From the NCBI GenBank assembly GCA_963725895.1, contig CAVSAJ010000004.1, forward strand, positions 117,244 through 181,243: a DNA stretch of 64,000 nt, written 5' to 3'. Below are positions 1 to 64,000 of this stretch, piece by piece. A program made the translations under genes and the position numbers. The notes below the pieces were generated by a model that made no database searches, was not told the origin of the DNA, and saw only the letters and a list, made by a program, of their open reading frames with translations. How positions within the stretch are numbered: the stretch's first letter is position 1; the number at the start of each line of letters is the position of its first letter. The stretch comes from an uncultured Acidimicrobiaceae bacterium. GTDB lineage: Bacteria > Actinomycetota > Acidimicrobiia > Acidimicrobiales > RAAP-2.

Positions 1-237
1 CCGGTGGTGGGCATGGCCGGGACGCCGTCGGGCCAGGGGTATTGGCTCGTCGCCTCCGACGGCGGGATCTTCGCCTACGGGGACGCGGCATTCGATGGAT
101 CGACTGGCGCGATCAAGCTCGCCATGCCCGTCGTCGGCATGGCTCCCTTCGGCAACGACGCCGGCTACTGGCTGGTGGCCCGCGACGGCGGGATCTTCGC
201 CTTCGGTGGGGCGCCCTTCTTGGGGTCGCCGGCATGA
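1..237 (+). CDS. C-terminal fragment of a repeat protein (two ~38-aa GYWLVA.DGGIFA.G.A.F.GS repeats); the 5' end lies outside the window
   Basis: Frame is open from base 1, with TGA at 235-237. Internal duplication GQGYWLVASDGGIFAYGDAAFDGS / DAGYWLVARDGGIFAFGGAPFLGS is seen directly. No family name is asserted. Confidence 0.5.
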   Translation, partial: PVVGMAGTPSGQGYWLVASDGGIFAYGDAAFDGSTGAIKLAMPVVGMAPFGNDAGYWLVARDGGIFAFGGAPFLGSPA

Positions 238-331
238 AGGCGCACCGAGGCCGACAACGCCGAGGCCGACAAGAGGCCAGACGATCGGCCCGACCTCGAA
301 CTCGACCACAGGGCCGACGAAGGGAGACGCC

Positions 332-1162
332 ATGACGACCGTGTTGACCGTGTTCGCCGCAATGGTGGCCGTCGTCGCAGCGGCTCGGTCGACCTGGTCG
401 CCGTGCGGGGTCTCCATGCTGGCCACGATCACCCCCCTCGCTGAGGCAGGCCGGGGTCATCGCTACCGCGCGACGGCGTTGTGGTTCGTCGCTGGCGCGC
501 TCGTTGGCGGGATCACGCTCGGGCTTGTGCTGGCGCTCCTCGCTGTGGGTGCCGGTGCCGCCGGACTCACGTCCGCGACCCTCGCGCTCTTGGCCTGCCT
601 GGCGGCGGCAACGGCAGCGGCCTCCGACGCCAGGCTTGGCGGCTTCGCGCTGCCCGTGCACCACCGTCAGGTGAACGAGCGCTGGCTCGACCAGTTCCGG
701 CCATGGGTCTACGGAGCGGGCTTCGGCTGGCAGATCGGCGCAGGGGTCGTGACGTACATCAAGACGGCAGGGGTGTACCTCTTGGCAGCCTTGGCTGTGT
801 TGAGCGGTTCGTGGTGGGTCGCGATCGTGCTCGGCGCGCTGTTCGGATTGGTGCGGGGTCTCGCGGTCTACCTCGGACGGAGCATCACGAGCCCGGCCAG
901 CCTGGCGGCCTTCCATCGACGGTTCACCCGGTTGGGACCGGTGGTGCTCGCCGTCGTGGTGTGCACCGAGTGTGCGGCGGCCGTCGTGTTCGGGTGGCTG
1001 CTCTCGCCGTGGGCCGGAGCGGTCGTGCTGGTGGCCTGCGGTGCGGTTCTCGGGACTCGGGCCGCTCGGCGTCGGGCCCGAGGTCCGGCGACTGCCGAAC
1101 CGGCGGATGTGCTCGACGCGGCGGTGGCCCGCACTCCTTTCTCACCGTCCGACGAGGGGTGA
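332..1162 (+). CDS. Polytopic integral membrane protein, function unknown
   Basis: ATG at 332 is preceded by GAAGGGAGA. Translation MTTVLTVFAAMVAVVAAARSTWSPCGVSMLATITP... has at least 6 hydrophobic segments. The upstream part of ORF 95..1162 is Arg/Pro-rich and looks non-coding. Confidence 0.5.
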   Translation: MTTVLTVFAAMVAVVAAARSTWSPCGVSMLATITPLAEAGRGHRYRATALWFVAGALVGGITLGLVLALLAVGAGAAGLTSATLALLACLAAATAAASDARLGGFALPVHHRQVNERWLDQFRPWVYGAGFGWQIGAGVVTYIKTAGVYLLAALAVLSGSWWVAIVLGALFGLVRGLAVYLGRSITSPASLAAFHRRFTRLGPVVLAVVVCTECAAAVVFGWLLSPWAGAVVLVACGAVLGTRAARRRARGPATAEPADVLDAAVARTPFSPSDEG

Positions 1163-1282
1163 TGCGAGGCTCAGGTACGGGCAAGACCCGGAACCCGAAG
1201 CGGAACCGGCCGCTACCATCGCGCCATCGTCCCCCCACCCGCTGGATCGCCGACGTCGACACCGCCTCCGCCGATCCGCCTC

Positions 1283-2095
1283 ATGCTGGCCGACGTCGAC
1301 GGCACGCTGGTGACCGACGACAAGGTCCTCACCGACGATGCGATCGCCGCAGTCGGCCACCTGCGCGACGCCGGCATCCTCTTCGCCATCACCAGCGGCC
1401 GCCCGCCCCGTGGCATGGAGATGTTGATCGACCCCCTCGACCTGCAGACGCCGATCGCAGCCTTCAACGGCGGCCTGCTGGTCGACCGGGACATGAAGGT
1501 CCTCGAGCAGCATGTCCTGCCCGAGGACCTCGTGGTGCCGGTGGCCGATCTGATGGGCTCGTTCGACTTGGACGTCTGGGTCTATCGAGGCGCTGACTGG
1601 TACGTGCGCGACCCAAAGGGCCCCCATGTGGACCGGGAGGCGTGGACCGTGCATTTTCAGCCCAAGGTCATGACCAGCTTCGAGGGGCTGACCGACGGCG
1701 TTGCGAAGCTCGTCGGCGTGAGCGACGACCACGACGCAGTGGACAAGGCCGCGGTCGCGGCATGCGACCAGTTCGGCGACCACGTCACTGCGGCCGCGTC
1801 ACAGCCCTACTACCTTGACGTGACGCACCCGTTGGCCAACAAAGGGTCGGTGGCAAAGTACCTGGCCGGACGCTACGAACTCGACCCCGAGCAGATCGCC
1901 ACCATCGGCGACATGCCCAATGACGTCCTGATGTTCGCCCATTCGGGGCTGAGCATCGCAATGGGCAACGCGGACCCCCAGGTCAAGCGCGCCGCCCGGA
2001 GGGTGACGGTGAGCAACGAGGAGGAAGGGTTCGCCCGGGCAGTCGAGCGATTCGTCCTGCCGGCTGCGGGCGCCGATCCCGCGCCGTCGCCGTAA
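1283..2095 (+). CDS. HAD-IIB (Cof-type) phosphatase/hydrolase
   Basis: DVDGTLV motif I at the N-terminus, ITSGRPP motif II, and GDMPNDVLMF...GNA motifs III/IV, typical of Cof-like HAD hydrolases. Confidence 0.8.
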   Translation: MLADVDGTLVTDDKVLTDDAIAAVGHLRDAGILFAITSGRPPRGMEMLIDPLDLQTPIAAFNGGLLVDRDMKVLEQHVLPEDLVVPVADLMGSFDLDVWVYRGADWYVRDPKGPHVDREAWTVHFQPKVMTSFEGLTDGVAKLVGVSDDHDAVDKAAVAACDQFGDHVTAAASQPYYLDVTHPLANKGSVAKYLAGRYELDPEQIATIGDMPNDVLMFAHSGLSIAMGNADPQVKRAARRVTVSNEEEGFARAVERFVLPAAGADPAPSP

Positions 2096-2122
2096 CAGCA
2101 CCACCCCAACGCACCGACTCGG

Positions 2123-2139
2123 GCGGCGCGGGGCGCGCC
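2123..2139. terminator. GC-rich hairpin between convergent HAD and dnaB genes (candidate bidirectional intrinsic terminator without a U-tract)
   Basis: CGGCGCG-GGG-CGCGCCG, a perfect 7-bp stem with a 3-nt loop, sits in the 74-bp gap between two convergent stop codons. Confidence 0.35.
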
Positions 2140-2169
2140 GAGGTGCCGGCGCTGCCTGCGCGAGATGTA

Positions 2170-3564
2170 CTAGACCCCGCGGTGGTTCTCGAAGCGCGCG
2201 TACTGCTTCAAGAAGAGCAGGTTGGCCTTGCCGGTGGGCCCGTTGCGATGCTTCGCCACTTCGATCAGCGCGTCGTCGGCGCGGTCGATCGGCACCTCGT
2301 CGTTGTACTCGGACTCGCGGTAGATGAAGAGAACGACGTCGGCGTCCTGCTCGAGCGACCCCGACTCGCGGAGGTCAGAGAGCTGCGGCGTCTTGTCCTG
2401 GCGGGACTCGAGGTTTCGGGAGAGCTGGGAGAGCGCCACGACCGGCACCTCGAGCTCGCGGGCGAGGATCTTGAGGCCGCGGCTGATCTCGGCCACCTCG
2501 GTCTGGCGGTTCTCCGCCCGCCCGCGTCCCGTCATCAACTGCAGGTAGTCCACGACCACGAGCCCGAGGTCGCCCTGGGACTTCTTCAGCCGGCGGGCCC
2601 GGGCCCGGATGTCCATGACGGTCACGTTCGGGTTGTCGTCGATGAAGATGGGCGCGTTGTTGAGCCGGGTGATGGCCATGCCGATCTTGCTCCAGTCCTG
2701 CGTGCGGATCCGTCCGGTCTGCAGGCTCTGGCCGTTGACCTCCGCCTCGGACGCGAGGAGGCGCTGCGTGAGCTCGAGGTGGCCCATCTCGAGGGAGAAC
2801 AACAGCGCAGGCCGGCCCACGCCGAGTCCGACGTTGGCCAGAACGCCCAGCGCGAAGCTCGTCTTCCCCATGCCGGGGCGAGCACCCACGATGTTGAGCG
2901 AAGAGGGCTGGAGGCCCAGCAGGATCTTGTCGAGCTCGTGGTAGCCGGTCGCCACGCCGGTGATGGCGGAGCCGCGCTGACCCAACTCCTCGATCCGGTC
3001 GAGACCCGCGACCAGCAGTTCGTGCAGCGGGCGCATGGTGTCGGCCGTCCGGCGCTCGGCGACGTCGAAGACCAATTGCTCGGCCTCGTCGACAGCGGCC
3101 TTCACGTCTTCGGGGACCGAGTAGCCGATGTCGGCGATGTCGCCGGCCACCCCGATGAGCCGGCGTAGGAGGGCGTGTTCCTCCACGATCTGCGCGTAGT
3201 GCCGCGCGTTGGCGATCGACGGGGTGTTGGCCTGCAGCGAGATGAAGATGGACGGGTCGCCGACCTGCTCGAGCAGACCCGAGCGCTTGAGCTCGTCGGT
3301 CACCGTGACGGCGTCGATGGCCTCGCCCCGCTCCATGAGCGCCTGAATGGCAGAGAAGATGTGCCCGTGCGTCGGCTTGTAGAAGTCGCCGGCCGAGCAG
3401 GTCTCGATACCCACCGATGCGGCGTCGTTCGACAGGAGCATGGCCCCGAGCAAGGACTGTTCGGCATCGAGGTCGTGCGGCGGGACCCGCGCGCCGGTGG
3501 TGGCAGCTGGTGCACCAGCCGACCGGATCGGCCGGGGGCGGGTGTCTTCGAAGGCTTGGACCAC
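2170..3564 (-). CDS. dnaB: Replicative DNA helicase DnaB
   Basis: PHDLDAEQSLLGAMLLS N-terminal domain, Walker A GARPGMGKTSFAL, and LVVVDYLQLM / SQLSR motifs. GTG start has GGGGAG 7 nt upstream. Confidence 0.95.
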   Translation of the reverse strand: MVQAFEDTRPRPIRSAGAPAATTGARVPPHDLDAEQSLLGAMLLSNDAASVGIETCSAGDFYKPTHGHIFSAIQALMERGEAIDAVTVTDELKRSGLLEQVGDPSIFISLQANTPSIANARHYAQIVEEHALLRRLIGVAGDIADIGYSVPEDVKAAVDEAEQLVFDVAERRTADTMRPLHELLVAGLDRIEELGQRGSAITGVATGYHELDKILLGLQPSSLNIVGARPGMGKTSFALGVLANVGLGVGRPALLFSLEMGHLELTQRLLASEAEVNGQSLQTGRIRTQDWSKIGMAITRLNNAPIFIDDNPNVTVMDIRARARRLKKSQGDLGLVVVDYLQLMTGRGRAENRQTEVAEISRGLKILARELEVPVVALSQLSRNLESRQDKTPQLSDLRESGSLEQDADVVLFIYRESEYNDEVPIDRADDALIEVAKHRNGPTGKANLLFLKQYARFENHRGV

Positions 3565-3636
3565 GGCTCCCCTACTCTGACGGTCGCGGGCTGGGGAACA
3601 TAAGAAAGAACTTGCTGTGGGAAAGGTCGCGCTGCA

Positions 3637-3678
3637 TGTGGGTAACCGGGGGCGTAAGCACGCCTGCGGTGTGGATAA
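3637..3678 (+). promoter_or_regulatory. Two DnaA-box-like 13-mers TGTGGNTAACCGG, 33 bp apart, upstream of dnaB
   Basis: TGTGGATAA (3670-3678) is the exact complement of the TTATCCACA consensus. TGTGGGTAA (3637-3645) matches 8/9. Both are followed by CCGG. They lie 70-115 bp upstream of the dnaB start. Confidence 0.35.
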
Positions 3679-3789
3679 CCGGTGTACGAAGGGTCGGGCC
3701 TGGGGCCCGACAGATGCATGCGTGCGGCGTCACCCGACATGATGAGCAGACCGGTGTGACGCCTCCTACCCGGGTTGCGTCTGGGCCCC

Positions 3790-4239
3790 TCAGCTGGAGG
3801 GGCTGACCTCGACCGTCACCACGACCGAGACGTCGCCGAAGAGCTCGACGGTTACCTCGAAGCTGCCCGTCTCCTTGATCGGTTCGGGCAGCACCACGTG
3901 CCTCCGGTCGACCTCGACGCCCTTCGCCGCGCGGATGGCCTCAGCGACCTCGATCTGACCAACGGAGCCGAAGAGGCGGCCGCCGCCGGCCGCCCGTGCG
4001 GTGATCGGTATGAGGGCCCCGGCCAACAGTGCGGCCTGCGCGTCGGCCGCGCTCCGATCCTGCGCCTCGCGCAGGTCGCGCCGGCGGCGCATCTGCTCTG
4101 CCTGGCCCTCGACACCGTCGCTGGCCACGATGGCGCGTCCTTCGGGCAACAAGAAGTTGCGGGCGAAGCCGCCGGCGACCTTGACGATGTCCCCGCGCCG
4201 ACCCACGCCGGCCACGTCGTCACGCAGGACGACCTTCAC
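3790..4239 (-). CDS. rplI: 50S ribosomal protein L9
   Basis: [32 protein letters not shown] is a canonical L9 N-terminus. The GTG start overlaps the rpsR stop (GTGA). Confidence 0.95.
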
Positions 4240-4853
4240 GCGTCCCCACCTCCGTCGCCTGCACCGCCCGCATCACCATCATCTCCGTCTGCAGCGCCGT
4301 CACCGTCGCCATCGGCAAGGCCACGTGCCACGGCATCCTCCACGAGCTCCTCGACCAGCTCGGTGACCTCCTCGGCCACCGCCGCCTCAGTCTCGGCGTC
4401 GCCCAGTGCGTCGGTTTCGTCGACCACCTCGACCGAGATGTTCTCCGCCCCGCGTGGACCACGGTCACCACGCTCACCGCGCCCGCCTCGATCCCCTCGA
4501 TCCCCGCGCTCTCCCTGCATCGATTCGCCCAGCGTTCGCTCGCCCCGGTCACGGCCACGGCCACCCGGGCGCTCCGTCACCGTGCGCTGGGTGTAGGGGA
4601 GCAGGACGAGCTCGCGCGCCGTCTTGATCGCTTGGGCCAGTGCCCGCTGGTGCTGCGCGCAGTTGCCGGTCACACGGCGCGAGCGGATCTTGCCCCGGTC
4701 GCTCATGTACTTGCGCAACATCGGGATGTCCTTGTAGTCCACCCACACGGTCTTGTCGCGGCACAGTGCGCACGGCTTCTTCTTGACCCGGCGGCCGAGG
4801 TCCTTTGGAGCGCGCCGCGACGTCGTCCCGCCACGCTGGTTGCTTCGTGCCAT
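4236..4853 (-). CDS. rpsR: 30S ribosomal protein S18 with a ~113-aa C-terminal low-complexity extension
   Basis: The S18 core is [65 protein letters not shown]. The ATG at 4853 overlaps the ssb stop (TGATG). The reading frame continues 113 codons beyond the usual S18 end. Confidence 0.9.
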
Positions 4854-5341
4854 CAAAAGGGCTCCTCGTCGAATCCGTAGCCGGCGTCGCCGGCTGGCTG
4901 GGCCTGCGGGGCCGGTGCGGAGGACTGTCGCCCACCACCGCCCCCGCCACCTCGGGCAGAACCGTCACTCGGGCCCCGGCGGTCGTTCTTGGTGATCTGG
5001 GCCGTGGCCCAGCGCAGGGACGGCCCGATCTCGTCCGCGACGACCTCGACCTTGGAGCGTCGGTCGCCCTCTTGGGTCTCCCAGCTGCGCTGCTCGAGGC
5101 GGCCGGCCACCATCACGCGGGCTCCCCGGGTGATGGACTCGCTGACGTTCTCTGCCATGTCGCGCCAACAGACCACGTCGAAGAAGGAGGTGGCTTCCTC
5201 CCACTCCTGGGTCTGGCGGTTCTGCCAGCGGCGGTTGACCGCCAGCCCGAAGGTGACGTTGGCCTGGCCCGTGTTCGTGAAGCGCAGCTCGGGGTCGCGC
5301 GTCACGTTCCCGACGAGGGTCACGCTGTTGTCTGTTGCCAT
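4853..5341 (-). CDS. ssb: Single-stranded DNA-binding protein
   Basis: OB-fold N-terminus [16 protein letters not shown], Gly-rich linker, acidic tip DEEPF. Confidence 0.95.
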
Positions 5342-5374
5342 CTCTTGCTCCTCTCGCCGGTCCTCGCCGGCGGC

Positions 5375-5737
5375 TCAGCCGGCCGCCGACTCAGCGGCGG
5401 CTCCAGCACCAGCGCCCGCACCAGCACCCGCCGCACCCGCAGGCGCCTTGTGGTCGGGGAGGCGCACCACCTTGTGTCGCACCACCTCGTCGGCCAGGCC
5501 GAGCATGCGGTCCAGGGCGGCCACGGTCTCGGGCTCGCCGGTGAATTCCACCACGACGTAGTAACCCTCACGCTTGTGGTTCACCTCGTAGGCGAAGGTC
5601 CGGCGGCCCCAGCGGTCGATGGCGCCCGGGGTGCCGCCTGCACCGCGGATCGTGTCGAGCGCATGGTCGAGCACGCCCTGGATCACCGTGGGTTCGGTGC
5701 TGGCCTCGAAGATGGCCATGACTTCGTAAGGCCGCAT
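5375..5737 (-). CDS. rpsF: 30S ribosomal protein S6
   Basis: MRPYEVMAIF...IDRWGRRTFAYEVNHKREGYYVVVEF; position upstream of ssb. Confidence 0.95.
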   Translation of the reverse strand: MRPYEVMAIFEASTEPTVIQGVLDHALDTIRGAGGTPGAIDRWGRRTFAYEVNHKREGYYVVVEFTGEPETVAALDRMLGLADEVVRHKVVRLPDHKAPAGAAGAGAGAGAGAAAESAAG

Positions 5738-5826
5738 GTGCGGCGTACCTCCCTCTGGACCGGGCCGTGCCCGGGCTCCTGGCGGTCAGGAGCAGGGTCT
5801 GTTGCGGGCCGCCATGCTAGCCGCCC

Positions 5827-6657
5827 TCACGTCAGGGCGTCACCCAGCCCAGGCGGAGCGTGGTACGTCTCGGCGTCGCTCGGAAAGTTCCCGCTGCGCA
5901 CGTCGTCGGCGAAGGCGGCGATGGCCTCGGTGGCGATGCGGCCCACCTCGGCGTACTGACGGACGAACTTCGGCAGCTTTCCAGCGCCCAGCCCGAGCAG
6001 GTCGTGGAACACCATGACCTGGCCGTCGGTGCCCGGACCGGCACCGATGCCAATGGTGGGGACGTCGATCGCCTCGGTGACCGCGGCGCCCACGACGTCG
6101 GGCACCCCCTCGATCACGAATCCGAAGCAGCCCGCCGCCGCCAACGCCTTGGCGGCGTCCAACAACGCGCCCGCCGCGTCCACGCTCTTGCCCTGGACCC
6201 GGAAGCCCCCCATGGCCAGCACGGACTGGGGCGTCAGGCCCAGGTGTCCCATGACCGGGATCTCCGCCTTGATGATCGCTTCGACGACCGGCAGGCGGGC
6301 CCGCCCGCCTTCGAGCTTCACAGCGTGTGCGCCGGCGCGGATCAAGGTGGCCGCGTTGCGCACGGCCTCCTCTGGTGAGAGGTGGTAGCTCATCCAGGGC
6401 ATGTCGCCGAGGATCAGGCAGCGGGGTTCTGCCCGAGCTACCGCCGCGGTGTGGTGCGCCATCACCTCGATGTCGACGTGCAAGGTGTCGTGGTAGCCGA
6501 GCACCGTGTTGGCCACCGAGTCGCCGACCAGAATTATGTCGGCGCCCGCGCCGGACACGATGCGCGCACCCGGCTCGTCGTAGGCCGTGACCATGACGAT
6601 CGGCGTGTCCCCATTGCGCCGCTTGCGCGCCCGCAGGCTCGGCACGGTCACCGGCAT
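5827..6657 (-). CDS. panB: 3-methyl-2-oxobutanoate hydroxymethyltransferase
   Basis: IVMVTAYD, LVGDS, VKLEGG and GHLGLTPQS motifs. The start is taken at the internal ATG (6655-6657, MPVTVPSL). The longer ORF to 6909 is Arg/Pro-rich and overlaps the next gene. Confidence 0.9.
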   Translation of the reverse strand: MPVTVPSLRARKRRNGDTPIVMVTAYDEPGARIVSGAGADIILVGDSVANTVLGYHDTLHVDIEVMAHHTAAVARAEPRCLILGDMPWMSYHLSPEEAVRNAATLIRAGAHAVKLEGGRARLPVVEAIIKAEIPVMGHLGLTPQSVLAMGGFRVQGKSVDAAGALLDAAKALAAAGCFGFVIEGVPDVVGAAVTEAIDVPTIGIGAGPGTDGQVMVFHDLLGLGAGKLPKFVRQYAEVGRIATEAIAAFADDVRSGNFPSDAETYHAPPGLGDALT

Positions 6658-6668
6658 GGGGCTCTCGC

Positions 6669-7067
6669 TCACGGCGCCGGCGCCGCCTTCTTGGGACGAG
6701 CCTTGCTGCCACCCGCTGGGTACTTGCGCATCAGGTGGTGCCACGAGCACGCCGGACACACCTCGACCTCGTAGCAGAGGACTGGCTCGGGCCGGCGGCA
6801 CAGGGCTTTGAGCTCGGCGGCCGTCCCAGGGCAGCGTCCGCCGGGAGGCAGCTTGGCCCCGAACACGAAGGTGACCGTGACAAGGCGGCCGTCGTCGCAG
6901 ATCGGGCACACCTCCTTGGTCGACCGCCCCACGTTGCGGGCCGCCCGGAGCAGCTCGGGGTGCGCGTCACAGACGTCGACCTTTTGGACCCGCCCCCGTT
7001 CGACCTCACGCACCAGGCCGTTGCGGACGAGCCGGTACTCCACCTGAGCCGTGACGTCGGGGCTCAC
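6669..7067 (-). CDS. DUF5318-like small Cys-rich protein (CPICDDG...CPAC), conserved partner of PadR/ino1 in actinobacteria
   Basis: Translation VSPDVTAQVEYRLVRNGLVREVERGRV...VCPICDDGRLVTVTFVFG...EVEVCPACSWHHL. The start is uncertain: GTG at 7067 is preferred, with alternatives at GTG 7106 or ATG 7178. Confidence 0.6.
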   Translation of the reverse strand: MSPDVTAQVEYRLVRNGLVREVERGRVQKVDVCDAHPELLRAARNVGRSTKEVCPICDDGRLVTVTFVFGAKLPPGGRCPGTAAELKALCRRPEPVLCYEVEVCPACSWHHLMRKYPAGGSKARPKKAAPAP

Positions 7068-7204
7068 CGCACGGGATGGTGACCTCGGTTCCGAGGTGAC
7101 GGACACGGCCGACAGGCTACCCCTCCAGCCCGGAAACCAGGTCCAATTGGGTGGCAATTCAGGCACGAATGCGATCATTGCGTGACGGATTGACTGTCAG
7201 CCGC

Positions 7205-7221
7205 TATATCGATTCGATATA
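7205..7221. promoter_or_regulatory. Perfect 8-1-8 palindrome TATATCGA-T-TCGATATA, candidate PadR operator
   Basis: AT-rich perfect inverted repeat 11 bp upstream of the PadR ATG (7232), in the divergent DUF5318/PadR spacer of an otherwise ~70% GC sequence. Confidence 0.45.
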
Positions 7222-7231
7222 CTCCTTCGCG

Positions 7232-7852
7232 ATGTTGGATATGGCCATCCTGGGCCTCCTGGAGGAGGGCGACCTTCACGGCTACGAGATCCGTCGCCGC
7301 CTGCGTGAGCACCTCGGCCTCCTGGCCAACGTCTCGTTCGGCTCCATCTATCCGGCTCTCACCCGCCTGGAAAAGTCTGGTGCGGTCGTGGCCACCGAGG
7401 GTGGGCCGCCCGGAACCGTCCCGGCGGCACCCGCCCCGCCAACCGGGTCCCTCACCGGCGAATTCGCCGCTTTACGCACCCGGCGCCACTCCCCCGCCCG
7501 GGCTCGCCGCGGCCGCAAGGTCTACCGAATTACCGACGCGGGCCGGCGGCTCTTCGCCGAGCTGCTCGAGGGCGGCGGCTCCGCGGACGACGCGCGGAGC
7601 TTCGGGCTCCGCCTGGCCTTCGCCCGCCATCTGGCCCCCCAGGCTCGCCTCGCCCTGTTGGAGCGCCGCCGCGCCCAGCTCGTGCAGCGCCTCGGCGAGG
7701 TGGAGGCGGCCCGCGCCGACCTCGACGTCTACGCCCGGTCCGTGGTTCAGCACACGGCCGACGGCGTCGCCCGCGACATCAGCTGGCTCGACACCCTCAT
7801 CGCGTCCGAACGCGCCGACCTCGCCGTTGCCGGCTCCGAACCGGCGACCTGA
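7232..7852 (+). CDS. PadR-family transcriptional regulator
   Basis: [24 protein letters not shown]...[16 protein letters not shown] winged-helix signature, with a long C-terminal helical domain. Confidence 0.8.
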
Positions 7853-7887
7853 CGAACCTGCAGTACCGACACCGAAGGAGATCATTC

Positions 7888-8988
7888 ATGTCCAGCCCCA
7901 TCCGACTCGCAATCGCCGGCGTCGGCAACTGCGCCAGTTCGCTCGTCCAGGGGATCACGTATTACCGGGATGCAGAGGCCGACGACATCGTGCCGGGGCT
8001 GATGCACGTCGAACTCGGCCGCTATCACGTGCGCGATCTCGTGCCAGTCGTCGCCTTCGATGTCGACCAGACCAAGGTTGGCACCGACCTGGGCAAGGCC
8101 ATCGGTGCCGGGCTGAACAACACGGTGCGCTTCGCCGACGTGGGCGAGCTCGCGGTGACCGTGCAACGGGGTCCGACGCTCGACGGCTTGGGCAAGTACT
8201 ACAAGGAGGTGGTCGACGAGTCTCCCTTCGAACCCGTCGACGTAGCCCGGGCTCTGCGCGAGGCCCGAGCCGACGTCCTCGTCTCCTACCTGCCGGTGGG
8301 CTCAGAGCAGGCCCAGCGCCACTACGCCCAGGCCTGCCTCGACGCGGGGGTTGCCTTCGTCAACGCCATCCCCGTCTTCATCGCGTCCGACCCCGTGTGG
8401 GCCCGGCGCTTCCGCGACGCTGGTGTCCCGATCGTCGGCGACGACATCAAGAGCCAGGTGGGCTCCACCATCGTGCACCGCATCCTGACTCGTCTCTTCG
8501 AGGACCGCGGCCTCGCGCTGGACCACACCTACCAGCTCAACGTCGGCGGCAACATGGACTTCAAGAACATGCTCGAGCGCGAGCGCCTCGAGTCAAAGAA
8601 GATCTCCAAGACTCAGGCCGTGACGAGCCAGTTCGAGGACAACGTCCTCGACGCCGAGGACGTGCACGTCGGGCCCTCCGACCACGTGCCCTGGCTGAAG
8701 GACCGCAAGTGGGCCTACATCCGCATGGAGGGGCGCAACTTCGGCGACGTCCCCCTCAACCTCGAGCTCAAGCTTGAGGTGTGGGACTCCCCCAACTCTG
8801 CGGGCGTGATCATCGACGCCGTCCGCTGCGCCAAGATCGCCCTCGACCGGGGCATCGGCGGCCCCCTGGTCGGCCCTTCGGCCTACTTCATGAAGTCGCC
8901 ACCGGTGCAGTACCACGACGACGTGGCCCAGGCATTGGTGGAGAGTTTTGCCGCCGGCGAGCCCCAGGAGTCCTGGCCGCCCGACTGA
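7888..8988 (+). CDS. ino1: myo-Inositol-1-phosphate synthase
   Basis: [18 protein letters not shown] Rossmann N-terminus, 366 aa, GAAGGAGA RBS; adjacency to PadR as in Mtb Rv0046c/Rv0047c. Confidence 0.9.
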
Positions 8989-9027
8989 CCCGCCTCAGCC
9001 CCGGGCGCCCCGGCCCGAGGACGCGGG

Positions 9028-9513
9028 TCAGACGAGGATCCGCTCCGCCGGGGCGCGCACGCCGACGACCGCCAATGTCCGCCCCATGCCCAAGAACGTG
9101 CCGCAACAGATCGTCAGGTCGGCCAGCTCTTCGTCCGCGTACGCCGCGTGGAGGCGGTCCCACAGGTCGTCATCCATGGCGAGATGGTCCAGCCCGAAGC
9201 GCTCGGCGAACTCGGCGGCCAGCCGCTCGCGGTCGCTCAGGCCCGTGGCGCTGCGCCAGTCCGTCACCTCCGCGTAGAACGGCTCGCCCGCTCCGGCCGC
9301 GTCGCCGTCACGGGCGCGCGTGTCGCGACACACCGCGCAGTCGTTGATCAACGCGATGGTCCAGCGCGCGGCCTCGCGCTCGCGCACCGACAGCTGCGAG
9401 TTGGCGTACACGGCCTCGGACAGCTTTCCCATGCCTGCAGCCATCTTCGGGCGCAGCAGCGCCCAGTCGATATGCTCGCCCATCCCGCTCTCGGGTGCCG
9501 TGATCCTGGTCAT
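9028..9513 (-). CDS. Carboxymuconolactone decarboxylase (AhpD-like) family protein
   Basis: LSVREREAARWTIALINDCAVCRD carries the CxxC motif typical of the CMD/AhpD fold. Confidence 0.7.
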   Translation of the reverse strand: MTRITAPESGMGEHIDWALLRPKMAAGMGKLSEAVYANSQLSVREREAARWTIALINDCAVCRDTRARDGDAAGAGEPFYAEVTDWRSATGLSDRERLAAEFAERFGLDHLAMDDDLWDRLHAAYADEELADLTICCGTFLGMGRTLAVVGVRAPAERILV

Positions 9514-9546
9514 GCCCGCGAGGCTAGCCCCGGTACACCGGCTCGC

Positions 9547-10936
9547 TCAGCCGCGAGCCGCCCACCAGTCCTTGAGGCGGGCGGTCGCCTCCTCCTCGCC
9601 GAGGGGGCCCTCATCGAGTCGTAGCTCCATCAAGAAGGCCAAGGCCTCCCCGACCGCACGACCGGGTCCGATGCCGAGGATCCCCATGACCTGGTTCCCG
9701 TCGAGGTCCGGGCGGAGCGCGGTCGAGCTCCTCCTGTTCGCGCAGCTCGGCGATGCGAGCGTCGAGCTCGTCCATACGCCGGGCCAGTGCTCGGGCCTTG
9801 GCGACGTTGCGCGTCGTGCAGTCGCAGCGCGTCAGCTCGTTGAGCAGGTCGAGGTAGGGCCCGGCGTCGCGCACGTAGCGCCGGACGGCCTTGTCCGTCC
9901 AGCCCAGGCGGTACGTGTGGAAGCGCAGGTGGAGCTCGACCAGTCGGACCACCGTGTCGGTGTCCGCGGCGGAGTAGTGCAGCGCCTCCATCCGCGCACG
10001 GGTCATCCGGGCGCCTACCACTTCGTGGTGATGGAAGGTCACGCCGCCGTCGGTGATGGCGCGCGTGCGCGGCTTGCCGACGTCGTGGAAGAGGGCGGCC
10101 AGACGCAACAGCCGCTGAGGCGACGTCTTGTCGACGACAGCGAGGGTGTGCGCCAACACGTCCTTGTGCCGGTGGATCGGATCCTGTTCGAGCGCGAGCT
10201 CCGGCAGCTCCGGCATGAACTCCGCGGCCAGCCCCGTCCGCACGACGAACCACAGTGCCGAGGAGGGCACGTCGAGCAGCAGCATCTTGTCGAGCTCGTC
10301 GCGAATGCGCTCGGCCGAGACGATTGAGAGCCGGCCGTGCATCCGCTCCACCGCAGCGGTGAGCGCCGGATCGGGTTCCAGATCGAAGCGCGCCGCGAAA
10401 CGTGCCGCCCGGAGCATGCGGAGCGGGTCGTCGCCAAAGGAGATCTCGGGGTCGAGCGGAGTGCGCAGCCGCCCCGCGGCCAGGTCGCCAAGCCCGTCGA
10501 AGGGGTCGATGAGCTCCATGTCGGGCAAGCGGAGGGCCAGCGCGTTGATCGTGAAGTCCCGGCGCGACAGGTCGACGGTGATGTCATCGCCGAAGATCAC
10601 CTCCGGCTTGCGCGACTCGGGAACGTAGACCTCGGCCCGGTGGGTCGTGATCTCGTACACCTGACCGTCCTTGCGGCAGCCGATCGTCCCGAAGCGCTTG
10701 CCCTGGGTCCACACTTCGTCAGCCCACTCTCGTACCAGACGCTCCGTCTCGTCCGGGAGAGCGTCTGTGGTGAGGTCGAGGTCCGTTGCGCCACCCGCGA
10801 CGCCGGGAAAGAGTGCGTCACGCACGGAACCACCGACCAAGTACAGCGTCCTTCCCGCCGCCGCGAACCGGCGCGCGAGATCCTCGGTTGCGTGCACATA
10901 GGGACGGAACCGTTCGGGAACCGAGGTGGACTGCAC
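9547..10936 (-). CDS. cca: CCA tRNA nucleotidyltransferase / poly(A) polymerase family (PcnA-like) with HD domain; apparent frameshift near 9714-9722
   Basis: LYLVGGSVRDAL, RRDFTINALA and HRHKDVLAHTL...LFHDVGKP motifs. The ORF as given ends at 9611 in an Arg/Gly-rich tail. The conserved C-terminus LRPDLDGNQVMGILGIGPGRAVGEALAFLMELRLDEGPL...KDWWAARG is readable in another frame, ending at TGA 9547-9549. Confidence 0.85.
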
Positions 10937-10970
10937 CCGCCTACGGTAGTGCGCCCTCTAGCCTCTCCCT

Positions 10971-13022
10971 GTGTCGACGCGCTGGGCCCGGGCCGCCCTC
11001 TGCACGCTCGCTGTGGCCACCGCCGCCTTCGCCGGCAGCCTCGCCGCTGGCGTTCCGGCACAGGCGCGCCAGGCACCGGCGTCGACCAACCCGGCAGGTC
11101 ACGGCCCACTGCTGACGCTCGTGTCGCAGACCCCGTGGATCACGCCCACCCAGCCCTGGTTCAACATCGCCCTGGGCGTGTCGGAGGCTGCCGGTGCCGT
11201 CAGCAGCCTCCACGTGAACCTGACCTTCTACGGGCGCCTCGACAACGGCTCCGAGTTGCAACAGGCGGAGAACGGGACGCCGACGACGAGCGTCCTACTG
11301 CATGACGACGACGTCCCCGTCGGTGTGGTCACCGGCGGCCTGACGGCCAGCGCGTGCGTCACCGTGCTCGCCGACGACAGCGCGTCCGCTCCCGCGGGCG
11401 GGCCGGGAGTGTGTCCAGCGGGCACACCTACGCTCGTCTTGGGCTGCACCCCTGATTACGGAGAGTGCCCTGACGTCTATCCGGTGACCGTCTCGCTGGT
11501 ACGCCAGGGGTCCTCGAGCTCGCTCGAGCACTTCACGACGTTCCTCACCTACGACGAGCCCGAGGGCCCCCAGGGTGCCACCGGCTCGTTGCGGGTCGGG
11601 CTCGTGGTGCCGGTCGGGCAAGGAGGGCTGGCTTCGATGGCCACCGCGCTGGCGACCCATCGCGACGTCGCGACGACGCTGGCCGTCAGCCCGGTGGCGG
11701 TCGACGAGGCCGAACAGGTCCACGACCGCGCCGACGCGCGCGCCCTCGGCCAGCTCGATGCGCTGGCGGGCGACGAGGTGCTGGGCGCCTCCTATGTGCC
11801 GGTCAATCTCGCCGCGCTCGCAGAGGCCAACCTCACCGGTGAGATCGGGGCGCAGATCGCCCGCGGCGACGAGCTGCTGCGCAGCGCGGGCCTCAAGCCG
11901 GTCGACGGACCCTGGGTCGACGTCACGTCCTCGTTCAGCGACGGCGACGGTGCCGACCTGGCCGGCGGGCTCCAGACCGCCGGCGCGCAGCAACTGGTGC
12001 TGAGCGACGGCGACCTGGCCACCGGCGGCGTCAGCAACTACACCTTCGCCCAGCCCTTCACGCTTGACCTCGGGCACGGGTCGACGGTCCAAGCCGCCGC
12101 CATCGACTCCTCACTCAGCGCTCGCTTCACCGCGTACCCGGGCAACCCCGTGCTCGCGGCCGAGCAACTGCTGGCCGGGGTCGGCTTCGTCCACTTCGAG
12201 AACGCGTTCCTGACAGAACCCCGCGGGGTGGTCATCGCGCCGCCAGCCAACTGGCAGCCGTCGGCCTCCTTCATGGAGGCGCTCCTCGCCGGCCTCCAGA
12301 GCAACCCGTACCTCAGCGCCGTCACGCTGAACCAGCTCTTCGACCAGGTCCCCGTGGGCGGGAACCGCGAGCCATCGGTGCGGCGGCTGCAGTCCGGCCC
12401 AGCCGAACGCGGCATCGGCCACAACGCCGCCGACAAGATCGCGTTGGCCCGCGAACAACTCGCCTCATTCAGCAAGGCGGTGCACGGCAGTCCACCCGAG
12501 ATGACGGTGCTCGGCGACTCGCTGCTCACGACCGAGGCGAGCGGGCTCACCGCGAGCAGGCGCGCCGCCGCGCTGAGCGCGTACGACAAGACCTTCGCGG
12601 GCGCGACAGACAAGATCACCCTCGCCACGGAAGGAACGGTCACGTTCACCGCGCAACGCGCCGCCATCCCCGTCACCGTGCTGTCGGCCGCGCCGTATCC
12701 GGTCACCGTGATCGTCACCTTGGCCAGCGACAAGTTCACCTTCCCCGACGGCAACACCCGTCTCTTGACGCTCGACCGCCCGACCACCTCGGTGCGCATC
12801 ACCGCCCAGGCCCGCACCTCGGGGGACCGCCTACCCATCGATGTGACCCTGCAGACCCCGAACGGCCAACTCACCCTGGCCCACGCCGTGCTCACCGTGC
12901 ACTCGACCTCGATCTCCTTCGCCGGCGTGGCCCTCACCGTGCTGGCTGGAGCGGTGTTGTTGGTGTGGTGGCTGCGGACGTGGCGACGGTCACGGCGCCT
13001 GCGTCCGAAGGCGCAGCACTGA
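10971..13022 (+). CDS. Large secreted, C-terminally anchored protein, Rv3909-like (DUF6049-type) partner of MurJ
   Basis: Signal peptide MSTRWARAALCTLAVATAAFAGSLAAGVPAQA, C-terminal TM FAGVALTVLAGAVLLVWWL followed by RTWRRSRR. Position is immediately upstream of murJ, as in Mtb. Confidence 0.6.
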   Translation: MSTRWARAALCTLAVATAAFAGSLAAGVPAQARQAPASTNPAGHGPLLTLVSQTPWITPTQPWFNIALGVSEAAGAVSSLHVNLTFYGRLDNGSELQQAENGTPTTSVLLHDDDVPVGVVTGGLTASACVTVLADDSASAPAGGPGVCPAGTPTLVLGCTPDYGECPDVYPVTVSLVRQGSSSSLEHFTTFLTYDEPEGPQGATGSLRVGLVVPVGQGGLASMATALATHRDVATTLAVSPVAVDEAEQVHDRADARALGQLDALAGDEVLGASYVPVNLAALAEANLTGEIGAQIARGDELLRSAGLKPVDGPWVDVTSSFSDGDGADLAGGLQTAGAQQLVLSDGDLATGGVSNYTFAQPFTLDLGHGSTVQAAAIDSSLSARFTAYPGNPVLAAEQLLAGVGFVHFENAFLTEPRGVVIAPPANWQPSASFMEALLAGLQSNPYLSAVTLNQLFDQVPVGGNREPSVRRLQSGPAERGIGHNAADKIALAREQLASFSKAVHGSPPEMTVLGDSLLTTEASGLTASRRAAALSAYDKTFAGATDKITLATEGTVTFTAQRAAIPVTVLSAAPYPVTVIVTLASDKFTFPDGNTRLLTLDRPTTSVRITAQARTSGDRLPIDVTLQTPNGQLTLAHAVLTVHSTSISFAGVALTVLAGAVLLVWWLRTWRRSRRLRPKAQH

Positions 13023-14734
13023 TCGTGGCACCGCCCCGCCGCGCCCGTGCGCTCCCCTTGCGGACCTCGGCCGTCTACGTCGCCGCCGGTACCGCTGTCT
13101 CGCGCGTCACCGGACTCCTCCGCTTCGTGGCGTTGGCGTGGGCCCTCGGGCAGACCCTGCTGGCCGACTCCTACAACCTGGCCAACAACACGCCCAACAT
13201 GCTCTACGACGTCGTCTTGGGTGGCGTCCTCTCCGCCACCTTCATCCCGGTCTTCGTGGACCGGCTGGCCAACAAGGACGAGAACGAGGCCTTCGAATCG
13301 ATCTCCGCCGTCATCACCGTCTCGGTCGGGGTCCTGGTCGTCATGACGCTCGCGGCACTCGTGGCCGCGCCCTATTTCATCGACGCCCTGACCGCGCTTG
13401 ACACCCACGCGCACGCGGGGCACGTCCACCAGGTCGACGCCGAACGGCAGGTGGCCACGACCCTGCTGCGCTGGTTCGTGATCCAGATCGCGGCGTACGG
13501 GCTCTTCGCCCTGGGCGCTGCACTGCTCAACACGCGGCGGCGCTTCGTCGCCGTCGCCTGGGCGCCGATCGTCAACAACGTGGTGTGCATCGGCATCCTG
13601 ATCTGGTTCGGGCTGTGGGCCGGCCACGGGGCCTCGCTCGCCAGCGTCGAGGCACACCACACCCAGCTGGTCCTGCTCGGGCTCGGCACCTCACTCGGCG
13701 TCGTGCTCCAGGGGGTCGCGTTGATCCCCAGCCTGCGAAACGCCGACCTCAAGCTGGTGCGCTGGCACTGGAATCCGCGCGACGACGCCCTGCGCGCCGT
13801 GGTGCGGCTCGGAGGTTGGACGTTCGGCTTCGTGCTGGCCAACCAGGTCGCGCTCTTCGTCGTCACCGTGCTGGCGGGCAGCGTCGCGGGCCCCGACCCG
13901 GTCTCGTCATACACCTACGCCTACGCCTTCTTCCAGCTCCCTTACGGCGTGATCGCGGTGACCGTCATGTCGGTCGTGACACCGGACCTTTCCCAGAAAT
14001 GGTTCACCGGGCAGCAGACGGCCTTCTTGCACCGGATGACCGGCGGGCTACGCGCCGTCCTTGCGCTCATCATCCCGTCGGCCGTGGGGATGCTCCTGCT
14101 GGCCAAGCCGGCCGTCGCGCTCTTGCTCGGCAACGGTCACAGCACCCCGGCGCAGACGGCCACGACGGGCGCCGCGCTGGCCATGTTCGCCCTCGGCCTG
14201 CCGGGCTTCTGCACCTACCTCTACTTCGTGCGCGTCCTCCAATCCATGCAGCGCACCAAGGTGGCCTTCTTCTTGTACCTCGTCGAGAACGCGCTCAACA
14301 TCGTCCTCGCGCTGGCGCTCGTGCACCCCCTCGGCGTCCGCGGTCTCGCGCTCAGCCTCTCCATCGCGTACAGCGTCGCGGCCCTGCTCGCCCTGGCCGT
14401 CTTCCACCAGTGGTTCGGACGGCTGGCCGACCGTGACGCCTGGGCGCCGTTGTGGCGCGTCGTCGTCGCCACTGTCCCGATGGCCGTCGTCGTCCTGGTG
14501 GTCTCCAATCTCTCGGGCTCGACCACCGTCCCCGGCCTGGTCGCGCGCGTCCTCGGCGCAGTGGTCGCCGGTGGGCTCACGTTCGGCGCCGTCATCGTCT
14601 TGTTGGGCCGCCGCCACGACGCCCGTCGCCCGCCTCCCGCGCCGCCCGGGCCTCCTCCGCCCCCGAGACCGTCGACCCCCTTGGCCCCCGCCGTGCGGCG
14701 GGTAAGCCCGCTCGGCACGCCGCGGGGTGCCTGA
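12965..14734 (+). CDS. murJ: Lipid II flippase MurJ (MviN)
   Basis: VSRVTGLLRFVALAWALG...DSYNLANNTPNMLYDVVLGGVLSATFIPVF is the MurJ N-terminal signature. Polytopic, with a Pro-rich tail. An alternative GTG start lies at 13025. Confidence 0.85.
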   Translation: MVAADVATVTAPASEGAALIVAPPRRARALPLRTSAVYVAAGTAVSRVTGLLRFVALAWALGQTLLADSYNLANNTPNMLYDVVLGGVLSATFIPVFVDRLANKDENEAFESISAVITVSVGVLVVMTLAALVAAPYFIDALTALDTHAHAGHVHQVDAERQVATTLLRWFVIQIAAYGLFALGAALLNTRRRFVAVAWAPIVNNVVCIGILIWFGLWAGHGASLASVEAHHTQLVLLGLGTSLGVVLQGVALIPSLRNADLKLVRWHWNPRDDALRAVVRLGGWTFGFVLANQVALFVVTVLAGSVAGPDPVSSYTYAYAFFQLPYGVIAVTVMSVVTPDLSQKWFTGQQTAFLHRMTGGLRAVLALIIPSAVGMLLLAKPAVALLLGNGHSTPAQTATTGAALAMFALGLPGFCTYLYFVRVLQSMQRTKVAFFLYLVENALNIVLALALVHPLGVRGLALSLSIAYSVAALLALAVFHQWFGRLADRDAWAPLWRVVVATVPMAVVVLVVSNLSGSTTVPGLVARVLGAVVAGGLTFGAVIVLLGRRHDARRPPPAPPGPPPPPRPSTPLAPAVRRVSPLGTPRGA

Positions 14735-14782
14735 GCAGGCCACGTGCCGTCCTCGCGCGGCGCCCCGTGGCAGACTCGCTGA

Positions 14783-15643
14783 ATGCCCGGTGTCCACATC
14801 GTGACCGACAGCGCCTGCGACCTGACCGAGCAGCTGGTGAAGGAGCACAACGTCATCGTCGTGCCGCTCATGATCCGCTTCGGCGCCGAAGAGCTCGAGG
14901 ACCGGCGCCAGCTCAGCCCCGAGGAGTTCTGGGACCGCTGCCGCGGCAAGGGCGACCTGCCCGAGACCGCTGCGCCCTCCCCGGGTGCCTTCCAGGCCGC
15001 GTTCGCGCAGGCCGGCGACGAGGGCGCCGAGGCCGTGCTGTGCCTGACCATCTCCTCGAAGGTCTCGGGGACCTACAGCTCGGCGACGGCCGCGGCGGCA
15101 AGCTTCTCGGGCGTACCCGTCAAGGTGATCGACACCTTCAGCCTCACGATGGGCCAGGGCCTGCTGGTGATCGCCGCCGCCGAGGACGCCGCCGCCGGTG
15201 CCGGCCTCGACGAGCTCGTCGCCGCCACCGAGGACAGGATCCCCCGCACGCGCATCTACGGCGTGCTCGGCGGGCTCGAGCACCTCCAGCGGGGCGGGCG
15301 CATCGGCGGCGCGCGGGCCGCGGTCGGGTCTTTGCTGAACATCAAGCCGGTCATCCAGCTGAAGGACGGCGAGGTAGCCGAGGAGTCCAAGCAGCGCACC
15401 CGGGCGCGCGCGTTGGCCTACCTGGTCGACAAGGTCAAGGCCGACGCGCCGACGGAGCGCATCGCCGTGGCCGACGGAGCCTGCGACGACTTTCCTCAGG
15501 TACTCGCCGCGCTCGGCGATATCCCCACCGAGCACCCCCTCCTCGCGGTGGACCTCGGGCCCGTTGTCGGAACCCACGCCGGGCCCAATACGGTGGGCGT
15601 CTGCTACATCGTCCCTGCCAGGGCGGACGGCGACGCCGGGTAG
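14783..15643 (+). CDS. DegV family fatty-acid-binding protein
   Basis: VHIVTDSACDL, TAAPSPGAF, ISSKVSGTYSSA and LEHLQRGGRIG are typical DegV motifs. Confidence 0.85.
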   Translation: MPGVHIVTDSACDLTEQLVKEHNVIVVPLMIRFGAEELEDRRQLSPEEFWDRCRGKGDLPETAAPSPGAFQAAFAQAGDEGAEAVLCLTISSKVSGTYSSATAAAASFSGVPVKVIDTFSLTMGQGLLVIAAAEDAAAGAGLDELVAATEDRIPRTRIYGVLGGLEHLQRGGRIGGARAAVGSLLNIKPVIQLKDGEVAEESKQRTRARALAYLVDKVKADAPTERIAVADGACDDFPQVLAALGDIPTEHPLLAVDLGPVVGTHAGPNTVGVCYIVPARADGDAG

Positions 15644-15652
15644 TCTCCCCCC

Positions 15653-15955
15653 GTGGCCGAGAACGACATTTCCGACGCGCTGTCCGAGCGTGCACTCGAC
15701 GCGGTCGACACCGTCGTCGCCTCGGTCAACGACAAGGCCATCCGCCCGGCCATCGTCGCCGCCCGCAGCGTCGTCTTCGGAGTGATCATCGCCGTCATCG
15801 GCATCGCCACAGTCGTGGTCTTCTGCGTCGGCTTCATCCGGCTGACCACCATCGCCGGGCATCGCATCTGGGCCTCGTACATCGTGCTCGGCCTCATATT
15901 CAGCGCGATCGGCGCCGTTCTCTACGCGCGCCGCGGCCTTCCGCCCGATGCCTGA
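15653..15955 (+). CDS. Small membrane protein (2 predicted TM segments), unknown function
   Basis: GTG start; two hydrophobic stretches [23 protein letters not shown] and [18 protein letters not shown]. It overlaps the trxB start by 8 nt. Confidence 0.5.
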
Positions 15956-16910
15956 GCGGCGCACGGTCGTCATCATCGGGAGCGGGCCGGCCGGCCTCAC
16001 GGCCGCCCTCTACACCGCGCGTGCGCAGCTGAAGCCCCTGGTCATCGAGGGTGAGCCCTCCTCGACGAGCGACCAGCCGGGCGGGCAGCTGATGCTCACC
16101 ACCGACGTCGAGAACTACCCGGGCTTCGTCGACGGGATCATGGGCCCCGAGCTGATGGGCATGATGCGCGCCCAGGCCCTGCGCTTTGACGCCGAACTGC
16201 GCACGGCCAAGGTGAGCCGCATCGACGTGACCCCCTGGCCCTTCGAGGTCTGGGTGGGCGACCCCGCCGCCCCGGAGCCCACCGTGCTCGCCGACACGCT
16301 CATCGTCGCGACCGGCGCGCGCTCGCTCATGCTCGGGGTCCCCAACGAGGACCGGCTCCTCGGCTACGGCGTGTCGACCTGCGCGACCTGCGACGGCTTC
16401 TTCTTCCGGGACCACCACATCGCGGTGGCCGGTGGCGGCGACTCGGCCATGGAAGAGGCCATCTTCCTCGCCCGCTTCGGCTCCAAGGTCACGGTCATCC
16501 ACCGCCGTGACGAGCTGCGCGCGTCGAAGATCATGCAAGACCGCGCGTTCGCCAACGAGAAGATCGGGTTCAAGTGGAACTCGACGGTCACCGACATCCT
16601 CGGCGACACCAAGGTCTCGGGCCTCCGCCTGCGTGACACCATCACCGGCGAGGAGTCAGAGCTCGATGCGACGGGCCTCTTCGTCGCCATCGGCCACGAG
16701 CCCAACTCCTCCCTGCTCAAGGGCCAGCTCGAGCTCGAGGACAACGGCTACGTCCGCACGTTCGACGGCACGACCAGGACCAGCGTGGACGGCGTCTTCG
16801 CCTGCGGCGACGTGCAGGACCACTACTACCGCCAGGCGGTCACCTCGGCCGGCTCGGGCTGCATGGCCGCCATCGATGCCGAGCGCTGGCTCGAGACCAT
16901 GGGCGAGTAG
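15948..16910 (+). CDS. trxB: Thioredoxin-disulfide reductase
   Basis: [19 protein letters not shown] site, redox CATCDGFF, and [15 protein letters not shown] site. Confidence 0.95.
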
Positions 16911-16962
16911 GCGGGAACAGAACCGTGTGGTGCGGCGTTGCACAGCCTGACAAGGAGATGCC

Positions 16963-17289
16963 ATGAGCGACAAGATCGAGGCCCTGACCGACGCGACGTT
17001 CGACGAGCAGGTCAAGAGTTCTGAGGTACCGGTATTGGTAGACTTCTGGGCCGAGTGGTGCGGCCCATGCAAGATGATCTCCCCGGTGTTGGAAGAGATC
17101 GCGGAGGAGCAGGCGGGCAAGATCCGGATCGTCAAGCTCAACATCGACGACAACCTCGACGTGACGCGCCGCTTCGACGTGATGAGCATCCCGACCTTGA
17201 TTCTGTTCAAGGACGGCGAGCCCCAGGTACGCCTGATCGGGGCGAAACCCAAGGGCGCGCTGCTCGAGGAGATCTCGGCCTACCTGTAG
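16963..17289 (+). CDS. trxA: Thioredoxin
   Basis: VLVDFWAEWCGPCKMISP active site, 108 aa. Confidence 0.95.
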   Translation: MSDKIEALTDATFDEQVKSSEVPVLVDFWAEWCGPCKMISPVLEEIAEEQAGKIRIVKLNIDDNLDVTRRFDVMSIPTLILFKDGEPQVRLIGAKPKGALLEEISAYL

Positions 17290-17291
17290 GC

Positions 17292-18263
17292 CTGCCCCTC
17301 GTCATCTGGGACCGTGGTCCGGCGGTCGCCGACGTCCAGCATCGTCTGAGCGCCGTCCTCGGCACCCCCGTCTTGGCCGACGCGCTGTTCGGCCCGGCCA
17401 CCCGGGCGGCCGTCGAGGCCTTCCAACGCCTGCGGGGTCTGCGCGTGGACGGGGTGTGCGGTCCGCAGACCTGGAATACCCTGGTCGAGGCCGGTTTTCG
17501 GCTCGGTGACCGCTTCTTGTACCGCCGGACTCCCATGCTGCGGGGTGACGACGTCGCTGAGCTGCAACAGCGCCTGTGCAGCCTGGGCTTCGACACCGAG
17601 CGCGTGGACGGCATCTTCGGTGACGCCACGTCGCGCGCGCTCGGCGAGTTCCAGCGCAACGCCGGACTCCCCGTCGACGGCATCGTCGGCGGCGCGACCC
17701 TCCACGAGTTGGTCCGCCTCGGAAGCCGCCACCCTGAGTCGGAGGAGCTGGTCTCTTCGGTGCGGGCCCGTGCCGCGCTGCGTGACACGCCACGCAGCCT
17801 CCGCGGCCGCCACATCGCGGTCGGCGAGGGCGGCGGCCTCGGCAGCGTGGCCGGCGCGTTGCGTCGCCGCCTCACCCTGAGCGGGATCCAGGTGAGCGAG
17901 CTGCACCACCCTGACGATGCGGTGCAGGCCAAGGAGGCCAACGAGCTCGATGTCGACGTGTTCGTCGGGCTGCGTCTCAACCCCACCCTCTCGGCGTGCA
18001 CCACCGCCTACTGGTCGGGCACTCACGACGAGTCACCCGGCGGACGGCGACTGGCCGAGCTCGTGCAGTCGGTCGTACCGGTCGCGCTGGGCATCGACGA
18101 CGCCGGCGTGCGCGGCATGTCGTTGCCGATCCTGCGCGAGACCCGCATGCCGGCCGTGGTGGTCGAGGTTGGCCCCGCGAGCGCCGTGGTAGAGCGAGCC
18201 ACCACGCTGGCCAGTGCGCTGGCCGAGGCGCTGGGGCGCTGGGCCGACGCCTCCTGGGATTGA
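17292..18263 (+). CDS. cwlM: CwlM-like protein: two PG_binding_1 repeats plus a degenerate amidase_3 (N-acetylmuramoyl-L-alanine amidase) domain; start codon unresolved
   Basis: DRGPAVADVQHRLSAVLG...LFGPATRAAVEAFQRLRGLRVDGVCGPQTW and GDDVAELQQRLCSLGF...IFGDATSRALGEFQRNAGLPVDGIVG are two PG-binding repeats. The amidase-like C-terminus has EGGG where active enzymes carry GHGG. It sits directly after trxA, as Mtb Rv3915 does. No in-frame ATG/GTG/TTG occurs between 17067 and 17373. Confidence 0.75.
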   Translation: MPLVIWDRGPAVADVQHRLSAVLGTPVLADALFGPATRAAVEAFQRLRGLRVDGVCGPQTWNTLVEAGFRLGDRFLYRRTPMLRGDDVAELQQRLCSLGFDTERVDGIFGDATSRALGEFQRNAGLPVDGIVGGATLHELVRLGSRHPESEELVSSVRARAALRDTPRSLRGRHIAVGEGGGLGSVAGALRRRLTLSGIQVSELHHPDDAVQAKEANELDVDVFVGLRLNPTLSACTTAYWSGTHDESPGGRRLAELVQSVVPVALGIDDAGVRGMSLPILRETRMPAVVVEVGPASAVVERATTLASALAEALGRWADASWD

Positions 18264-18305
18264 TCGGGCCGACGTCGTCTCGCGGTCGATTCCGCCACGG
18301 CGCCA

Positions 18306-18349
18306 GGATGCACAACGGACCGACAACGGATGCACAACGCACTGACAAC
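18306..18349. repeat. Two tandem 22-bp units GGATGCACAACG(G/C)AC(C/T)GACAAC
   Basis: Units 18306-18327 and 18328-18349 are identical at 20/22 positions. They lie in the 285-bp non-coding gap between convergent cwlM and parB. Confidence 0.7.
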
Positions 18350-18487
18350 TGGACTGCAGCGCGATTACCAGTAATTACTTTGCGACCGTGAGGACCCGTG
18401 CGATCCACCGTGCCGGGCGTGTGGCATCGCCGTGACGGCGAGCGACGGTTACGCGATCAAAGCTTCCTGCGGGTGAACGAAGTGACA

Positions 18488-18516
18488 ATCCACAACGTCA
18501 TGCACAGGTTGTGGAT
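18488..18516. repeat. 9-bp perfect inverted repeat ATCCACAAC / GTTGTGGAT (11-nt spacer), each arm DnaA-box-like
   Basis: Seen directly. TGTGGATGA (18510-18518) is the complement of TCATCCACA, matching TTATCCACA at 8/9. It lies 33 bp from the parB stop. Confidence 0.6.
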
Positions 18517-18548
18517 GAAGCTGAACAGACCCTTGACAGTTGCGTGAA

Positions 18549-19499
18549 CTACGCGACGCCTCCGTCACCGACCATGGCGCGATAGATCCGCTCGAGGTCC
18601 TCGAGGGTGGCGAACTCGACCACCAGACGACCTCGCCGATTCTGGATATCGATCTTGACCCTCGTGTTCAGGTAGGTCGAGAGGAGCTCTTCCAGTTCGA
18701 GGACACCGGGCTCGGGGAGCTTTCGCGGGGGCGAACGCCGGGTCGTCGCGTCGGCCGGGCCTGCGGCTGAACCCGAGATTGGAGAGACGTCGGTCGGCTC
18801 CGGTTCGTCGGGTACGACCCGCAACTCAGTGCCGCCGTTGCGAACCAACTCCTCGACCGCGCGCACCGTCAACCCCTCTGAGACGATCCGTCCGACGAGC
18901 CGCTCTTGGAGAGTCCGGTCCGGCGTGCCCAACAGGGCCCTGGCATGCCCGGCGGAGATGGACCCCTCGGCGAGGGCCTGCTGGGCCCCTGCGGGCAGCT
19001 GCAGCAGACGCAGGGTGTTCGTCACGGTGGCCCGACCCTTGCCCATGCGGCTGGCCACCCGCTCGTGGGTCAGACCGAACTCGTCGATGAGCTGCTGGTA
19101 GGCGGCGGCCTCCTCGAGGGCGTTGAGATCGACCCGGTGCAGGTTCTCCACCAGCGCCTGCTCCAGGGTCCCCACGTCGTCGGCCACCTGCACCAGGACG
19201 GGAATCGTCTGAAGACCGGCCCGGCGCGCTGCCCGCCAGCGTCGCTCCCCTGCGATGAGCTCGTAGCTCTCTGACTCGTCCTGCAGCTCGCGTACCAGGA
19301 CGGGCTGAAGCAGGCCCACCGCCTTGATGGACGCTGCCAGCGAAGCCATCGACTCCTCGTCGAAGTGGCTACGGGGCTGGAACGCGTTGGGGCGAATGTG
19401 CGAGATCGGGACCGCCCTGAGGGCAGAGTCCGACTCCCCCACCACCTCGCCCGGAATGAGGGCGCTCAGCCCCTTACCGAGTCCGCTGCGGCGCGCCAT
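18549..19499 (-). CDS. parB: Chromosome partitioning protein ParB
   Basis: GLGKGLSALIP, IRPNAFQPR, ELIAGERRWRAA and HTH LTHERVASRMGKGRATVTNTLRLL. Confidence 0.95.
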   Translation of the reverse strand: MARRSGLGKGLSALIPGEVVGESDSALRAVPISHIRPNAFQPRSHFDEESMASLAASIKAVGLLQPVLVRELQDESESYELIAGERRWRAARRAGLQTIPVLVQVADDVGTLEQALVENLHRVDLNALEEAAAYQQLIDEFGLTHERVASRMGKGRATVTNTLRLLQLPAGAQQALAEGSISAGHARALLGTPDRTLQERLVGRIVSEGLTVRAVEELVRNGGTELRVVPDEPEPTDVSPISGSAAGPADATTRRSPPRKLPEPGVLELEELLSTYLNTRVKIDIQNRRGRLVVEFATLEDLERIYRAMVGDGGVA

Positions 19500-20883
19500 T
19501 GCTCACCTCCTTAGCCAGCTCGCGATAGGCCACGGCGCCCCGCGAGGCTGGATCGAAGACCGTGATGGGCTGCCCGAACGAGGGCGCCTCGGACAGGCGG
19601 ACCGTGCGCGGGATCATCACCCGGCACACCCGCTCGGAGAAGTGCTCCCGGACCTCGTTGGCCACGTCGATCGAGAGCCGGGTCCGGGCGTCGAACATCG
19701 TCAGAACGATGGTCGAGACCTCCAGGGTTTCGTTGAGGTTTGTCGAAACCAGGTTCACGTTGCGCAGGAGCTGGCTCAGGCCCTCGAGCGCGTAGTACTC
19801 GCATTGGATCGGGACGAGGACCTCTTGCGCGGCGGCCAGACCGTTGACCGTGATGAGGCCCAACGAAGGCGGGCAATCGATGAGGACGAAGTCGAAGTCG
19901 TCGACGACCGAGTCGATCGCCCGCTTCAGCTTCAGCTCCCGGCTGAAGGCCGGGACAAGCTCGATCTCCACGCCCGCCAGATCGATGGTGGCCGGGGCCA
20001 CGAACAAATTCATGACGCTGGTGGGCTCGATGCAGTCCTCGAGGGGCTGGTCCCGCATGATCACGTCGTACATGGACAGTTCGAAGTTGCGGGCCTCGAG
20101 CCCTAGACCGGTGGTGGCGTTGCCTTGGGGGTCGAGATCGATAACCAGGACCCTGTAGCCCTGCTCGGCCAAAGCGGCCCCCAGGTTCACCGTCGTCGTG
20201 GTCTTTCCCACTCCCCCCTTCTGGTTCGCCACGGCGACCACCCGAGGCAGCGACCGGACCGTCGGCTTGGCACCGTTCAAAAGCTCCGAGGTGTCCTCGG
20301 GGATCGACGGGGCCCGCATGGTCGATTGGCGCGCCGTGTGTGCCGCCACAGGCTTCGGCTTGGGTCCTGGAGCGGATGCGGGCTCTGACGCCGGGACCGG
20401 GCCTGTCTCTGGCACAGTCTCGATGGCCGGAGCAACGGCAGCCGGGACTTCATCGGCCTCTGGCGCCGGCTGGGGTCCGCGTGCGACGTGCACCCCTCGC
20501 ACTGGCTCGGGCGCTTCCGAGGACGGCACGCGATCCCCGACGACCGGCGTCTCAGTTGTTGACGGATGGACGTCCGCCGGGGACGGAGGCACCTCGGCTA
20601 CCGCTGGTCGGGGTGGCGACTCGGGTGAGGCATCCGGCTCGGGCGAGGGATCCGGCACCGGAGCAGTCGCAGCCGACTCGCCGGCTCCTGGGGGAAGAGC
20701 GGACTCGCCGGCTCCTGGGGGAGCCACAACGGTGGAGGCGTCGGCACTGAGGCTCTTCACCGGTTCAGTGGACGTGGGTCCGTCGTCGGGGGAGGCGGGA
20801 ACCTCCTGGTCGAACGGGGCGCGCACCGGGGGGAGAGCTTCCTTGTTCTCGGTGGTATCCCTGTCTTTGCGCCTGATGCGCAT
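19474..20883 (-). CDS. parA: Chromosome partitioning ATPase ParA/Soj with ~230-aa Pro/Ala/Ser-rich N-terminal extension
   Basis: Deviant Walker A VANQKGGVGKTTTTVNLG. The start is placed at ATG 20883 (MRIRRKDRD) so that both parS sites are intergenic. The ORF is open to 21000. An exact 21-nt segment repeats with 27-nt period (20675-20695 and 20702-20722) and encodes PPGAGESA twice. Confidence 0.8.
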   Translation of the reverse strand: MRIRRKDRDTTENKEALPPVRAPFDQEVPASPDDGPTSTEPVKSLSADASTVVAPPGAGESALPPGAGESAATAPVPDPSPEPDASPESPPRPAVAEVPPSPADVHPSTTETPVVGDRVPSSEAPEPVRGVHVARGPQPAPEADEVPAAVAPAIETVPETGPVPASEPASAPGPKPKPVAAHTARQSTMRAPSIPEDTSELLNGAKPTVRSLPRVVAVANQKGGVGKTTTTVNLGAALAEQGYRVLVIDLDPQGNATTGLGLEARNFELSMYDVIMRDQPLEDCIEPTSVMNLFVAPATIDLAGVEIELVPAFSRELKLKRAIDSVVDDFDFVLIDCPPSLGLITVNGLAAAQEVLVPIQCEYYALEGLSQLLRNVNLVSTNLNETLEVSTIVLTMFDARTRLSIDVANEVREHFSERVCRVMIPRTVRLSEAPSFGQPITVFDPASRGAVAYRELAKEVSNGAPQRTR

Positions 20884-20959
20884 CAAGCAGGCTCTCCGAC
20901 ACACCGCAGCACGACGCCTATCCTGGCCTGCGCCGGCGGCGAGGTCAAGACTTGAGGCC

Positions 20960-20973
20960 GTTCCACGTGGAAC
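20960..20973. promoter_or_regulatory. parS-like site GTTCCACGTGGAAC (perfect 14-bp palindrome)
   Basis: Matches the GTTTCACGTGAAAC consensus at 12/14, with symmetric T-to-C / A-to-G changes; upstream of parA. Confidence 0.65.
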
Positions 20974-21050
20974 CTCCGCTCCAGGGTTGGACGGGGTCAC
21001 CGGCCGCGTCCGGGTGGCCAGTCCTCGGAGTTCACCGGGAGTTTACGAGC

Positions 21051-21064
21051 GTTTCACGTGGAAC
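21051..21064. promoter_or_regulatory. parS site GTTTCACGTGGAAC
   Basis: 13/14 match to the GTTTCACGTGAAAC consensus, in the rsmG-parA spacer. Confidence 0.75.
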
Positions 21065-21177
21065 ACCCGGGGTGCTTCATGTCCACACGGGGGTTTCACC
21101 CACATCCCCGAACTCCCATCGCTCCCGATTCGAAGAGGGAGGTACGAGAGACGCTGCGGAGAGGAGGGGCGAATCCC

Positions 21178-21912
21178 TCAGAACAGTGGACGCTTGGCGG
21201 GGACCCCATCGCGCCGGGGAAAGCGCTCGGGACAGGGCATGGCTTGACGCAGGACCTGGAACGCAAAATCCTCGTGGAGGGCCTCCACGGGTTCGAGGCC
21301 GAGCTGTGCGAGCTCCCCGGTCGGCCAGCGCCCGCAGGCGTCCGTCAGATCCTTCTCGGGGCGGCTGTCCGGTGGCGGCTCCGAAACCACCAACCAACCG
21401 CCGGTCCGCAGCAGGGGGGCGGCACACTCGGCAACCACGGCCGGAGGCCCGAAGGAACGCGCCAGGACGCCGTCAAAGGCCCCTCTTTCGGTTTCTCGGC
21501 GTCCCGCGAGCTCGGCCCGCTCGTGGAGGACACTGGCCCGGCCTTCGAGCTCCAGACGCCGGAGAGCCGCTTGGAGGAAGGCCGCTCGCCGTCCGTTGGC
21601 CTCCAACAGGACGAGGCGCGCCTCAGGCCAGCCGCAGGTGACGACCAAGCCCGGCAAGCCCCCGCCCGAGCCGAGATCGACGACACGGGGCAGCGCCAGC
21701 CCGGCCCGGGTGGCCAGGCGTCGAGCGACGCGGGCGAAGCCTTGGGCGTGTCGCATCTGCTGCTCGAGGGGACCCGGCCCGAGGAATCCGGCACTCCGGG
21801 CCTCCTCGAGCACGTCACGCAGCATGGTGAAGGCATCGAGGGGCGGCGCCTCCTCGGAGGCCGGAGGAGGGATGGGGGAGCGGCCTCCATCGTTTTCGGG
21901 GGCGCCGGGCAC
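21178..21912 (-). CDS. rsmG: 16S rRNA (guanine527-N7)-methyltransferase RsmG (GidB)
   Basis: VVDLGSGGGLPGLV SAM motif, VLLEANGRRAAFL and ARSFGPP; position between jag and parA. Confidence 0.9.
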   Translation of the reverse strand: MPGAPENDGGRSPIPPPASEEAPPLDAFTMLRDVLEEARSAGFLGPGPLEQQMRHAQGFARVARRLATRAGLALPRVVDLGSGGGLPGLVVTCGWPEARLVLLEANGRRAAFLQAALRRLELEGRASVLHERAELAGRRETERGAFDGVLARSFGPPAVVAECAAPLLRTGGWLVVSEPPPDSRPEKDLTDACGRWPTGELAQLGLEPVEALHEDFAFQVLRQAMPCPERFPRRDGVPAKRPLF

Positions 21913-21922
21913 CGGCGCGGCG

Positions 21923-22945
21923 TCAGTCGGCCGGGGCGATGACGATGTGCCGGTTGGGGTCCTCGCCTTCCGAGCGGGTCACCACACCTGGCATCTCATT
22001 GATGGCGTCGTGGACGGCTTTGCGATCCGCCGGGCTCATGGCCTCGAGGGCCTTCTCCTGGCCCGAGGCGAGGACCTCCTCGGCAATCTGGACACTGAAA
22101 CGCTTCAGGGCCGCCGAGCGCCGCTCCCGATAGCCCGCCACGTCCACCAAGATGCGATCGGTCCGAGAGGGGCACTGGCGCTGGACGACTGCCCTGGTGA
22201 GGTCCTGAAGGGCGCTGAGCGTCGAGCCACGCGGGCCCACGAGCATGCCCAGGTCCTCACCCGAGGCCGCGATCTCCACCGTCTCCTCGTCCAGAATGCG
22301 GCACTCCACCGAGCCGTCCATGTTGAGCTCCCCGAGGAGACCGGCCACGAACGCCCGACCGACCTCACCCTGCTCCTCGAGCGTCATTCCCTCGGCCATC
22401 TCTGCTGTCTCCTTCGGTTCCGTGCTCCGCTGCGGAGCCCTTCCAGCTGCCGGCCCCCCCGTGGAGCCATTCTTCGAACCCTCGAGCACGTCGGCGGACG
22501 CGGCGTCGGCGGACGCATTGCGACGGTTGCGGCGACGACGGGCCGAACGGCTGGTCCCCCCACTCGTGCCGCCGGTCCTCGTCACCGTGGCCCCGTTCGT
22601 CCGCTCCGAACCCATGGCCTCGGAGTTCCCGGATCGAGCCGAGCCATTGGCGCCGGTCCCCGAGCGTCCGCCACCCGAACCGTTCCCCGGGGCCGAGCGC
22701 TGCCCGCTCTGACGCCCGCCCTGGGCGGGCCGACCGCTGCGCCGTGTGCGCTCGCGCCGCGGGCGGGCGCCGACTGGGCGCACCCGGGCCCGCACCCGGG
22801 CCTCGACCCGCATCCGGCCGAAGAGCCCCGTCTTGGGCTCACTCACGACGATCACCTCGGCATCGGCCACCGCCACACCGAGCTGGTCGAGGGCGCGATC
22901 AGTCGCCTCCTCGACGGTCTTTCCCGCCACTTCAACCCACTCCAC
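21923..22945 (-). CDS. jag: Jag/SpoIIIJ-associated RNA-binding protein (Jag_N, KH, R3H) with a long Arg/Gly/Ser-rich linker
   Basis: N-terminus VEWVEVAGKTVEEATDRALDQLGV. The KH/R3H end reads LVGPRGSTLSALQDL...VDVAGYRERR...MSPADRKAVHDAI...SEGEDPNRHIVI. The GTG at 22945 lies 5 nt past the yidC stop. The longer ORF to 23614 overlaps yidC. Confidence 0.85.
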   Translation of the reverse strand: MEWVEVAGKTVEEATDRALDQLGVAVADAEVIVVSEPKTGLFGRMRVEARVRARVRPVGARPRRERTRRSGRPAQGGRQSGQRSAPGNGSGGGRSGTGANGSARSGNSEAMGSERTNGATVTRTGGTSGGTSRSARRRRNRRNASADAASADVLEGSKNGSTGGPAAGRAPQRSTEPKETAEMAEGMTLEEQGEVGRAFVAGLLGELNMDGSVECRILDEETVEIAASGEDLGMLVGPRGSTLSALQDLTRAVVQRQCPSRTDRILVDVAGYRERRSAALKRFSVQIAEEVLASGQEKALEAMSPADRKAVHDAINEMPGVVTRSEGEDPNRHIVIAPAD

Positions 22946-22950
22946 CGGTG

Positions 22951-24126
22951 CTACCGAGCCTTTCTGGCGCGCTTGGAGCGTGACCTCGGGTGTGCCTTCG
23001 GCGCCTCCTGATCTTCGCTCTCCGCCTTTCCGTTCGTTGTGCGCTTCCTGGCGCCACCCGCAGGCGTGCGCCCGTTCCTCCGCCCGTTGCCGTTCGCGCC
23101 GGTCCTGACCGGGGGCACGGTGCCCTTGGCCACTGACGTGCCGTCGGTGGCACTGGACTTCTTCTTCGGGGAGGCCGCCGGAAGTTCTGGTCTCGGCTTT
23201 TCTTCTTTTTTGGCCGAATCGACTTCCTTCTTGGCCGAACCGATTTCCCGTTCGGCCGTGACCGGTTCGACCATGCCCGACTTGAACATGAACTCTTGCG
23301 TTCCGATGCGCATCGCAGAAGAGACCACCATGTAAATGGTTGCTCCCGCGGGCACTCTTAGATAAATGACTCCGAAAATAATAGGGAAAAACTTCTGCAT
23401 TGTTTGCATCTGAGGATTCGCCGCAGCTGCCTGCGGATTGCGACTGTTCATCTGCTTCATTTGGTAGTACTGCAGGAACATTGCAGCCGCAATGAGCACC
23501 AGATACGGAATGACCAAAACGCCCTGGCTCACCGTCGTGGTCACGATGTGCGTGAACGGGTTCGTCGTGTGATTGGAGAATGGAAGCGAGGAGAGATCCA
23601 TCCCGAACCACCAATGCATTTGGCCCTGACTCCGGACCAAATCGTGGTACATATGAGAATTTGTCGGGATATACCGCGGTGCTCCGACGACAACTTTGTG
23701 GCCGTTGACGACCCTATTCGTCGTGTTCGATAGACCCCGAATCAGGGTGTAGAGCACGATTAAGAAGGGCATCTGTAGGAGGCTCGGCAGGCAGGCGCCG
23801 AACGGACTCGTGCCGTTCTCCTTGTAGAGCCGCATCATCTCCTGGTTGAGCTGCTCCCGGTTCTCCGCGCCCTTGTATTTGGCCTGGAGCTTCTTCATTT
23901 CAGGCTGCAGCCGCTGCATGGCCAGCATCGACTTGGTGCTCTTCACCGTGATCGGGGTGAGGGCCAGCATGATGATGATCGTGAGGCCCGTGATGGCGAA
24001 GCCGTAGTTGGGCCAGACCGAGTAGAGGCCAGCCAGGATCAACCCGAACAGCTCGAAGAGGGGATGGAAGATCTCGCCGATGAGCTTGAACAGGGAGTTC
24101 TCAGCCAGGACCGGGTGCGTCAGCAT
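22951..24126 (-). CDS. yidC: Membrane protein insertase YidC with a ~100-aa basic C-terminal tail
   Basis: PNYGFAITGLTIIIMLALTPITVKSTKSMLAMQRLQPEMKKLQAKYK...GACLPSLLQMPFLIVLY. Confidence 0.9.
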   Translation of the reverse strand: MLTHPVLAENSLFKLIGEIFHPLFELFGLILAGLYSVWPNYGFAITGLTIIIMLALTPITVKSTKSMLAMQRLQPEMKKLQAKYKGAENREQLNQEMMRLYKENGTSPFGACLPSLLQMPFLIVLYTLIRGLSNTTNRVVNGHKVVVGAPRYIPTNSHMYHDLVRSQGQMHWWFGMDLSSLPFSNHTTNPFTHIVTTTVSQGVLVIPYLVLIAAAMFLQYYQMKQMNSRNPQAAAANPQMQTMQKFFPIIFGVIYLRVPAGATIYMVVSSAMRIGTQEFMFKSGMVEPVTAEREIGSAKKEVDSAKKEEKPRPELPAASPKKKSSATDGTSVAKGTVPPVRTGANGNGRRNGRTPAGGARKRTTNGKAESEDQEAPKAHPRSRSKRARKAR

Positions 24127-24479
24127 GGGTGACCTCCGTCACGCGCGTGGATCCCCCCGGGAGCATCGACTCGCACCGGCACCAGGTCAACCCCGTGGGG
24201 ACCGAAGGGGCGGCAGCGCACGAGGCGCCGCGCCGCCAGCGCCAGCCCCCGCCAGAACCCGTGGACTGTGAACGCCTCGGCGGCGTAGGCCGAGCAGCTG
24301 GGGTAGAAGCGGCACGGGGAGATCCGACCCGAGGCCGCGCCCTGGTAGGCGGTGATCAGGGTGACCGCGAGACGCACCGGCAGGCTGAGCCGCCGCTCGA
24401 GGCCCTCCTCTGCGCGCAGGTCGGGGGGCAACTCGGCCCGCACCGCTGGGGTACTGAGCTGGGCGTTCGCCGTGCTCAC
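24120..24479 (-). CDS. yidD: Membrane protein insertion efficiency factor YidD
   Basis: ITAYQGAASGRISPCRFYPSCSAYAAEAFTVHG signature. It overlaps the rnpA stop and the yidC start. Confidence 0.8.
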   Translation of the reverse strand: MSTANAQLSTPAVRAELPPDLRAEEGLERRLSLPVRLAVTLITAYQGAASGRISPCRFYPSCSAYAAEAFTVHGFWRGLALAARRLVRCRPFGPHGVDLVPVRVDAPGGIHARDGGHPC

Positions 24480-24835
24480 GTGGTCACCGCCGCACGGCTC
24501 GCCCGCTGGAGCGCATGCACCACGTCGGAGCGGAACGCGGCCGGATCGAGCACCGCCGCACCGGGATCGAGTCGGAGCAGGTAGGCGCCCCGGGGGAGTG
24601 TGGTCGCCTCTGCCCGCACCGCTTCGCGGGCGCGCCGCCGCAGCCGGTTGCGTGTCACCGCGCCGCCGCAGCGACGCCCAATTGCGTAGGCGACCTGGGG
24701 ATACAGGCCAGAGGCACCATCCTCGACAGGCACGAAGGTCGCCCGGACCGGCCCACAGGCGCCGCGCGCCCGGGCACGTTGCAGCTCGGCGAACGCCGCG
24801 CGGCTCGTGATGCGTCCGACCGTCCGGGCAGGCAA
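24476..24835 (-). CDS. rnpA: Ribonuclease P protein component
   Basis: Basic 119-aa protein with AVTRNRLRRRAREAVR (RNR motif), directly downstream of rpmH. Confidence 0.85.
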   Translation of the reverse strand: MPARTVGRITSRAAFAELQRARARGACGPVRATFVPVEDGASGLYPQVAYAIGRRCGGAVTRNRLRRRAREAVRAEATTLPRGAYLLRLDPGAAVLDPAAFRSDVVHALQRASRAAVTT

Positions 24836-24845
24836 GACGAGGACC

Positions 24846-24980
24846 TCAGACGCTGAGACGGTGGCGCCCCTTGAGCCGCCGCGACTTCAAGATGGCCCGC
24901 CCCGCCCGAGTGGACATGCGCTTGCGAAACCCGTGGGTACGGGCCCGCTTCCGAGTATTGGGTTGGTAGGTGCGCTTCAC
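24846..24980 (-). CDS. rpmH: 50S ribosomal protein L34
   Basis: Translated by hand: (GTG)[43 protein letters not shown]-stop, 44 aa. It is below the ORF-track length cutoff. Confidence 0.9.
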
Positions 24981-25238
24981 GTCGAGTCTGCCTTTCGCGA
25001 TGCAGTCTTTCGCGACACCGGAGCAGCATTGGGGACCGGCTCCTCGCGGGGTCGATGCCTCGGCCTTCGAATCGATATCCGGCCACCGGCGGCGAGTCCT
25101 CCCATGTTAGGCGCATTTGCAGATCGCCTCTAGTCGCATCCGCCCGGCACGGTGTACCGTCGTCCAATTACCCGCACCGAGGACCGCACCGAACAGGGCT
25201 GGGCGGCGAGGGGGGAGAAGGGGCGCTCGGCTGAACCG

Positions 25239-26669
25239 GTGACGCAGGCGACAGAACTCTGGACGAGGTGCTCGAAGTCCCTGCGCGACCAGGTCTCGGA
25301 GAGCACGTGGCAACTCTGGCTCTCCTGGATCGAGCCGGTGGACTTCGCCGACGGCGTGTTCACCATCTCGGTGCCAAACAGCCTCATCCGAGAGCGGGTG
25401 GAGTCGCGCTACCTCCCCATGATCGAAGACACCCTGGCCAACGAGGTGGGGGACGTGGTGCGGGGCCGACTCGTCGTCCACGAGCCGGATCCGGCCGCCA
25501 CCCCAGGTCGGGCGGAGACGCTCGGCGGCCCGGCCAACCTCGGGGACAGCGACGACCAGCTGGACTCCGAACGGCCGATGGACCTCGCAGCGGTCCCCCC
25601 CGGATCACCTGCTCGCGGCAGAGGGCGGGAATCGCCAGCGGTCCAGCTCGACTCGAAATTCACCTTCGAGACGTTCGTCGCCGCGTCCTCGAACCGACTG
25701 GCCCATGCCGCCGCCCAGGCCGTTGCCGAGACGCCGGGCCGCTCGTACAACCCCTTGTTCATTTACGGGGATTCGGGGCTCGGCAAGACACACCTGCTTC
25801 ATGCCATCGCGAACTACGTCACGGAGAACTACCCCCGGCGCACGGTCCTCTACGTCACGACCGAAACGTTCATGAACGACTTCGTGGACTCACTGCGCAC
25901 CTCGACGACCTTGAGCTTCAAGCGGCGCTATCGCGACTGCGACGTCCTTCTCATCGACGACGTCCAATTCATGGAACGCAAAGAGGGCCTCCAAGAGGAG
26001 TTCTTCCACACCTACAACGACCTCAAGGGCGCCTCCAAGCAGATGGTCCTGACCTCGGACCGGCCGCCCAAGTCGATCGAGACCCTGGAGGACCGGCTGC
26101 GCAGCCGCTTTCTCTCCGGACTGATCACCGAAATCGACCCACCCGACCTCGAGACCCGGCTCGCCATCTTGCGGTCCAAGTCCCTCAGCGAGCACTACGA
26201 CGTGCCCGACGACGTCCTCGAGTTCATCGCCTCGCACGTGACGGACAACATCCGTGAGCTCGAGGGCGCGCTCATCCGCATCTGCGCCTTCGCCAAACTC
26301 AACAAGGAGCCGATCTCGCTCGAGCAGGCCGAGAAGGTCCTCACCGATCTCCTGCACGCCGGCGAGCCCCGGCGGATCTCACCCCAGATCATCCTCGACA
26401 CGGTCTCGGCCAGCTACGGGTTCCCCGTCGAGGCGCTCATCGGACCCAGCCGCACGCGACCCCTGGTCACGGCCCGCCAGGTGGCCATGTACCTGACCAG
26501 GGAACTCACCGATTACAGCTACCCCGCCATCGGGCGGGTCTTCGGCAAGCGGGACCACACGACCGTCATCCACGCGGTCGACAAGATCGCCGGCCAGATG
26601 CAAGAACGACGCCAGATCTACGAGCAGGTCACCGAGCTGAGCCAAAAGATCCGTGCAGGCTCGGCTTGA
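25239..26669 (+). CDS. dnaA: Chromosomal replication initiator DnaA
   Basis: [14 protein letters not shown]-terminus, AAA+ [26 protein letters not shown], and a DNA-binding C-terminus [13 protein letters not shown]...[14 protein letters not shown] 25239 is preferred; the ORF is open from 25152. Confidence 0.95.
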
Positions 26670-26694
26670 CCCTCGCTGCGCCGCGCGCCCTTCC

Positions 26695-26963
26695 CTTGTG
26701 AACCACAAGAGGAAAAGGTTGTGGACTCACGCGCCCTGCGTTGTGGACGTGGGCACATGTTTTCCCCATCCACCCCCACCCCGGCCGGCGAGCCTCTGTG
26801 TCTCCGCTCGAGACGCACACACCCATGGGGACAGCCGGGCCTGGTGCCAACTGGGATGCAACCATGTCCTCCACAGTCCACAGCCCTTACTACCTTTACC
26901 AACCACACATACTCTTTCCTCCACGATGAAGCACCAGGAGCCCGCCCGAAAGGACCGACATCG
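26695..26963. other. Probable oriC: DnaA-box cluster in the dnaA-dnaN spacer
   Basis: Palindrome CTTGTG-AAC-CACAAG (26695-26709). GTCCACA-core boxes lie at 26720-26728, 26742-26750 and 26874-26882, with a TCCTCCACA variant at 26867-26875. A locally AT-richer stretch spans 26885-26925. Confidence 0.6.
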
Positions 26964-28079
26964 GTGAAGTTCAGATCCGAGCGAGATGCGCTCGTCGAGA
27001 TGCTCGCCACAGCGGGACGCGCCGTCGGGGGTCGCGGAGGCTCTTCCCCGGTCCTCCAAGGTCTCTTGTTGCAGTGCGAGGGCAACAGCTTGCGGGTGAC
27101 CGGAACCGATCTGGATCTCACAATTCAGGTGACCGACGAAGTCATCGGTATCGACGACGGGAGTTGTGTCATTCCGGCGCGGCTCTCGACCGACATCGTG
27201 CGCCGTCTCGAGCCGGGAGCAGTGACGTTCGCCGACCAGGGTGACCACATCACAATTTCGGCCGCGCGCTCGAACTTCAAGTTGCAGACCTACCCGGTCG
27301 TGGAGTTCCCGCCCGTCGGCAAGACCAGCGAACCCATGACCGAATTGTCGGAAAGCGAACTCGGGGAGGCAGTGCGCCAAGTCGTGCGGGCTGCGTCGCA
27401 CGACGACGGCCGGCCGCTGCTGACCGGCGTCCTGGTGTCCCGAGTCGACGGCTCCCTTCGCATGGTCGCGACCGATTCGTACCGGATGGCCATGCGCGAC
27501 CTGCCCGGGTCCAACACCATCCCCGGCGAGGAGGACCTGCTCGTTCCGGCCCGGGCGCTCTCGGAGCTCCAACGCCTGCCGGCCAAGGAAACCGGCGGAG
27601 ACGAGCCCGGTCGGGTCGGGGTGGCGGCGAGCACGAACGAGATCACGTTTTGGCAGGGCAACGCCCAGATCAGCACGCGCCTGCTCGAGGGCCGCTATCC
27701 GGACTACAAGCAGTTGATCCCCGAGCACTACCCGAACCGTCTGCATCTGGGCAAGGAGAATTTCCTCTCGGCCCTGCGCCGCGTCCAGTTGTTGGTGCGG
27801 GACAACACGACTCCGGTTCGTCTCTCCATGCGAGGGGGTGGCGTCGATCTCACGGTGCAGAGCCAGGATGTGGGCGACGCAGCTGAAACGGTGGACGGGG
27901 ATTACAGCGGCGAGGACCTCGTCATCGCGTTCAATCCTTCGTACTTGATCGACGGCGTGGAGGCGGTGATCGGTGACGAAGTGATCGTCGAGACCGCTGA
28001 CGCGTCACGAGCGGCGACCGTGCGGGGCGCCGAGGACGACCAGTTCCGGTATCTCCTCATGCCGGTTCGGGTGTCCTGA
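26964..28079 (+). CDS. dnaN: DNA polymerase III beta sliding clamp
   Basis: GTG start gives VKFRSERDALVEMLATAGRAV...LLQCEGNSLRVTGTDLDL, 371 aa, with LLMPVRV at the C-terminus. The upstream part of ORF 26721.. lies in oriC and is not protein-like. Confidence 0.9.
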   Translation: MKFRSERDALVEMLATAGRAVGGRGGSSPVLQGLLLQCEGNSLRVTGTDLDLTIQVTDEVIGIDDGSCVIPARLSTDIVRRLEPGAVTFADQGDHITISAARSNFKLQTYPVVEFPPVGKTSEPMTELSESELGEAVRQVVRAASHDDGRPLLTGVLVSRVDGSLRMVATDSYRMAMRDLPGSNTIPGEEDLLVPARALSELQRLPAKETGGDEPGRVGVAASTNEITFWQGNAQISTRLLEGRYPDYKQLIPEHYPNRLHLGKENFLSALRRVQLLVRDNTTPVRLSMRGGGVDLTVQSQDVGDAAETVDGDYSGEDLVIAFNPSYLIDGVEAVIGDEVIVETADASRAATVRGAEDDQFRYLLMPVRVS

Positions 28080-28093
28080 ACTTCCGTGCCGCG

Positions 28094-29173
28094 GTGAGCG
28101 TCCGCCACCTGGAGCTGACCGACTTCCGTCTCTTCACGCACGCAGTCATTGAGCCCGAGCCAGAGGGTACGACGGTGATCACCGGCGCGAACGGCACCGG
28201 CAAGACGAGCGTGCTCGAGGCGCTGGCCTATCTCGGGACGCGACGCTCGTTCCGGGGCGCTCCGTCGGAGGCGTTGGTCCGTTCGGGCGCGACGAGTGCC
28301 ATCTTGCGTGCCGATCTCGATGGCCCCGACAGCCCCGTGCTCGTAGAAGCGGAGATCACGCCGGGCGGGAAGGGCCGGACCCGGGTGAACCGCAAAGCGG
28401 TCTCCGCCCGCAAGGACCTGGCCTCCGCCGCCCCGTGCACGGTGTTCTCGCCTGAGGATCTCGGGCTGATCAGCGGCGGACCCAAGGGCCGGCGAGACCT
28501 GCTCGATGACGCGCTGGCCCTGCTCGATCCCGAGGGTGCACGGGCGGCGGACGAAACAGAGAGGATCCTTCGCCAACGCGCCGCGCTGTTGCGCCAGTCG
28601 AGCGTGCGGTCGACTGCGGAGGTGACGACGACCCTCGACGTGTGGGACCAGCGCCTGGCCGACGCGGGCAAGATCCTCGTCGCCGCGCGCGAGCGGCTGG
28701 CCGTCGATCTCGACCCCTTGGTCGCCGCGGCCTACGACCACCTGGCGGGTGCGGCCGGCCGCTCGCTCGTGCGGCAGCAGTATCGCCGCAGCTGGGATGG
28801 CGACCTGCTGGCGGCGCTCGGGGCCAGCCGGCGCGACGACCTGCGGCGCGGCGTGAACACCGTCGGGCCCCATCGCGACGACCTGGTGCTGGCGATCGAG
28901 GGCCGTGAAGCACGCACCCACGCCTCCCAGGGCGAGCAGCGCTGCCTCGCCCTGGCACTGCGCCTCGGCGTGCACCAGCTCGTCCGGGCCCGGACCGCCC
29001 TGGTACCGACGCTGCTCCTCGACGACGTGTTCTCCGAGCTCGACCCCGACCGCAGCCGGGCCCTGGCCGCCGAGCTACCACCCGGCCAAGCACTCCTGAC
29101 CACCGCGGCGCCCCTGCCCGACGGGATCGCGGTGGCCCGGGTGATTCCGGTCGGCTCGCTGGCGGCGGCATGA
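28094..29173 (+). CDS. recF: DNA replication and repair protein RecF
   Basis: LELTDFRLF, Walker A GANGTGKTSVLEAL, signature SQGEQRCLALALRL, and Walker B LLLDDVFSELD. Confidence 0.9.
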   Translation: MSVRHLELTDFRLFTHAVIEPEPEGTTVITGANGTGKTSVLEALAYLGTRRSFRGAPSEALVRSGATSAILRADLDGPDSPVLVEAEITPGGKGRTRVNRKAVSARKDLASAAPCTVFSPEDLGLISGGPKGRRDLLDDALALLDPEGARAADETERILRQRAALLRQSSVRSTAEVTTTLDVWDQRLADAGKILVAARERLAVDLDPLVAAAYDHLAGAAGRSLVRQQYRRSWDGDLLAALGASRRDDLRRGVNTVGPHRDDLVLAIEGREARTHASQGEQRCLALALRLGVHQLVRARTALVPTLLLDDVFSELDPDRSRALAAELPPGQALLTTAAPLPDGIAVARVIPVGSLAAA

Positions 29174-29478
29174 CGGCCGCCGCGCGAGGCCCGCGTCACG
29201 TGGGGGAGTCCGTGCCGCGCCTCTTGAGCCGGCTCGGTGCGCCACCTTCGACGGCCACCATCGAGGCCGTCTTCAGCCAGTGGGAATCCGTGGCCGGCCC
29301 GGAGCTGGCAGCGCACGCGCGGCCGTTGCGCCTCGACGGCACGACGCTGGTGGTGGCGGTCGACCACGCGGCCTGGGGCACACGGGCGCGTATGGACGCC
29401 GCGCAGATCCTCGACCGGATCCGCACCGTGGATGGCGCGTCCGTCGAACGCGTCGAGGTGGTTGTCGAACGGCCCTAG
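29170..29478 (+). CDS. DUF721 / DciA-like protein (Rv0004 position)
   Basis: 102 aa, with its ATG overlapping the recF stop (ATGA). WESVAGPELAAHARPLRLDGTTLVVAVDHAAW resembles the DUF721 core. The recF-gyrB position is conserved. Confidence 0.7.
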   Translation: MTAAARGPRHVGESVPRLLSRLGAPPSTATIEAVFSQWESVAGPELAAHARPLRLDGTTLVVAVDHAAWGTRARMDAAQILDRIRTVDGASVERVEVVVERP

Positions 29479-29667
29479 GACCATTTCGCGCCGGTCCCGC
29501 GGACGTGCCCGTGACGAGGGTGTTCGCGGCGCCTTTTTGAGGTCGCCGTGGACCGTTCAAGAGTGCCGAATTGGCACGTCCGTCGGGTAGAATGGTTTGT
29601 CCGCATCGAAAGGCCGGAACTGCACCGTTCGGGGATTCGATTCGCACCGTGAGATCGTCGTTTTTGA

Positions 29668-31644
<1,977 letters not shown>

Positions 31645-31670
31645 GCGGCCGGACGGGAAGTAGGGAAGAC

Positions 31671-34193
31671 ATGCCACGTCAGTCGACGCGCGGCCCCGGC
31701 CGCGCCGGGGCAGGTTCGGGCGGGGGGAGCGAGACTCCGCCAGGCCCGCCAGAGGAGGGGTCGGACGGCGGAGCCGTCGAGCCGATCGAGCTGCAGGAGG
31801 AGATGGAGCGCTCCTTCCTCGAGTACTCCATGTCGGTCATCGTCGCCCGCGCGCTGCCAGACGTACGAGACGGCCTCAAGCCGGTACACCGGCGAATCCT
31901 CTACTCCATGTTCGACAACGGAGTGCGCCCCGACCGCCCGCGCAACAAGTGCGCCAAGGTCGTCGGTGAGGTCATGGGGACCTACCACCCCCATGGCGAC
32001 TCGGCGATCTACGAGGCACTGGCGCGCATGGTCCAGGAGTTCTCGTTACGCCATCCGCTGATTGACGGGCACGGGAGCTTCGGCGGCCGCGGCCCCGACG
32101 ACGGCGCGGCGGCGATGCGGTACACCGAGTGCCGCCTGGCGCCCCTCGCCCTCGAGCTCATGGCCGACATCGACGAAGAGACCGTCGACATGGTGGCCAA
32201 CTACGACGGGTCGGCCCTCGAGCCGGTGGTGCTCCCGGCTCGTTTCCCCAACTTGTTGGTGAACGGGTCGCAAGGCATCGCCGTCGGCATGGCGACCAAC
32301 GTGCCGCCGCACAACATGGGCGAGGTCATCGACGCAGCCATTCACGTGCTGCACCACCCCGAGGCGACGCCCGACGAGCTGATGGAGTTCGTCAAGGGTC
32401 CCGACTTCCCGACGGGCGCCCTCATTCTCGGCCGGCAGGGCATCCTCGACGCCTACCGGACCGGCCGGGGCTCGATCAAGATGCGTGCCGTCGCGGAGAT
32501 CGAAGAAGGCCGCGTCGGGGATCGCATCGTGGTCAGCGAGCTGCCCTACCAGACCTCGGTCGAGGTGATCGAGCAGAAGATCAGCGACCTGGTGAAGGCG
32601 GGCGAGCTGGACGGCATCAGCGGGGTGCTCAACGCGTCAGCGAACCAACAGCCACGCCTCATCATCGAGCTGAAGCGCGACGCCAACGCCAACGTGGTGC
32701 TCAACAACCTGTTCAAGCAGACGCCGATGCAGACCAGTTTCGGAGTGAACCTGCTGGCGCTGGTCGACAGCGTGCCGCGCACTCTGAACCTGGCGCAGGC
32801 CATCTCGCACTACGTCGACCACCAGATCGAGGTGATCCGGCGCCGGTCGGAGTTCAGGCTCGAGAAGGCGCGCAACCGTGCGCACATCGTCGAGGGCCTC
32901 TTGAAGGCGATCGACATGCTCGACGCGGTGATCGCCACCATCCGGGCGTCAGACGACCGCCCAGCCGCCCGCACCGCCCTGATGGCGGAGCCCTTCTCCT
33001 TCACCGAGGTGCAGGCGACCCACATCCTCGACATGACGCTGGGCCGGCTCACCCGGCTCGGGCGTTCCGAGCTCGAGGAGGAGATGGCGCAGCTGCGCGC
33101 CACCATCGCCGAGCTCGAGGCGATCCTCGCCGACGACGCCAAGCTCCGGGGCGTCATCGAGACGGAGATGACCGAGATCCGGGACAAGCACGCCAACGAG
33201 CGCCGGAGCGTCATCACGCACGACCCGGGCGAGATGGGCGTCGAGGACCTGATCGACGACGAAGAGATCGTCGTGACCCTCACCAGGGCGGGCTATATCA
33301 AGTCGGTGGCCGCCGCCGCCTTCCGCACCCAGGGGCGCGGTGGGCGCGGGGTCCAAGGCGCCCGCCTGAAAGAAGAGGACCTGGTCAGCCAGGTCGTGCA
33401 CACCACGTCGCACACTTACCTGCTGCTGTTCTCCAACCGGGGCAAGGTCTACCGGCTACGGGGGCACGAGATCCCGGTGAAGGACCGCACGGCGCGCGGC
33501 ACCGCCGCGGTCAACCTGGTCCCGCTGGCGCCGAACGAGTCGATCACCGCCATCATCGCCACCCGCGAGTTCTCGCCCGACCAGTACCTGGTCTTCGCCA
33601 CGGCCCACGGACAGGTCAAGAAGACGGCGCTGAGCGAGTACGACAAGTCGCGTCGGGAAGGATTCATCGCCATCAACCTGCGCGACGGTGACGAGCTGGT
33701 CCGTGTGGTCGCCACGTCGGGCAACGACGACCTCTTCGAAGTGACCCGCAACGGCATGACGATCCGCTTCAACGAAGAGGACGTGCGGCCCATGGGCCGC
33801 GACGCCGGTGGGGTCCGCGGCATCCGCCTACGCGCAGGCGACCTCGTGGTGTCCTGCGACGTGGCGGCGGACGACACCGACATCCTGATCGTGACCGACG
33901 CCGGCTACGGCAAGCGCACCAAGCTCGAGCGTTTCAACCGGCAGGCCCGAGGCGGACAGGGCGTGCGCGGCATCCGGCTGACCGGCGCCCGCGGCACCGT
34001 CGTCAGCGCGTTCATGGTGGCCCTGGACGAAGAGATCCTGCTCGTGTCCTCTGGCGGCGTGGTCATCCGGACTGCGGCGCGGGAGATCGCGTCGCAGGGT
34101 CGGGACGCGACGGGGGTCCGGGTCATGAACCTCGACGCCGGACAGACGGTGGCGGCGGTGGCACGGGTGGCGGCGGAGGCCGACGAGGAGTAG
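31671..34193 (+). CDS. gyrA: DNA gyrase subunit A
   Basis: [48 protein letters not shown] (QRDR), beta-pinwheel C-terminal repeats, 840 aa. Confidence 0.97.
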
Positions 34194-34230
34194 CCGGTTG
34201 ACCCCGAGGGCGCCCTGGCCGCTCGGCTGA

Positions 34231-34971
34231 TCAGAAGATGTGAATGGACGAGATCGGCCAGACCCGCAGCTCGACCTTGCCGACGATGAGCGACTTGGGG
34301 ATCGGACCCCAGTAGCGACTGTCACAGGAGTCAGTCCGGTTGTCACCCATGACGAAGTAGTCGTTGGCCGGGATGTGGTAGGGGTGGTTGAGGCTGTACG
34401 CGGTGCCTGCGGGGCCTGGGCTCGTCACGCCCTGCTCCGAAGGAACGAGCCAGGGCTCGTTGAGACGCTTCCGGTCGATGTAGACGTAGCCGTTGCCCAA
34501 GGAGATGGTCTCGCCCGGCAGCCCGATGACCCGCTTCACGAGGTCGTTCACCTCCGGACCGCCGCAGTTCTCGGCCGGCGGCCTCGCAAAGACGACGATG
34601 TCGCCGCGATCCACGCCGTGGAAGTCGTAACTGAGCTTGTTGACGAGGATGCGATCGCCGATCTGCAGCGTCGGCAACATGGAGCCCGAGGGGATGAAGA
34701 AGGTCTGGACGACGAAGGCGCGTAGGAGCACCGCCACCAGGACGGCGATGACCACCACGATGACGCCCTCGCGGATCCAGCGCGCGTTCGAACGCCGTGC
34801 TCCCGCCTCGGCCGACCCGGATGGACCGTCGGGCCCGGTCGGACCGCCCGGCCCGCTTGGACCGCCCGGTCCCTCCCCTCCGTCGGGTCCAGCAGGAGGC
34901 TCAGTTCCGGGGTGGGCGTCCGAAAGAAGCTCCTCGACGGCGACCGCCGGGTCGTTCTGTTCGAGCGTCAC
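34231..34971 (-). CDS. lepB: Signal peptidase I
   Basis: IPSGSMLPTLQIGDRILVNKL (catalytic Ser box), GDNRTDSCDSRYWGPIP, one N-terminal TM, and a Gly-Pro-rich cytoplasmic tail. Confidence 0.85.
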   Translation of the reverse strand: MTLEQNDPAVAVEELLSDAHPGTEPPAGPDGGEGPGGPSGPGGPTGPDGPSGSAEAGARRSNARWIREGVIVVVIAVLVAVLLRAFVVQTFFIPSGSMLPTLQIGDRILVNKLSYDFHGVDRGDIVVFARPPAENCGGPEVNDLVKRVIGLPGETISLGNGYVYIDRKRLNEPWLVPSEQGVTSPGPAGTAYSLNHPYHIPANDYFVMGDNRTDSCDSRYWGPIPKSLIVGKVELRVWPISSIHIF

Positions 34972-35008
34972 CGGAGGCAGGCTAGACGGCGGTGCGAACG
35001 CCCGGGGC

Positions 35009-36736
35009 TCAGGCCCGGACCGGGATCACCGAGGCCGTGTCCCGGCCTGATCGCAACAACGAGCCGGGCAGCGCCCCGGTCGGCGCTCCGTCACGAACAG
35101 TTTCCACGCCGTTCACCAGCACCCGGACGACCCCGTGGGAGCCTGCGTAGAGGCGCGGGGTGCCGCCCGGCAGGTCGTGCACCAGCCGGGCCGGTTCCGA
35201 ATCCACCGTGGCGGGGTCGAAGACGACCAGGTCGGCGGCGAAGCCTTCCCGCACGACGCCACGCTCACGGATCCCGAACAGCTCCGCCGGTTGCGACGTC
35301 ATCATTCGTACCGCCTGCTCGACCGCCACGAGCTTGCGGCCCCGGAGGCAGTCGGCCAGAAAGGCCGTCGGGTAGTTCGAGCCGCACATGCGGTCGAGGT
35401 GCGCACCGGCGTCGGACCCGCCGACCATGGCGCGCGGATCGTCCCAGATGGCGGCGCGCATGTGCCAGGTGGCGTCGGTCCCGTCGTCTGTGTTCGGCCA
35501 CAACACCGTGCGGAGGTCGTCGGCCAAGACAATATCCAACAGGGTGTCGAACGGTGCGGTGCCGCGCTCGGCCGCGATGTCGGCCACGCGACGGAAGGCG
35601 CACCCCTCGTTGGCCGGGGAGAAGGTGTCGCCGATGACATAGGTGCCCCAGTGGGACAGCCCTCGGAAGACGCCGGCTTCCTTGCTGCGCGCCCGCTCGT
35701 CGAGCTGGGCCCTTATGTCGGGGTCGCCCAACTGCTTCATGCGCTCGTCCTCCGGCAGGCCCATGACGTCGCCCCAACCGGGAATCAGGAACAGCGCGCA
35801 GTGCGTGCGGAAGCTCATGTTCATCGGGACCAGCGTGGGCATGGTGAGCGCAACGATGCGCCCACCAGCCGCGGCCGCGGCGGACGAGGCCGAGAGCTGG
35901 TGTTCGATGCGCTCAGCCGCACGGGCATCAACGGTCAGGACGTTCCAGTTCAGGGGTCGCCGTGCCGTCACACTCATCGCCGTCATGAGATCGATCTCCT
36001 CGGGGCTGAACGAGTCCAGGCAGCCGTTGGTGATGTACTCGAGCGTGGTGCCCTCGTGCGCGCCGACCTCCTCGGAGAAGGCCAGCATCTCGCGCCGGTC
36101 GGCGTAGCGGGAGCTGATGGGACGTCCCTCGCCGTCGGAGTGCGTGCGCGACTGAGACGACGAGAAGCCCAAGCCCCCAGCCTCGATCGACTCGGACAGG
36201 AGGGCGCGCATGGCTGCAATCTCTTCGTCAGATGCCACGTCCTCCCCGCGCGATGCCCCCATGACCTTGCGCCGCAGTGCGCAATGCCCGACTAAGAAGC
36301 CGGCGTTCACTCCGAGGCGACCGTCCAGCGCGTCGAGGTACTCCGCGAAACTGGACCACGTCCAGGGGACACCGTGTTCGAGAGCGGCCAATGGCATGCC
36401 CTCGACCTTGGCCATCATGCGGCGGATGTAGTCCGCATCCGCCGCGTTGATCGGGGCCAAGGTAAAGCCGCAGTTGCCGCCGATCACCGTTGTGACCCCG
36501 TGCACATTGGAGGGGGAGGCGGTCGGGTCCCAGAACAGCTGTGCGTCGTAGTGCGTGTGCGGGTCGATGACACCGGGCATCACGGTCAGCCCCGAGGCGT
36601 CCAATTCGGTGCTGGCCGGTTCGACGACCTCGCCGACGGCAGCGATGCGGCCGTCCCGGATGCCGACGTCGTCCCGGCGGGCCGGAGCCCCCGTGCCGTC
36701 GATCAGCGTGCCGGATCGGATGACGTAGTCGAGCAT
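35009..36736 (-). CDS. N-acyl-D-amino-acid deacylase (D-aminoacylase) family amidohydrolase
   Basis: IRSGTLIDGTGAP...DVGIRDGRIAAVG...MPGVIDPHTHYD...VTTVIGGNCGF is the characteristic N-terminus; 575 aa. Confidence 0.8.
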   Translation of the reverse strand: MLDYVIRSGTLIDGTGAPARRDDVGIRDGRIAAVGEVVEPASTELDASGLTVMPGVIDPHTHYDAQLFWDPTASPSNVHGVTTVIGGNCGFTLAPINAADADYIRRMMAKVEGMPLAALEHGVPWTWSSFAEYLDALDGRLGVNAGFLVGHCALRRKVMGASRGEDVASDEEIAAMRALLSESIEAGGLGFSSSQSRTHSDGEGRPISSRYADRREMLAFSEEVGAHEGTTLEYITNGCLDSFSPEEIDLMTAMSVTARRPLNWNVLTVDARAAERIEHQLSASSAAAAAGGRIVALTMPTLVPMNMSFRTHCALFLIPGWGDVMGLPEDERMKQLGDPDIRAQLDERARSKEAGVFRGLSHWGTYVIGDTFSPANEGCAFRRVADIAAERGTAPFDTLLDIVLADDLRTVLWPNTDDGTDATWHMRAAIWDDPRAMVGGSDAGAHLDRMCGSNYPTAFLADCLRGRKLVAVEQAVRMMTSQPAELFGIRERGVVREGFAADLVVFDPATVDSEPARLVHDLPGGTPRLYAGSHGVVRVLVNGVETVRDGAPTGALPGSLLRSGRDTASVIPVRA

Positions 36737-36862
36737 GGGACCTCCGGGGTGCCGCCCCCGGCGCGGCGCGGCGCGGCGCGGCGGCGGGAACAGGCCAGCG
36801 AATCTGACGGGTCGTCAGCTTAGAATCATCCCAACGCCAGCGCAGAACGACGGCGGGAGGAG

Positions 36863-37465
36863 TCAGCCCGGCCGAGTCTGGGTGGGGATTGCCCCTTCCT
36901 TGTAGTCACTGATGATGACTGCCCTGATCTCCGCCAACCGCGCCCCGACGGCCTGCTGGCGCGTCACGAGCGCCGTGACCTGTTGCTCGAGGAGCGCCAG
37001 GACCCGCTCGACATCCTCGGCTGAAGTCAGGTCGACGCTGGCCATGTGGACATGGACGGCGAGCAAGGCATCCGAGCGGGCGAAGAGCCTGGGGTCCGCC
37101 GCCGCGTCAGCGGCCGGGGCCTCGGGTGCGGAGGCGGGCTTCCCCGATGAGGGGTCGGCCAGCACACCGGGGAGGTCGTCGATGATCTCCTTGCTGCTGG
37201 GTGCGTCCGTGGCCAGGCGATGACGGAGGATGGCCACGTCGTCCGTCAAGACGCCCAGTGCGTAGTTCAGAGCGCCGAGGGCGCGGCTGAGCTCGTCGCG
37301 CCACACACGGATGGATGCTGTTCCCTGCTTGTCCCCGACGCCGGCCGACTCCTCCAGCGCGCGGTCGATGTCTCCTAGCAGGACCGGAGGGTCCTCGTCC
37401 CTCCGGTCCCCGGCCTCTCGGTGTCCGCCGCCATCATCGGGCAGGTGCGCCTGAGCTGATGGCAC
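36863..37465 (-). CDS. Hypothetical helical protein, acidic N-terminus, no recognised domain
   Basis: 200-aa ORF with GC3-rich codons. Predicted long helices are IRVWRDELSRALGALNYALGVLTDDVAILRHRLA and VERVLALLEQQVTALVTRQQAVGARLAEIRAVI. Confidence 0.5.
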   Translation of the reverse strand: MPSAQAHLPDDGGGHREAGDRRDEDPPVLLGDIDRALEESAGVGDKQGTASIRVWRDELSRALGALNYALGVLTDDVAILRHRLATDAPSSKEIIDDLPGVLADPSSGKPASAPEAPAADAAADPRLFARSDALLAVHVHMASVDLTSAEDVERVLALLEQQVTALVTRQQAVGARLAEIRAVIISDYKEGAIPTQTRPG

Positions 37466-37588
37466 TGGGTCACGCTCCTCTGCACCGCCGGGATTCCACG
37501 GGCTGGCGCCCGTTCATTCAGATCCTCTTTAGCACCCAGTCCCCAAGGACGGTAAGTGCTGATGGTCACTATTTCCTTTGTTGTCGGG

Positions 37589-37657
37589 CCTGTGGACGAC
37601 ATCGCTGTACCTGGATGACACCCGTGTCCGTGCATTCATCCCCAAGTCGTCCACAGG
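37589..37657. repeat. 12-bp perfect inverted repeat CCTGTGGACGAC ... GTCGTCCACAGG (45-nt spacer)
   Basis: Arms at 37589-37600 and 37646-37657. Each contains a GTCCACA core. It lies in the 285-bp low-GC divergent spacer upstream of dcd. Confidence 0.6.
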
Positions 37658-37751
37658 GTGTGCCCGATGCCGCCCCCAGCACCCCGCTTCCTCTTGAGGG
37701 CACCACGTGCTTTGCTCTGTCGGTGGACGCATTCCAGTCCCTCGAGGCACG

Positions 37752-38900
37752 GTGGCGCAGGTGGTCCTGAGCCTCCACGCGACATCCGAAGGGGTTCTTC
37801 CGGGCCAGTTGCTCGAGCGGGCGATCCACGCCGGCTATATCGACGCCGGGCGGTTCAAGGTCCCCGACGCCAACGTGCAGCCGGCCAGCCTCGACCTTCG
37901 TCTCGGCGAGCGCGCCTTGCGCATCCGATGCAGCTTCCTTCCCGGTGACGACTCCGTCGAGCGAAAGCTGAAGGACTACATCCTCGATGAGATCGACCTG
38001 CGTGGCGACGGGGCAATGCTCGAGGCACGGTGTCCCTACCTGATCGAACTCAAGGAACGACTCGACCTCCCGGCGGGGCTGCGCGGCAAGGCCAACCCCA
38101 AGAGCTCGACGGGTCGTATTGACGTCTTCACGCGTGTCATCACCGATCACAGCCACCGGTTCGACGAGATCGCGCCGGGCTATCACGGCCCGCTGTATCT
38201 CGAGGTGGTGCCACTCTCGTTTGCGGTCCGGGTCAAGGAGGACTTGGCGCTGAACCAGTTGCGGTTGTCGACGGGTCGGCCCTGGTTGACCGACGACGAG
38301 GTGCGCCAGACACATCTGGCCGTTCCCATCCTCTTTCGGCGTGGCGAGCCACTCCCGGTCGAAGACCTGGTGCTGTCGAACGGGCTCTTCTTGGGCCTCG
38401 ACCTCCATGGCGACGAGCGCGGGCAGGTGGGGTACAGCACACGGGAGAGCGCGCCGCTGCTGGACCTGACCACCGGGCTCGAGGTCGACCCGACACCCTT
38501 TTGGGATCCGGTCTACCGAGAAGAGGGCGACCGCCTCGTTCTGTCGCCGCGGCGCTTCTACCTCTTGATGTCGGACGAGGCAGTGAGCATCCCGCCGACC
38601 CTGGCTGCGGAGATGACGGCGTACGACCCGACGAGCGGCGAACTCCGCACTCATTACGCCGGCTTCTTCGACCCGGGCTTCGGGTTCGACCCGGCAGGGT
38701 GCTTCCGCGGCTCACGGGCCGCCCTCGAGGTGAGGGCGCACGATGTGCCCTTCATGGTCGAGAACGGGCAAGCCGTGTGCAAGCTGACCTTCGAGCGCAT
38801 GCTGGAAGAGCCGACGGCGCTCTACGGCAGCAGCATCGGATCGTCGTACCAGCAGCAGGAGGAGACGCTGAGCCGGTACTTCCGGCGCGCTCCTGGCTGA
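37752..38900 (+). CDS. dcd: 2'-deoxycytidine 5'-triphosphate deaminase, long (~380 aa) DCD-family form
   Basis: VQPASLDLRLGERALRIRCSFLPG, ANPKSSTGRIDVFTRVITD and PGYHGPLYLEVVP match the remembered PF06559-type DCD proteins. GTG 37752 or 37761 is the likely start. Confidence 0.75.
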   Translation: MAQVVLSLHATSEGVLPGQLLERAIHAGYIDAGRFKVPDANVQPASLDLRLGERALRIRCSFLPGDDSVERKLKDYILDEIDLRGDGAMLEARCPYLIELKERLDLPAGLRGKANPKSSTGRIDVFTRVITDHSHRFDEIAPGYHGPLYLEVVPLSFAVRVKEDLALNQLRLSTGRPWLTDDEVRQTHLAVPILFRRGEPLPVEDLVLSNGLFLGLDLHGDERGQVGYSTRESAPLLDLTTGLEVDPTPFWDPVYREEGDRLVLSPRRFYLLMSDEAVSIPPTLAAEMTAYDPTSGELRTHYAGFFDPGFGFDPAGCFRGSRAALEVRAHDVPFMVENGQAVCKLTFERMLEEPTALYGSSIGSSYQQQEETLSRYFRRAPG

Positions 38901-39360
38901 TTCGGCGGTCCAGGCGTCGCCCACCACGGCCAAAAGCGCTTCGACCGGTGCGCTTTCGGGAACGTCCGGCATTGTGGACGCACGGTGACGAACGTCGACG
39001 GCTCGCTCGTCACGACGCCGAATCAACTCGTGTCCAACGTTGCCGCGACCGCGCCAATTGGTGATGCGTTGATCACTGTCGGCGCGATCGTGTCAGAGCC
39101 CGGACAGACATCGCGCATCTCACAACAGCATCACAACTGCAGCACCGCGGAAATGATGCGCAAGGTTGACGAGCGAAACGCGTTTTTCAGAGTCACAACC
39201 CGCGTTCGAAATGAATGCGGATCGAATCCACGAACCTCGTACTCATGGGGACCCAGTCGCTATATGGTTGGCGTGGAGGGGGTAAGTGCAGTAGTTCCCG
39301 GAGAGTCGGGCTCCGAGCCGGCATCGCCCCCGCCAGTTGGACAATTCCTGGTGGAGGAAG

Positions 39361-40407
39361 ATGGAGGGATCTACGCCAGATCGGGTAAACCCGAACGAGA
39401 GCGCGAGCCTGGAAGATGTCTTTCGGTCGCGCAGCTTCGGGCGCCCGCCCCCTGACGCCGCAGCCGCTGTGGCTCCCCTGGCCGCGGCTGCGGTTCGTCA
39501 GGCGCGCCCGGGTTTCCTCCCGCGGAACCCCTTCATCGCGTCCGTAGCGGCCGCCGCAGCGGCCGGCTCGGTCGTCGCGGGCCTCGTGTTCGGACCCGGG
39601 CCGATCATCCAACCTCTCGTCTCTGCACAGTCTCCCGGTCCCGGCCCGAGCGACGTGCCGAACTTCACGCCCTCGCTGTCCCCGCCACAAGGTGGCGCGC
39701 CGGCGTCGCCTGGCGGGAGCGGCCTCGCCGCGGACTCGACACCGTCGTCGACGTCCGGCTCGGGTTCGTCAGCGTCGTCTGGGGCCGTCTTCGCCGTGGT
39801 ATCGGTGACGAAGCCGTCAGGCGGTTCGCCCGCGCCGGCGAGCACCGTTGCCGGCGTCGGCACCGGTGCGTCCGGAGGCGGGTCAACCACGTCCACGACG
39901 ACGCCGCCAACGACGACCACGGTGTCCAGTTCGCCACCGCAAGGGGGCGGCACCGGCACGAGCGGGGGTGGCACCGGTACGAGCGGCAGCGGGACAGGTA
40001 CAGGCGGGGGCGGCACCGGCACGAGCGGGAGTGGCACAGGTACGAGCGGGGGCGGCACCGGCACGAGCGGGGGTGGCACAGGTACGAGCGGCGGCGGCGG
40101 CACCAGCACGTCTTCGGGAGGAAGCGGCAGCGGCGGCGGTCAGGGCAACGGAAACGGCGGCGGCCAAGGCAACGGATGTGGCGGTGGTGGTGGCGGCAAC
40201 GGCGGCGGCGGATGGGGCAACGGCGGCGGCGGTAACGGCGGCGGCGGTAACGGTGGCGGCGGATGGGGCAACGGCGGCGGTGGTAACGGTGGCGGCGGCA
40301 ACGGATGGGGCAACGGCGGCGGCGGTAACGGTGGCGGCGGATGGGGCAACGGCGGCGGCAACGCCAACGGCGCCGGCGGATGGGGGGACGGCGGCCAGGG
40401 TCACTGA
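39361..40407 (+). CDS. Membrane-anchored glycine-repeat protein (unique N-terminus, 1 TM, S/T/P linker, GGGTGTSG repeats, then GNGGGG(W) repeats)
   Basis: ATG 39361 is preceded by GGAGGA 5 nt upstream. The TM is FIASVAAAAAAGSVVAGLVFG. The repeat region is open in all six frames, so the frame is chosen by continuity with the non-repetitive N-terminus. Confidence 0.55.
   Translation: MEGSTPDRVNPNESASLEDVFRSRSFGRPPPDAAAAVAPLAAAAVRQARPGFLPRNPFIASVAAAAAAGSVVAGLVFGPGPIIQPLVSAQSPGPGPSDVPNFTPSLSPPQGGAPASPGGSGLAADSTPSSTSGSGSSASSGAVFAVVSVTKPSGGSPAPASTVAGVGTGASGGGSTTSTTTPPTTTTVSSSPPQGGGTGTSGGGTGTSGSGTGTGGGGTGTSGSGTGTSGGGTGTSGGGTGTSGGGGTSTSSGGSGSGGGQGNGNGGGQGNGCGGGGGGNGGGGWGNGGGGNGGGGNGGGGWGNGGGGNGGGGNGWGNGGGGNGGGGWGNGGGNANGAGGWGDGGQGH
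39943..40395. repeat. Tandem GC-rich coding repeats (about 24-nt GGCGGCACCGGCACGAGCGGGGGT units, then 15-18-nt GGCAACGGCGGCGGCGG(A TGG) units)
   Basis: Seen directly in the nucleotide sequence. Unit variants differ mainly at third codon positions of the + frame. Confidence 0.8.
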
Positions 40408-40491
40408 GCTGTCGATGCGCCCGGACGCCCTCGAGGCTGGTAAGTATGCGGGTACCGGCGGTCCAGCGCGCCGGTGCGAGCGAGGTCAGCC

Positions 40492-41472
40492 ATGAACTAC
40501 ACGAATCTGGGCACAGCGGGTCTGCGGGTCTCGAGGGTTTGCCTCGGGATGATGGGCTTCGGCAATGACAGTGACCGGGCGTGGGTGATTGACGAAGACG
40601 CAGCTGAGTCGATCGTCAAGGCCGCCGTCGAGGGCGGCGTGACCTTCTTCGACACCGCGGACGCCTATTCGGGGGGCGCCAGCGAAGTTGCGACCGGCAG
40701 GCTGGTGCCGAAGTTCTTGAGTCGCGACGAGGTCGTCATCGCCACGAAGGTGTTCATGCCGGTGACGGCGGGCGAGAACGGCGGTGGGCTGGGTCGCAAG
40801 CACATCTTGTCGGGGATCGACGCCTCACTGCGGCGTCTCAACACCGACTACGTCGACCTCTACCAGATTCACCGGTGGGACCCACGGACGCCCATTGAGG
40901 AGACAATGGAGGCGTTGCACGACGTCGTGCGCGCCGGGAAGGCCCGCTATATCGGGGCCAGCAGCATGTTCGCCTGGCAGTTCGCCAAGGCTCAGCACAC
41001 CGCGGAGGTGCATGGCTGGACGAGGTTCGTCTCCATGCAGAACCACTACAACCTGATCTACCGCGAGGAAGAGCGCGAGATGATCCCGCTGTGTCTCGAC
41101 CAAGGAGTCGGCTGTATTCCGTGGAGCCCGCTCGCCCGCGGCGTGCTCGCCGGCAATCGATCCCGCGGCGGTGACCGTCACACGACGCGCTCGAGCACGG
41201 ACCCCTTCACGGACTACCTCTATGGCCAACCCACCGACTTCGACGTGGTCGACGCGGTGGGAGAAGTCGCCGCAGCGCGCGGCGCCCCCTCCGCACAGGT
41301 GGCGCTGGCGTGGCTGCTGGCCAAGCCGGGCGTGACGGCGCCCATCGTCGGCTCCACGAAAAAGAAGCATCTGAAGGATGCGCTCGCCGCGGAGCAGTTG
41401 GTGTTGTCGCAGGACGAGATCGCCCAGCTCGAGAAGCCCTACGTGCCGCATCCCGTTCTCGGGCACTTCTAG
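40492..41472 (+). CDS. Aldo/keto reductase
   Basis: MNYTNLGTAGLRVSRVCLGMMGFG, FFDTADAYSGG, DLYQIHRWD and IVGSTKKKHL motifs. Confidence 0.9.
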   Translation: MNYTNLGTAGLRVSRVCLGMMGFGNDSDRAWVIDEDAAESIVKAAVEGGVTFFDTADAYSGGASEVATGRLVPKFLSRDEVVIATKVFMPVTAGENGGGLGRKHILSGIDASLRRLNTDYVDLYQIHRWDPRTPIEETMEALHDVVRAGKARYIGASSMFAWQFAKAQHTAEVHGWTRFVSMQNHYNLIYREEEREMIPLCLDQGVGCIPWSPLARGVLAGNRSRGGDRHTTRSSTDPFTDYLYGQPTDFDVVDAVGEVAAARGAPSAQVALAWLLAKPGVTAPIVGSTKKKHLKDALAAEQLVLSQDEIAQLEKPYVPHPVLGHF

Positions 41473-41541
41473 CGGAGCGGGCCGAAGACCGTCAGGTAGG
41501 GTCGCCGACGGGTTGTACCCGCACGAGAGATCGGGGGTGGC

Positions 41542-43089
41542 ATGAGGGTCGCGCTGACGGTGGGCGATTTTCTCAATCGCGCGGCACTCGCCTACGGACA
41601 GCGCGTCGCACTGGTGGACGAGCCCGGCGCGGCCGGCTCGCTCGGCACGCAGACCTATGCGGAGCTCGAGGCACGTGCACGTGGGATGGCGCTGGCCTTC
41701 GACGATCTCGGCGTGAGCCATGGTGAGCGCGTCGCCATCGTCAGCCCGAACTCAGGCCGCTTCCTCACGTCGTACTTCGGCGTCAGCGGCTACGGGCGCG
41801 TCCTCGTTCCGATCAACTTCCGGCTCACCGCCGACGAGATCGCCTACATCGTCGAGCACTCCGGCGCGTCAGTCCTCCTGTACGACCCCGATGTCACGGA
41901 CGAGGTGGACACCATCAAGGTGAGCCACCGCTTCTGCCTGGACGGGGTCGAGGACGCCACTTTGTTTGCGCCGGCACCCGAAGGGGTCGCGCCCCACCCG
42001 TGGCAGGCCGACGAGGACGCCAGCTGCTCGGTGAATTACACGTCGGGCACGACGGCCCGGCCCAAGGGGGTGCAGCTCACGCAGCGCAACTGCTGGCTGA
42101 ACGCGGCGACGTTCGGGTGGCACACCGGCGTCAGCGACCGCGACGTGCTGTTGCACACGCTCCCCATGTTCCACTGCAACGGGTGGGGTATGCCGTATGC
42201 GGTGACCGGCATGGGTGGCACCCACGTCGTGCTGCGCAAGGTGGACGGTGAAGAGATTCTCTCTCGCGTCGAGCGCCACGGCGTGACGCTGCTCTGCGGT
42301 GCGCCCGCCGTGGTCGCGGCCGTGTTGGCGGGAGCCGAGGCCCGGGCGGCCGCAGGACGGCCCGTGCCCGGACGGGGCACCGTGCGCATCGTCGTCGCCG
42401 GCGCGCCGCCGCCCTCCAAGACGATCGAGCGGGTGGAGTCCGAACTGGGCTGGGAGTTCATCCAGATCTACGGGCTCACCGAGACCGCCCCGCTGCTGAC
42501 CATCAACCGTGCGCCGGCCGAGTGGGACCATCTCGATCCCGGGGAGCGATCGGTGTTACTGGCTCGTGCCGGTGTGCCCGCCGTCGGCGTGCAGATCGAC
42601 GTCGACTCCCACGGTGAGGTCCTGGCCCGCTCCAACCACGTGTTCGCCGGCTATTGGGAGCAGCCACGCGAGTCGGCCGAAGCGCTCGACGGTGGCTGGT
42701 TCCACACGGGGGACGGTGGCTATCTCGACGGCGCCTACGTGGTCATCTCGGATCGCAAGAAGGACGTCATCATCACGGGCGGCGAGAACGTGTCTTCCAT
42801 CGAGGTCGAGGATTGCTTGTACCAACATCCCGCTGTCGCCGAGGTGGCCGTGATCGGCGTGCCGGACGAGAAGTGGGGAGAAACGATCAAGGCCCTCGTC
42901 GTGGTCCGCGAGGGCCACGACGTGAGCGAGGCGGACCTCATTGCGCACTGCCGGGAACGGCTGGCGCACTTCAAGGCCCCGACGAGTGTTGAGATGCGCG
43001 ATGCGCTGGACCGCACAGCGACGGGCAAGCTCCAGAAGTACAAGTTGCGCCAGCCCTACTGGACCGGCCGGGAGCGCCTCGTCAACTAG
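41542..43089 (+). CDS. AMP-dependent acyl-CoA synthetase/ligase (FadD-like)
   Basis: AMP-binding box VNYTSGTTARPKGV, then YGLTET, WFHTGDGGYLD and ISDRKKDVIITGGENV. Confidence 0.85.
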   Translation: MRVALTVGDFLNRAALAYGQRVALVDEPGAAGSLGTQTYAELEARARGMALAFDDLGVSHGERVAIVSPNSGRFLTSYFGVSGYGRVLVPINFRLTADEIAYIVEHSGASVLLYDPDVTDEVDTIKVSHRFCLDGVEDATLFAPAPEGVAPHPWQADEDASCSVNYTSGTTARPKGVQLTQRNCWLNAATFGWHTGVSDRDVLLHTLPMFHCNGWGMPYAVTGMGGTHVVLRKVDGEEILSRVERHGVTLLCGAPAVVAAVLAGAEARAAAGRPVPGRGTVRIVVAGAPPPSKTIERVESELGWEFIQIYGLTETAPLLTINRAPAEWDHLDPGERSVLLARAGVPAVGVQIDVDSHGEVLARSNHVFAGYWEQPRESAEALDGGWFHTGDGGYLDGAYVVISDRKKDVIITGGENVSSIEVEDCLYQHPAVAEVAVIGVPDEKWGETIKALVVVREGHDVSEADLIAHCRERLAHFKAPTSVEMRDALDRTATGKLQKYKLRQPYWTGRERLVN

Positions 43090-44285
43090 TCCTGGTCGGA
43101 TCCGTCGCCTTGGGCATCTGTCAGGGGACTGGGCCGGTGTGAGCGCTCTTCGAGGACGAGATGGCCGCGCCCGTCGAACGCGGCGGCAACGTCGCCGGCG
43201 ATGAGGCGGCGCAGCGGGCTGCCGACGATGTCGCGTCTCCATCCCGTATCGAGACGGCCCGCCTCACCGCAGAGAAGCTGCGCAATGTCCGCCCGCGTCG
43301 CCAGCAGCCCCTGGTCGAAATTGAGGTCGTCGGCAATCTGACGGACCAGTCCGGAGCAGACGGCGACCATCGCCGCCCGAGCCGGCGCGTCGCGGTTGTC
43401 GGCGGGCATGTGGATCTCGCCCGCAGGCAGCGCGAGGCCCCGCTCGACCGCGGCCAGGATCTCGGCCGCCCGGCCCTGCGCGAGATGGCGGCCGTCCACC
43501 CCGCGCGTCTGGCGGAGCTCGCCGCCGGAGTGTGGCGGCCTTTGTGAGATGGCGAGCAACCCGAGGTCCGAGAGCACCATGCGCCGTGGGCGATTGGTCT
43601 CGGCAGCAGTTCGTTCACGCCAGGCCGCGACCTCCTGGGCCACGGCACGCGACTTGCGCGACATGCTGCGAATGTCGCCCAGCTTCCACCATGCCTCTTC
43701 GGGCACGCGGGCCGGGGTGCGGTCACCGAGCACCTGCGCGCATTCGTTGAGCGCCCACTCGAGTCGACCGAGTGCCTGCAAGCGCTCGGTCAGGATCGAT
43801 CGCAACTCCAGCAGGTGGGCGACGTCGCTCACTGCATAGGTGATTTGGCGTTCGCTGATCGGCCGAACCAGCCAATCGGAGAGTCGGTCGGCCTTGGGGA
43901 GCGTCGTGCCGAGCACCTGGTCGACCAGCCGGGCGAGCGAGGGCGTTGACATGCCGAGGAAGCCGGCGACGATCTGCGTGTCGAAGACCGTTGCGGGGAC
44001 GGCACCACACGCTGCCTGCAACACGTCGAGATCCTGAAAGGCCGCGTGCGCGACGGCGATACCCGGTCCGTTGAAGAGCGCCGCCAGTGGCTCGGGATCG
44101 ACGGCGAGCGGGTCCACCAACGCCACCTTGTCGGCCCACGCGATCTGGATCAGCGCGAGGTCAGGGACATACGTGCGCTCGGTGTGGAACTCGGTGTCGA
44201 AGGCGTAGTACTCCTCTCCGGTCACAGCCAGGACCAGCTCGTCCAGACTGCGTCGATCCACCACAATGACCGCGGGCGCGCTCAT
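43086..44285 (-). CDS. rnd: Ribonuclease D (DEDD 3'-5' exonuclease plus HRDC)
   Basis: YAFDTEFHTERTY (ExoI), AHAAFQDLDVL (ExoII), YAVSDVAHLLEL (ExoIII), and HRDC-like AVAQEVAAWRE. Confidence 0.85.
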   Translation of the reverse strand: MSAPAVIVVDRRSLDELVLAVTGEEYYAFDTEFHTERTYVPDLALIQIAWADKVALVDPLAVDPEPLAALFNGPGIAVAHAAFQDLDVLQAACGAVPATVFDTQIVAGFLGMSTPSLARLVDQVLGTTLPKADRLSDWLVRPISERQITYAVSDVAHLLELRSILTERLQALGRLEWALNECAQVLGDRTPARVPEEAWWKLGDIRSMSRKSRAVAQEVAAWRERTAAETNRPRRMVLSDLGLLAISQRPPHSGGELRQTRGVDGRHLAQGRAAEILAAVERGLALPAGEIHMPADNRDAPARAAMVAVCSGLVRQIADDLNFDQGLLATRADIAQLLCGEAGRLDTGWRRDIVGSPLRRLIAGDVAAAFDGRGHLVLEERSHRPSPLTDAQGDGSDQD

Positions 44286-44635
44286 CGGGCCCGCTCCGTC
44301 AGTGGCGGGCGCAAGCTTGCGTTCGCCCGATCAAGATGGAAGAGAAAGCGGATGATGGCGATCAACCCCGAGTCGTTTGACACGTGCGCGCTCACGCACT
44401 GCGGTTGCGCCGGCCGACGTCCTGGCCACAGAGAGGTTCCCCGCGCGACCGCGGGCGAGGATACCGCAGGGCACCAGTCGCGCGGCGCGGAAGTCGCTAC
44501 ACTGAGATGTCGACGCGGGCCCGCATCGGCCCTGGTAGGAGCGTGTGGCGGCGAGATGATGATTTACGGCTCTGTTTCACCCGCCGGCGAACCGATAAGA
44601 GTGAGTAGTGCGCGCGTGAGGGGGAAGGCCTAGAG

Positions 44636-45298
44636 ATGGCCAACGAGAACCTTGGCGGAGACGGCTTCGAGGATGACGCCGAGTCCGCGCGGGTTGCGGA
44701 CGAGGGGGCACCTCCGGAAGGGACGGACACGGGCGGGCAGACGCGCACGGTCGAGTCCATGCTGCAGGAGATCAGCTCGACGAGTGGCGACGCACCGTCC
44801 GCGGCGCCCGGCATGGGCAAGTACGACCAGCTCTGGCAACTCTCGATGGCCGACCCACACACCGGCCTGGCCAACCAACTCCTCTTGCTCGACAGGCTCA
44901 CCCAGGCGTTGGCGCGCCGGCGCCGACACGGGGGTGAGGTGGTCGTGTGTCACATCAATCTCGACAACCTGGCCGAGATCAATCTCGACCTCGGCTACAC
45001 AATCGGCAACACCGTCCTGTGCGATATGTCCCGCCGGCTCACCTCGGTCCTGCGCGCCGAGGACACGGTGGGGCGTGTCGGGGGGAGCGAGCTCGTCGTC
45101 GTGGTCGCAGTCAACGACGAGCAGGCGGTGGGACCTCTCATGCGCCGCCTGCAGCACACCCTCGACGAACCCGTCGTGGTGAGCGGCAAGGGCATCCGAT
45201 TGCATGCCTCACTCGGCGTGGCGATCGCCGAGGATGCCGAATCGGCTGAGGAAGTCCTGGCCCGGGCGGATCGCTCCACCCGCGTCACGAAGCGCTAG
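44636..45298 (+). CDS. Stand-alone degenerate GGDEF-domain protein (GGSEL in place of GGDEF, RxxD I-site retained)
   Basis: DPHTGLANQ...INLDNLAEINLDLGYTIGNTVL...RAEDTVGRVGGSELVVV...SLGVA. RBS GGGGGAAGG lies upstream of the ATG. Confidence 0.8.
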   Translation: MANENLGGDGFEDDAESARVADEGAPPEGTDTGGQTRTVESMLQEISSTSGDAPSAAPGMGKYDQLWQLSMADPHTGLANQLLLLDRLTQALARRRRHGGEVVVCHINLDNLAEINLDLGYTIGNTVLCDMSRRLTSVLRAEDTVGRVGGSELVVVVAVNDEQAVGPLMRRLQHTLDEPVVVSGKGIRLHASLGVAIAEDAESAEEVLARADRSTRVTKR

Positions 45299-45437
45299 GG
45301 AGCTCGTCGGCCGAGGTCCGGCAGCGATCCCAACGACCGCTGGGCATGGGGTTGGCAGGCTGGGAGAACTGGTCCAGGGCGAAAACAGGAGTATCGGCTC
45401 TATTGGCGACGCCCAATTCCAGCGAAAATTATTGGGA

Positions 45438-45776
45438 ATGTCGATGTACAGCGAGCTCCTCTCAGGCGTGTGTGCCGAGGTCGATCCCCTGCCGCTGCCG
45501 TCATCCAGGGACGACCTGGTCGTGATCCTTTTGCAATGCCGCCAGCGGCTGCAGCCGCATGGCGCCGACGGCGGTCAAGTCATGCGGGAGGACCTGGCGC
45601 TCGAGTTGGACCACGACCGCATGCTGCTGCGCCTGTGCAGGGCAATGGGCATCGAGAGCGACCCCAGCCGCTTCGCCAACCCGCTGGCCGAGCGCGGGCG
45701 CCTCGAAGACCTCCTGCGCGACGCCGGCGTCGATTTCCGGACGCTGGACGATCACCGTCGGGTCAAAGTCGCGTAG
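45438..45776 (+). CDS. Hypothetical 112-aa protein
   Basis: The ATG follows an AT-rich spacer. Translation MSMYSELLSGVCAEVDPLPLP...LLRLCRAMGIESDPSRF has balanced composition and GC3-rich codons. No family is recognised. Confidence 0.4.
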   Translation: MSMYSELLSGVCAEVDPLPLPSSRDDLVVILLQCRQRLQPHGADGGQVMREDLALELDHDRMLLRLCRAMGIESDPSRFANPLAERGRLEDLLRDAGVDFRTLDDHRRVKVA

Positions 45777-45810
45777 GCGTTCTCGCCGGGCGGCCCTCAA
45801 CGCACCTGGC

Positions 45811-46467
45811 TCAAGTTCTGGGGTTGCCGGACTTCCGTTCGGCGAGCACCGCTGCGTAGACCGCCGCCTCTGTTCGTCGGCGCATCCCCAGCTTGGAGAG
45901 CAGGCTCGAGACGTAGTTCTTGACCGTGGCTTCGGCCAGGAAGAGCTGCTCGGCGATCTGCCGGTTGGACTGGCCCTGGGCGATGAGCTCGAGGACCTTT
46001 CGTTCCTGGGGCGTGAGCACCGTGAGGCGGGACTCGGCCTCTTGGTCCTTGCGCAGCCGTTCGAAGAGCTCTTGGGTGAGTGCGGGGTCGAGGAGGGACA
46101 TACCCTGGTTCACCCGGCGGATGTCGCCGAGGAGGTCGCCGCCCCCCACCTCCTTCAAGACGTAGCCGGATGCCCCCGCCATGATGGATGAGAACAGCGC
46201 GTCGTCGTCCGAGTACGAGGTGAGCATGAGGCAGCGGACCTGCGGCACGACTGACTGGATCTCCCGGCACACCTCGATCCCGTTGCCGTCCGGGAGGCGG
46301 ACGTCGAGGATGGCGACGTCGGGCTCGAGGTCACGGATCAACTTGAGCCCTTGCTCTGCCGTCCCGGCCTCGCCGACGACCTCCATGTCGTCCTCGGCCT
46401 CGAGCAGTGTTCGCAGGCCGGTCCGCACCAGCTCGTGATCGTCGAGGACGAAAACCCGAATGGCCAT
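45811..46467 (-). CDS. NarL/LuxR-family response regulator
   Basis: REC domain IRVFVLDDHELVR...DVAILDVRLPDGNG...LMLTS. LuxR HTH LTPQERKVLELIAQGQSNRQIAEQLFLAEATVKNYVSSLLSKLG. The longer ORF to 46881 is not protein-like. Confidence 0.9.
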   Translation of the reverse strand: MAIRVFVLDDHELVRTGLRTLLEAEDDMEVVGEAGTAEQGLKLIRDLEPDVAILDVRLPDGNGIEVCREIQSVVPQVRCLMLTSYSDDDALFSSIMAGASGYVLKEVGGGDLLGDIRRVNQGMSLLDPALTQELFERLRKDQEAESRLTVLTPQERKVLELIAQGQSNRQIAEQLFLAEATVKNYVSSLLSKLGMRRRTEAAVYAAVLAERKSGNPRT

Positions 46468-46576
46468 CTGCTCAATACTGCCACGGGCATCGACGGATCT
46501 GGACACATCGTGGCCTCCCCAAGTGCCATACGCAGAGGCCACGCACGCGTGGGCGTCGCATCTATCCTGGCGGGCC

Positions 46577-47719
46577 GTGCAGCCCTTCGACCGGATCGAC
46601 GATCCTGCAAAGCTCCGTCGCCTGGTCCAGGCCATCCTGATCCTCGACGCGGAGCTCCACCTGCCTGTGGTCCTGCGACGGATCATCGAAGAGGCGTGCG
46701 ATCTCGTGGACGCGCAGTACGGGGCGCTCGGCGTGCTGACCGAGGACGGGCGGGCGCTCGACGAGTTCCTCACCGTCGGCCTCTCCAGCGAAGAGGAACA
46801 GGCCATCGGTCCTCGACCCACCGGGCGGGGGGTGCTGGGCACGCTCATCGCCGACGACAAGCCCCTCCGGCTGTCCGACATCGCGGCCAGCCCCGACAGC
46901 TACGGCACGCCGGCCAACCATCCCGAGATGACGTCGTTTCTCGGAGTGCCCGTCAGGGTGCACGGCGAGGTCTATGGGAATCTCTACCTGACCAACAAAA
47001 GGAACGCTCCAGAGTTCTCCGACGACGACGAGGAACTCGTGGTCGCGCTGGCCATGGCCGCTGGTATCGCCATCGAAAACGCGAGGCTCCACGGCCTCGT
47101 ACGTGACCGGGCCTTGACCGAGGACCGGGACCGGATCGCCCGCGACCTGCACGACTCGGTCATCCAGCGCCTCTTCGCCATAGGGCTGTCGTTGCAAGGG
47201 ACGGCGCGGCTCGTGGAGCGGCCCGAGGCGGTCATGCGAATCGGAGAGGCGATCGACAAGTTGGACGACACGATCCGGCAGTTGCGCAAGGCGATCTTCG
47301 ACATTGAGCTCACCATCAACAAAGAGGGCCTGCATCCCAAGGTGCTCGATCTCGTTCACGAGCTGCGGCCGGTGCTCGGCCTGTTGCCGCAGGTCTCATT
47401 CAGCGGCCCGGTCGACATCGTGGTGACGGGCTCCTTGGCGGAGGAGGTGTTGATGGTCTTGCGCGAGGCACTCACGAACGTGGGAAAGCATGCCCGCGCC
47501 TCCCAGGTCGTCATCACCATCGCAGCCGGCGACGAACTCCGTGTGGTGGTGGCCGACGACGGGCACGGCATGGGGGAGGCGTATTCGTCCGGGCACGGCC
47601 TCAAGAACATCCGCCAACGCGCGGAGCGGCTGGGCGGCGACATGGACTTCGGGACGTCCCGGGAAGGTGGCACGAGGCTCACGTGGCACGTCCCCCTCGA
47701 GTCGGCGGCCGCGACCTAA
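46577..47719 (+). CDS. GAF-domain sensor histidine kinase (HisKA_3 / HATPase_c), soluble
   Basis: GAF region: DAQYGALGVL...FLGVPVRVHGEVYGNLYLTNK. H-box: DRDRIARDLHDSVIQRLFA. ATPase: LREALTNVGKHA, DDGHGM, GHGLKNIRQRAE. GTG 46577 is preferred; the ORF is open from ATG 46460. Confidence 0.85.
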   Translation: MQPFDRIDDPAKLRRLVQAILILDAELHLPVVLRRIIEEACDLVDAQYGALGVLTEDGRALDEFLTVGLSSEEEQAIGPRPTGRGVLGTLIADDKPLRLSDIAASPDSYGTPANHPEMTSFLGVPVRVHGEVYGNLYLTNKRNAPEFSDDDEELVVALAMAAGIAIENARLHGLVRDRALTEDRDRIARDLHDSVIQRLFAIGLSLQGTARLVERPEAVMRIGEAIDKLDDTIRQLRKAIFDIELTINKEGLHPKVLDLVHELRPVLGLLPQVSFSGPVDIVVTGSLAEEVLMVLREALTNVGKHARASQVVITIAAGDELRVVVADDGHGMGEAYSSGHGLKNIRQRAERLGGDMDFGTSREGGTRLTWHVPLESAAAT

Positions 47720-47874
47720 CGACTCGGCTCGAGTCCCATGACTCCTCCGTCTCGTCACGATACCGGCTACCGGGGAGGGCGCAGAATGCGGAAACTCCTC
47801 AACCCTCCACAGAGGCGATGGGGGTCCTAGCATCGGGCTGACAAACGGCTGACTTGGCCGCGACGGCCGGGGGC

Positions 47875-49700
47875 ATGAACGACGCAGTGCGGAAAACGGG
47901 GGACGCCATGACGACCACAGCAACGGCGGCAGCGATTCCCGAGCGCCGGGGGCTCGCCAACGCCCTCTGGCGACGGCAGCTCTACAAGTATCCGGATACC
48001 TTGCCGCGGCTGGGGTACCTGGCGATCGTCGTGCTCACGACGATCATGCTCTACTACCTCTACTACGTGGAGGGGGCGGTCACGCCGCTGATGCTGCCCT
48101 ACTACCACATGTCCTTCCAGTTCTTCTTGTACCTCCTGGTCGTGTCGAACGCGATCGGCGCGTTCAGCGCGTTCATCGGCGGACTCTCCGACAAGATCGG
48201 TCGGGCCAACCTCACGATCTACGGGACGTTGCTGGTGGCGCTGATTCAGCTCTTCGCCATCCCCCACATCCATGACAAGTACGGGTTCGCCGCGTCCTAC
48301 TGCGTGATCGGCTTCGTCGAAGGCGTGATCCTCGTGTCCACCCCGGCCCTGATGCGCGACTTCTCGCCTCAGATGGGGCGCGGCGTTGCCATGGGCTTCT
48401 GGGCGTTGGGGCCGACAATGGGAGCGCTGTGCGCCAGCCTGGTGGCGACGCACACGCTCGACCACCTCGAACCGTGGCAGGACCAGTTCATCATCTCTGG
48501 CATCGTCTGCATGTGCGTGGTGGTGATCTCGTTCTTGTTCTTGCGCGAGCTCTCGCCGCAACTGCGCGACCAGCTGATGGTGACCGAGCGAGAACGTGCG
48601 CTGGTCGAGGCGCGAGCAAAGGGGATCGACGTCGAGGCGGCGACCGCGCACCCGATCCGCTCGATGCTGCGGCTCGACCTGATCGCCTCGTCGATAGCCA
48701 TCTCGGTCTTCCTGCTCTTCTATTACGCGTCGGTGAGCGTGTTGACCATCTACTGGGTGGTGACGTTCAACCGGACCACACCCCAGGCCAACGGGATCAA
48801 CGTGTGGCTGGCGGGGTTCCTCTCGCTCGGGTCTGGTCATCGCCGGCGTGCTGTCGGACTGGGCGAAGGTGCGCAAGCCGTTCATGCTCTTCGGGGCTGT
48901 CTGCGCGATGGTGATGATGGTCTTCCTCATCAAGCAGACCGACCATCCCCACACCGGGTACTACTCCAACGTCTTGGTGATCGTGCTCCTCGCCGTCTCC
49001 ATCGCCCTGGCCTATGCGCCGTGGATGGCGAACTACACCGAGCAGGTCGAGGACCACAACCCGGCACTGACGGCTACCGGCCTGGCCATCTGGGGCTGGA
49101 TCCTGCGAATCACCGTCGCCCTCTCTTTCCTCGTGCTGCCCTACGTGATCACCACCTCGACGGTGCTCGTCGACAACCAGAACGCGGGCGCCACGCTGCA
49201 GACGATCCAGGCCGCACAGCCCTACGCACCGAACACGTCCACTTTGAAGTGCAGCACGACACCGGCCCCGGCCTCGGTCATCGCCAACCTGCGCACGACG
49301 CGCTGAGGCAGCGACCCGAGCTCGACACCCTCGCCACCATCCTGCAAGACTGCAACAGCACCCACAACCTGATCAAGGCGCTCACGGCCGCCGGCGGCCT
49401 CACGAATCCCCACGTGCTGGGCCTGAACGCCTTCAACCCGCTCGCCCTGGACATTCAGAACGGCAAGCCGGTGAGCGCCGGCCAAGATCGCTGGGGTGGC
49501 CAAGTATTCGCCGAACCTCGCCAACCTCTTGCTGGCGGAGCAGAAGCTGGTGCCGGCACAGAAGACGTCGCCGGGGGAGTGGAAGCGCTGGTGGACGGTC
49601 TGTCTCGCCGGCATGTTCGTCTTCGCCGTCCTCGTCTTCTTCATGCGCGGCCGCTGGAGCCCGCGCGCGGCCCGGCGCGACCTCGCCAGCGCACGACGCA
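47875..49700 (+). pseudogene. MFS transporter-like gene interrupted by at least 3 frameshifts, with no in-frame stop before mmsA
   Basis: TM-rich translation continues across frames. Frame 1 runs to ~48830 (..NVWLAGFLSL). Frame 2 covers 48830-49306 (GLVIAGVLSDWAKVRKPFMLFG..). Frame 1 covers ~49307-49478 (ELDTLATILQDCNSTHNLIKAL..). Frame 2 runs from ~49478 (AKIAGVAKYSPNL..WWTVCLAGMFVFAVLVFFM). Confidence 0.6.
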
Positions 49701-49779
49701 ATGGTCTCCGAAGAGTTGGCCAAGCTCGCGGCGCAGGAGCCGGCACCCGTCTCCTGCAGCGAGGTGGCAGGATCGGACC

Positions 49780-51263
49780 ATGCGAGAGCTCGAGCATTGG
49801 GTCGGAGGCAAGTCCGTGCGGGGTTCCTCGGAGCGGACCGGACCCGTCTACGACCCTGCCCGCGGGGTGCAGACGGGCATCGTCCCGCTGGCATCGGCGA
49901 GCGAGGTGGACGCTGTCGTTGTCGCGGCGGGCGAGGCTGCGGCCGACTGGGCGGCGGGCTCGCTCAGCTCGCGGGCGGCCGTCCTGTTCCGCTTCAGCGA
50001 CCTGGTGGCAACCGCCGCGCCGGACCTGGCGGCCGCCGTGACGGCCGAACACGGCAAGGTGCTGAGCGACGCAGCGGGCGAAGTGGCGCGGGGGCTCGAC
50101 AACATCGAGTTCGCCTGCGGCATCCCGCATCTGCTGAAGGGGTCGCACTCGACCGAGGTCTCGGGCGGCGTCGACGTCCATACCATCCTCGAGCCGCTCG
50201 GCGTGGTGGCCGGAATCACTCCGTTCAACTTTCCCGTCATGGTCCCGCTCTGGATGATGGCCAACGCCATCGCGTGCGGGAACGCGTTCGTGCTCAAGCC
50301 CTCGGAGAAGGACCCGTCCCCCTCGCTCGTTCTGGCCGAGCTGGCCAAGGAGGCGGGCGTGCCCGACGGCGTCCTCAACGTGGTGCACGGCGATGCCGTC
50401 GCAGTGGACGCGCTGCTCGAACACCCCGGCGTGGCGGCCGTGTCCTTCGTGGGCAGCACGCCGATCGCCCGCCACGTCTACGAGAACGGGGGCCCGCCAC
50501 GGCAAGCGGGTCCAGGCCCTCGGCGGGGCGAAGAACCACATGGTGGTCCTCCCCGACGCCGACGTCGGCGCGGCAGCGGACGCCGCCGTCTCCGCCGGCT
50601 TCGGGTCAGCGGGTGAGCGCTGCATGGCCGTCTCGGTCGTCGTCGCCGTGGGTGCGGTCGGCGACCAGCTGGTCGAGGCGATCGCGGCGCGGATGCCGTC
50701 GGTGGTCATCGGCCCCGGGACCGATCCCGAGTCGCAGATGGGACCCGCTCGTCACCGCCGAGCACCGCGACCGCGTGCGCGCCTACGTCGACGGCTCTGC
50801 GGCTGAGGGTGCCAGGCTCGTCGTGGACGGGCGAGGCGAGTGGCCCGAAGGCTTCTTCCTCGGCTGCACCCTGCTCGACGGGGTCCGGCCCGGCATGCGG
50901 GTCTACGACGACGAGATCTTCGGTCCCGTCCTGAGCGTCGTCCGGGTCGGCACTTACGAGGAGGCCGTCGCGCTGGTGAACGAGAGCCCGTACGGGAACG
51001 GCTCGGCGATCTTCACCCGCGACGGTGGCGCCGCGCGGCGGTTCCAGCGGGAGGTGACGGCGGGCATGGTCGGGGTCAATGTGGCCATCCCCGTCCCCGT
51101 GGGCTTCCATTCCTTCGGTGGCTGGAAGTCCTCGCTCTTCGGCGACGCCGCCATGTACGGGCCCGAGGGCATCCGCTTCTACACCCGGCCCAAGGTGGTC
51201 ACGACCCGCTGGCCTGACCCCTCCACCAGCGAGATCGACCTCGGCTTCCCCCGGACCCGCTGA
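49780..51263 (+). pseudogene. mmsA: CoA-acylating methylmalonate-semialdehyde dehydrogenase, with two +1 frameshifts
   Basis: [63 protein letters not shown] and FGGWKSSLFGD motifs are present. The sequence is readable only by switching frame at the G5 run 50488-50492 and at CCC 50744-50746. Confidence 0.8.
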
Positions 51264-51311
51264 CCCCCTGACCTGGGCGGATCCCCAGATAGGCACGGCC
51301 GTAGCACTCCC

Positions 51312-51358
51312 CGTAGGGTAAAATCGAAATCGAGGTCAAAATCGAAGTCGACCCTACG
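51312..51358. promoter_or_regulatory. 8-bp stem (CGTAGGGT/ACCCTACG) enclosing a 31-nt AT-rich loop with two AAAATCGAA repeats
   Basis: Seen directly. It lies between the mmsA stop (51263) and the amidohydrolase start (51379), 20 nt upstream of that gene's GGGAGG RBS. Confidence 0.45.
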
Positions 51359-51378
51359 ACCGAGCCTGGGAGGCACGG

Positions 51379-52548
51379 ATGGCGCTGGCACTTGAGGGGT
51401 TACGGGTGGTCGATGCGGACACCCACCTGACCGAGGCCCATGACCTGTGGACCAAGCGTGCCCCGGCCAAGTACAAGGATCGTGTCCCCCACGTGGTCGA
51501 GGTCGACGGCAAGCCGATGTGGTATGTCGACGGTGCCGAGCTCGGCTTCGCCGGCGGTGGCGGGGTGATCGACCGCGACGGTGGCAAGGGCCGCGCCGCG
51601 GAGGCGCTCTTCGAGTGGACCCAGGAGAAGATCCATCGCGGCGCCTTCGACGTCCGGGCACGCATCGAGGTCATGGACGACTCGGGGGTCTACGCGCAGG
51701 TCTGCTTCCCCAACTCCATCGGGCTCGGGAGGCCAGGGCATCTCCGACGTCGTCAAGGATCCCGTGCTCCGGCTCTTGTGCCTGCAGATCTACAACGACG
51801 CCGCCGCCGAGGTTCAGGCAGACTCCGGTGGGCGCCTCCTCCCCATCCCGGTGCTACCGGCATGGGACGTGGACGCTGCGGTGACGGAGGCCAAGCGGGC
51901 CGCCTCGATGGACCTGCGCGGCGTCAACATCACCTCGGACCCCAACGACGTGGGCGGCCCGGACCTGGCCAACCGCGCCTGGGACCCGCTGTGGGAGGTG
52001 TGCGCCGACCTCAAGCTTCCGGTGCACTTCCACATCGGGGCCAGCCTGACGACGATGACCTATTTCGGCACCTATCCCTGGGAGTCCCAGGACGAGGACA
52101 CCAAGCTCGCCATCGGCGGGACGCTGCTCTTCATCGGCAACGCTCGCGTCGTGACCAACATCATCCTGAGCGGCATGCTCGACCGACACCCCGACCTCAA
52201 GATGGTCTCGGTCGAGAGCGGGGTCGGCTGGGTCCCCTTCATCCTCGAGGCACTCGACTACGAGATGGCGGAGAACGCGCCCAAGCAACTCGAGGCCTTG
52301 GAGATGCTTCCCTCTGAGTACTTCCGCCGGAACCTCTACGCCACGTTCTGGTTCGAGAAGAACAACCTGCCGGACGCTCGATCGACGCGGTCGGGGCGGA
52401 CAGCATCCTCTTCGAGACCGACTTCCCTCACCCGACGTGTTTGTACCCCAAGCCCCTCGACACGGTCGCCGAGAAGATGTCGACCCTCTCCCCCGAGGTG
52501 CAACGCAAGATCCTGGGGGAGAACGCCCAGAAGCTCTACCGGCTCTAA
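51379..52548 (+). pseudogene. Amidohydrolase-2 (metal-dependent hydrolase) family gene, with a +1 / -1 frameshift pair
   Basis: VVDADTHLTE N-terminus, an internal stretch LPVHFHIG...GGTLLFIGNARVVTNIILSGMLDRHPDLKMV, and C-terminus DSILFETDFPHPTC...KILGENAQKLYRL-TAA(52546-52548). The middle 645 nt are in a different frame from both ends (shifts near 51730 and 52370-52380). Confidence 0.75.
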
Positions 52549-52566
52549 GGGAGAGCCGGGGTCGAC

Positions 52567-53040
52567 GTGAGCACGGGCGCCGATCCAGACCCGGGGACGC
52601 TCGTCGCCGATCGACTGGCCATCTCGGACCTCGTGCACGCCTACGCGCAGTGCGTCGACCGGCGTGACGCCGATGCGGTTGCCCGACTCTTCACCGAGGA
52701 CGGCACCTTCGTCGCCTACGCCACGCCTGGTGGCGCCGCGGAGCCAGCCAGTCGGAGCACGGGGCGGGCCCAGATCGCCAGGGCGATCGACACGGCCCGG
52801 TACTACCGGCAGACCACACACACCATCGGGAACCACCTGGCCACGGTGAACGGTGACCGCGCCACGGGCGAGACCCGGTGCGTCGCCTACCACGTACTCG
52901 GCGACGAGGGAACCGAGACACTGATGGTGTGGCACATCCGCTATCTCGACGCGTACGTCCGCCGCCCCGAGGGATGGCGGATCCATGAGCGGGTGCTGCG
53001 CGTCGACCTCATCAGCGACCAACCGCTGCGCGCGGGCTGA
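52567..53040 (+). CDS. SnoaL-like / NTF2-fold protein
   Basis: LAISDLVHAYAQCVDRRDADAVARLFTEDGTF...HTIGNHLATVNGDRATGETRCVAYH is typical of SnoaL_4-type proteins. Confidence 0.7.
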   Translation: MSTGADPDPGTLVADRLAISDLVHAYAQCVDRRDADAVARLFTEDGTFVAYATPGGAAEPASRSTGRAQIARAIDTARYYRQTTHTIGNHLATVNGDRATGETRCVAYHVLGDEGTETLMVWHIRYLDAYVRRPEGWRIHERVLRVDLISDQPLRAG

Positions 53041-53042
53041 GG

Positions 53043-53978
53043 TCAGGGCGGTGGGGTGACGCCTGTGCGCCGGGCGATCTGACGGAGCTCGTCACGGGCC
53101 TCCTCCAGGCTCGCCGAGCCCAGGTTCAGCACCACCCGGCGCGCCCCGAGCGCGGCGGCCTGCTCGAGAGTGGAGCGGTCGACGGTTGCCGACGTCGTCA
53201 CCCCGCTCAGGGTCACGTCGATGGCCGCGGGGTCGCGACCGGCCGCGGTCGCCTCGTCGGCGAGGAGGCGTAGTGCGGCGGCCAGACGATCGCCCCTGAG
53301 CCCGAGGGACAGCCATCCGTCGCCGCGTCGCGTGGCCCGACGAATGGCGGCAGGAGTCGTCCCGCCCACCTCGATCGGCACACCACCGGCCCGGGCGGGT
53401 CGGGGGAACGACTGCACGCCGCTGAAGGAGAAGTGGCGCCCATCGAACTGCGCGCCCCGGTGCGGGTCGGCGCGCCACAGTGCGCGGATCGCGTCGATCG
53501 CCTCGTCCGCGCGCGCACCCCGGCCGGCGAAGTCGACGCCACCGGCCTCGAGCTCCTCGCGTAACCATCCCAGGCCGACCCCGAGCCGGAGCCGGCCCCC
53601 GGACAACCGGTCGACCGTGGCCGCACGCTTCGCCAGGACGAGCGGGCTGTGCAGTGGCAAGACGAGGAGACCGGTGGCGAGCCCGAGGGTCGTCGTGACG
53701 CCGGCCACGTACGCGAGGGTGTCGAGCGGATCGGGGATCACGCAGTCGTCGGGGAGCGGGACGCGTCCGGACCTCGAGTAGGGGTACCTGCTGGTGTAGT
53801 CGACGGCGAGCACCACGTGTTCGGGAAGGACCAGCGACTCGAAGCCGAGTCGCTCCGCGTCCCGGGCGAATGGCGCGATCCAATCGGGATCGGCGAAGTC
53901 GGCCGCTCCCACGGGGGGAATCACGGCCAGAGCCGCAACCGGCTTCGCTCCTGAGCCCGTCGGCACCAACGCGACCAT
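53043..53978 (-). CDS. LLM-class (luciferase-like) F420-dependent oxidoreductase
   Basis: FESLVLPEHVV, VAGVTTTLGLATGLLVLPLHSPLVLAKRAATVDRLSGGRLRLGVGLGW and EAIDAIRALW. Confidence 0.8.
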   Translation of the reverse strand: MVALVPTGSGAKPVAALAVIPPVGAADFADPDWIAPFARDAERLGFESLVLPEHVVLAVDYTSRYPYSRSGRVPLPDDCVIPDPLDTLAYVAGVTTTLGLATGLLVLPLHSPLVLAKRAATVDRLSGGRLRLGVGLGWLREELEAGGVDFAGRGARADEAIDAIRALWRADPHRGAQFDGRHFSFSGVQSFPRPARAGGVPIEVGGTTPAAIRRATRRGDGWLSLGLRGDRLAAALRLLADEATAAGRDPAAIDVTLSGVTTSATVDRSTLEQAAALGARRVVLNLGSASLEEARDELRQIARRTGVTPPP

Positions 53979-54125
53979 GACCGCTCATCTTGGCCGACCA
54001 CGCACGTCGGGTCTCGTGATGGCCCGGCGGCATCGCAGGTCCAGGCGCTCAGGCGACGACGCCATAGGGTTGGCCGGTACGAGTGCACGGCGGTCACGAG
54101 CTGGCCACAGGACGCGGAGGACGGT

Positions 54126-54635
54126 GTGGGGGAAAGTCCGGTGGGTGAGGACGCGCAGCTCTGGATCGACAAGCAGAAGCTGGCGGAATTGATCGCCCTG
54201 CTCTCGTCTGCCGTCGACCGCGCCGATCGGGAGCGGATTGCCTCGTGCTACACCGAAGACTCTTTCGACGACCACGGCACCTTCAAGGGAACCGGTCAGC
54301 AATTCGCCGACTTCGTGTGTCGCGCCGGTCCGATGAGCTCGATGCACCACCTGCTCGGGCAGTCGATCTTCGACATTGAAGGTGACGAGGCCTGGGGAGA
54401 GACGTTCTATGTCTTCCACGGCACCGCCGGCACCGCCCAGGTCGCCGGTCATGGCCGCTACGTGGACCACTTCCGTCGGGTCGGCGGCAGCTGGAAGTTG
54501 GCATACCGCCGCGTGGTGCCGGATGCGGTACCGGCGGGGGACGACCCGTTGGCGTACCAGCAGGCACGGCGCGACCGGGACGATCCGAGCTATGACAGGC
54601 GGCGGCGGGACCCGAACCCACGACTTCAGCCGTGA
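54126..54635 (+). CDS. SnoaL-like / NTF2-fold protein
   Basis: LAELIALLSSAVDRADRERIASCYTEDSFDDHG...HHLLGQSIFDIEGDEAWGETFYVFH...GRYVDHFRRVGGSWKLAYRR. Confidence 0.7.
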   Translation: MGESPVGEDAQLWIDKQKLAELIALLSSAVDRADRERIASCYTEDSFDDHGTFKGTGQQFADFVCRAGPMSSMHHLLGQSIFDIEGDEAWGETFYVFHGTAGTAQVAGHGRYVDHFRRVGGSWKLAYRRVVPDAVPAGDDPLAYQQARRDRDDPSYDRRRRDPNPRLQP

Positions 54636-54826
54636 AGGTGAGGTCGTGCCGTCATTCGACCAGGACGAATTGGAAGCGGGAAGGGAACGCGGATGGAAGC
54701 GGTCCCCGAACACCTCCCAACGGCCCTGTGTCCAGATCACCCGTTACCTGGGTTGCCGATCAGCCGTTCTCAATCTGGGATATGTCGGCCCTGACCGAGC
54801 ATGCAGGAGTGGGCGCTGCGCTCGAG

Positions 54827-54910
<84 letters not shown>

Positions 54911-55045
54911 GAGTGACCGGCCAACAGTAGTCCCTGCGTCCGCAGCCCAGGTTTGGCGACGGCCGTGCGTGTGGGCATAGGTGACCAGGTCAGACGCTTG
55001 CCAGATCCCAGTTGAAGGCAGGGGACCGGTAATCTCTTGGAAACC

Positions 55046-55702
55046 ATGGGACTCCAGCAGTTTGAGGAGCGCCTCGAGCGTCTGGTGGAGGGAACGTTGG
55101 CCAAGCCGTTTCGAAGCAATCTGCAGCCGGTCGAGATAGGCCGGCGGCTGACGCGCGAGATGGACCTCCACCGTCGAGTGGGGGTGCGCGGCCTCATCGC
55201 GCCTAACTCGTTCGCCGTGACCCTTGCGCCGGCGGATGTGAGCCGCTTCGCCAACTTCATCGACGCGCTGTCCCGCGAGCTCGCGGATGCCGCTCGGGAG
55301 CACGCCAAGATCGAGGGCTACTCCTTCGTGGGTCCCGTCGAGGTGGAGATCTTCGAGGGGTCCAATTTGAAGGCGGGCCGCTTCACCGTGACGGCCGAGG
55401 TGCACGAGAGTGAGGATGGCGGGTTCCTTGCCGAGCTGGTCCTGCCCGACGGCAGGCGGGTCAGCGTTGGTTCAGAACCCCTGGTCATCGGACGCCTCCC
55501 TGAATGCGGCGTCGTGCTGCCCGACTCCAACGTGAGCCGGCGCCACGCCGAGCTGCGGCGCAAGGATGACGGCGTGTTCGTCATCGACCTGGGGTCGACC
55601 AACGGCACCCGGGTCAACGGCGCCCCGGTTCGGGAGCAGCTTCTCGCCAGCGGTGACGAAGTCAGCGTGGGCTCGACGAAGCTGATCTTCGAAATGTCGT
55701 GA
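55046..55702 (+). CDS. fhaA: FhaA (DUF3662 N-terminal domain plus C-terminal FHA domain)
   Basis: MGLQQFEERLERLVEG...QPVEIGRRL. The FHA region is VIGRLPECGVVLPDSNVSRRHAELRRKDDGVFVIDLGSTNGTRVNG. Confidence 0.85.
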   Translation: MGLQQFEERLERLVEGTLAKPFRSNLQPVEIGRRLTREMDLHRRVGVRGLIAPNSFAVTLAPADVSRFANFIDALSRELADAAREHAKIEGYSFVGPVEVEIFEGSNLKAGRFTVTAEVHESEDGGFLAELVLPDGRRVSVGSEPLVIGRLPECGVVLPDSNVSRRHAELRRKDDGVFVIDLGSTNGTRVNGAPVREQLLASGDEVSVGSTKLIFEMS

Positions 55703-56235
55703 CGGGAAGCTCGGTGGCGGTCCTCCTCGCCACGCAAAATCTCAACGCCGTCCTCCGGGTCTTGCAATGGGGAGTCATCGTCCTGATCTTCCTCTTCTTT
55801 CTGCGCGTGATCCGCGCGGTGTGGGTCGAGATGAGCCCCGCAACCGTGCGCAAGACCCGTTCGGAGCGCCGACACGAGCGTCGGCAGGAGCGGGCGACGG
55901 CACGCCCGGCCGCGGAAGAGCGTCCGAAGCAGAGCCGGCGTCGCCAGCTCTACTTGAAGGTGGTGCAGCCTGAAGGCCACGCGGGCCGCACGTACGACCT
56001 CGATGACGAGTTGACCATTGGGCGCTCGCCCGGCTGCGGCGTCGCCATGCCCGAGGACATTTACACCTCGACGCTCCACGCTCGGCTGTTCCGGCGCAAC
56101 GACCAGCTCTGGGTGGAGGACCTCGGCTCGACCAACGGCACCTACGTGAATTCCGAACAGATCAAGCAGGCCGTACGCCTGGGCAAGGGCGACCTGCTTC
56201 AGATCGGCTCGACTGTCTTCGAGGTCTCTCGGTGA
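55699..56235 (+). CDS. fhaB: FhaB/FipA (membrane-anchored FHA-domain protein)
   Basis: N-terminal TM LQWGVIVLIFLFFLRVI. The FHA region is TIGRSPGCGVAMPEDIYTSTLHARLFRRNDQLWVEDLGSTNGTYVN. Confidence 0.85.
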   Translation: MTGSSVAVLLATQNLNAVLRVLQWGVIVLIFLFFLRVIRAVWVEMSPATVRKTRSERRHERRQERATARPAAEERPKQSRRRQLYLKVVQPEGHAGRTYDLDDELTIGRSPGCGVAMPEDIYTSTLHARLFRRNDQLWVEDLGSTNGTYVNSEQIKQAVRLGKGDLLQIGSTVFEVSR

Positions 56236-57881
56236 CCGTGTTGCGATCGGGGTCGGCAACCGACGTCGGCCGCATCCGCACCGTCAACCAGGACCTACCG
56301 CTCGAGCGTCCAAACCTCTACGCCGTGGCCGATGGCATGGGTGGCCACGTCGGGGGCGAGGTCGCGGCCCGTGTGGCGGTCGAGACATTGGTCCGGGTCT
56401 TCGAGCACGCCCCCACCGTGGACGGTTTGCGCGCCGCGTTCACCGAGGCGAACAACGCGGTCTGGCAGGAGAGCCAGGTGAACACCGACCTGCGTGGCAT
56501 GGGGACGACGCTCACCGCCATGGCCCTCGTCGGAGGGACGGACGGCAAGGACGTGCTGGCGCTGGGCAACGTGGGCGACTCCCGCGCGTACCTGTACTCC
56601 GACGGCGAGTTGTCTCAGGTCACCGCCGACCACAGCCTGGCCGAGGAGCGAATGCGCAACGGCGAGATGACCGAGGAGGAGGCAGCGGTTCATCCCCAGC
56701 GCCACATCCTTACGCGGGCCCTCGGGGTGACCTCCGAGGTGGCCGCGGACATGTGGGAGCTCGAGCTGCGCACCGGTGACCGGGTGTTGCTCTGTTCCGA
56801 TGGCCTGACCAACGAGGTGAGCACCGAGGAGATGGCGGCGATCCTGGGGGAGGTCGAAGATCCAGACGAGGCGGCGCGCCGTCTCGTCGATGTGGCCAAC
56901 GAGCACGGGGGAGCCGACAACATCACCGTCGTCGTCGTCGACGTCCAAGTCGGTGAGGACGATGACGGCACCAAGTCGAAGGTGATGCCCCTGGCGCTCG
57001 AGGCAGCGTCGGTCGCCGTTGGGGCGGCGGGTGCAGCCGGCACCACACCTGTGGCGGGAGCGGCGGGGGACCCGGCGGGGGGAGCGACGGCGAGCGACCC
57101 GGCGGGGGGGAGCGACCCGGCGGGGGGGAGCGACCCGGCGGCAGCGACTCCTGGCGCACCCACTGGCTCACCCGCCAGTCCCGAGAGCAGGAGCGACGCG
57201 ACGGCAGTGCTGCCCGCGTTCAGGCCCGACGACACGTTGGCGCCCGGTTCTCGTCTCGGCTTCGGCGCCGAGCCACTGTCGCTCGCTGAGACCGGTCCGC
57301 GCAGCGACGAGTTTTTTCTGGGCACCGCGACGGCTGTCCCCGTGGCCCGGTCCACCACACGGGTCCCGCCGCCACCTGTGGCCCGCCCGGCGGGCGGCGC
57401 CGAGCCACCCGGGAAGGAGAGCCGGGGTGCACGCCGACGCCGGCTGGGCATCCCGCGGCGGATCACCTTTCGGGTCGTCGGGTTCGTGTTGCTGATCGCC
57501 GCGGTGCCCGTCGCCGCGTACTTCGTGCTGCGCTGGTACGCCTACGACAACTGGATCGTGACCACCCAGGGCCAGCAGATCGTGGTGAAGCAGGGTCAGC
57601 CCGGCGGAGTGCTCTGGTTCCACCCCAAGGTCGTCGACCGCACGGGTCACACGCTGAGCGAGGTCTTGCCCGACGCTGCGGCCGCCGTGCACAGCGGCGT
57701 GCAAGAAGGTTCCCTGGCGAAGGCCCAGAACTACGTGACGCAGATCGTCAGCGCCGCGACCGTCGCGACGTCCACCACCACCACCACCACCACCACGACC
57801 ACGACGACGACGCTCGTGCCTGGCGCGGCGGGCTCGACGTCCTCGACCTCGACGACGACCACGACCGGGGGTACGACGTGA
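56232..57881 (+). CDS. pstP: PP2C-family Ser/Thr phosphatase PstP with TM and extracytoplasmic C-terminal region
   Basis: SATDVGRIRTVNQD, AVADGMGGHVGGEVA, CSDGLTN and HGGADNITVVVVD. The TM is VVGFVLLIAAVPVAAYFVL. A poly-Thr tract lies near the C-terminus. Confidence 0.9.
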   Translation: MTVLRSGSATDVGRIRTVNQDLPLERPNLYAVADGMGGHVGGEVAARVAVETLVRVFEHAPTVDGLRAAFTEANNAVWQESQVNTDLRGMGTTLTAMALVGGTDGKDVLALGNVGDSRAYLYSDGELSQVTADHSLAEERMRNGEMTEEEAAVHPQRHILTRALGVTSEVAADMWELELRTGDRVLLCSDGLTNEVSTEEMAAILGEVEDPDEAARRLVDVANEHGGADNITVVVVDVQVGEDDDGTKSKVMPLALEAASVAVGAAGAAGTTPVAGAAGDPAGGATASDPAGGSDPAGGSDPAAATPGAPTGSPASPESRSDATAVLPAFRPDDTLAPGSRLGFGAEPLSLAETGPRSDEFFLGTATAVPVARSTTRVPPPPVARPAGGAEPPGKESRGARRRRLGIPRRITFRVVGFVLLIAAVPVAAYFVLRWYAYDNWIVTTQGQQIVVKQGQPGGVLWFHPKVVDRTGHTLSEVLPDAAAAVHSGVQEGSLAKAQNYVTQIVSAATVATSTTTTTTTTTTTTTLVPGAAGSTSSTSTTTTTGGTT

Positions 57882-57934
57882 ACGAAGCGCCCAGCCCCAT
57901 TCTCCGAAGTCGACCAGCGTAGGCTCAGGACGCC

Positions 57935-59887
57935 ATGCAGCCCGTCGAGAACCCGCGCGTCTATTGCGGTCGCTACGAGCTGACCCATTTGATCGCGCGT
58001 GGCGGCATGGCGCAGGTGTACCGCGCCATGGATCGCCAGCTCGATCGGCCCGTCGCCCTCAAGGTCCTCTTCCCCGAACTGTCGGTGGATCGCACCTTCG
58101 TCGAGCGGTTCCGGCGCGAGGCACAAGCGGCAGCCAACCTGTCCCACCCGAACATCGTCCCCGTGTTCGACTGGGGCGAGGACGACGGGGCGTACTTCAT
58201 CGTGATGGAGTTTGTGGACGGTCGCCCGCTCTCGGCCGTGCTGCGCGACCCCGAGCCGATGCCGCCGCGCCAGACCGCCATGATCGGCGCCGGCGTCGCC
58301 GCGGCACTTGCCTTCGCGCATCGCCACGGCGTGATTCACCGCGACGTGAAGCCTGGCAACGTCCTCATCACGCCCGACGGCGACGTGAAGGTCACCGACT
58401 TCGGCATCGCCCGCGCCGTCAACACCGAGGAGAGCCTCACCCAGACCGGCGCGGTCATGGGCACCGCGGCCTACTTCTCACCTGAGCAGGCCGAAGGCAA
58501 GGGTGTCGACGCGCGAAGCGATATCTATTCGCTCGGTGTCGTGCTCTACGAGATGGCCGTCGGCCGGCCTCCGTTCACCGGCGACTCGCCCGTGGCCGTC
58601 GCCTCCAAGCACGTGCGCGACCACCCGGTTTTGCCCCGGGTCGCCAATCCCGCCGTCCCGCCGGCACTCGAGGCCGTCGTGATGAAGGCGATGGCAAAGG
58701 ACCCCGCCGAGCGGTACGGATCGGCCGAGGAGCTGCGGGCGGACCTGCTCCGGTTCGCCGACGGCCGCCCCGTCGAGGCGAACGACCCGGGTGCCACCTC
58801 GGTCATTGCGGCCGTGGGGGCGACCCAGGCCATCCCGGCCATGACGGGCCAGACCCAGGTGATCGGTGGACCGACGCCGACGAGCCGCGAGGACGAAGAG
58901 CGCAAGAAGCGGACGCGCCGGCTGGTGGTGATCTTGGTGATCCTCCTCGTCGCCCTGGCCATCATCGCCTTCTTCTTGCTCCGGTCGGTGTTCGGCGGCA
59001 ACGTCACCGTTCCGGACGTGGCCGGCCAGACCACGAGCGAAGCAACGCAGACGCTGCGGAACGACAACCTGACGGTCGGCACGATCAGGACGGTGGTGTC
59101 GAGCACCGTCACGAGCGGCGTGGTCATCTCCACCGACCCCACGGCGGGTGCGTCGGCGTCGAAGAATTCCGCGGTCGATCTCGACGTGAGCGCCGGGCCG
59201 GCCGTCGCCGTCCCGTCGGTGGTCGGCCAGCAGCTGACCCAGGCCGAGCAGCTCCTCACGGCGGCTGGACTGAATTACGTCCCGCACTTCTTGTCGAGCA
59301 ACAAGCCGGTCGGGACCGTTCTGGACCAGAACCCCGGTCACGGGACGAAGGTGAAGTCCGGCACGAAGGTGGTCTTGACCGTCTCTGGCACCCAGACCTC
59401 GGTCACGGTGCCCAGCGTGCTCGGGCAGAGCCCGGCGTCGGCCGGCTCGACGCTTCGCGGTGCCGGCCTGAACGTGGGTACCCAGACGAGCGGGTGCTCG
59501 GGCCAGTACGGAAACGGGGTGGTGTCCTCGCAGAACCCCGCGCCCAACGCCACCGCACAGCCCAACCAAGCCGTGAACCTCGTGATCTCCAACTGCATCA
59601 CGGTGCCAGGCGTGATCGGTCAGACGGTGAGCGGGGCCCAGTCGGCCATCAGTGGGGCCGGTCTGGTCGCCAACACGACCACGGACACCACCTGTGCGAA
59701 CGGGGCAACGGCCGGCACGGTCGACAACCAGAGCCCGGGTTCGGGCGCATTGGTGGGCGGCGGGAGCACGGTGAACATCTCGGTCTGCCAGCCGGCCACG
59801 ACGACCTCGAGCTCCTCGACGACCACGACGTCGACGACACCGTCGTCCACCTCGTCGACCACGAGCACCCTGCCGCACGGCCCCTAG
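57935..59887 (+). CDS. pknB: Ser/Thr protein kinase PknB with four PASTA repeats
   Basis: GRYELTHLIARGGMAQVYRA, ALKVL, HRDVKPGNVLI, DFGIA and YFSPEQ. One TM, then repeated VPDVAGQT / VPSVVGQQ / VPSVLGQS / VPGVIGQT PASTA starts. Confidence 0.95.
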   Translation: MQPVENPRVYCGRYELTHLIARGGMAQVYRAMDRQLDRPVALKVLFPELSVDRTFVERFRREAQAAANLSHPNIVPVFDWGEDDGAYFIVMEFVDGRPLSAVLRDPEPMPPRQTAMIGAGVAAALAFAHRHGVIHRDVKPGNVLITPDGDVKVTDFGIARAVNTEESLTQTGAVMGTAAYFSPEQAEGKGVDARSDIYSLGVVLYEMAVGRPPFTGDSPVAVASKHVRDHPVLPRVANPAVPPALEAVVMKAMAKDPAERYGSAEELRADLLRFADGRPVEANDPGATSVIAAVGATQAIPAMTGQTQVIGGPTPTSREDEERKKRTRRLVVILVILLVALAIIAFFLLRSVFGGNVTVPDVAGQTTSEATQTLRNDNLTVGTIRTVVSSTVTSGVVISTDPTAGASASKNSAVDLDVSAGPAVAVPSVVGQQLTQAEQLLTAAGLNYVPHFLSSNKPVGTVLDQNPGHGTKVKSGTKVVLTVSGTQTSVTVPSVLGQSPASAGSTLRGAGLNVGTQTSGCSGQYGNGVVSSQNPAPNATAQPNQAVNLVISNCITVPGVIGQTVSGAQSAISGAGLVANTTTDTTCANGATAGTVDNQSPGSGALVGGGSTVNISVCQPATTTSSSSTTTTSTTPSSTSSTTSTLPHGP

Positions 59888-59900
59888 CCACCTAGCGGGC

Positions 59901-60509
59901 CTATGGGCGCACCGCTTCGGCGCCGGTCGTCACGGCCACCTGCTCGAGGAAGTTCGCGAGAAGCGCCGGGCCCGACGCGGTCAGGACGGACTCAGGGTGG
60001 AACTGCACCCCTTCGACCGCGAACGTGCGGTGGCGCAGGCCCATCACAACGCCGTCCGTCGAGGTGGCAGTGACCTCGAGCTCGTCTGGCACCGAGTCGG
60101 GTCGCACGACGAGCGAGTGGTAGCGCGTCGCGACGAAGGGGTTGGGGAGGCCGGCGAAGAGACCACGCCCGTCGTGATGGATCTCTGAGGTCTTGCCGTG
60201 CATGAGGTGGGGAGCCTCGACGATCTCGCACCCGAAGGCCTGGCCGACACACTGGTGGCCCAGACAGACGCCCAGGATGGGGATCTCGCCGGCGAGCTGG
60301 GCGATCGCCTCGAGGCTCACCCCGCCGTCCTCGGGCCGTCCCGGTCCTGGTGAGATCAGCACGGCGTCGGGCCGCTCGGTCCGGATGCCTCCCACGTCTA
60401 TGGCGTCGTTGCGGAACACCACTGGATCGGCACCGAGCTCGCCCAACTCCTGGACCAGGTTGTAGACGAACGAGTCGTAGTTGTCGACGACGAGCACCCG
60501 CGGCCCCAT
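59901..60509 (-). CDS. trpG: Glutamine amidotransferase component II of anthranilate / aminodeoxychorismate synthase
   Basis: VLVVDNYDSFVYNLVQ, ISPGPGRP, GVCLGHQ (catalytic Cys) and VQFHPES. The start is taken at the internal ATG 60509. Confidence 0.85.
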   Translation of the reverse strand: MGPRVLVVDNYDSFVYNLVQELGELGADPVVFRNDAIDVGGIRTERPDAVLISPGPGRPEDGGVSLEAIAQLAGEIPILGVCLGHQCVGQAFGCEIVEAPHLMHGKTSEIHHDGRGLFAGLPNPFVATRYHSLVVRPDSVPDELEVTATSTDGVVMGLRHRTFAVEGVQFHPESVLTASGPALLANFLEQVAVTTGAEAVRP

Positions 60510-60545
60510 GGACGCGCCATCGTACCGGCCCCATCCGCGCCGCCC

Positions 60546-60606
60546 GGTCGCCTCCGGGCGACTCCCGGCGACTCCCGGCGACTCCCGGCGACTTCGGGCG
60601 ACTCGC
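60546..60606. repeat. Six tandem 10-bp units (consensus GGCGACTCCC) in the divergent trpG / crgA spacer
   Basis: GGTCGCCTCC GGGCGACTCCC GGCGACTCCC GGCGACTCCC GGCGACTTCG GGCGACTCGC seen directly; three central units are identical. Confidence 0.75.
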
Positions 60607-60630
60607 TCCTTCTGACTAACCTCTGACCCC

Positions 60631-60951
60631 GTGGCAACGAGCACCAAGGGCAAAGGCCCAGGCGGCGCCTCCCGCAAGGGAAAGTCGGCCACGGGCCGCG
60701 CGGCGAAAGTCGGCCGGTACAAGACCCCCGAGGAGAGCGGCCGCTACACGGCGCCGATCCCCAAGAGCGTGCGCCATAGCCCGCCATGGTTCGGCGCGCT
60801 CATCTTGGTATTGCTCATCGGGGGAGTGGCGATCATCACGCTCAACTACCTCGCCCGCTTGCCTTTCATGGCCCACGGCTCACCGTGGGGCCTCGTGATC
60901 GGCCTCGTGATGATCTTCGTGGGCTTCCTCGCCGCCACGCGCTACCACTGA
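60631..60951 (+). CDS. crgA: Cell division protein CrgA
   Basis: Basic N-terminus, SGRYTAPIPKSVRHSPPWFGALILVLLIGGVAIITLNY...WGLVIGLVMIFVGFLAATRYH; two TMs, 106 aa, and a conserved position near pknB/trpG. Confidence 0.85.
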   Translation: MATSTKGKGPGGASRKGKSATGRAAKVGRYKTPEESGRYTAPIPKSVRHSPPWFGALILVLLIGGVAIITLNYLARLPFMAHGSPWGLVIGLVMIFVGFLAATRYH

Positions 60952-61015
60952 CGGGTGCCCGCGCGCCCGCGCCCCCCGTCCCGAGTACGGGCATTGCCCG
61001 CGGCGGCGCAGGTGG

Positions 61016-62191
61016 TCAGCCCAAGCGCTCGATGATGGCGGCGTTGGCCAGCCCGCCGCCCTCGCACATGGTGAGCAGCCCATAGCGGCCGTCGGTGCGC
61101 TCCAGCTCGTTGAGGAGCGTGGCCGCCAGCTTGCAGCCTGAGGCGCCGAGTGGGTGTCCGAGGGCGATGGCGCCGCCGTTGGGGTTGACGATCTCCATGT
61201 TGGGGTGGTGCTCCTTCTCCCAGGCCAACACCACGGATGCGAACGCCTCGTTGATCTCGATGGCGTCGATGTCGTCGAGGGTGAGCTTGGCCCGCTCCAG
61301 GACCTTGGTGGTGGCGGGGATGGGGCCGGTGAGCATCGTCACGGGATCGACACCGGCGAGGGCGAAGGCGTGGAAGCGGGCACGGGGGCGCAGGCCCAGC
61401 GCGTTCGCTTTTTCCTCGCTCATCACGAGCACAGCCGAGGCGCCGTCGGTGATCTGCGAGGAGTTGCCCGCCGTGACCTTTCCGTCCTCTTTGAAGGCGG
61501 GCTTGAGGTTGGCGAGCGCCTCGAGGGTCGAGTCGGGGCGGATGCCTTCGTCGCTCGCGAAGATCTCCTCGGTGTCGTTGCCCTCGTCGTCACGGACGGC
61601 CACGGGCACGATCTCGTTCTCGAAACGGCCCTCGGCCGTGGCGCGGGCCGCTCGCTGGTGGCTCCGCACCGAGAATGCGTCGAGTTCTTCGCGCGAGATG
61701 TCCCACTCGTCGGCGATCATCTCGGCGCCGATGCCCTGGCCTGGCAGGCCGGTCTCCGTGTAGCGCTTCATCATGCGCGGGCCAAAGGGGTAGCCGAGTT
61801 CCCGCACGACCGAGGAGCCCATAGGGGTGCGCGTCATCGACTCGACCCCGGCCGCGATGGCGACGTCGTAGGCGCCGGCCATCACGCCCTGAGCGGCGAA
61901 GTGGAGCGACTGCTGGGACGAGCCGCACTGGCGGTCGATCGTCGTCCCGGGCACCGACTCGGGCCACCCCGCAGCCAGCACGGCGTTGCGGCCGATATTG
62001 AGCGACTGCTCGGCCACCTGCATGACGCAGCCCATGATCACGTCGTCGATCTCGGCGGGATCCAGATTGTTGCGCTCGGCCACGGCCTTGAGGGCTTCGG
62101 AGGCCAGGTCGACGGCGTGCCAGTTCCGGAGCTTTCCGTTGCGCTTCCCGCCTGCGGTCCGGACGGCATCGACGATGACTGCGGTGGTCAT
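61016..62191 (-). CDS. Acetyl-CoA C-acyltransferase (thiolase)
   Basis: VIVDAVRTAGGKRNG, the active-site Cys region TIDRQCGSSQQS, NEAFASV, and GHPLGASGCKL...MCEGGGLANA. ATG 62191 has a GGGAGGAG RBS. Confidence 0.9.
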   Translation of the reverse strand: MTTAVIVDAVRTAGGKRNGKLRNWHAVDLASEALKAVAERNNLDPAEIDDVIMGCVMQVAEQSLNIGRNAVLAAGWPESVPGTTIDRQCGSSQQSLHFAAQGVMAGAYDVAIAAGVESMTRTPMGSSVVRELGYPFGPRMMKRYTETGLPGQGIGAEMIADEWDISREELDAFSVRSHQRAARATAEGRFENEIVPVAVRDDEGNDTEEIFASDEGIRPDSTLEALANLKPAFKEDGKVTAGNSSQITDGASAVLVMSEEKANALGLRPRARFHAFALAGVDPVTMLTGPIPATTKVLERAKLTLDDIDAIEINEAFASVVLAWEKEHHPNMEIVNPNGGAIALGHPLGASGCKLAATLLNELERTDGRYGLLTMCEGGGLANAAIIERLG

Positions 62192-62324
62192 GGTGCTCCT
62201 CCCATCCGGCGGGCGATCGGCGTCCGCCGGGCAGATCGGGGTGATTCTACCCGGCGTTGCGCACGGGCCATCTGGGTTGTCGGGACCCGGAGAGCCGCGG
62301 CCTGGCCGGTAGGGTCTGCGCCCG

Positions 62325-62789
62325 ATGGCACCCACCGGCAAGGACATGGACCGCTGGCTCGGTGACGGCGGCATGCCGATCATCGCGGTGGTCGGGGGCG
62401 CCTTCACCGGCTACGGAGTCGACGGCGAAGACCTCGGGTGGGTCGTCGGGACCTTCGAGCCCACCGACATGGCCTGCAACCCCCACGGGATCACCCAGGC
62501 CGGCGTCCACTCCCTGCTGCTCGACGCGTGCATGAACTTCGCCATCAACGCCGCCCTGCCCGGTAAGGCGCGCACCGCCGGCACGCTCGAGATGAAGACC
62601 GAGTGCATGCGCCCAGCCAGGAGGGGAGACACGTTCTCGTTGCGGGGCGACGTCGTGCGCCTGGGCAAACAGGTTGCCTATGGCGAGGGCTCCGTGCGGG
62701 CGGCGGGCGGCGCGTTGGTCAGCCGGGCCACCGGGACCTTTCTTCTGCATCGACCCGAGCCCGACCGAGCCGCCACACCCGCCGCCTGA
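62325..62789 (+). CDS. PaaI-type hotdog-fold thioesterase
   Basis: NPHGITQAGVHSLLLDACMNFAI...LEMKTECMRPARRGDTFSLRGDVVRLGKQVAYGEGSV fits the 4HBT/PaaI pattern. Confidence 0.7.
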   Translation: MAPTGKDMDRWLGDGGMPIIAVVGGAFTGYGVDGEDLGWVVGTFEPTDMACNPHGITQAGVHSLLLDACMNFAINAALPGKARTAGTLEMKTECMRPARRGDTFSLRGDVVRLGKQVAYGEGSVRAAGGALVSRATGTFLLHRPEPDRAATPAA

Positions 62790-63555
62790 CCCCTACCGCG
62801 TCCCGGTCGCGGGGCCGGGCTCGTGTCGCGTCTGTTGCGGGCCTGCGCCGGCCCCGTGCGCCGTGTGCTTCGCCTGCCGATCGATCGCCCGCCGGCTCGG
62901 CGTCTTCTTGGCGCCCGTCTTCCCCGTCCGGCTGTGCCCGCTTCCGAGCCCGCTCTACGCAGTCCTCATGGGCTACAAGGAGGCGCCGGTCCGCGAGGCC
63001 AGGGACCGTTTCGCGCCGATGGTGCGGATGCTCGTGTCGCAGTACGCGGCGGCCCATGCGCCCTGCCTCGCCGCGGCTGCCGGTGGCGCGCTGGACGCGG
63101 TGCTCCCGGTTCCATCGACGGCGCGGCCGAGCGGCGCACCCCTCGCCGGCGTCGAGGGCCTGGACCGTGCCGCGTGCGCGCACGTCCTCGCCACCTGGGT
63201 GCCCGGCGCACTGATCCGCGCGGCGGCGCCCGTCGGTCACATGCGGCCCGACGCCGGCGCCTTCACCGTGCCCTCGTCCCTCCGTCATCTCATCGATGGA
63301 CGACGCGTCCTGCTGCTCGACGACACCTACGTGAGCGGCGCCCGATCCCAGAGCGCCGCGGCCGCGCTGCGCCGTGCCGGTGCCCGTGCGGTGGTGATCG
63401 TCGCGCTGGGGCGTGTGCTGCGCCCGGACCGCTCGGCGCGCCATGCCGACTTCTTGGCTCGTCACCGCAGAACCGCGCCGATCGAACCGCTCGAGGCCGG
63501 CGGTCCGGTCGAGCCGTGCTGCCGCTGCGTTCAGACGCCGGCGCTGACCGAGTAG
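62674..63555 (+). CDS. ComF-like phosphoribosyltransferase-fold protein with N-terminal CxxC...CxxC; start unresolved
   Basis: CRVCCGPAPAPCAVCFAC, then the PRTase loop RVLLLDDTYVSGARSQSAAAALRRAGA. There is no ATG/GTG/TTG in frame between 62680 and 62863, so the gene either overlaps paaI by ~110 nt or uses a non-canonical start. Confidence 0.55.
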   Translation: MPMARAPCGRRAARWSAGPPGPFFCIDPSPTEPPHPPPDPYRVPVAGPGSCRVCCGPAPAPCAVCFACRSIARRLGVFLAPVFPVRLCPLPSPLYAVLMGYKEAPVREARDRFAPMVRMLVSQYAAAHAPCLAAAAGGALDAVLPVPSTARPSGAPLAGVEGLDRAACAHVLATWVPGALIRAAAPVGHMRPDAGAFTVPSSLRHLIDGRRVLLLDDTYVSGARSQSAAAALRRAGARAVVIVALGRVLRPDRSARHADFLARHRRTAPIEPLEAGGPVEPCCRCVQTPALTE

Positions 63556-64000
63556 TGCACGCCCGTCAGCTCCTCCGACGCCGACCACAACGCGGCCGCG
63601 ACGGTCATGTCCCGGGCGCGACGGGAGGGCTGGTCGATGCGCGGCGGGCCGACGAGCCTGAAGAGCCGGGCCGGGCCCACGTACATGCCGGTCCGGACGG
63701 ACGAGGACGTGGCGGCACACAGCACGGGTAATGCACCGGCCGCCGCCGACTGGCCGAGCGTCGCTCCAGCGGTCCGGCCCAGCTTCCGGCGCACCCGGCT
63801 GGTTCCGAGCGCGACCCCGCTGCCCGCCAGGTTGCTCCGCGTCCACCCGGGGTGGGCCGCGACGGCGAGGGTGGGCAGGCCTTCCGCGGTCAGGCGCCTC
63901 GCGAGCTCAGCGGTGAACAGCAAATTGGCCAGCTTGCTGGAGCCATAGGTGACCCAGGTGTTGCGTGGCGTGACGCCGGCGACGTCATCGAGCTCGAGCC
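63531..64000 (-). CDS. Short-chain dehydrogenase/reductase, C-terminal part (5' end beyond the window)
   Basis: The frame is open to the window edge. YGSSKLANLLFTAELARRL carries the SDR YxxxK catalytic motif, followed by AAHPGWTRSNL. Confidence 0.75.
   Translation of the reverse strand, partial: LELDDVAGVTPRNTWVTYGSSKLANLLFTAELARRLTAEGLPTLAVAAHPGWTRSNLAGSGVALGTSRVRRKLGRTAGATLGQSAAAGALPVLCAATSSSVRTGMYVGPARLFRLVGPPRIDQPSRRARDMTVAAALWSASEELTGVHYSVSAGV

Follow-up and report, generated by a model that had tools for sequence, protein, structure and literature searches.

The open reading frame at positions 39361-40407 (forward strand) of the 64-kb stretch of DNA analyzed here (the window) is a genuine protein-coding gene without a known domain, and it is a member of a lineage-specific, so far unannotated family in soil Acidimicrobiaceae, here named type A. 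The interpretation that we favor, with modest confidence, is that its product forms an extracytoplasmic, disordered low-complexity stalk and tail, either anchored in the membrane or set free at a conserved xSA|Q site close to it, and that the gene is expressed from its own promoter box through a structured leader.

Gene, family and conserved leader

The coding sequence extends from an ATG at 39361 to a TGA at 40405-40407 and specifies 348 amino acids, 122 of which are glycine. An earlier reading made from the sequence alone had described the layout of this gene for the most part correctly: a Shine-Dalgarno sequence, then a single hydrophobic segment (21 residues), a linker rich in Ser/Thr/Pro, seven repeat units and an Asn/Gly array. 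The proposed ribosome binding site GGAGGA is present 2 nt ahead of the ATG (3 nt for its GGAGG core). The same reading recognized no domain, in agreement with searches of Pfam and NCBIfam using the protein, which returned no matches (in Pfam, no family at E ≤ 0.1).

A chance open reading frame across simple GC-rich repeats, or an assembly error in the array with no real feature behind it, would be compatible with several observations: all six frames are open through the first repeat module, the exact 348-aa protein is absent from a collection of 15 billion proteins, and many of the database relatives are truncated or frameshifted fragments. We nevertheless regard this explanation as scarcely credible. 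The N-terminal part is under purifying selection (dN/dS of 0.15-0.20 over the first 105 codons), and differences from six orthologues are distributed approximately 15/15/48 over the three codon positions. Synteny, start codon, leader and C-terminus are kept family-wide: a Met-(E/R/G)-G-S start is found in nearly all orthologues with a likewise conserved Shine-Dalgarno sequence, and seven close relatives retain the ...GQGH C-terminus with its stop, within a conserved ending of the form ...[WYF]GQ[GS]H among close relatives. Variation within the array is also concentrated at third codon positions, which account for 6 of the 8 variable columns among the module 1 units in the coding frame, and the orthologous array has the same length in three independent assemblies. 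It had been claimed that all six frames are open across the array and that the frame rests only on continuity with the N-terminal part. The first statement is true of module 1 (39931-40110) but not of module 2, where there are four stops in frame +3 and two in frame -2; the second does not survive these stops, the third-position variation and the conserved context of the C-terminal stop. GC3 profiling of the region was swamped by Gly/Ser/Thr/Pro/Ala codons.

All of the closest genomes are MAGs of Acidimicrobiaceae or Acidimicrobiales, and related MAGs have come from Danish and peat soils. Among 80 related genomes of Acidimicrobiaceae, most have the type-A gene downstream of a dCTP-deaminase (DCD) gene and on the same strand, with an aldo-keto reductase as the next gene in most loci; its neighbors in the window are DCD, the aldo-keto reductase, an AMP-ligase and RNase D. 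The gene studied here has the motif LE[DE]VFxSRxFG, the hydrophobic segment, the Thr/Pro run, the Gly-rich tail, the position downstream of DCD and the leader (covariance model R1, below) by which type A is defined. Just upstream, 40 of the 80 related loci encode a Cys-pair-repeat protein of 500-650 aa that carries an LAxTG sortase signal, together with a paralogue (type B) which shares the N-terminal motif, often in two copies, and is wholly different from type A outside the membrane. Identity of the neighboring Cys-repeat protein as a chaplin was not confirmed by Pfam, and a TrAA12 match to L008 most probably arises from its composition. Word-indexed homology searches for the whole protein and for aa 1-195 returned P0001-P0003 only and were swamped by low-complexity candidates; P0002 is a weak match with an anti-sigma-like layout. 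A GGDEF protein (P0034) bears a similar tail, Thr-rich and with Gly/Trp/Cys. Because a profile search with the N-terminus retrieved truncated or frameshifted fragments only, no deep alignment was available for AlphaFold2. A literature search on glycine-rich proteins of Acidimicrobiia found nothing relevant.

Upstream of the gene, the sequence GCTATATGGT (39259..39268, + strand), including a -10-like TATGGT at 39263-39268, is near-invariant ahead of type-A genes. The window has a single copy and each related locus essentially one, in every case immediately ahead of the gene, and the box is probably a promoter; simple promoter and terminator consensus scans yielded nothing meaningful. The conserved 5′ leader (39275..39360, +) contains the conserved elements GAGGGGG (39276-39282) and CCCCC (39327-39331), a hairpin formed by the 5′ arm CCCGGAG (39297-39303), the loop AGTCGGG and the 3′ arm CTCCGAG (39311-39317), and the Shine-Dalgarno sequence GGAGGA (39353-39358). 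Covariance model R1 matched the window once, with 82.9 bits, and gave a single strong match in each of 56 related loci. All five hairpin pairs show compensatory changes, with 95% of cells paired, a result that none of 500 shuffles reached, and pairing was 92.7% on an independent MAFFT alignment. As the stability of the fold did not exceed that of shuffles (z = 0.85), it is the covariation that carries the claim of a structured leader. Compared with Rfam, the leader gave nothing at gathering score, and 39150-39400 gave chance-level matches only (E of 1.7 and 9.9). A tRNA-like element in the upstream region was likewise dismissed, ARAGORN and Rfam finding only the tRNA-Leu at 54826-54910. In an alternative RNAalifold structure, which is beyond the reach of covariation, the 3′ arm CUCCG pairs with UGGAG of the Shine-Dalgarno sequence.

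Membrane segment and juxtamembrane site

The N-terminus, previously described as unique and 55 aa long, comprises 57 aa and is the best-conserved region of the family. Its motif LEDVFRSRSFG (aa 17-27; 39409..39441, +) is present in 42/42 intact members, with L17, E18, F21, R24, F26 and G27 invariant. AlphaFold2 predicted a short helix at aa 17-22 (pLDDT of the block about 70), and comparison of the N-terminal profile with the PDB yielded nothing beyond chance matches to TM helices (E > 1). The hydrophobic segment FIASVAAAAAAGSVVAGLVFG (aa 58-78; 39532..39594, +), a signal-anchor or long h-region, is predicted to be helical at aa 57-76 and has RNP/RNR on its N-side. Lysine and arginine number 7 in aa 1-56 vs 1 in aa 78-348, which bears out the earlier suggestion that the repeats face outward beyond one hydrophobic segment. 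The segment is oriented N-in, in the manner of a signal-anchor with a single hydrophobic stretch of about 20 residues and positive charge on its N-side, and the part outside the membrane comprises approximately 270 residues with almost no charge.

Whether the protein is membrane-anchored, as had been stated, is less secure, because the conserved sequence V87-S88-A89|Q90 (39619..39630, +) could be a signal peptidase I (or site-1) cleavage site. Of 44 type-A proteins, 35 have an SA dipeptide, mostly in the form [VIL]xSA followed by Q/H/E/R, at 7-14 residues past the hydrophobic run, the distance being mostly 9 or 11 (5-18 overall). In type B, SA is found no more than 28 residues after the hydrophobic run in 14 of 19 proteins, mostly at 7-13. 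The protein is likely to be either anchored by its hydrophobic segment or released at this site.

If cleavage were the rule, residues 1-89 would be an unusually long signal peptide, directed to export by the conserved motif in its n-region, and signal peptidase I would cut at VSA|Q to free a soluble Gly-rich polypeptide of 259 aa. We consider such a secreted protein possible but rather doubtful. Gram-positive surface proteins are known with long signal peptides carrying conserved n-region motifs (YSIRK, KxYKxGKxW), and the SA site is shared by two families that are otherwise unlike outside the membrane. Pro/Gly helix breakers follow the hydrophobic run, and a Peptidase_S26 gene lies nearby in the related locus L001. 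The hydrophobic run, however, is longer (21-26 residues) than typical cleavable h-regions, the c-region would also be long (9-11 residues), and a C-terminal wall-sorting signal is missing: no LPXTG/LAXTG sortase signal occurs in any frame of the window, and the protein ends in ...GGQGH.

A purely structural role in the envelope leaves the strong conservation of the cytoplasmic motif unexplained. In another reading, the protein would be a membrane tether for signal transduction, of the kind seen in anti-sigma factors or RIP substrates: the motif would hold a regulator, the low-complexity tail would monitor the envelope, and a juxtamembrane cut at xSA|Q followed by an intramembrane cut would free the regulator. 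The six invariant residues, the occurrence of the motif in the paralogue, and the conserved juxtamembrane site would all agree with this, as would the layout of the weak match P0002, and the tail of P0034 indicates that such tails occur on signaling proteins. Nonetheless, we find a tether unlikely: the neighboring genes do not include one for a sigma factor, Pfam and NCBIfam show no anti-sigma domain, conservation in the motif spans only about 11 residues, and the tail has no evident ligand-binding fold.

Outer region and the polyglycine-II question

The region outside the membrane begins with a Ser/Pro/Gly/Thr-rich linker (aa 91-194; 39631..39942, +; pLDDT < 55), which contains DVPNF and ends, as previously described, in TTSTTTPPTTTTVSSSPP. 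A Thr/Pro run of at least 6 residues was found in 41/42 family members. Module 1 (39943..40110, +) consists of seven 21-bp units of the GGGTGTS type, matching the earlier count of about seven, and a degenerate eighth (TRF: period 21, 7.4 copies, 78% matches); close relatives have 2-5 such units or another 7-aa unit. The single Cys codon (C273; 40177..40179, +) divides an aromatic-free from an aromatic-containing Gly region. This Cys is conserved in its Gly context in the ...QGH clade, with aromatic residues only after it in 7/7 members. Module 2 (40180..40404, +) is an NGGGG/NGGGGWG array with five Trp, ending in GGWGDGGQGH (TRF: period 51, 3.2 copies, 84% matches, 7% indels). With 78% and 84% matches, the two modules do not deserve the description of a near-perfect tandem array given to them earlier. 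All variation among the 5-codon NGGGG units is in GGC/GGT third positions, the codon ahead of each Trp is GGA, and the context GGA-TGG-GGC-AAC is invariant.

The array has exactly five tryptophans, as stated earlier (aa 285, 302, 316, 328 and 341), but they are spaced by 17, 14, 12 and 13 residues rather than by 15-17. Their regularity is not supported as a structural signal: a 51-bp unit was recently duplicated, and every copy of it contains one Trp, which explains the regular spacing. Approximately threefold duplication of this unit, by slippage or unequal recombination, would produce the even spacing. Close relatives have Tyr, Phe or Trp in other numbers and places, always after the single conserved Cys; in the seven proteins of the ...QGH clade the tails after the Cys are 36-75 aa long and contain 2-8 aromatics at unrelated spacings. 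Across the family, tails range from 34 to 322 aa and from 20 to 65% Gly, built on units as varied as GNGQ, GSGSGL, GGGTGTS, GPGASTST and GNGNG. Copy number had been expected to vary by slippage, and the array does change fast between species; within a species, the one orthologue compared gave no sign of slippage, being of equal length in three assemblies.

These comparisons show that the outer part is low-complexity sequence without conserved register, made up of a Ser/Pro/Thr spacer, a Thr/Pro run and a Gly-rich tail that varies by species, and that only composition, one Cys and a few post-Cys aromatics are retained in the tail. The confinement of aromatics to the region after the Cys and the C-terminal [WYF]GQGH hint at more than composition.

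A more specific structure, a polyglycine-II (PGII) bundle or sandwich, had been proposed for the Gly-rich arrays. In its strongest form, the Gly/Trp module after the Cys would be a PGII bundle or a 'sail' like that of PGRS domains, inserting its Trp edge into membrane or wall. In AlphaFold models of PGRS domains, loops rich in Phe/Trp line one edge of a PGII sandwich (PMC9436101), and PPII bundles are often missed and are sequence-dependent, according to the PGRS literature (PMC13243192). The tail is about 60% Gly, contains short GGX-GGX stretches, and in the ...QGH clade confines its aromatics to the post-Cys residues. Against this, PGII packing requires Gly on the inward face, over helices some 6-12 residues long (PMC9436101, PMC8409303), and the non-Gly residues have no period-3 signal (normalized power of 0.49 in module 1 and 0.06 in module 2; lag-3 autocorrelation of -0.18 and -0.21), the dominant periods being 7 in module 1 and 5/7/12 in module 2. 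Asn at each fifth residue would fall on all three faces of a helix with three residues per turn. No match at E ≤ 10 was found by phmmer between aa 190-348 and all PDB chains. Structure prediction, which had been suggested as a check for PGII packing, gave mean pLDDT values of 49.8 (full length) and 41.8 (tail alone), with no packing and no secondary structure; this is a weak negative, since AlphaFold2 had no usable alignment of the tail and low pLDDT therefore does not exclude a fold there. Neither register nor length, nor the number and length of strands or turns, is conserved among orthologues, and Gly enrichment alone is insufficient for PPII bundles, as a scrambled control demonstrated (PMC13243192). 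We therefore judge a PGII bundle or sail to be improbable. A still bolder version, which we hold to be very improbable, is that aa 274-348 are a PGRS-like PGII 'sail' that arose independently outside mycobacteria, with a Trp/Tyr/Phe edge in membrane or wall, and that the type-A/type-B/LAxTG cluster is a previously unknown Acidimicrobiaceae surface-layer system under a new cis-regulatory leader RNA.

Envelope role and comparison with known systems

Under the favored interpretation of a disordered stalk and tail, the outer part would be flexible and hydrated and would resemble a polymer brush in the cell envelope, while its few Trp/Tyr/Phe residues and the Cys may allow it to self-associate weakly or to attach to components of the wall. 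The gene-specific promoter box would drive expression through the structured leader, and the complementarity of one hairpin arm to the Shine-Dalgarno sequence would permit translational control. If this is true, the gene would provide an example, from a soil lineage known almost only by MAGs, of a function-bearing bacterial extracytoplasmic low-complexity region in which composition and not sequence is selected. The tryptophans also urge caution in repeat-based structural guesses, as a striking pattern of 'periodic side chains' can merely mark recent DNA duplication. Gene callers often truncate or miss type-A genes, and a family model would improve the annotation of Acidimicrobiaceae. The cytoplasmic motif, the xSA|Q site and the covarying leader offer experimental handles and would help to define the family and its LAxTG and type-B neighbors.

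Among known systems, Gram-positive mucin-like Thr/Pro linkers and serine-rich repeat surface glycoproteins have a long, motif-bearing export region followed by an exposed hydroxyl-rich segment. The type-A protein resembles these in the length of its N-terminal export region, where a conserved motif precedes the hydrophobic core, and in its long, low-complexity, hydroxyl-rich and probably extended outer segment with a lineage-variable number of repeats. It differs in that it has no C-terminal LPXTG/LAXTG, that no accessory Sec or glycosyltransferase genes were seen adjoining the gene, and that its distal part is rich in Gly/Asn/Trp rather than Ser. Single-pass anti-sigma factors with disordered extracytoplasmic tails include those of the RsdA type and RsiV, which is cut by signal peptidase. 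Like them, the protein has a short cytoplasmic N-terminus that is conserved, a single TM segment and a low-complexity outer region rich in Pro/Thr/Ala/Gly, and it may be cleaved next to the membrane; unlike them, it has no adjacent sigma gene and no match to an anti-sigma domain, and its motif has only some 11 residues.

The likeness to mycobacterial PE_PGRS proteins drawn earlier does not amount to membership, as Pfam finds no PE domain and the host is not Mycobacterium but a member of the Acidimicrobiaceae, presumably without a mycomembrane or ESX-5 context. In both cases the protein is actinobacterial, exported and Gly-rich with Asn/Ala, with repeat-expansion polymorphism and sparse Phe/Trp that recur in the array (PMC9436101). 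In contrast to the GGA/GGN triplets of PGRS, the units here have 5 and 7 residues (NGGGG pentads) and no period-3, there is no confident PGII model, and the tail is preceded by a transmembrane segment and a Thr/Pro stalk. Established PGII proteins (snow-flea antifreeze protein 3BOG, the phage S16 gp38 tip and the Obg N-domain) are similarly high in Gly, and the central helices of gp38 also have runs of 4-6 consecutive Gly (PMC8409303). Unlike them, the protein shows no PDB-chain match or Gly-X-X periodicity, helix and turn lengths are not conserved among its orthologues, and no fold was predicted from a tail that lacks an informative alignment. Eukaryotic Gly-rich and prion-like proteins, such as plant GRPs and high-Gly-Tyr keratin-associated proteins (PMC8409303, PMC13243192), have no homology to type A, which is bacterial, extracytoplasmic and carried on a membrane segment, but they have in common with it uncharged Gly/Asn/Gln/Ser sequence with sparse aromatic 'stickers', in which composition is conserved and sequence is not.

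Layout, genomic setting and coding evidence

The ORF (348 aa, forward strand, ATG at 39361 to TGA at 40405-40407) is preceded by a GGAGGA Shine-Dalgarno sequence (SD; 39353-39358, +) and encodes an N-terminus of 57 aa, a hydrophobic segment (FIASVAAAAAAGSVVAGLVFG, aa 58-78), a Ser/Pro/Gly/Thr linker with TTSTTTPPTTTTVSSSPP as its C-terminal end, and two arrays: module 1 (39943-40110), with seven GGGTGTS-type units of 21 bp each, and module 2 (40180-40404), an Asn/Gly array with Trp at aa 285, 302, 316, 328 and 341. Gly accounts for 122 of the 348 residues, and the single Cys is at aa 273. The layout described in the sequence-only reading was thus borne out. The arrays had also been called near-perfect and the Trp spaced at 15-17 residues, neither of which held: TRF resolved module 1 into 7.4 copies of period 21 (78% matches) and module 2 into 3.2 copies of period 51 (84% matches, 7% indels), and the Trp intervals are 17/14/12/13.

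The window is oriC-proximal in a genome of 68.6% GC, with the gene order dnaN, gyrA, amidohydrolase, two-domain dCTP deaminase (DCD), ORF, aldo-keto reductase, AMP-ligase and RNase D. dnaN and gyrA occupy 26721-34193, 5-12 kb upstream of the ORF, so the window adjoins the replication origin region. A scan with DCD (identity 83-93%) recovered 80 loci, all from soil Acidimicrobiaceae or Acidimicrobiales MAGs, and confirmed the gene in syntenic relatives: in about 55 of the 80, an ORF with the motif LE[DE]VFxSRxFG follows DCD on the same strand. The position of a database homologue, P0003, also matches that of the ORF. This unannotated protein family is here referred to as type A.

The ORF is a real gene under selection. 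Nearly all family members keep its start Met, within M-(E/R/G)-G-S, and comparison of the first 105 codons with six orthologues gave differences of about 15/15/48 by codon position and a dN/dS of 0.15-0.20. All six frames had been described as open across the array, which is true of module 1 and fails in module 2 (four stops in frame +3, two in frame -2). Nor does the frame rest only on N-terminal continuity, as had been claimed; independent support comes from these stops, from a C-terminal ...[WYF]G..Q[GS]H-stop context common to seven close relatives, and from third codon positions, where six of the eight variable columns among module-1 units fall and to which variation between the 5-codon NGGGG units in module 2 is confined. 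An orthologue of another species had identical length, constant array copy number and 0-2 SNPs in three assemblies (one MAG, two metagenome contigs), showing that arrays of this kind can assemble reproducibly.

The type-A family and its 5' leader

Searched exhaustively with HMMER, 1.84 billion representatives yielded only 53 matches at E<=1e-3, with no E-value under 1e-30; the top matches covered the N-terminus, and fragments were numerous. The family is small and poorly handled by gene callers. Several MAG copies of type-A and neighbouring genes (L037 ~9300-9720, L010 ~7100-7400, L054 8860-9765, L013, L028, L020 6438-7944) read as frameshifted, with (GT)n for example becoming HWHWHW; these are probably homopolymer or repeat errors of long-read assemblies, and partly explain the truncated database proteins.

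The N-terminus had been considered unique, a view overturned by conservation of LE[DE]VFxSRxFG across the family, with L17, E18, F21, R24, F26 and G27 invariant in 42 sequences. The hydrophobic segment is conserved throughout, as is an SA dipeptide (mostly [VIL]xSA, then Q/H/E/R) 7-14 residues past it, and 41 of the 42 members have a Thr/Pro run. The Gly-rich tail is not conserved, varying from 34 to 322 aa and from 20 to 65% Gly, with units including (GNGQ)n, (GSGSGL)n, (GPGASTST)n, GNGNG and GGGTGTS. In three distant members (L053 9926, L077 9255, L080 1648) the ATG lies three codons further downstream than in the window (39361-39372), aligned with Thr5/Lys5 of the window clade, and the conserved GGAGGGATC following the window's ATG would be their SD; this indicates a start codon shift within the family.

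The upstream 200 nt are more conserved than the tail. The window has a single copy of a candidate promoter box, GCTATATGGT (39259-39268, +), and the related loci have essentially one each; the box is followed by a 5' leader of roughly 86 nt (39275-39360, +) with a CCCGGAG / CTCCGAG hairpin. A covariance model of the leader gave strong matches only before type-A genes (a single one each for the window and 56 loci) and weak matches before some genes of a paralogue family, type B. The hairpin has compensatory changes in five of five pairs with 95% of cells paired, and is 92.7% paired on an independent alignment. In an RNAalifold alternative its 3' arm pairs with the SD, the bases involved being invariant, and this predicted complementarity suggests translational control. 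The stability of the fold is not unusual, and no Rfam family matched the leader. Together with the promoter box (39259-39372), the leader is a candidate new cis-regulatory RNA before type-A genes. A further conserved block (39195-39235, +; consensus ..CGTTCGAA..AAT[TG]GC.. in the aligned region of L002-L020), about 45-60 nt upstream of the -10 box and kept even in distant members, may be a regulator binding site.

The Gly-rich tail and the polyglycine-II question

In the window's own clade, 2-7 GGGTGTS-like units, or another 7-aa unit, precede a single Cys and then 36-75 residues with 2-8 aromatics; the Gly-rich part before the Cys contains no aromatic residues. As post-Cys aromatics, the window, L004 and L005 have Trp; L002, L003, L006 and L007 have Tyr or Phe. 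Every Trp of the window stands in an identical GGA-TGG-GGC-AAC context inside the 51-bp unit, and its Trp spacing was not found in relatives; the even spacing would mark recent duplication.

The arrays had been proposed to fold as polyglycine-II, a helix with one turn per three residues and Gly required on the packed face (PMC8409303, PMC9436101). Non-Gly residues of the tail give no period-3 signal (the periods are 7 in module 1, with lags of 5, 7 and 12 in module 2), so Asn or Thr/Ser would occupy every face of such a helix, and the tail matched no PDB chain at E<=10. AlphaFold2 gave a mean pLDDT of 49.8 at full length (15-sequence alignment), with helices only at aa 17-22 and 57-76, and 41.8 without secondary structure for the tail alone, which is weak negative evidence given that the tail has no informative alignment. 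PPII bundles are sequence-dependent and not a result of Gly richness alone (PMC13243192), and in favour of the fold, models of mycobacterial PGRS domains have an edge lined by Phe/Trp (PMC9436101). On account of this literature we place a polyglycine-II or PPII bundle above zero, as very improbable. An exotic fold of the tail is not supported.

Topology, neighbours and possible role

Lys and Arg number seven in aa 1-56 versus one in aa 78-348, which puts the N-terminus on the inner side of the membrane and the repeats on the outer, the orientation on which the sequence-only reading had made surface display conditional. The protein is an N-in, exported, almost uncharged, fast-evolving low-complexity chain. 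It may be either anchored or released at a candidate signal peptidase I site, A89|Q90: the conserved xSA|Q obeys the -3/-1 rule and is common to types A and B, but the hydrophobic run (21-26 residues) and the spacer (9-11 residues) are both long for a cleavable signal peptide.

Type B has the N-terminal motif and SA site in common with type A and differs in its non-Gly C-terminus. It lies just upstream of type A in L020 (8004-8876), L049 (7999-8892), L061 (8020-8943), L070 (8009-8881) and about 20 other loci, with the motif as LEEVFLSREFG, often in two copies, a TM segment, an SA|Q site, a conserved ..LAPVxxVGNTVTxVGTTVT..LG..PVTGxLG.. C-terminus, weak leader similarity and no Pfam match. In 40 of the 80 loci (L016 6038-7981, L059 6374-8017, L020 6438-7944 and 37 others) both are preceded by a 500-650 aa Cys-pair-repeat protein, whose gene separates DCD from type B/type A. 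Its 14-21 Cys form a series of VPVxxC..(13 aa)..C units, and it ends in a sortase signal (LAxTG, hydrophobic stretch, RRR). It looks chaplin-like, yet has no Pfam match. The window contains type A only, type B and the LAxTG protein being absent.

Within the envelope, the outer chain would serve as a flexible stalk and tail whose sparse aromatics and one Cys act as weak 'stickers', and type A would be part of a cluster of surface proteins that also includes type B and the LAxTG protein, even if only by ancestry. The ORF truly belongs to a class that is undescribed yet ordinary-looking, that of bacterial extracytoplasmic low-complexity proteins. Its cytoplasmic motif might direct export or targeting, or might bind a partner; the latter would fit a signalling role, an improbable alternative. 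P0034 shows that a signalling domain can carry a tail of this type: this HMMER match of 527 aa comprises a GGDEF diguanylate cyclase, a TM segment and a Thr/Gly-rich stretch, and its C-terminal tail, GCNCGNGWG..GGGWGHGGGWQQGGGWGR, combines Cys with Gly/Trp like that of the ORF.
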